Source of the DNA: a virus
Virus record (IMG/VR): IMGVR_UViG_3300032157_000002
Coordinates: 17,327 to 81,326 of that record
DNA: 64,000 nt
Strand: one strand, 5' to 3'
Part shown: piece by piece, positions 1-64,000 of the stretch
Numbering within the stretch: position 1 is the stretch's first letter
How the letters are laid out: every line of letters begins with the position of its first letter
Notes under the pieces: generated by a model
What the model was told of the DNA's origin: nothing
The model's database searches: none
What the model saw: the letters and a program-made list of their open reading frames with translations, nothing else
Translations under genes and position numbers: made by a program

Positions 1-6402: not shown

Positions 6403-7398
6403 TTACGCTGCTTTGTCGAGCCCGATCAAGACGCGGTGCGCGGAATGCTCCACCACCTTCAGCTTGCCCGGCTGCGCCCATTCCTTGGCCAGCCAGCCAT
6501 TCAGCGAAGTCTTGGCTACCGCCTTGCCCAACCGCTCGCTGAGCGCCTGAGCAAGCTGGCGCTTGGAGACCAGCACCGAATATTCCGGCTTCTCCAAGAG
6601 CAGGGAGACCAGCTCCCGGTAAACCTCGTCCTTCTTGGCCTTGCTTCCCGTCTGGGGCTTGGCGTCAAGCACGATGCCAAAGCTGCTGGCCTTAACCGCC
6701 TTGCGATCCTCGCGCAGCATCATCGCGCCAGGAATCAGGAAGTACACCAGCATATCGAGGATCAGCGAACCAAACGAACCCTCGATCGCATCGACAATCG
6801 TCTTGGCTGCGATTGGGGAGAAGCCCATGGCCACAAAGCCGATGGCAAAGCCCTTCACCTCAACCGTTTTGACCGCCTCATTCTGCGCCTTCAGCGTCTC
6901 GCGCTTAGCCTCCAGGGCTTCGCGGCGAGCCGCTTCATCAGCAAGGCTCATAAAGTTGGCGCACTTGCCGCCGCAGAACTTGTTCTTCTTCTCCTCCTCT
7001 GCCAGCTTGATCAGCGTGGCCGAAGAGCGCTTCTCAGCAAAGCCGGCAATCTCAACCGTCAGATTGGCGATCTCGGCCGCCCGCTCTGCCTTCTTCACAT
7101 CGGCCTGCATCGATTCCCAAATCGGTGCCCCGGCCTTGTTCGCCTGATAGCTGGCAATGTTGAACAGGCTGAACGCCGCCAGTGCACCAATCGCCACCAT
7201 CAGATTGCGGCTCCAGCCCTTGAAAGCGCCAATCACCGGAACGCTCATGCGAGCGATATCGGCAAGCGCCAGGATCATGGCCGCATACCATGCTTTCTCC
7301 AGACCATGGCTCACATTGAGCGTCAGGCTGGTCATGCCCGCTGCGAGACCGATGACCAGCATCAGTGCGGCAGCGCCGTATTTGATATAGTTGAGCAT
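6403..7398 (-). CDS. multi-pass membrane protein with coiled coil and C-terminal HTH-like segment
   Basis: 3-4 TM helices, FCGGKC motif, KRQLAQALSERLG...TSLNGWL. Confidence 0.75.
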   Translation of the reverse strand: MLNYIKYGAAALMLVIGLAAGMTSLTLNVSHGLEKAWYAAMILALADIARMSVPVIGAFKGWSRNLMVAIGALAAFSLFNIASYQANKAGAPIWESMQADVKKAERAAEIANLTVEIAGFAEKRSSATLIKLAEEEKKNKFCGGKCANFMSLADEAARREALEAKRETLKAQNEAVKTVEVKGFAIGFVAMGFSPIAAKTIVDAIEGSFGSLILDMLVYFLIPGAMMLREDRKAVKASSFGIVLDAKPQTGSKAKKDEVYRELVSLLLEKPEYSVLVSKRQLAQALSERLGKAVAKTSLNGWLAKEWAQPGKLKVVEHSAHRVLIGLDKAA

Positions 7399-7607
7399 CT
7401 GTCTCTCCTTGGTTTTCGCGTCCTGGCATCCAGCGCCAGTGACACAAGTATAACGCAGAAGAGATAGATAGTTTCCACTCAAATACATGGAAACACGATA
7501 TCAATGCACTAAAATGATCAACTTTTCGTGAAGTGGCGCTCCGGGGACCGGGGGGCTCTCCCGGAGCGCTTTCCCAACCAGCCCCAAGGAGGCCAACTGG
7601 TTGGTGA

Positions 7608-7976
7608 TTAGTGAAGCTGGACCTTGATGTCATCCTCCTCCTCGCCGACCGCCGACAGCTTGATCTTGGCGCCGGGCGGCCGGGAGTCGTTCATCTGCCC
7701 GATGATCACTTCGATGGTCTTGGGCAGCAGCATCGGATGCAGCGCGGCCGGTGCCTTGGCAAGAATCTGGCCGGCGAAGATTGCCAGGATTTCGAGGATC
7801 ACCGGCCCGGCATGGCCGTCGCCGATCTCGGCAATGGTCTTCTCGATCAGCGCGCCAAAGGTGTGGATATGCTTGCCAATCAGCTCATTCTGATAGTCAC
7901 CCTGCCGGCGCATTTCCTCCATCTGTTCTGGAGTGAGCTTGGCCAAAATCTCGGGGGGAAGCTTGCTGAAATCCAT
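7608..7976 (-). CDS. hypothetical protein
   Basis: CCAAGGAGA RBS before MDFSKL. Confidence 0.7.
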   Translation of the reverse strand: MDFSKLPPEILAKLTPEQMEEMRRQGDYQNELIGKHIHTFGALIEKTIAEIGDGHAGPVILEILAIFAGQILAKAPAALHPMLLPKTIEVIIGQMNDSRPPGAKIKLSAVGEEEDDIKVQLH

Positions 7977-8000
7977 GGGAGTTCTCCTTGGTTTAAAGGC

Positions 8001-8118
8001 CCCAGACGCCGCCAATTTCTTACTGGATTGCCATGCTGAGCATGGGCGGCGTCTGGGAGAGGGGAGCCGGTGCCACTTTCGTGTTGGGCTTGCGCCACCT
8101 TCGTATTGGGCACCGGCT
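8001..8118 (-). ncRNA. TIGR-like array (2 units)
   Basis: CCA-TGCTCAGCA-TG-GCAAT-CCA-GTAAGAAAT-TG in 12-bp stem; CCA-ATACGAAGG-TG-GCGCAAGC-CCA-ACACGAAAG-TG in 9-bp stem. Confidence 0.8.
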
Positions 8119-8129
8119 TGGTTAGGCGC

Positions 8130-9824
8130 TTAGCTGGTGACGCGCGCGCCAACCCGGTCGGCGATGGCGTCGATCTTGCGGACCAGATCACCGCTGCCAT
8201 TGGGCGCACCCTTGACGGCGAACTCCTCCAGCAGCTTCTTGATCTTTGGCAGGTGCTTCTCGGACAGCTCATAGGCCGCTTCCGCATAGTCCTTGGCGCT
8301 GTTCGCCCGGTTGCGGATCACGTTCAGGTCTTCGCCCAGATCGCCGCTGTAGCTGCTCTGCGGATCGCCGAGCAGCCGCTTGGCTGCCAGACCAAAGGCT
8401 TCCTCCGGCGAGGGCTCCGGCTTCTTCTGCTGAAGCAGCTTGGAGTGATCGACCATCTGATAGGCCGCCACCAACAGATCATCTTCGACGATCTGGGTTT
8501 CCTCGCGGAAGATCATGCCGAGCTTGGCGCGCGACACGATCTCAGCGATGATCGCCGGGATATAGCCGTTCTCCTCGACCAGCTTGCCGAGCGCGGTCAG
8601 CGGGACAGACTTGTCCAGCAGATTGCCGGCATAGAGGCGAACCAGACGTTCGGCTGCTTCGGCATCCGGCTTGGTGACATGGATGAGCGCATCCAGCCGG
8701 CCCGGCCGCAGCATCGCCTCGTTGATCAGCTCGATATGGTTGGTGGTCAGAACGGTGATGATCTCACCATCCTTGGACACCGCGCCGTCGATCGTGTTCA
8801 GCAGATCGTTGGTCTTGTTGTCGCGGGACTTGACTGCGACCCGCTCCACGTCTTCGGCGAACACCACCGAAGGCTGATAGAGCTTGGCCAGCTCCAGCGC
8901 CCGATCCAGGCCCTCGACCTTATCGACCATGATAAAGGTCCAGCCATTGTCCTGGGCGATCTTGGCGGTCACCAGTGCGGTGAGCGTCTTGCCGGTGCCG
9001 TAGGGGCCATAGAGCAGCGCACCGCGCTTGAGCGAAACACCATGCTTGCGGGCGATGGCGGTCTTGCGGATCGGGGTCCAGACGGTGTGCTCCATCAGGC
9101 TGTAGTTCACCTGGGTGAGCACGAGACCGTCTTCAGAGACCTTGGACAGGTCGATGAAGCTCGGCGCAACCGAGGCCTCGACCTTGCCATCCGAGCCTAC
9201 GGGCAAGCGCATCGCCTTGCCCTTGTAGATCGAATGTTCCCGCAGATAGTCCCGCGTCTCCTCGATCAGCGCCATGATGATCTTGCGCTCATGATGGCGC
9301 ACCTTGGCGCTGACATGGAAGGACAAGAACGAGCCTTCCTTGGCCTTGGGATTGCGGGCAAAGCCGGTGATCAGCTCCGCCTTGGTGTCCTGGAGCTTGA
9401 ACTTGCCGACCGGGACTTCCACGTAATCTTTCGGCTTGGGGCCGGTGCGCACCATCACCATTTCCGGCTGAATGTCGCCGAACATGGTCTTGATGGTCTG
9501 CGGGTTCACCCAGCCATAGCGGCGCTCCATCACCTTGACGAAGGCATGGGCGGCGTCATGGGGCATGCCCGGCAGATACTCGCTCACCTCGAAGAGCTGG
9601 TCTTCCTTGGCCTTGAAGTCGAGCAGGGTCTGGATGCCCTCTTCGACGGTCATCGGGTCGGGCTGGCCAGGGAGCTTGATCTCCGTGGCGGTCTCGTCCC
9701 ATTTGACGCCGAGTTCCTTGGCCTGGGCGATCTCGCCGCTGCGCAGCTTCTGGCGCGTTGACTTGATCATCATGCCCATCACGTCAGCCAGGGCCTGGGC
9801 TTGTTCAGTTGCGCTGTCACTCAT
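8130..9824 (-). CDS. AAA+ ATPase (classic clade)
   Basis: GPYGTGKT Walker A, VFAEDVE Walker B, TTNH...AMLRPGRLD second region of homology. Confidence 0.9.
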   Translation of the reverse strand: MSDSATEQAQALADVMGMMIKSTRQKLRSGEIAQAKELGVKWDETATEIKLPGQPDPMTVEEGIQTLLDFKAKEDQLFEVSEYLPGMPHDAAHAFVKVMERRYGWVNPQTIKTMFGDIQPEMVMVRTGPKPKDYVEVPVGKFKLQDTKAELITGFARNPKAKEGSFLSFHVSAKVRHHERKIIMALIEETRDYLREHSIYKGKAMRLPVGSDGKVEASVAPSFIDLSKVSEDGLVLTQVNYSLMEHTVWTPIRKTAIARKHGVSLKRGALLYGPYGTGKTLTALVTAKIAQDNGWTFIMVDKVEGLDRALELAKLYQPSVVFAEDVERVAVKSRDNKTNDLLNTIDGAVSKDGEIITVLTTNHIELINEAMLRPGRLDALIHVTKPDAEAAERLVRLYAGNLLDKSVPLTALGKLVEENGYIPAIIAEIVSRAKLGMIFREETQIVEDDLLVAAYQMVDHSKLLQQKKPEPSPEEAFGLAAKRLLGDPQSSYSGDLGEDLNVIRNRANSAKDYAEAAYELSEKHLPKIKKLLEEFAVKGAPNGSGDLVRKIDAIADRVGARVTS

Positions 9825-9860
9825 GGTGTTCTCCTTGGTTGGTGGGGAGGTAAACAGGGG

Positions 9861-9902
9861 GCCGCCAATCTGGCCAGGGGCGTCATGTTTTTAATGGGCG
9901 GC
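9861..9902 (-). ncRNA. TIGR-like unit (1)
   Basis: GCCGC-CCA-TTAAAAACA-TG-ACGC-CCC-TGGCCAGAT-TG-GCGGC. Confidence 0.7.
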
Positions 9903-9916
9903 GCCGGGTCACTGGC

Positions 9917-10237
9917 CTAAGTCTTATCGGCCGGTGTCTTGCTTGTATCCCTTATATGGGGATCGATTTCTTGAATGGAAGACCAGTCTATCGCGAAACT
10001 GCTATCAAGATCGGATGTTTCCGTCAACCACTGTCTTTCAACGCCAGCGGCTTTTTCGGCGGCGATGGCTTCCTCGACGGCGTTCTTTACGGTAAAGTTG
10101 CGACCTCGGTTGACCATGGCCTCCGGCCCCGCCTCCACCTCGATATAGCTACTGAGGCGAAACGTCACGGTTTTTTCCAGCTTCACCCGGTATCTTCGCG
10201 GTGACTTGCCCTTGACTTTGTGCGCTTGCCTTGCCAT
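9917..10237 (-). CDS. hypothetical protein
   Basis: 106 aa. Confidence 0.65.
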   Translation of the reverse strand: MARQAHKVKGKSPRRYRVKLEKTVTFRLSSYIEVEAGPEAMVNRGRNFTVKNAVEEAIAAEKAAGVERQWLTETSDLDSSFAIDWSSIQEIDPHIRDTSKTPADKT

Positions 10238-10329
10238 TATCTAGTCTCTCCTTGGTCAGCATGCGCCTCGCATGCTGTTCCATCGGGGCCGCATTCACAT
10301 GGCGTGCGGCCCCGTTTTGGTTTCTGGGG

Positions 10330-10590
10330 CTAGTCGTCCACATCCACCCGCACGGCAATCGCATCCGGATCATCCCGCGCCCGCTGGGGCTGGGTGGCAT
10401 CGATCCGCACCGTTGAGCGCGACTGGCCCGGCTTGTTCACCGTCAGCTCGATCTTGTAGATGTCGAACGGGTCTCCGCTGTCCACTTCATCATTATAGCG
10501 ATCAGCGGCATCGCTGGAACTATCAGAGGAATGCGCGGTAGAGCCATCAGCGTCCACCGCTACCCAGAATGTTGCTGTTACCTTTTCCAT
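10330..10590 (-). CDS. hypothetical protein
   Basis: AAGGAGA RBS before MEKVTAT. Confidence 0.7.
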   Translation of the reverse strand: MEKVTATFWVAVDADGSTAHSSDSSSDAADRYNDEVDSGDPFDIYKIELTVNKPGQSRSTVRIDATQPQRARDDPDAIAVRVDVDD

Positions 10591-10601
10591 GGCTATCTCC
10601 T

Positions 10602-10823
10602 TTATGATCGCAGGCGAGGGGCACAAACATTCTTACCGGCCTTGCCGCAGCGTGCACAATACCAGCTTTCCGGCTTGGCCTGCTCCAGACGGAGCCTTTC
10701 CGCCTCGGCCTCTGCCGCGCGCACCAGATCATCGATCTCTGGTGGTGTCGGCAAGGTTTCCACCTCGCCCTCCTCCAGCGCGCCGGTCGGATCGGTTTTC
10801 ACTTTGCGTTGCTTCTGGTTCAT
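10602..10823 (-). CDS. Pup/UBact-like small protein with Cys-rich tail
   Basis: MNQKQRKVKTDPTG...EIDDLVRAAE, CARC...C tail; paralog of next gene. Confidence 0.6.
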   Translation of the reverse strand: MNQKQRKVKTDPTGALEEGEVETLPTPPEIDDLVRAAEAEAERLRLEQAKPESWYCARCGKAGKNVCAPRLRS

Positions 10824-10826
10824 GGC

Positions 10827-11111
10827 TTATCTCCTAAGACTTGCCTTAAGGACAAAATGACCGATCGGGCAGCCTTCCACGCCGCAATGGCAGATATAGC
10901 CGGCATCCCAGAGGAGCTTGGCGCGCTCTTGAATCCGAGGATCGCCGCTGGGCTTTCGTGCTGCCTTCTCCGCTGCCTTGCGCTGCTCTTCAGCGGCTTG
11001 CTCGACGGCCTTTACCAGATCATCGATCGGCGGCGGTGCGGGAAGCACATCAGCCTCTTCGCCCTGTTCTCCGGTCGGATTGACTTTGACACGACGTTGT
11101 TTTTGCTCCAT
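10827..11111 (-). CDS. Pup/UBact-like small protein with Cys/His tail
   Basis: MEQKQRRVKVNPTG...PIDDLVKAVE, CHCGVEGCPIGH tail; directly after ARC-like ATPase. Confidence 0.6.
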   Translation of the reverse strand: MEQKQRRVKVNPTGEQGEEADVLPAPPPIDDLVKAVEQAAEEQRKAAEKAARKPSGDPRIQERAKLLWDAGYICHCGVEGCPIGHFVLKASLRR

Positions 11112-11174
11112 AATTGTCTCCTTGGCTAAGAGGAGGGGGGATACAAAATGTACCCCTCCCTCTGTCTGGTGAGA

Positions 11175-12545
11175 TTACTCTGCCGCGTGACTGATCCGGC
11201 CGTTCTCCTCCTGAATCCGTTGCACCGCATTCAGGATATCGGCCTCAGTCAGGCCGGTGCGTTTCCGGCTCGCCAAATCCCGTGCCAAAGCAAAGGATTT
11301 TGCCTGCTCTGCAATCGCCGCCAGCATGGCGCCAGAGACGACAGAGCGCAGCGGTTTGGTGGAGCCGGCGATCAAGGTCTTGTCCGAATACACCGTCTCA
11401 ATCGTCAGCGCGGTCAGCTTGTCTGCACGGGTCTGCTTGGCAATCGGTGCCTTAGCCAGATGGATGGGGAAAATCTCCAGCGCATCGTCTGGCGTCGGCC
11501 GGGCCACCTCAATCTTGCGATCCATCCGCCCATCGCGGGTGATGGCGGGATCGAGCTGTTCCGGCTTATTGGTCGCCAGCATCACGATGGCAGAGGATTC
11601 CTCCAGGCCATCCATTTCCGCCAGGAAGGTGGGAACCACCGTGCTGGACATGAAATTGCTGGAGCCGCGTCCATTGCCGCGCGCGGTAAGCAGGGCTTCG
11701 GCTTCGTCGATGAAGATGACAGCCGGGTTGCCGGTCTTCTGCTTATGGGTGCGTGCCGCCTTGAACAGTTCGCGGATTTTGCGCTCGGTTTCGCCGACAT
11801 AGGCATCGAGCACTTCCGGCCCCTTGATCGAGAAGAAGGCACCATTGTCGCCCTCGGCGCGGATTGCGGTTGCCGAGGCCTTGCCGAGCAGGGTCTTGCC
11901 ATTGCCCGGAGGCCCGAACAGCAAGATGCCGGCCGGGAAGCCCTTGCCATAGAAGCGGAAGATGTCCGGATACATGGCTGGCATTACGATGGCTTCCTGC
12001 AAGGCTTGTTTGGCCGCGCTTTGGCCACCGATTTCCTCCCAGCCGACATTGACGGCGGAGGTGAGGGTGAAGCGTTGGCCTTTTTCCTGCGGCATCACCG
12101 CATAGATGATCATATTGCCGGCTGAGAGCACGACTTGATCGCCGACTTTGGGCCGATTATTGCCGTTGATGACCGCTCGATTCTGGCCATCGATGATCAC
12201 CTCGCTCATGTGGTCATTGACCAGCGCTTTGACGACGCCGATGCCGCCGATCTGCGGCTCTTTGGCTAGTCGGATGATGGCCTTGGTTTGATTGTTGATC
12301 AGCACCGGAGCCCCGATGGTGAGGTTCAGATTGGCGGGTTGATCGACTTCGATGATTTGGTTATCGGCCACCAGCGTGACGCTTCCACCTTCCTCATTGA
12401 TGGCAACGACGGTGGCATGGGCCAGCGGCAAAGCGGTTAATTTGCGCAAGAGGGCATCTTGTTCCAGCAGACGTTCTTTCATTTGTTCGAGAATGTCAGC
12501 GGGGGCAGCCCCCTTGGTCTGGCCATTTTTTGCCAGTATCGTCAT
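11175..12545 (-). CDS. ARC/Mpa-like proteasomal AAA+ ATPase
   Basis: N-terminal coiled coil, two OB-like beta segments, GPPGNGKT, SIKGPEVLDAYVGETERKIRELF, IFIDEAE, TVVPTFLAEMDG, LDPAITRDGRMD. Confidence 0.88.
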   Translation of the reverse strand: MTILAKNGQTKGAAPADILEQMKERLLEQDALLRKLTALPLAHATVVAINEEGGSVTLVADNQIIEVDQPANLNLTIGAPVLINNQTKAIIRLAKEPQIGGIGVVKALVNDHMSEVIIDGQNRAVINGNNRPKVGDQVVLSAGNMIIYAVMPQEKGQRFTLTSAVNVGWEEIGGQSAAKQALQEAIVMPAMYPDIFRFYGKGFPAGILLFGPPGNGKTLLGKASATAIRAEGDNGAFFSIKGPEVLDAYVGETERKIRELFKAARTHKQKTGNPAVIFIDEAEALLTARGNGRGSSNFMSSTVVPTFLAEMDGLEESSAIVMLATNKPEQLDPAITRDGRMDRKIEVARPTPDDALEIFPIHLAKAPIAKQTRADKLTALTIETVYSDKTLIAGSTKPLRSVVSGAMLAAIAEQAKSFALARDLASRKRTGLTEADILNAVQRIQEENGRISHAAE

Positions 12546-12612
12546 GGCTTTCTCCTTGGTGATGGGCTAGGGTCTGAGAGGGGAAGGGGCGCATTTGGCC
12601 GCGCCCCTTTGC

Positions 12613-13377
12613 TTAACGCGGCGGCGGGCGCCGGGTGCTGACATCGAGCCAATTATGGCTGCGCTCGGCGGGTGTGCGGCCAATGCTGGTCGGTGCCGGG
12701 CTCACCTGCGGGCAGGTTGCCGGATCATCCTTGAAGGCCTCGGCATAGCCGTCAATGTCCTCCAGGAAGGTGAAGTCCACCACCCGCACATGGAATTTTG
12801 GCTCGACCGTCGCGGTGAGACCTTCATCCGATAGCGGGAGCCTTACGCAATCGCGCCGGGTTTCGTTGGGCTTGACGACCCAATCCAGGGCAATGTGCGA
12901 TTCATTGAGATTGGGGCTGGGCAGGACGATGTTGCTGGAGCGATCCGGCAGATAGCCGCGAAAGTTCAGCCTGACCTTGCCGATCGTGCGCCCGGTCTCG
13001 TTGCGGTAAGAAACCTGGACATGGCCGGGGGTGTTGCACCCTTCTGTCATGGCAGCGTTGGCCACGATCCGGCTGAGATAAGCAGGCTTGGCCTCTGCTC
13101 TAGCGCGGTTCTCATTGACAGAACGCTGGTAAGCTTCATGATCGAGCCGCTGACTACGCTCCCGCTCACCTTCGCTGCTGGCCCACCAGACAACGCCGAT
13201 GAGAACGCTGATGAAGAGCATCACCCAGAACAGCGCGGTGCCGAGGCCTGGGCCGGTGTCATAGGCTCTCAGCGCTTCGCGTCGCCACTCCTCATTTGAC
13301 CGGCGCAACTCACCGTTTTCGCGACTGAGGCGGGCGTTTTCGCGCATGACCCGATCGACCGTGGAATTTTCGTCCAT
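12613..13377 (-). CDS. membrane-anchored protein
   Basis: Coiled coil, one TM helix, beta-rich C-terminus. Confidence 0.7.
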   Translation of the reverse strand: MDENSTVDRVMRENARLSRENGELRRSNEEWRREALRAYDTGPGLGTALFWVMLFISVLIGVVWWASSEGERERSQRLDHEAYQRSVNENRARAEAKPAYLSRIVANAAMTEGCNTPGHVQVSYRNETGRTIGKVRLNFRGYLPDRSSNIVLPSPNLNESHIALDWVVKPNETRRDCVRLPLSDEGLTATVEPKFHVRVVDFTFLEDIDGYAEAFKDDPATCPQVSPAPTSIGRTPAERSHNWLDVSTRRPPPR

Positions 13378-13459
13378 GGCTAACTCCTTGGAACTCTGCT
13401 ATATTTGGGGAATAGGGAGCGCGCTTTAGCGCACGCCCCCGCTGTGAGGTGGGAAGGGA

Positions 13460-13921
13460 CTATTCGCCGCCGTTCGAGCCCATCTGCGGGCCTTCACCGA
13501 ATACCTTGCCGAGGCCGGGATGACCGCCACCGGCATGGATGCGCACCGGCAGGACCGGGGAATTCCAGCCGCCCTGTTCGACATAGCTGCGGTTCTGGCG
13601 AACCACCCAGGCGCGATTGGCATTCTGCTGGGCCAGCAGTTCGGATGCGCTCAGGGACGGAATGAAAGTGCCCTGAAGGCCGGCGCCCGTCACCGCGCCG
13701 GTATTGGCGTTGGCGAACGGGATATTGTCGTGACTCCAGACATTGTAGGTCTGGGCCTTCGGCGCCGAATAGCGAACGCCGTCGCCGATGCCCTGATTGT
13801 CGGCATTGGTGTTACGCCAGCCCGGCGTACCATCGGAAGTGCCGCCCGAATCCTGGGCGAGAACGGGTGTGCTGAGCGCCAGAGCGCCCGCCGTGAGCAG
13901 TGCAATGATGGATGTCTTCAT
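13460..13921 (-). CDS. putative exported protein
   Basis: MKTSIIALLTAGALALSTPVLA signal peptide. Confidence 0.75.
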   Translation of the reverse strand: MKTSIIALLTAGALALSTPVLAQDSGGTSDGTPGWRNTNADNQGIGDGVRYSAPKAQTYNVWSHDNIPFANANTGAVTGAGLQGTFIPSLSASELLAQQNANRAWVVRQNRSYVEQGGWNSPVLPVRIHAGGGHPGLGKVFGEGPQMGSNGGE

Positions 13922-13994
13922 GTCATCTGTCCTTTGAAAACGCCTACTCATTATAGGCTAAAAGCCAGGGTGGAGTGGCCCCCACCCTTGAAGA

Positions 13995-14330
13995 TTATCG
14001 CTTCTGTTTCGGTTTGCGCGGAAATTTCATGTCTTCCGGCGCCAGAAATTGGGAGACCTTTGAGTTCTGGCAGTCTTGCAGAAACTCCGGCAACGGCTCG
14101 GCGGTCATGATCGTCACCCAATTCTCGTGACCCTCATGAGCATCCGATAGGCTGTCATAGGCCTCGACAATGACGAAGGCGCCGTCATTGTAATCCGGAT
14201 GCTTGATGGCGGTCTCGAAGGGGTGGTCGCCATCGTTCACCATTGCTGTTGAGACCACCACGCCACCCTCATTGTAGAGGGAAACCTTGCGATCTTCATA
14301 GGTGCCGGCCATGTTGAAAAAGTCGAACAT
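13995..14330 (-). CDS. hypothetical protein
   Basis: CCAAGGAG RBS before MFDFFN. Confidence 0.7.
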   Translation of the reverse strand: MFDFFNMAGTYEDRKVSLYNEGGVVVSTAMVNDGDHPFETAIKHPDYNDGAFVIVEAYDSLSDAHEGHENWVTIMTAEPLPEFLQDCQNSKVSQFLAPEDMKFPRKPKQKR

Positions 14331-14352
14331 TGTTTGCTCCTTGGTTGAGGTT

Positions 14353-14679
14353 TCATCCAGATAAGGGTAAGGTAACCTCCTGATCTTTGACAAAGGGTAG
14401 ACCAGTATCATCCAGGTCCACCAGTTGAACCTTCCAGCCGTCGCTCTCCCAGGCGCGGATATTGCGCCGGATGGTGTCTTCCTCGCCCCAGGCGAAGATT
14501 TCATGGCCCCAGACGATGCGACCGGTGTCCAGCTTGATCTTCACCTGGAAGTCGCCGCGTCCTGGCACGCGCTCAACGCCGAGAAACTCTCCCGACCCAA
14601 GCACATGAATAATGTTGCCTTCCGGATCGAAGCTGAGCACAGCTCCAACCCGATCCCCTCGTCTTGCGCTGACTTCCAT
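14353..14679 (-). CDS. hypothetical protein
   Basis: GGAGAG RBS before MEVSARR. Confidence 0.7.
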   Translation of the reverse strand: MEVSARRGDRVGAVLSFDPEGNIIHVLGSGEFLGVERVPGRGDFQVKIKLDTGRIVWGHEIFAWGEEDTIRRNIRAWESDGWKVQLVDLDDTGLPFVKDQEVTLPLSG

Positions 14680-14702
14680 GACTTCTCTCCTCGGTGTAAA
14701 AT

Positions 14703-14759
14703 GAGCCGGCGCCATACATTGTACTGGGCTTGCGCCATGGCGGTGTTGGGCGCCGGCTC
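14703..14759 (-). ncRNA. TIGR-like unit (1)
   Basis: GAGCCGGCGC-CCA-ACACCGCCA-TG-GCGCAAGC-CCA-GTACAATGTA-TG-GCGCCGGCTC. Confidence 0.8.
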
Positions 14760-14803
14760 TCCTTAGTGAGCGTTTACCGCGAACGATAAACGATCGCTTT
14801 CAA

Positions 14804-25158: not shown

Positions 25159-25679
25159 TGTACACCAAGATGACCGCCGCTGAATTGCGATCGGCGCTCT
25201 ACACTCTCGATTTCACCCAGCGCGATTTGGCTGAGCTCCTCAGCTATTCCCTCTCCCAGATCAACGCAATGTGCCGCGACCGCACCGAAGTCCCCAAAGC
25301 GGTGGAATTCATCGTGCGCCTCATCCTGCTGCACCCCAAACTGAAAGACCTCATCATCGGCTGGCATATCGAGCAAACCACAGGTGAACCCAATATCGCC
25401 CAGGCCGAATTTATGAACATGGTCGCCCAGGGCGAATATGCCGCCGATCTCCTGAAAGCCAAAGACGATCAAATCCGCGTCATCCGCGATGAAATCACCA
25501 ACCTCAACGAACAAAATGCCGGCCTCAATAAAGAGCTAAGACGCCTCCGCCGCGACCAAAAGCGCGCCATGGCCCTCATCGAAGCCCTCATCGAAGAAGG
25601 CGTCATCGATCCCGCTCAAGATTGCCCCGAACTCTTCCCAAAACCAAAGACTGAACCAACCGTCGAGGGAGTGCACTAA
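25158..25679 (+). CDS. HTH DNA-binding protein with coiled coil
   Basis: MTAAELRSAL...TQRDLAELL...VPKAV XRE-like HTH. Confidence 0.75.
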   Translation: MYTKMTAAELRSALYTLDFTQRDLAELLSYSLSQINAMCRDRTEVPKAVEFIVRLILLHPKLKDLIIGWHIEQTTGEPNIAQAEFMNMVAQGEYAADLLKAKDDQIRVIRDEITNLNEQNAGLNKELRRLRRDQKRAMALIEALIEEGVIDPAQDCPELFPKPKTEPTVEGVH

Positions 25680-26040
25680 TGCGTGGTGGAATTGGTGCGA
25701 CTGGCCACAGCCCTGAGCTAGGGGCCAGTCCTGCAATCGGGGCCTTTGCCGATATGGCTGGCAGCGAAGACATCAAGCGCAGACACTGGCAGAAATAAAT
25801 GATCATCTCCGATCTCGCCGCCGCCTTCGATCGGCATTTCAAGCTCGATAGCGGCACCCTCGTCAGCGTGGACCTATGCGATAATGGCAAGATGGTTGAG
25901 TTCGGCTTCGTCTCAACCATTACCGGCACCAAGCAGTTCATCGGCATAAAACTTTCCGGCCAGAGCTACAATGAGGCCGGCAAGGATGCCGCTGAGGGAG
26001 CTATGAAATGGCTTGCCGCTCACCATGAGAGGGTGAAGGT

Positions 26041-26361
26041 ATGATATTCGACCTGCCGGCTTTCATTCGTCGCCAAAGGGCATGGGGGGAAGAGACGTTC
26101 GGCCCTGGCGAGCGCACCATTGGCATTACGAAACATATCGCCAAAGAGCTTGATGAAATTCGCGCCGATCCCTCTGACCTGGAGGAGTGGGTAGACGTTA
26201 TTCAGCTCGCGCTCTGCGGCGCGTGGCGCATGGGGTATTCACCAGAGCAAATCTGCGCAGCCATCCTCGCTAAGCAGGACAAGAATGAGGCGCGCGATTG
26301 GCCTGACTGGCGCACCGTTCCCCATGACAGTCCTGTTGAGCATATCAAGGTGATGGTCTAA
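26041..26361 (+). CDS. dATP/dGTP pyrophosphohydrolase-domain protein (DUF550-like)
   Basis: RQRAWGEETFGPG...HIAKELDEI...EWVDVIQLALCGAWR. Confidence 0.8.
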   Translation: MIFDLPAFIRRQRAWGEETFGPGERTIGITKHIAKELDEIRADPSDLEEWVDVIQLALCGAWRMGYSPEQICAAILAKQDKNEARDWPDWRTVPHDSPVEHIKVMV

Positions 26362-26594
26362 TGCGCGCTGCCCTCCATGATGTCGTCACCTTCATCAGAG
26401 GCAAGGAAACCCTAGACGGCACCATCGTCTTCGTCCACGCTGAAGGCACCAGCAATGAAGCCTATCTCATCGAAGTTGAAGAAGATGTCCTGACCGTCCA
26501 TCCCGATCAAATCACCAAGATCACGCACAAGGCCGATGAGCAGAGTGAAAAAGAAACGGCGAGTGAATGAAGCATAATCTGGGGGACAGACTTA

Positions 26595-27149
26595 ATGGCG
26601 CGTAAAAAGAACGAGCCGCCGACCGATAGCGCATCCCCAGAGGAGCCTGAAGAGGCCTTCGTGCTGGAGGAAATGCCCGGCAATGTCACGCTTAAGCGTA
26701 AGCGCGGGCGTCCTATTTCGAAATGGAATCCGCAATACATCACAATTGCCAAAGCCATGCTCCGCAAGGGCGCAACCATTGCTGAGATCGCCAAGGCGTT
26801 CGATGTAAAGGACAGCACTGTATGGAAATGGCGACAATCTTACGAGGAGTTCGATGAAGCCTTCCGCGAATTAGGAAGTGTGTATGATGAACGCATCGAA
26901 AGAACACTTGCTGAGCGTGCTGCGGGGTATTCGTATATCGCCCAGAAGCCTATGATTGTGAAGGGGCAAGTACAGATCGTAGAATACTGGGAGCATTGCC
27001 CGCCCGACATTACCGCGTTACGGCATTGGCTTGGTGTTCGCATGGGTGAGAAGTGGCGCGTTAAGGAGCAGGTCGAAGTCTCCGGCGATGAAGTCTTCAA
27101 GGAAGTCTGGCAGAACTTGAAATCCAAGCGGGATGAGGCAGAGAAATAA
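26595..27149 (+). CDS. terS: terminase small subunit
   Basis: GRPISKWNP HTH, IERTLAERAAG, PPDITALRHWL. Confidence 0.8.
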   Translation: MARKKNEPPTDSASPEEPEEAFVLEEMPGNVTLKRKRGRPISKWNPQYITIAKAMLRKGATIAEIAKAFDVKDSTVWKWRQSYEEFDEAFRELGSVYDERIERTLAERAAGYSYIAQKPMIVKGQVQIVEYWEHCPPDITALRHWLGVRMGEKWRVKEQVEVSGDEVFKEVWQNLKSKRDEAEK

Positions 27150-27323
27150 GCCCTGGCCAGTCAGGAGATGGGTAGACGCGATAGTCATGGGCCAGGGCTT
27201 TGAAGAACTCTCGGCCATCCAGGAGTTGGAGACGGGATAGGTCGATTGGGCCGAGAAAAGTAAAAGCGGGGTGGGCGGTCCAGAACGTTGCCTTGGGTAA
27301 CCACCATATAGTGAGGAGCCGCC
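27150..27323 (-). ncRNA. TIGR-like array (2 clear units with variant box D + 1 degenerate)
   Basis: GCCCTGGC-CCA-TGACTATCG-CG-TCTAC-CCA-TCTCCTGAC-TG-GCCAGGGC; TCTCGGC-CCA-ATCGACCTA-TC-CCGTCT-CCA-ACTCCTGGA-TG-GCCGAGA. Confidence 0.7.
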
Positions 27324-27329
27324 TTGCAG

Positions 27330-27518
27330 CTATATAGCGCTGGCCTGTTTGGCTTTCAAGCGCTCTCGCCGGCAAGAGGCGCAATAGGGTTGGTTCGCCG
27401 AGCGCGGTCGCTCCCGGCAGGTGGTGCAGAGCATCCGGCAATCCTCACAGACTAGCCGGATGCCGTAGGCCTCCTTGGTCTGGCAGATTTTACAGATACG
27501 GGTTACCGGTTTTGACAT
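27330..27518 (-). CDS. small multi-CxxC Zn-finger protein
   Basis: Four CxxC pairs, paralogous to N-termini of 27503-27895 and 28229-28633. Confidence 0.65.
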   Translation of the reverse strand: MSKPVTRICKICQTKEAYGIRLVCEDCRMLCTTCRERPRSANQPYCASCRRERLKAKQASAI

Positions 27519-27895
27519 TTTCTTGCGACCCTCAGAGATTCAGTGTGATGCTTCGGGCAAAGCCAGCGGATGCTCTCGATAGGATTGTCGAAGTCGAGAA
27601 TGCGGAGGCGGACATTCTCGACCCCGCACACCACGCACTTCCCCTTCCTTATCCGGCCAGCCCGAACATCCACGCCGATGCGAGAGCGAATGTCTGCGCG
27701 CCGCTTGGCTTCGCCCTCAAGCGAGTTCTCGGCGCGATAGCGTTTCTGACGTTGAGATTTACAGGCGTCGCACCAGCGATGGCTCGCCGAGCGCGGCGCC
27801 TGGAAGCATTTGGAGCAGAGCGAGGAGCACGCTGGACAATAAGGGCTCCATTTCTTAGCTTCTGCAACAGTACAGTGTTTGCATAGCCTAGCCAT
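27503..27895 (-). CDS. Zn-finger HNH-like protein, catalytic His apparently lost
   Basis: CxxC x4, RIRKGKCVVCG...RLRILDFDNP...WLCPKHH. Confidence 0.7.
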   Translation of the reverse strand: MARLCKHCTVAEAKKWSPYCPACSSLCSKCFQAPRSASHRWCDACKSQRQKRYRAENSLEGEAKRRADIRSRIGVDVRAGRIRKGKCVVCGVENVRLRILDFDNPIESIRWLCPKHHTESLRVARKCQNR

Positions 27896-27963
27896 TGTGT
27901 GCGTTCCTGTCTATAGTCCCTTACGGTTTCGTGTGGAACGGTGAAACAGAAGGACCAAGGAGA

Positions 27964-28311
27964 ATGAGGGAATTCGATTTCGACCACGAGCTGGTGCTTC
28001 TGGAGGGCATACGGCGCGGTCTCGGCGATAGTTGGGCTCATGGCCAGGAGTGGATTACGGTGGTGCCACGTCGAGGCATTCTTGAGGTTTCGATGTCGCC
28101 GCCAGCTTCCAAGAAGATGTTCCGCATTCAAGAGCTGTTCCTCAGTCAGATGGATGAGGGCGATCTTTACAAGGCTGGCCTTATCGTCGGCTTTGAGATG
28201 GCAAAATATCTCAACAAATATCAGCGCTTCATTGATCCTTCGGCTCTGGCTTGGGAGAAGGGTGAAGAGGGTGATGCAGGTAAACGTGGTGTCGCCGGCA
28301 GAGCCAAGTGA
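27964..28311 (+). CDS. hypothetical protein
   Basis: CCAAGGAGA RBS before MREFDFD. Confidence 0.6.
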   Translation: MREFDFDHELVLLEGIRRGLGDSWAHGQEWITVVPRRGILEVSMSPPASKKMFRIQELFLSQMDEGDLYKAGLIVGFEMAKYLNKYQRFIDPSALAWEKGEEGDAGKRGVAGRAK

Positions 28312-28633
28312 TGCGAAGCGGCCAGTTGTAATCAGCATGATGCATTTCGGCCGGCTCGCCACAGACTTGGCATCCTTTTCGGCTGATTTTGCCGCGCTTG
28401 AGGTGTGAATGTGCATAGGCCCGCGCGCGAGCTTTGTGCTTCTGCTCCTCGCTCATCGCAGAGTATGGCTTGCGGGTTGCCCGCTTGTTGGCGGCTTGGC
28501 ATCCGTTGCAATAGGACGAGCGGACGCCCTTAAAGTTCGTGCCGCACTTCGAGCAAAGGCGACGGCAATAGTTGCAGTAGCGCATCCCCTCTATTTGAAT
28601 CTCGGTCTCTTGGCATCGCGGGCAGATCGGCAT
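28229..28633 (-). CDS. Zn-finger HNH-like endonuclease
   Basis: KARARAYAHSHLKRGKI...CQVCG...EMHHADY...WLCRRHH. Confidence 0.75.
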   Translation of the reverse strand: MPICPRCQETEIQIEGMRYCNYCRRLCSKCGTNFKGVRSSYCNGCQAANKRATRKPYSAMSEEQKHKARARAYAHSHLKRGKISRKGCQVCGEPAEMHHADYNWPLRITWLCRRHHVYLHHPLHPSPKPEPKDQ

Positions 28634-28713
28634 TAGCTTCTCGTTTGGTCTGTAGCGCCTTGCGGCTCATGCAAAAGTGACTATAACAATGTCAGCACCC
28701 AGACAAGGAGAGA

Positions 28714-29520
28714 ATGATGAACGACACCTCCAAGCGGATAGAAGCCGCTTTAAAGATGCTCGCCGCGCGCGGCAATGCGCTCGACCTGGAGGCGGTGAAG
28801 CTCATCAAAGAGCTGAACCAGAATGCGCAAGCCGTGGGGAGAATGGGCAATGGTCTCCAGAATGAGATTGACCTTCAGCTCCGCGCCATTGAAGTCCAAT
28901 CCCTGATGGCGCACAACCGCCAGCTCATGGAGGAAATCAAGCAGCTCAATGCCGATCTCGACTTCGTGCATAAAGAGCGGGATGCCGCTCTTGAGCGCAT
29001 GGATAATGCTGTATCGTCGCGCATCGTTGATTTGCGTCAGCCTGATCCGGGCATCGACAACGGCATCGCCTGGATACCGGATGACGCCAGTGTTCGCGGT
29101 GCATTCGAGGAGCTGGCTGAGGTTTCCGAGAAACTAGCCAAAGCATTGGGTCGGCCCCTTCGAGAGGAAGACACGCCCTTGCTGCTCGCAGATGAAGTCG
29201 AGCGCGAGATGATGGTGCTGCGCGTTGCCGCCAAGGTCGCGGAAAAATTAAGCGAGACTGTCTGCACCACCACGACGAACTTTGACGGCTGCCTAACCAC
29301 TATCGATATCGGCGCCAAGGCCGACGCCATCCTTGATCTTCCACCCCCTACGATCATCACCGGGTCGCTGCCGACCCCGAAACGAGGGCCGACTCTGTGG
29401 GATACGCTCCGGGAGCAGTGGCAGAAGGAGGAGGCCAAGAGGTTGGCCGATCGTATTGCGGGATGGGACGCCATGGAGCGCATTCTGAGCGATGACGATG
29501 AAACCCCAGGAACTCCGTGA
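28714..29520 (+). CDS. coiled-coil hypothetical protein
   Basis: 268 aa, AAGGAGA RBS. Confidence 0.75.
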   Translation: MMNDTSKRIEAALKMLAARGNALDLEAVKLIKELNQNAQAVGRMGNGLQNEIDLQLRAIEVQSLMAHNRQLMEEIKQLNADLDFVHKERDAALERMDNAVSSRIVDLRQPDPGIDNGIAWIPDDASVRGAFEELAEVSEKLAKALGRPLREEDTPLLLADEVEREMMVLRVAAKVAEKLSETVCTTTTNFDGCLTTIDIGAKADAILDLPPPTIITGSLPTPKRGPTLWDTLREQWQKEEAKRLADRIAGWDAMERILSDDDETPGTP

Positions 29521-30877
29521 ATGTCTGCGCCGGCTCGGGATGACAAGGATGCAGCTTGAGTCCATCCTCGGCCGGCGCGTGGATAATGTCGATGAGATGA
29601 CGGCGCGCTGCATTCGTGCGCTAGTCTTGCGGCCAGAGGTGCGTAAGCTGGTGCAAGAGGTGAGAATCTGCTTTCCTTCTGCCACTTTCGAAGCCATTCG
29701 GATGGTGGCAAATGATGAGCCAGGAACTTGACGCAGTGACGATTTACGACAGAACTGTGGATGAGCTTCAGTTGGCGTTGATGGTGGCTCCCTGCGACTC
29801 TTCAGATCGGATATCGGCTTTGATCGAAGTCTTATGCCGAACGCTAGCCGATGAGGAGATTATCCCTGATGCGCGATTTTTTGCGCGAATTTCGCCCTGG
29901 GTCTCAAGTCGTGTCGCCACACTCATCCTTAGCAACGCGGAAAGCGAAGTTGATGCCACATAAGGTTGAGTTCGTTAACGAAAATGGTGTTAGGATAGGC
30001 ATCCGCGTCGAGGATAACAGCAAGAACAACCCAAGCTTCCCAGTTCATGTGGTCATTCAAGCACCTCTTGGCATGACGGTCTTAGATATGACACGCCAGG
30101 AGGCAACGCAGCTCTATCAGGCGCTGCAACTGCATCTGGAGCCTCGCTCGTATGGATGAGACGTTCTTCGATCCCAATTATGTCCCCGGCGCATTCATTG
30201 AACATGGAAGGAAGGGCATGAAACTCTGGCGCAATGTCATGGAAGGCTGCAAGTTCTTGGTGGTGCGCCGCGACGGCACCGTGCCGGAGTGGCCGCATTT
30301 CGTTATGGGCGCGCGCGATCCATGGGCACCGGCCGCGATGCGGGCCTATGCGGATGCCGCTGAGCGCGACAATGCTGAGCCTGAATATGTGCAGAGCCTG
30401 CGTGAGGAAGCCGATCGTTTCGAGGAGTATCGCCAGAAGCATGGCGCTGGTGATCCAGAAGCAGCCCCGCATCGTGTCGATGATCCCGCAATCGTCCAGG
30501 TCATGCGCGACTGCGCCGGAGGCCGGGTCTTCATCGCCGCCGCTTGGGATGCTGAGCAAGTGAAACGTGAAGCCGAGAAAGAAACCCAAAGCCCACCCTG
30601 GGATGAATAAGGAGAAGCAGCCATGAAAGACGTGACCCCGCAGGAGATGCGGTGCAACATTAGAGCCTGCCCCACCCTCTATGAGGTGACCCCGGCGCCT
30701 TGCGCTATCGCGATATCCTGTCCCGCCCTCTATGAGCAGGAAGATGGCTATATCATCATCGGCAAGATCATGCGGGAGGAAGACATTCCCGCCGAGGTGA
30801 AGGCTAAATGCGGTGAAGACGAAGCTGTAACCTGGGTGCCAAAGCGGCTGCTCAAAGGCAATGAGGCGCTGAAATAA
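29492..30877 (+). other. five small hypothetical ORFs (incl. HTH-like 29492-29731, 30152-30610, 30623-30877)
   Basis: Packed plus-strand ORFs. Confidence 0.65.
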
Positions 30878-30920
30878 ACGGCCCATCTTCCCCATGATCG
30901 CCATCACAATCGTGGCCGTT
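30877..30920 (+). ncRNA. TIGR-like unit (1) upstream of terL
   Basis: AACGGC-CCA-TCTTCCCCA-TG-ATCG-CCA-TCACAATCG-TG-GCCGTT. Confidence 0.78.
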
Positions 30921-31101
30921 CTCGGCATCCCAGTCTTAATCTGGGGTGCCGTTCTTTTGTGGAATCAGGCACTCTATTTCCCCGTGGCAGCGCTCGCGGT
31001 CGCCGCGCTCCTGGCCATCTCGCTGATGGCGATCCACCTCACGCCGGAGCCGGCCGAGACCCTGCCGCCACCTGACTATCTACCGATGGGGAAGCCACAA
31101 A

Positions 31102-32568
31102 ATGGTGAGCGCGCCGGCAATTAAGGTTGAGCCCAATTGGCAAGAGGCTTGGCTCAGCAGCGCCAATAATCCCTGGCTGTTCGCCACGGGGGTGATGGGC
31201 TATCTGCCGGCCGGCGTTCCCAATCCCGATGGCGCGCGCCAGCTCGAAAAATGGCAGGACAAGTTCCTGCGGGACTTCTTCCTCGACCCAGCCGGCAATA
31301 TCACCGACAGTCCGCGCCATACCGTTCGCTCCGGCCATGGCGTCGGCAAGTCCACCATCATCGCTATCCTGGCCCTCTGGTTCCCGCTGACCCATTACGA
31401 CAGCAAGACGGTCATCACCGCGAACTCGCAAGACCAGCTAAAAACCAATAACTGGCCAGAATTACGAAAGCAATCCAAGCACTTGCCGGAAGCGCTGCAA
31501 GCCCAGCTCCAAATCGATGAAGAGCGAATGTATATCAAGGCCTCGCCCGAGATGGCCTTTGTGGTGCGACGCACTGCCTCGAAGTCTAATCCGGAAGCCC
31601 TCGCCGGCATCCATGCCGAGCATGTGCTTTATCTGATCGACGAAGCCTCTGGCATTGACGATATCGTCTTCGAGACCGCGCAAGGCTCGCTGTCCACCCA
31701 CGGCGCCATTGCCTGCATGTTCTCCAATCCAACCCGCACCTCGGGTTTCTTTTACGACACCCATCATGTGCTTTCAAAGCGCTGGCGCGGCTTCCATGTC
31801 TCATCGGCCGATGTCGCCCGAGCCCAGGGCCATATCGAAGATATTATCACCGCCTATGGCAAGGGATCGAACAAATATCGCGTCCGTGTCGAGGGCGAGT
31901 TCCCCAATCAGGATGACGATACCGTGATCCCGATGGCCTGGGTGAAGGCGGCGATTGATCGCGATGTGAGCCCGCTTGATTTCCTGCCGATCTGGGGGGT
32001 GGATGTGGCGCGGTTCGGGGATGATGCCTCCGCGCTTGCCAAGCGACAAGCCAATCGGCTGCTGGAGCCGGTCAAGATGTGGTTTGGCAAGGACAATATG
32101 CAGCTTACCGGCCTCATCATGGCGGAATATTACGGCACTCACGAGGATATGAGGCCCAAGGAAATCCTCATCGATGTGATCGGCAATGGCTCGGGTGTGG
32201 TGGATCGCTGCCGCGAAAATGGCCTGCCGGTGCGCGGCATCAATGTGGCTGAGAGCAATGCCTCAGATGACCGCTGCTTTAAACTGCGCGATGAATTGTG
32301 GTGGAAGGGGCGCCAGTGGTTTGAGGCGCATGATTGCTCAATCCCCAATGATTTGCGGTTGATCTCTGAGTTGGTGGTGCCGACCTATGACCACCATTCC
32401 TCGGGTCGCATTGTGGTGGAGACCAAGAAGGATATGAAGAAGCGGGTGCCGGCGATGGGCTCGCCGAACTGCGCTGATGCCTTGTTGTTGACCTTTGCGG
32501 CCAATCCTTACCGCAAGATGGTTGACCGCAAGGGGCCGCCGAAATGGCGGAACCCTTGGGCCGAATAA
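31102..32568 (+). CDS. terL: terminase large subunit
   Basis: VRSGHGVGKST Walker A, YLIDEASG Walker B, WGVDVARFGDD RuvC-like nuclease, SPNCADAL. Confidence 0.95.
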   Translation: MVSAPAIKVEPNWQEAWLSSANNPWLFATGVMGYLPAGVPNPDGARQLEKWQDKFLRDFFLDPAGNITDSPRHTVRSGHGVGKSTIIAILALWFPLTHYDSKTVITANSQDQLKTNNWPELRKQSKHLPEALQAQLQIDEERMYIKASPEMAFVVRRTASKSNPEALAGIHAEHVLYLIDEASGIDDIVFETAQGSLSTHGAIACMFSNPTRTSGFFYDTHHVLSKRWRGFHVSSADVARAQGHIEDIITAYGKGSNKYRVRVEGEFPNQDDDTVIPMAWVKAAIDRDVSPLDFLPIWGVDVARFGDDASALAKRQANRLLEPVKMWFGKDNMQLTGLIMAEYYGTHEDMRPKEILIDVIGNGSGVVDRCRENGLPVRGINVAESNASDDRCFKLRDELWWKGRQWFEAHDCSIPNDLRLISELVVPTYDHHSSGRIVVETKKDMKKRVPAMGSPNCADALLLTFAANPYRKMVDRKGPPKWRNPWAE

Positions 32569-33323
32569 GCAGCCACTAGCAGGTTGGGGCGGGTTACGCC
32601 CACGGCAGCAATGGGCTGCTAATGGGTTGCGGCCAAGTTCCTAATGGATGGCAAGTGCGCTATGGGCCGCTTGTTGGTGCCATGGCCAGATTGGCTTTGG
32701 GGATCACCAGTTCTGTGGGCCATGGACTTTGGAAAGAGGGGGCATGGCCACCGTTCCGTGGCGAACAATTCTTTGATGGGCCATGCCGATTAAGAATGAG
32801 ACGGCCATACTTTGACTGGGCTTCATCGCTGTGCTGGGCCGCGATATTGGTGGCCGGCAGGGGGGATGGAAGGCGGCTCCCTTAAATATCGGGAGATCGA
32901 GCTTTGTTTCCCTGCCGGCCTGAGCGATGGGGGGTTGCCTCCTGGGAGATTTTGCCCATCACTCATCTCGTTTGCGGCCAAGCTTGCCAATGGAAGGCAG
33001 TCGTGCCATGGGCCGCGACATTAGTGGGCCAGCGGGGGAAGGAAGCTCTGGAGCTTATTGCCCGCTGGCCTGAGTGATGGGGGATTACCATCTGAGATAT
33101 TTATCCATCACTCATCTCGTTTGCGGCCAACTTGGAGATGGAAGTCAATCGTGCGTGGGCCGCGATAGTGGTGGCCAGCAGGGGGATGAAGACGCTTGCG
33201 ACGTTTTGTTCCCCGCTGGCCTGAGTGACGGGGGGAAAACACTGATGTATCCAGAAATTTCCCATCACTCAACTCGTTTGCGGCCAAGGACATCATGGTG
33301 GATCATGATTGGGCGTGGGCCGC
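32568..33323 (-). ncRNA. large TIGR-like array (8 units) with three repeated double-hairpin linkers
   Basis: Units at 32568, 32629, 32680, 32742, 32802, 32974, 33123, 33280; all read stem-CCA-N8-10-TG-loop-CCA-N8-10-TG-stem on minus strand. Confidence 0.85.
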
Positions 33324-33427
33324 GAATTCCGGTGGTGATCTGATCAATCCCTCGTTCTGTGCAACGTAGCGCGGACGCTCTGCTGTTGGTCAGTGCATCC
33401 ATAACTGGCCAGACCACCGTGATTCGA

Positions 33428-33456
33428 TATATAATTCGGGTTACGCGAAAAGGCAA
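33428..33456 (-). promoter_or_regulatory. promoter facing the 8-unit array
   Basis: TTGCCT-N17-TATATA. Confidence 0.6.
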
Positions 33457-34663
33457 GAGGCCAGATGCCGTGTGGTTTGCCATAAGCTGCTTGGGCCTCG
33501 AATTTAATGGAAGCAGCCATGATAGAGTGGCTACCAAGAGATTTGTGGGCTGCTTTGCTCATAATATGGAGACCGACTGTGGAAAACGCAAGTGAGACGA
33601 TCGCCAAGCGCCTCGTGGAGGATTGGATGCAAGAAAATAAGCTTTACCTATTGGATGGCGATATGCGCATCCTGCATCCGATTGCCCGCGAGGCCTTAAT
33701 CAGCCGGATCGTCAAGGAGTTGAATGTTAATGGCCAAGCCGAAATCGCGTCTGATGGAAAGGCTAAAGCGCGCAAGAAGGCCAAGGATTGATATCCCGAT
33801 GGCCGAATGCGTGGTTGATCTGGGCCGCTATCTCGGCATGCCGGTGCGCGCCGAGCCCCGGCTGGAAGACGGCGCCTGGGGCTTTTCAGATCAAGGTGAA
33901 GTTCTGATAGCCCATGACCTTTGGGAAAAGCTGGCCATCGCCACTTTTGAGTTTGAGTTGCTGACGGAGATTGACGATGACGATCCTAGTGGCAAGGCGC
34001 AAGGTGCCGACAAGATTAGCGCAGGATGACTGGCCGATTGCCATGCGTCTCTGGCGCAACGGCATGGATACATTTGCAATTGCCCAACATCTCAAGGTGC
34101 ATGAATCGCGGGTTTACAATACCCTCTATAGTATGCGTGAGGAGCGGCGTCGCGCGGAAGGCGATTTGTTCGATGCCGCGATCGCAAGAGAGAGGGCAAA
34201 TCGTGGCGCGGCTGAGCAAAAAGGATTGGAACAAACTCAAGAAGGTGATGGGAAACTATAAGGGAACCTTGCAGCGCGGGGTGAAATGGACCACGGGAAG
34301 AGAGCGCAGGGGCTGGACCAAGAAGGTTGCGGCCAAGACCAATGGGGCAGCCGAGCATTAAGGAGACCAAGCCATGAGTAGACAGCAATCCAGCACGCCA
34401 GACTTAGAGGAATCACCTCGACGCAGCGGCGGCAATCGCAAGGAAAAAGTTTGGATTGTTTGGCATCGCTATAATGCTGAGATGCGCGCTCGTCTTGACC
34501 AACTTCGACGCGAGAATAGCCGAAGTTGGTGGCCGCGCGGGTCTCACAACTGGTCCCGCCACGGCAAATATGCGACGCGCGGAGCCGCTCAAATGGCGGC
34601 CGAGAAGAATGGAATGATGCAGCACTTTGAGTTCTGTATCACGCATAAGGACGATGAGAAGCC

Positions 34664-35134
34664 ATGACCATGATCCAGTGCAAAGACTGCCGCTTCTGGC
34701 GGACAGCGGAGCGCCAGGGACATTTTGCACCTTGCGGGCTGCATGATCTGCCGCATGGTGTCGAGCGCGGCGATTATGAGACCTGGGAAAGCGATTATCG
34801 CAGCCCATGGATGCCTGATCTGGGCGGGTGTCTTGGCTTTGAAGAGCGGGTGCCGGTGGAGTGCTGGTTGCATTTGGCGCCGAGAAGGACGCCTTTGCCA
34901 AACCATGTCGGTGCGATTAAGCTGGTGCGCCAGCGCGGCGGTCTGAGTCTGGCCGATGCCCGGCAATGGCTTGAGCTGGCGCTGTCGGCACATAATGCCA
35001 AGACCCGCAAGAAAGTGGCTATCTCACTGATGTTAAAGGATTTTGACGGATTTCGCAAGGAGATGGCCGGGCAGGGCTTTGAGATTCTTCCGGCGCCACC
35101 ACCCGTTGTAAAAAGACGCAAAAAACATACATAA
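34664..35134 (+). CDS. protein with ribosomal L7/L12 C-terminal-like segment
   Basis: N-terminal CKDC; VGAIKLVRQRGGLSLADARQWLE resembles L7/L12 CTD helix-turn-helix. Confidence 0.55.
   Translation: MTMIQCKDCRFWRTAERQGHFAPCGLHDLPHGVERGDYETWESDYRSPWMPDLGGCLGFEERVPVECWLHLAPRRTPLPNHVGAIKLVRQRGGLSLADARQWLELALSAHNAKTRKKVAISLMLKDFDGFRKEMAGQGFEILPAPPPVVKRRKKHT

Positions 35135-64000: not shown

Follow-up and report, generated by a model that had tools for sequence, protein, structure and literature searches.

A phage-encoded Mpa/ARC-like ATPase and two Cys-tailed small proteins with remote likeness to UBact and Pup

The locus and its three genes

The window (the whole stretch of viral DNA that was analysed, 64,000 nucleotides) contains at positions 10602-12545 three co-oriented genes, all on the minus strand in the ORF list. 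The ATPase gene comes first and is followed by the gene of small protein A and then by that of small protein B. The portal protein of this phage is nearest to those of Microcystis, Rhizobium and Paracoccus phages. The initial annotation had described the locus as an Mpa-like unfoldase with tandem small paralogs; every descriptive element of it holds, and its interpretation as a whole is partly supported. The features are as follows.

11175-12545, minus strand: ARC/Mpa-like AAA+ ATPase, 456 aa (ORF, TIGR03689, AlphaFold2, Foldseek)
12435-12500, minus strand: predicted N-terminal coiled-coil helix, residues 16-37 (AlphaFold2 secondary structure)
12096-12425, minus strand: two predicted tandem OB-type beta-barrels, residues 41-93 and 99-150 (AlphaFold2 model; full-length structural alignment with Mpa)
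11178-12068, minus strand: AAA module, residues ~160-456 (PF00004, E 5.7e-34)
11133-11162, minus strand: GC-rich hairpin in the RNA, after the stop codon of the ATPase and before the ribosome-binding site for protein A
10827-11111, minus strand: small protein A, 94 aa (ORF with its own ribosome-binding site; family profile 85 bits)
10977-11111, minus strand: N-terminal module of small protein A, residues 1-45, remotely Pup/UBact-like
10854-10892, minus strand: Cys tail of small protein A, C74-H-C76-G-x3-C81-x-I-G-H-F (motif kept in 14 relatives)
10602-10823, minus strand: small protein B, 73 aa (ORF with its own ribosome-binding site; family profile 57.6 bits)
10689-10823, minus strand: N-terminal module of small protein B, the same module as in A
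10617-10658, minus strand: Cys tail of small protein B, C56-x2-C59-G-x6-C67-x-P (from the sequence)

The hairpin has a computed fold of -26.7 kcal/mol (z -2.87), and any function of it is only putative.

The best NCBIfam match of the ATPase is TIGR03689, "proteasome ATPase", which covers residues 11-451 with a score of 266 bits (E 6.5e-79), below the curated equivalog cut-off of 504.75. The AAA module contains Walker A (GPPGNGKT), Walker B (IDEAE), the pore loop YVG and the arginine fingers R337/R340, all of them invariant in the alignment of 42 ATPase sequences. A single-sequence AlphaFold2 model had a pLDDT of 38.7, and the model built from the 42-row alignment, with a pLDDT of 88, was used instead. 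When this model was compared with the PDB by Foldseek, the top 30 matches were all to Mpa of M. tuberculosis, over approximately 435-490 columns, with 7px9 and 5kzf in the lead. Mpa has a double OB ring, and its coiled coil that binds Pup is about 50 residues long; the predicted coiled-coil helix of the phage ATPase, at only ~22 residues, is far below that. The coiled-coil/OB/AAA+ organisation of the Mpa type, proposed earlier, agrees with the full-length TIGR03689 match, the modelled architecture and the Foldseek result, and an Mpa/ARC-like ATPase is supported by the model over its full-length architecture. The protein ends in ...GRISHAAE, without the GQYL/HbYX proteasome-docking motif, exactly as had been noted. 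In the Mpa system, GQYL serves for docking on the 20S particle, and Pup adopts a helix along the coiled coil of Mpa, its threading starting at the N-terminus (PMC8223512). PADLOC produced only generic AAA matches for the ATPase (IetA, TRIP13), so its membership in a defence system is unsupported, and no significant match for the small proteins.

Each of the small-protein genes is preceded by a Shine-Dalgarno sequence. The proteins start with MEQKQRRVKVNPTG (A) and MNQKQRKVKTDPTG (B), have PP(I/EI)DDLV in common and share an N-terminal module of 45 residues that is approximately 60% identical, and their tails are not alignable except for the cysteines. This confirms two paralogs directly after the ATPase, with the M(E/N)QKQR-type start and IDDLV. 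In protein A the N-module is followed by a linker and then by the Cys tail. The C-termini are ...GHFVLKASLRR in A and ...VCAPRLRS in B, with neither GGQ/GGE nor R-[ST]-G-[EQ]. The Cys/His clusters that had been described as replacing GGE/GGQ are present as C-H-C-G-x3-C-x-I-G-H-F and C-x2-C-G-x6-C-x-P, with the cysteines of both tails internal, not at the extreme C-terminus. The ESM Atlas model of small protein A has low confidence (pLDDT 0.53), which is consistent with a disordered protein, and ESM Atlas yielded no feature match for it. Pfam, PHROGs and NCBIfam contained nothing significant for the small proteins, a scan of viral contigs with small protein A as a single query gave no matches, and a PDB profile search with the family yielded nothing significant and no Pup chain.

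A third ATPase clade and its small genes

The search for the ligase, the proteasome and Pup covered the entire 102,270-bp virus record, beyond the 64,000-nt window. Neither Pup_ligase (PF03136) nor Proteasome (PF00227) was found in the whole record, and with the five related virus records both are absent from six virus records and also from four MAGs carrying the module. In the positive control, the ligase and the proteasome were detected in 5/5 Pup/UBact genomes. The earlier statement that there are no PafA/Dop or 20S genes is thereby extended from the window to the whole record. The reading of the small proteins as ligase-free adaptors stands in part: every record checked is free of the ligase and the proteasome, and the ATPase is Mpa/ARC-like.

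The Pup-proteasome system is known from the Actinobacteria, and UBact with an ARC-type ATPase from the Verrucomicrobiota, Nitrospirota, Nitrospinota, Poribacteria and Armatimonadota. The tree of 102 ATPases, constructed by a quick search and rooted at the midpoint, consists of three clades with SH-aLRT support of 98-100%, and each clade has a small-gene type of its own: Pup, UBact or Cys-tail. The phage ATPase is placed outside both the Pup- and the UBact-associated clades, in a third ARC clade (26 rows, SH-aLRT 100), which under midpoint rooting is opposite the Pup+UBact clade. The ATPase C-termini also differ by clade, being GQYL/GHYL in the Pup clade, where 34 of 43 proteins end in G-x-Y-L or a near variant (GTFL, GQYV), ..II/VI in the UBact clade, and neither in the third clade.

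In about 20 distinct contigs of phages, jumbo phages and a few bacterial MAGs, the gene of a third-clade ATPase is immediately followed by a family-type small gene. Since the same order recurs in so many distinct contigs, it is not due to chance. The downstream family member is seen in the window, in L001, L003, L006, L007, L010, L012, L014, L015 and L017, and also in L018, L020, L097-L102, L105, L107, L111-L113, L119 and L171; no recognisable small gene was found at the viral relatives L106, L114 and L123, nor at L019. The pair persists over a GC content of 33-70%, in jumbo phages, CPR and other MAGs, and all other neighbours vary. Both phage proteins belong to the family, having the conserved N-module and the position downstream of a third-clade ATPase. 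The family forms 43 clusters among 1.8 billion proteins, and all members found are annotated as hypothetical. Linkers in the type-1 family proteins are up to 80 residues long, and the tail type of small protein B occurs also in L006, L010, L100, P0139 and P0140.

In many relatives, Cys-x-Cys is situated at the very C-terminus. All ten of the ten contexts with a DUF1360 gene, and four further viral ones (L105/L108, L107, L111, L171), carry Cys-x-Cys or a related short terminal Cys cluster, as opposed to 0/8 contexts without DUF1360. The DUF1360 membrane gene itself carries C-x2-C-x(1-2)-H-W, or CPYCFSF in L171. The tail type tracks the neighbouring gene, and the tail would be the specificity part. 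The phage module and the Cys-x-Cys/DUF1360 system agree in the ATPase clade and in where the small gene lies, and their N-modules are homologous (hhalign of the phage-type module with the Cys-x-Cys subfamily, 96%, E 7e-9). However, the phage has no DUF1360 (PF07098), it has two tandem paralogs, and its three-Cys tails are longer and not terminal, being of the types C-x-C-G-x3-C-x-I-G-P/H-F and C-x2-C-G-x6-C-x-P. No partner gene is linked to these two tail types. The literature on phages with Pup, UBact or Mpa and on DUF1360 yielded no account of such a system, and no published account was found of Cys-x-Cys-tailed Pup-like peptides with a DUF1360 partner. The phage version with two larger Cys motifs is new, and the Cys-tailed family of the third ARC clade is undescribed.

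The potential metal ligands are three cysteines per tail and one histidine in protein A. The zinc-ribbon test revealed no two C-x2-C knuckles, with an insignificant match of Zn_ribbon_3 (E 0.014) in one of 12 members; the rubredoxin match to the family is also insignificant (E about 8), and the profile of the type-1 tail yielded nothing significant in the PDB. Three cysteines are an incomplete zinc site. A metal site shared by the tail and the ATPase was considered and dropped, as the ATPase contains no cysteine, and the neighbouring N4-type AAA protein was dropped as a tail partner for the same reason. As a candidate "Rosetta stone" fusion we considered the ATPases of L004, L005 and Brevundimonas phages, which have an N-terminal C-G-D-P-x-C-x2-C motif and lack the coiled coil and OB domains. 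The order of this motif differs from that in the small-protein tails, hence no link is claimed.

Remote similarity to UBact and Pup

The N-module profile was applied to 20,401 six-frame ORFs and retrieved three UBact genes with E-values from 8e-4 to 4e-3, the sole ORFs outside the family contexts at E <= 0.1. These UBacts, matching at E about 1e-3, are verrucomicrobial and poribacterial, and they score 18-22 bits against the maximum of 11 in 6,000 shuffles. They are three of the 16 comparator UBacts, verified with PF20513; the remaining 13 score at most 10.5 bits. In hhalign comparisons, the phage-type module matched UBact at 36-48%, a level reached in 0/60 column permutations, and the reversed profile gave 0.2%. 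The reciprocal search with the UBact profile retrieved no family member, and the Pfam UBact model (PF20513) had no match to 12 family members even at E <= 10. At the level of sequence profiles, the N-module appears remotely similar to UBact, above the controls.

The first 36-45 residues of the two types of proteins appear collinear, with Q-K-Q-R-P..., a spacer rich in P, G and acidic residues, and P-x-x-[DE]-[DE]-L-L-K, and the respective ATPase clades are sister to each other. On the other hand, the C-terminal half of UBact (R-M-R-K-V-D-P...Y-R-Q-R-T-G-E/Q) is missing in the phage proteins, the phage system has no ligase, and the phage ATPase does not end in ..II/VI as the UBact-clade ATPases do.

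The relation to Pup is less direct. The window-type module matched Pup in hhalign at 31%, no better than the reversed-profile control, so any link of the window proteins to Pup is transitive, via the sister Cys-x-Cys subfamily. The latter matched Pup at 84% (E 7e-6), and the combined family at 79% versus 36% for the reversed profile. When the Cys-x-Cys subfamily profile was run on ~20,000 ORFs, Pup genes alone were retrieved after the family members. The real Pup proteins had a median of 12 bits against the shuffle maximum of 12.9, and 0.17% of the shuffles reached 10 bits. The Pup model PF05639 had no match at E <= 10 in 12 family members or in six frames of the phage record. The small proteins may therefore be remotely similar to Pup via the sister subfamily. 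Of the likeness to Pup and UBact proposed earlier, the UBact side is upheld as remote and above controls, and the Pup side in its transitive form, whereas the direct match to Pup equals its reversed control.

Several traits resemble the Pup-Mpa pair: the ATPase with one AAA ring, two OB barrels and a predicted coiled coil; a small, putatively disordered protein encoded near it; its basic, Q-rich N-terminus; and, in the wider family, a putative amphipathic acidic helix like D-D-L-L-D-E-I-D, as indicated by the Cys-x-Cys comparison above. The two also differ. The phage has no PafA/Dop and no 20S, and its ATPase has no GQYL, belongs to a separate clade and scores at half the TIGR03689 cut-off. 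The phage small gene abuts the ATPase gene, whereas the Pup gene follows dop; Cys motifs are found in the phage proteins where Pup has the GGQ/GGE end; and the Pfam Pup model does not match them.

A possible mode of action and its alternatives

We propose, as a reading about as likely as not to be right, that the module is a phage offshoot of the Pup/UBact-ARC systems, formed by an unfoldase and Pup-like handles with Cys hooks and operating with neither ligase nor proteasome. The proposal builds on the architecture, the sister-clade phylogeny, the synteny, the remote homology of the N-module, the absence of the ligase and the proteasome, and the covariation of tails and neighbours. The 456-aa protein would be a hexameric Mpa-type unfoldase with a coiled coil, a double OB ring, one AAA ring and an intact YVG pore loop. 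It would act alone, since a tail for docking on a proteasome is missing and the phage encodes no 20S. The small proteins would be its cognate Pup-like handles. Their N-terminal 45 residues, conserved and putatively disordered, begin with basic M-x-Q-K-Q-R, continue with an acidic spacer and then have a P-x-I-D-D-L-V-K-A-A-E helix; the helix would sit on the coiled coil of the ATPase and the free N-terminus would enter the pore, as is the case for Pup with Mpa. The three-Cys tails, replacing the ligatable GGQ/TGE end, would be non-enzymatic hooks, probably metal- or thiol-mediated, and a hooked partner protein would be brought to the ATPase and then unfolded or extracted. What we infer here is that the proteins physically bind, that threading takes place, that metal is bound, and which proteins, of host or phage, the two tails target. 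The prediction of a complex of two copies of ATPase residues 1-156 with residues 1-52 of small protein A scored 0.11, under the mark, and it speaks neither for nor against binding. As the unfoldase has no protease, its targets need not be destroyed. SspB or ClpS (ClpXP/ClpAP) and MecA (ClpC) provide a functional analogy only, each being a small protein that docks with one part on its unfoldase's N-domain and holds the cargo with another; they have no relation to the small proteins in sequence or fold, are folded rather than threaded, and serve protease complexes.

Alternatively, the small proteins could themselves be substrates or regulators of the ATPase, that is, short-lived effectors or inhibitors whose tail folds with a metal and whose N-module is a built-in degron for removal, recycling or timing. 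The synteny and the conservation of the N-module would be equally expected in this case, the predicted disorder is compatible with it, tandem paralogs with different tails would fit a set of effectors, and neither tail type of the phage comes with a linked target gene. Still, we consider it unlikely: unfolding of a largely disordered protein of 70-90 residues without a protease would achieve little, and the perfect covariation of Cys-x-Cys with DUF1360 suggests a second protein held by the tail, and the pulling force would then more probably act on that protein.

Quite improbable is the absence of any link to the ATPase, with the small proteins being ordinary small metal-binding early phage proteins and their likeness to Pup and UBact arising from convergent acidic amphipathic helices and low-complexity N-termini. 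Such convergence would account for the small difference between the reversed and the real Pup profile seen with the phage-type module, for the lack of Pfam matches and for the empty reciprocal UBact search, and the complex prediction gives no verdict either way. However, it leaves unexplained that the pair is kept across genomes with a GC content of 33-70% while other neighbours change, that the adjoining ATPase is from the sister clade of those using Pup and UBact, that the only out-of-context matches of the profiles in ~20,000 ORFs are Pup or UBact, and that the shuffle controls are far lower.

True conjugation by unfamiliar chemistry, in which the Cys tail is joined to targets by a disulfide, thioester or thioether bond, spontaneously or by a non-PafA enzyme encoded elsewhere, has in our view a small chance of being correct. 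No candidate enzyme is conserved beside the module, the phage cysteines are internal and not C-terminal, and stable disulfides are improbable in the reducing cytoplasm, even if the tail sits precisely where Pup and UBact have their GGQ/TGE end, Cys-x-Cys is terminal in many relatives, and the DUF1360 partner has C-x2-C at the membrane interface. Finally, RiPP-like precursors, with a leader and a Cys-rich core that is modified and released, are suggested by the leader-like conserved N-terminus, the variable Cys-rich C-terminus and the tandem paralogs, and this highly implausible reading was dropped, since the neighbourhood has no conserved radical-SAM enzyme, cyclodehydratase, lanthipeptide synthetase, peptidase or exporter, the sole constant partner is an unfoldase, and the type-1 linkers reach 80 residues.

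Returning to the offshoot with Cys hooks, a broader version of it is conceivable, yet doubtful: the family would represent a third branch among the Pup/UBact systems, widespread in phages, that relies on a Cys hook (a shared metal site or thiol chemistry) instead of a ligase, and its hooks, of at least four tail types and often two per genome, would direct an Mpa-like unfoldase to selected proteins of the host or the phage. To our knowledge, bacteria have no degradation tags of this kind other than Pup and UBact, each of which needs a glutamine-synthetase-like ligase and a proteasome. The module points to an undescribed ligase-free route that would feed proteins to an unfolding machine, and its N-module of ~45 residues could be used with an orthogonal unfoldase as a portable degron or handle. 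If the third-branch reading is true, the recognition half of pupylation would be re-usable with other coupling chemistry, and the role of stand-alone ARC-type ATPases in proteasome-free organisms would become testable. Phages would then possess a compact, re-targetable unfoldase system for programmable protein inactivation without a protease, which could serve in host takeover, counter-defence or extraction of membrane proteins.

Gene order and structure of the phage ATPase

The virus record (102,270 bp in IMG/VR, estimated completeness 91%), of which the window is part, encodes phage portal, large terminase and virion proteins. Since the nearest relatives of the portal come from phages of Microcystis, Rhizobium and Paracoccus, the host is plausibly an alphaproteobacterium. 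Three closely packed genes lie on the minus strand within 10602-12545.

Features of the ATPase locus
11175-12545, minus strand: AAA+ protein, 456 aa (ORF)
11133-11162, minus strand: stable GC-rich hairpin, downstream of the ATPase stop codon and ahead of the ribosome-binding site of A (-26.7 kcal/mol, z -2.87)
10827-11111, minus strand: small protein A, 94 aa (ORF)
10602-10823, minus strand: small protein B, 73 aa (ORF)

Good Shine-Dalgarno sequences precede A, B and the next gene downstream, and three bases separate the stop codon of A from the start of B. The hairpin region could set the ratio of ATPase to small-protein expression. In the predicted fold, the Shine-Dalgarno sequence GGAGA of gene A is paired with CCUCU just 3' of the hairpin.

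The upstream neighbour (12613-13377, minus strand) encodes 254 aa with an N-terminal coiled coil and a single transmembrane segment, and the downstream one (10330-10590, minus strand) about 86 aa (M-E-K-V-T-A-T-F-W...). A homologue of the latter occupies the corresponding position in the related contig L006. A second AAA+ ATPase of 564 aa is encoded about 1.3 kb downstream (8130-9824, minus strand; phrog_10440, E 1.4e-95). It is of a kind known from N4-like and other phages, and the window copy has no cysteine. A gene of this type also adjoins the ARC-like gene in L006, L007, L012, L099 and L100, hence this phage group keeps a pair of distinct AAA+ proteins together.

Pfam yields a single AAA domain in the 456-aa ATPase. 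Among NCBIfam models, TIGR03689 'proteasome ATPase' matches best (residues 11-451), scoring 266 bits, below the cut-off of 504.75. Single-sequence folding gave no usable structure, and in the AlphaFold2 model from a 42-row alignment (pLDDT 88) the AAA module is preceded by a single helix (16-37) and a pair of beta-barrels (41-93 and 99-150). In Foldseek, Mpa of M. tuberculosis (7px9, 7pxc, 7pxd, 5kwa, 5kzf, 7ljf) is the top match to this model over about 435-490 columns, above the Rpt subunits. The family alignment shows no variation in the Walker A and Walker B motifs, the Y-V-G pore loop, sensor 1 or the two arginine fingers. The protein has no cysteines and ends in ...GRISHAAE. Thus the initial annotation was right to describe an Mpa-like coiled-coil/OB/AAA+ protein lacking GQYL. 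The coiled-coil helix is short, 22 residues, and the binding mode may for this reason be unlike that of Pup and Mpa.

Variant phage ATPases annotated as 'proteasome-associated ATPase' (L004 3662-5014, L005 3650-4996, and L103 2057-3478 from Brevundimonas phage vB_BpoS-Polewnik) have neither coiled coil nor OB domains. In place of them, the AAA module bears a disordered N-terminus with C-G-D-P-x-C-x2-C, and these ATPase genes have no small Cys-tail gene behind them.

A third clade of ARC-type ATPases

In a quick IQ-TREE phylogeny of 102 ATPases (midpoint root; some long branches), the window ATPase and all ATPases having Cys-tail neighbours form a clade of 26 members (SH-aLRT 100), seven 'Cys-tail' rows being labelled on the ATPase alone, with genomic context unread. 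The UBact-associated clade (25 members, SH-aLRT 100) and the Pup-associated clade (50 members, SH-aLRT 98) are united at 96. The ATPase C-termini track the clades: G-Q/H/T-Y-L in the Pup clade, ..II/VI in the UBact clade, and neither in the third. The Pup-clade rows without the G-Q/H/T-Y-L end belong to Corynebacterium, Bifidobacterium, Actinomycetaceae and Dietzia, which are not known to have a 20S proteasome. The lone third-clade exception, P0037 from L102 (region 292-2631), keeps GQYL, yet is followed by a Cys-tail gene and a DUF1360 gene; the source record seems to have the latter annotated on the wrong strand.

Pup_ligase was found neither in this phage, nor in five other virus records (two at least 98% complete), nor in four MAGs with third-clade ATPases; in the positive control, it occurred at least twice in all five Pup/UBact genomes. 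The six virus records contain no 20S genes. The absence of PafA/Dop ligase and 20S genes, claimed earlier for the window, therefore extends to the whole record.

The small proteins and their tails

As was proposed from the sequence, A and B are tandem paralogs with a common N-terminus and Cys tails in place of a Pup-type end. The common N-module of about 45 residues opens with the basic stretch M-E/N-Q-K-Q-R-x-V-K-x-x-P-T-G, followed by an acidic spacer and then L-P-x-P-P-(E)-I-D-D-L-V-K/R-A-x-E; beyond it the sequences diverge. The tail of A is C74-H-C76-G-x3-C81-P-I-G-H-F, that of B C56-x2-C59-G-x6-C67-A-P. Neither protein matches any Pfam, PHROG, NCBIfam or PADLOC model.

Searched against 1.8 billion representatives, a profile built from 12 relatives retrieves 43 clusters at E < 1e-3, all unnamed or 'hypothetical' and none of them Pups. 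In nearly every readable context, a family member is directly downstream of the same-clade ATPase (L001, L003, L006, L007, L010, L012, L014, L015, L017, L018, L020, L097-L101, L102, L105/L108, L107, L111, L112, L113, L119, L171). The L102 gene, uncalled in the source annotation, overlaps the ATPase stop. No small gene is recognisable in L019, L106, L114 and L123, and L002 is ambiguous. The contigs with the pair range in GC content from 33% to about 70% and include jumbo-phage contigs (150-275 kb) and MAG contigs labelled Saccharibacteria, Gammaproteobacteria and Rikenellaceae. No other neighbouring gene is conserved across the contexts read.

Two of these contigs have a gene after the module with a short N-terminal Cys motif (L010 4973-5323, M-C-D-D-P-T-C-E-A-C; L007 4932-5315, M-C-E-K-C-D-E-L) that recalls the motif fused in the Brevundimonas-type ATPases; no counterpart was seen in the window. 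The small protein behind the third-clade ATPase of L020 (6722-6889; contig labelled Rikenellaceae) has a very Pup-like helix, V-D-I-D-D-V-I-L-E-I-D, zero cysteines and the C-terminus P-E-E-E, and may be an intermediate form.

Among the family members compared, the N-module is constant while the tails sort into four types.

Tail types
Type 1: C-x-C-G-x3-C-x-I-G-P-F, as in A
Type 2: C-x2-C-G-x6-C-x-P, as in B
Type 3: Cys-x-Cys(-Trp) at the extreme C-terminus
Type 4: C-P-x-C-G-x3-C-P

In some contexts there is also a DUF1360 membrane protein (identity checked with Pfam) with the motif C-x2-C-x(1-2)-H-W, usually C-P-Y-C-x-S-H-W, just ahead of a transmembrane helix. A type-3 tail or related short terminal Cys cluster accompanies it in 10 of 10 contexts and occurs in none of the eight contexts lacking it, although the contexts are related by descent and this count is not a probability. 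The same pairing is seen in four more distinct viral contexts (L105/L108, L107, L111, and L171 with the motif variant CPYCFSF). More than any other observation, this covariation points to the tail as the part holding a second protein. There is no DUF1360 gene in this phage.

Probable remote kinship with Pup and UBact, and a possible mode of action

The genome scan with the ATPase alignment gave 80 loci, from which 42 Pup and 16 UBact genes were taken as comparators (examples verified against PF05639 and PF20513). The phage-type N-module (43 sequences) aligns with UBact in hhalign at 36% over 37 collinear columns (P 3.9e-4), a score that all 60 column permutations fall short of; the reversed profile scores 7.8. 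In hmmsearch of 20,401 six-frame ORFs of the loci, it matches outside its own contexts only three UBact genes (E 8e-4 to 4e-3). The MAGs that carry them are labelled Verrucomicrobia, Poribacteria and Chitinophaga pinensis, and the C. pinensis one has a Verrucomicrobia-type ATPase in the tree. The three genes score 18-22 bits; 6,000 shuffles peak at 11.1 bits, and the remaining 13 UBacts reach at most 10.5. The reciprocal search with the UBact profile found no family members. The match to Pup (31%) is not specific, because the reversed Pup profile scores the same.

With the profile of the Cys-x-Cys subfamily (10 sequences), every match ranked behind family members is a Pup gene (over 25 of them, best E 0.003). 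In hhalign this profile matches Pup at 84% (E 7e-6, score 31; reversed 24, best permutation 18). Against it the median is 12 bits for real Pups and 6.7 for reversed ones, and only 0.17% of 6,300 shuffles reach 10 bits. The phage type and the subfamily match at 96% (E 7e-9). The combined family gives 79% with Pup (reversed 36%) and 48% with UBact (reversed 0.15%); Pup versus UBact in the same test gives just 2%. We take these matches to reflect a true if remote kinship, and common descent is probable, a judgement leaning on phylogeny and context too. Of the likeness suggested originally, a remote, control-tested link to UBact and, via the Cys-x-Cys subfamily, to Pup remains; the direct phage-type match to Pup is no better than its reversed control.

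We found no publication on a phage Cys-tail Pup-like/ARC module or its DUF1360 version. New here are the phage version without DUF1360, having two tandem paralogs with larger cysteine motifs, the three-clade ATPase tree and the control-tested link to UBact.

Pup, a disordered protein, folds into a helix on the coiled coil of Mpa (PMC8223512). The ESM Atlas model of A has low confidence (pLDDT 0.53), which is consistent with A being disordered. Once bound to Mpa, Pup is threaded N-terminus first. By analogy, the N-module of A and B would be the handle by which they dock on the phage ATPase and by which it starts its work, their tails would be non-enzymatic hooks holding cargo, and the ATPase would unfold or extract proteins with no protease involved. 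The initial proposal of ligase-free Pup-like adaptors on an Mpa-like unfoldase is thus supported in part, by the Mpa-like ATPase, the remote kinship and the absence of ligase and 20S genes, and otherwise stays an interpretation. Compared with Pup/UBact-ARC, the putative recognition parts are remotely kindred, but there is neither ligase nor proteasome. The most economical reading of the phage module would be a handle, a hook and a protease-free ATPase.

Follow-up and report, generated by a model that had tools for sequence, protein, structure and literature searches.

The interval behind the large terminase gene (terL) of this soil phage raises the question of what its series of hairpins encodes, which protein these hairpins serve, and why three of them are set apart by long double-hairpin linkers.

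Units of the array and their strand

By grammar match and covariance model, we identified ten tig units on the minus strand of the window (the whole stretch of DNA analysed, 64,000 nt), which together span 988 nt (32568-33555; Table 1). All ten follow the grammar stem-CCA-N8-10-TG-loop-CCA-N8-10-TG-stem, with spacers of 8-10 nt. Quite probably, they form a stem-loop TIGR array in which each of the ten hairpin guide RNAs carries two spacers, and which is served by a trans-acting partner of the TasA type. The initial annotation counted eight units, all of which are present where it placed them, but the array comprises ten, with two more at 33457-33499 and 33511-33555. Its statement that the units end at the terL stop holds, as unit 1 begins on the last base of the stop codon (32566-32568), an overlap of 1 nt.

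In the 102-kb phage genome there are 37 matches to the unit grammar, whereas 30 dinucleotide shuffles had 0.57 on average. A covariance model (R1) built on 14 units from outside the array recovered 10/10 array units on the minus strand with 14-37 bits, while the plus strand gave at most 10 bits; across the whole phage genome, the R1 search gave about 45 units. Stems measure 5-8 bp in the array and up to 13 bp at other loci of the genome, and their inner G-C and C-G pairs never vary, while outer pairs covary between units. As stem pairing was the criterion for choosing units, the informative part of this result is the diversity of the stems only. The core of unit 2 shares 76% identity with unit 6 (repeat search, family D5), and spacer-to-spacer similarity over all units is only about twice the shuffled level. 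Unit 1 has a 13-nt loop with a mini-hairpin. By sequence inspection, CUU is found at the 3' stem base or within about 10 nt of it in units 10, 9, 5, 4 and 1, and is not present at units 8, 7, 6, 3 and 2. Rfam gave nothing at the locus, either at gathering thresholds or at E values up to 10, and none of 50,697 phage records matched the array by blastn.

With the units on the minus strand and terL on the plus strand, the array is convergent with terL, as the initial annotation had it. All flanking genes lie on the plus strand and the hairpins are strand-symmetric, which would fit repeats that belong to a plus-strand terL 3' UTR or act as DNA only (REP- or MITE-like palindromes, recombination sites) rather than as guide RNAs, and a wobble census of the unit stems (8 G.U vs 6 A.C) fails to decide the strand. 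We nevertheless regard such an origin as very improbable, because the mirrored grammar has 0 occurrences in the phage genome, the minus-strand R1 scores exceed those of the plus strand by 12-29 bits, units elsewhere follow the strand of neighbouring promoters and tRNA genes (those at 3654, 21983, 42409, 43065 and 48314), and a cognate Tas protein is encoded.

The nearest homologs of terL, with 76-91% identity, come from metagenomes. Homologs of the small conserved gene behind it were aligned directly behind terL in three related loci (L088, L090 and L091). Unit 10 lies antisense within this gene, where it takes up codons 2-16 without shifting the frame, and the 94-aa protein carries a 17-aa insertion relative to the three homologs.

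Table 1 Features of the array locus and its Tas gene. Array, linker, leader and flanking-gene coordinates refer to the 64,000-nt window, and tas coordinates to the 102-kb phage genome.
Feature	Coordinates	Strand	Basis and remarks
tas	592-1626 (genome)	-	protein P0002, 345 aa; outside the window, 48 kb from the array
terL, large terminase	31102-32568	+	488 aa; tblastn 42-46% identity to annotated large terminase subunits
tig unit 1	32568-32620	-	grammar; R1 14.1 bits; last in the transcript
tig unit 2	32629-32670	-	grammar; R1 36.6 bits; stem GCGGC
tig unit 3	32680-32725	-	grammar; R1 29.4 bits; stem CCATGGC
tig unit 4	32741-32787	-	grammar; R1 21.6 bits; stem GGCATGGC
tig unit 5	32801-32842	-	grammar; R1 31.7 bits; stem GCGGC/GCCGT; final unit of the putatively expanded block
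linker C	32843-32973	-	H1 32921-32965, H2 32852-32920, then ACCA; MFE -56.5 kcal/mol, z = -5.63
tig unit 6	32974-33016	-	grammar; R1 22.4 bits
linker B	33017-33122	-	H1 33071-33114, H2 33027-33070; MFE -44.1 kcal/mol, z = -5.99
tig unit 7	33123-33163	-	grammar; R1 24.0 bits
linker A	33164-33279	-	H1 33222-33271, H2 33173-33221, then ACCA; MFE -47.0 kcal/mol, z = -5.52
tig unit 8	33280-33323	-	grammar; R1 19.5 bits; leader-proximal
conserved leader element	33324-33456	-	sigma70-like promoter motif plus hairpin of about 95 nt, CGGTGGT...ACCACCG
tig unit 9	33457-33499	-	grammar; R1 23.1 bits; upstream of the leader
small conserved gene	33507-33791	+	94 aa; opens the plus-strand gene block behind terL
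tig unit 10	33511-33555	-	grammar; R1 27.2 bits; inside the downstream gene
second promoter-like site, CTTGCG-N20-TATTAT	33560-33591	-	sequence inspection; 5 nt ahead of unit 10

The probable Tas partner and the guide targets

A six-frame search with SpTasH gave the tas ORF as the top match, and tas is single-copy in the genome. The Pfam Nop model had no match in a six-frame search of the genome, a false negative, since tas was then recovered through SpTasH and by its fold. Its product, P0002, matched 9mty in the PDB (E = 4e-5), and a profile built from 51 P0002 homologs matched TasR 9mty (3e-23) and TasH (3e-12) and nothing else in the PDB, while Pfam gave a weak Transposase_20 match only. 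The AlphaFold model of P0002 (pLDDT 89.7) was ranked by Foldseek with TasR, TasH, IS621 and Prp31/Nop5, in this order; residues 18-126 are modelled as long helices only, and the predicted structure is without an HNH or RuvC domain. By homology and modelled fold, P0002 is a nuclease-free Tas protein of the TasA type, with a predicted coiled coil plus a Nop domain. P0003, a plus-strand ORF overlapping tas, was rejected as antisense junk. A single unit (1663-1709 of the genome) adjoins tas, and the same kind of units accompanies relatives of tas (L087).

As P0002 has neither HNH nor RuvC, DNA binding rather than cutting is expected. Tas would serve in trans this array and about 35 further scattered units, several of them beside tRNA genes. 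Each processed guide would bring a Tas dimer to 18 bp of DNA, with one spacer for each strand, and there the complex would block transcription rather than cut. Xu et al. (2026 preprint, bioRxiv 10.64898/2026.09.09.750476) describe TasA as a repressor, and a repressor function of the Tas-guide complex is inferred here by analogy with the tested TasA and dead-TasR systems. Target searches in the phage's own genome (both geometries, gaps 0-2, up to 3 mismatches) and in 680 kb of relatives' loci (up to 2 mismatches) stayed at the control level and gave no target for any guide; the phage itself does not appear to carry the targets. The pairing of a nuclease-free effector with about 45 guides points to RNA-guided repression on a broad scale, by a soil phage, of genes of its host or of rivals.

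Leader and double-hairpin linkers

A sigma70-like motif, TTGCCT-N17-TATATA, lies on the minus strand at 33455-33427 and can also be read as CTTGCC-N18-TATATA (33457-33428); its hexamers match at 4/6 positions each, and a consensus promoter scan missed the site. It belongs to the class CTTG(A/C)N-N16-18-TAT(A/T)TN, with 10 sites in the genome vs 1.2 in shuffles, a pattern partly drawn from the same sites it then counts. Sites of this class are mostly found just ahead of units or tRNA genes in the same orientation. The array had been credited with an antisense promoter of its own: the motif is present (33455-33427) and a minus-strand promoter inside the leader is plausible, the class being enriched ahead of units and tRNAs, but it does not mark the start of the array, because units 9 and 10 lie upstream of it. 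On the plus strand, a TGGCCA-N18-TATAAT site overlaps the -10 box of the leader. Judging from the sequence, the host-type promoter in the leader of about 125 nt would be the most likely driver of units 8 to 1, and units 10 and 9 would depend on the weaker site farther upstream, where the second promoter-like site has a spacing above the optimum.

The 125-nt leader element (33331-33455) differs at 0-3 positions in contigs from four unrelated runs, one of them metatranscriptomic, and is found with 97-100% identity in eight other studies, 5/8 of which are metatranscriptomes. The other four of these eight are soil metatranscriptome runs in which words of the leader occur. One metatranscriptome contig, for which the strand is not given, holds the leader only, with no reads over the units, and extends about 17 nt past the predicted start; the leader is apparently expressed. 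Its minus-strand fold has z = -3.18. The leader is single-copy, with no second copy in the genome or any compared locus, and a search of viral and metagenome contigs with the exact leader pattern gave no match.

Behind each of units 8, 7 and 6 come AAACGAG, hairpin H1 and hairpin H2, in this order. The stem arms of H1 are TGAGTGATGG / CCATCACTCA, and the stem of H2 is GGCC(A/G)GC(G/A)GGG with its complement. Within these stems, one position shows a G-C / G.U / A-U series and one pair a complete compensatory change from A-U to G-C. Minus-strand folds of the linkers have z values of -5.5 to -6.0 vs -2.6 to -4.3 for the plus strand, where the absolute energy is nearly as favourable; three G.U pairs of the minus-strand RNA become A.C mismatches on the plus strand. 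The conserved two-hairpin linkers with compensatory changes and variable loops that the initial annotation described were thus found, and so was its distinction between long repeats (modules of 160, 147 and 174 nt, with linkers of 106-131 nt) and distal units only 50-62 nt apart. The double-hairpin linkers are unique to the array locus, and their stems are most likely held by selection on the minus-strand RNA. An exact unit-linker junction pattern had no match in viral and metagenome contigs. Two candidate linker relatives (L094 and L095) were rejected, as each was a gapped H1 match within unrelated coding sequence, without units.

H1 and H2 abut and could stack as a helix of about 21 bp. In the guide precursor, they may act as punctuation: they would either let nucleases enter or protect RNA ends, and so help neighbouring guides to be released or stabilised. 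The linkers could instead be bidirectional terminators or insulators that stop or pause read-through from terL and shield the guides from convergent transcription, in line with the orientation of terL, the lack of a canonical terminator between terL and the array, hairpins that also form on the plus strand, and TCTCGTTT following H1 on that strand. Such a role is unlikely, for the loops are much longer than those of intrinsic terminators and no proper T run follows; the G.U pairs and the better z values favour the minus-strand RNA; and terminators would be expected beside terL, yet the linkers are at the opposite end of the array, with five unprotected units in between.

Another quite unlikely reading has the linkers as one-time guide units that have decayed or specialised, or as small RNAs in their own right, duplicated along with the units and without a role in guide biogenesis. 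Their hairpins are built like units, in that about 10 bp of GC stem close a variable loop, 20-45 nt long and often with an inner mini-hairpin, and C(C)TTCCAT on the 3' side of the H2 loop recurs in the middle of units 6 and 7. Nevertheless, R1 has no match in any linker, CCA...TG boxes are lacking, and the outer stems are almost invariant over three old copies, which argues that the linkers have a function of their own.

Probable array growth and comparison with known systems

Units 8, 7 and 6 with their linkers are paralogous tandem copies, in which the stems are held but changes and indels have reached saturation in loops and spacers. In contigs from two other samples (runs X4 and X5), the leader is joined directly to a counterpart of unit 4 (junction 33331), which shares 17 identical bases with unit 4; units 8-5 are hence extra here. 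Based on the 30-nt flanks of these two short contigs, units 8-5 most likely represent an old leader-end tandem expansion of a module of about 150 nt. The earlier suggestion of recent, duplication-based spacer acquisition at the leader end is upheld for the expansion, but not for its recency, given the saturation of loops and spacers. Nor is acquisition the fitting term: duplication followed by divergence was observed, and nothing indicates the capture of foreign sequence.

Identical arrays across diverged relatives had been named as evidence against such growth; a relative with 91% terL identity carries instead a post-terL array of unrelated content, so that the array is wholly different between phages with 91%-identical terminases. 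In locus L089, the trailer end beside terL is unrelated too, and in a relative from run X2 the stems of unit 9 are kept while its spacers differ. No units were found behind terL in relatives at 80-82% terL identity (L088, L091 and L092), nor any units or Tas in IMG/VR relatives at 57% or less (L004, L005 and L008), which are too distant to inform the comparison. L093 was rejected as a relative, being identical to the window and from the same sample.

We tentatively propose, as one possible model, that arrays grow at the conserved leader by duplicating a guide together with its two-hairpin module, that spacers then drift, and that the leader RNA and H1/H2 are biogenesis elements. If so, the leader RNA and H1/H2 would be a kind of element new to descriptions of TIGR, and the locus would offer the first natural model for spacer origin and stem-loop guide maturation, which are open questions in both TIGR papers (PMC12045711; bioRxiv 10.64898/2026.09.09.750476). 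The linkers and leader may bear on the growth and processing of TIGR arrays, and the locus is a compact natural test case, with a leader, three paralogous modules and plain distal units as an internal control.

TIGR-Tas was first described in 2025 (Faure et al. 2025, PMC12045711), and the published stem-loop TIGR/TasA examples are PlTasA (from a Peromyscus gut contig), BlTasA and MbTasA (PMC12045711; bioRxiv 10.64898/2026.09.09.750476). Like these, each hairpin here has two spacers of about 9 nt, each between a box C (CCA) and a box D (UG), and stems that are unit-specific save for the 2 bp that adjoin the boxes; the loop occasionally holds a mini-hairpin, the system is phage-encoded, the predicted partner has a Nop domain but no nuclease, and a unit can sit within a coding sequence with the frame intact. 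The stem-loop TIGR type is already known, and the double-hairpin linkers and the highly conserved leader are what is unusual here. Published median linkers of TIGR/TasA are mostly 0-9 nt or ">9 nt", whereas three units here are separated by double-hairpin linkers of 106-131 nt, and a 125-nt leader, conserved across samples, lies ahead of unit 8. In addition, the embedded unit lies antisense within a gene other than tas, and no more than about half of the unit bases have the published CUU processing motif. Nearly all published loci have the array beside tas; here 48 kb separate the two, and the genome has about 14 unit loci in all. Arrays in Xu et al. were annotated around tas loci (bioRxiv 10.64898/2026.09.09.750476); adjacency to tas is how published loci were found rather than a mechanistic requirement. 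As guides may sit tens of kb from tas, tools that search only around tas will undercount them.

The CCA/UG boxes and 9-nt dual spacers are shared with dual-repeat TIGR with TasR or TasH (TaTasR 9MTY; Salicola phage SpTasH 9W03), to which the Nop domain is homologous by profile, but here there are no edge or loop repeats, no 36-nt unit and no HNH or RuvC. As in CRISPR, a conserved, promoter-bearing leader adjoins the most variable end of the array, and content differs between close relatives. Unlike CRISPR, this array is made of hairpin units whose stems are inverted and differ from unit to unit, rather than of direct repeats, adaptation genes are absent, the trailer end is not conserved either, and units appear to be born by duplication and divergence rather than by capture of foreign DNA. 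IS110 bridge RNAs and archaeal box C/D sRNAs likewise have two guide segments, box C/D-like flanks and Nop-type binding, with IS621 and Nop5/Prp31 as the lower-ranked fold matches to P0002; this system is distinguished from them by the absence of a DEDD recombinase domain and transposon ends, and of fibrillarin, L7Ae and K-turns.

Ten guide units behind terL

The window covers bases 17327-81326 of the soil virus record (102,270 bp; about 91% complete by CheckV). About 940 nt of non-coding DNA lie behind terL and, read on the minus strand, hold hairpins of one grammar, ten units in all. Each unit opens with a GC-rich stem strand ending in GC; two segments of the form CCA, 8-10 variable bases, TG follow, separated by a short loop, before the stem returns. 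The genome contains 37 instances of this grammar, where 30 dinucleotide-preserving shuffles average 0.57, and no instance of the mirrored grammar. A covariance model trained on 14 units, all from outside this array, recovered 10 of the 10 array units on the minus strand with 14-37 bits (≤10 bits at the same places on the plus strand), gave no score anywhere in the linkers or the leader of the array, and found about 45 units at about 14 loci across the whole genome. The initial annotation had correctly recognized an array here but counted eight units; units 9 and 10 sit past the promoter that it proposed. Besides the common loop of 4-5 nt, units of another loop class were observed at 8065-8118, 14703-14759, 42463-42514 and 48314-48367.

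Features of the array, its surroundings and the tas locus (window coordinates unless marked genome, which refers to the whole record)
Feature	Position	Strand	Basis or remark
tas (P0002, TasA type, 345 aa)	genome 592-1626 (phage genome L002), outside window	-	SpTasH search of six-frame translation, sole match
terL	31102-32568	+	
Unit 1	32568-32620	-	grammar + covariance model
Unit 2	32629-32670	-	grammar + covariance model
Unit 3	32680-32725	-	grammar + covariance model
Unit 4	32741-32787	-	grammar + covariance model
Unit 5	32801-32842	-	grammar + covariance model
Unit 6	32974-33016	-	grammar + covariance model
Unit 7	33123-33163	-	grammar + covariance model
Unit 8	33280-33323	-	grammar + covariance model
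Unit 9	33457-33499	-	grammar + covariance model
Unit 10	33511-33555	-	grammar + covariance model
Small gene holding unit 10 antisense	33507-33791		homologs directly after terL in three relatives
Second promoter-like site	5 nt before unit 10		CTTGCG-N20-TATTAT
Further promoter-class copies	3706, 18837, 21861, 27331, 42369, 48485, 79906; genome 6155, 11621		

Stem-loop tigRNAs of TIGR-Tas systems carry two 9-nt spacers, each preceded by box C (CCA) and followed by box D (UG), and a palindromic stem encloses the spacer pair, with only the stem bases beside the boxes conserved (Faure et al. 2025; Xu et al. 2026 preprint). Judged by sequence, the array units share this grammar, and the box order, by analogy with the published one, fixes the minus strand as their coding strand. 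Elsewhere in the genome, units are always found on the same strand as adjacent tRNA genes and preceding promoter-like sites. The wobble census in the unit stems (8 G.U versus 6 A.C) does not decide the strand. In the linkers, three G.U pairs would turn into A.C mismatches if the plus strand were read. Linker fold z-scores were -5.5, -6.0 and -5.6 on the minus strand versus -4.3, -4.0 and -2.6 on the plus strand.

The small ORF overlying unit 10 is a real gene. Alignment with its homologs revealed, in the window's copy, a 17-residue insertion after residue 5, at the place where the other strand encodes unit 10; unit 10 is an in-frame insertion of 15-17 codons in a conserved small gene.

Promoter, leader and linkers

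The antisense promoter put forward in the initial annotation, TTGCCT-N17-TATATA, is present as a motif (33455-33427, minus strand). It is weak by consensus and was not called by a generic promoter scan, which instead called a plus-strand TGGCCA-N18-TATAAT on the same AT box. The two opposite-strand promoter-like sites at 33406-33457 (minus TATATA, plus TATAAT) use one AT-rich -10 box; the pair could work as a switch that allows transcription of either the array or the plus-strand gene block, but not both. The minus-strand motif fits a phage-specific class, CTTG(A/C)N-N16-18-TAT(A/T)TN, counted 10 times in the genome versus 1.2 in shuffles (about eightfold), a count not fully independent because the pattern was partly built from the sites then counted. 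Most copies lie just upstream of units or tRNAs (tRNA clusters) in the same orientation.

This motif sits in the 133-nt spacer between units 9 and 8, which is the most conserved sequence of the region. In four unrelated runs, from plant, soil, lake and a soil metatranscriptome, contigs carry the conserved element, the leader (33331-33455, 125 nt), with 0-3 differences, and almost nothing else of 31100-34100 aligned at ≥80% in those runs. Leader words were found in four further soil metatranscriptome runs, and altogether eight studies other than the source contain part of the leader, in both DNA and RNA libraries, with 97-100% identity; its conservation is far above that of the flanking genes. 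The minus-strand leader RNA was predicted to fold into one long hairpin (about 95 nt, z = -3.2). The leader has no second copy in the genome and no Rfam match. Because the leader contigs carry no strand and the RNA contig reaches about 17 nt beyond the predicted start, a leader transcript is likely rather than established.

Repeated double-hairpin linkers, as initially described, were confirmed behind units 8, 7 and 6 in the order AAACGAG, first hairpin (H1), second hairpin (H2), next unit. H1 and H2 abut with zero gap, and H2 is followed by ACCA in two of the three copies and by CACU in the third. The outer stems (10-11 bp) are nearly invariant across copies, with covariation at one position (G-C / G.U / A-U) and in one pair (A-U to G-C), and the loops vary freely and carry indels, inner mini-hairpins being common. 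The linker motifs were found nowhere else in the genome and in none of the viral contigs searched. Old copies with fixed stems and free loops indicate, at the sequence level, that selection acts on linker structure. We favour a role in which the linkers would punctuate or stabilise the guide precursor. Flanking sequence is reported to sharpen the processing of stem-loop tigRNA (Xu et al. 2026 preprint).

Proposed growth and variability of the array

Units 8, 7 and 6, each taken with its linker, form a set of tandem paralogs (mean column identity 76%). A relationship between the spacers of units 6 and 7 can still be recognised, the stem of unit 5 is common to units 6-8, and units 2 and 6 share 76% identity. 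In contigs from two other sequencing runs (X5 and X4), a unit with 17 bases identical to unit 4 follows the leader directly; the identical bases comprise the stem GGCATGGC, box C and four bases at the start of the spacer, and beyond them the spacers diverge. Since the leader there meets the counterpart of unit 4, units 8-5, about 540 nt beside the leader, are an extra block in the window relative to those phages. Judged from short flanks, this agrees with an array that expanded at its leader end through duplication and drift; alternatively, other lineages may have lost the block by deletion. Leader-end duplication had been proposed initially as recent; the extra paralogous block fits duplication at that end, but the linker copies are old.

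In a third run (X2), the leader-proximal unit keeps the unit 8 stem with a different spacer, the unit 9 stems are kept with different spacers, and unit 10 is identical. In a relative with 91% identical terL (L089), homology ends at the terL stop codon, and the minus-strand units beyond it have unrelated stems and spacers. Phages with 80-83% terL identity carry one unit or none after terL. The array is thus hypervariable at both ends. In one of the phages whose terL is 80% identical, degenerate CGCAACGCA-like short repeats take up about 500 nt after terL (L091:6480-6980) in place of guide units. Some terL homologs (P0087, P0118 and P0134) are about 835 aa long with a LAGLIDADG_3 (PF14528) match, which suggests that related phages carry an intein or a homing-endonuclease insertion in terL.

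The Tas protein and comparison with known systems

The genome contains a single tas copy, detected with SpTasH from Salicola phage CGphi29 as the query; a longer plus-strand ORF overlying it was rejected as antisense junk. Metagenomes contain 63 homologs of the encoded protein, P0002, and several of these lie on contigs about 100 kb long; a profile of 51 of them searched against the whole PDB matched only TIGR-TasR (9MTY, E = 3e-23) and TasH (E = 3e-12). The P0002-family profile also matches SpTasH directly. The AlphaFold model (pLDDT 89.7) gave TasR, TasH, IS621 recombinase and Prp31/Nop5, in this order, as best fold matches; residues 18-126 form long helices, and the protein is without an HNH or RuvC domain. 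P0002 is a TasA-type protein. CCA/TG units are likewise present, at three loci, on the contig of a relative with a 54%-identical Tas. One tig unit lies just 5' of tas (genome 1663-1709), and in relatives an Xre-type HTH gene is directly upstream of tas.

When given stem-loop guides, TasA and catalytically dead TasR both bind DNA and act as transcriptional repressors in reporter assays (Xu et al. 2026 preprint), hence RNA-guided DNA binding rather than cutting would be expected for the P0002 system. Neither the phage's own genome (≤3 mismatches) nor 680 kb of DNA from related phages (≤2 mismatches) contained predicted 18-bp target sites in excess of control level, and the guide targets are presumably in the host or unrelated competitors. 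The published TIGR texts searched make no mention of a conserved leader, double-hairpin linkers, tandem module expansion beside a leader or an antisense unit within a gene other than tas; as a kind, the system is known, stem-loop TIGR-TasA systems having already been published.
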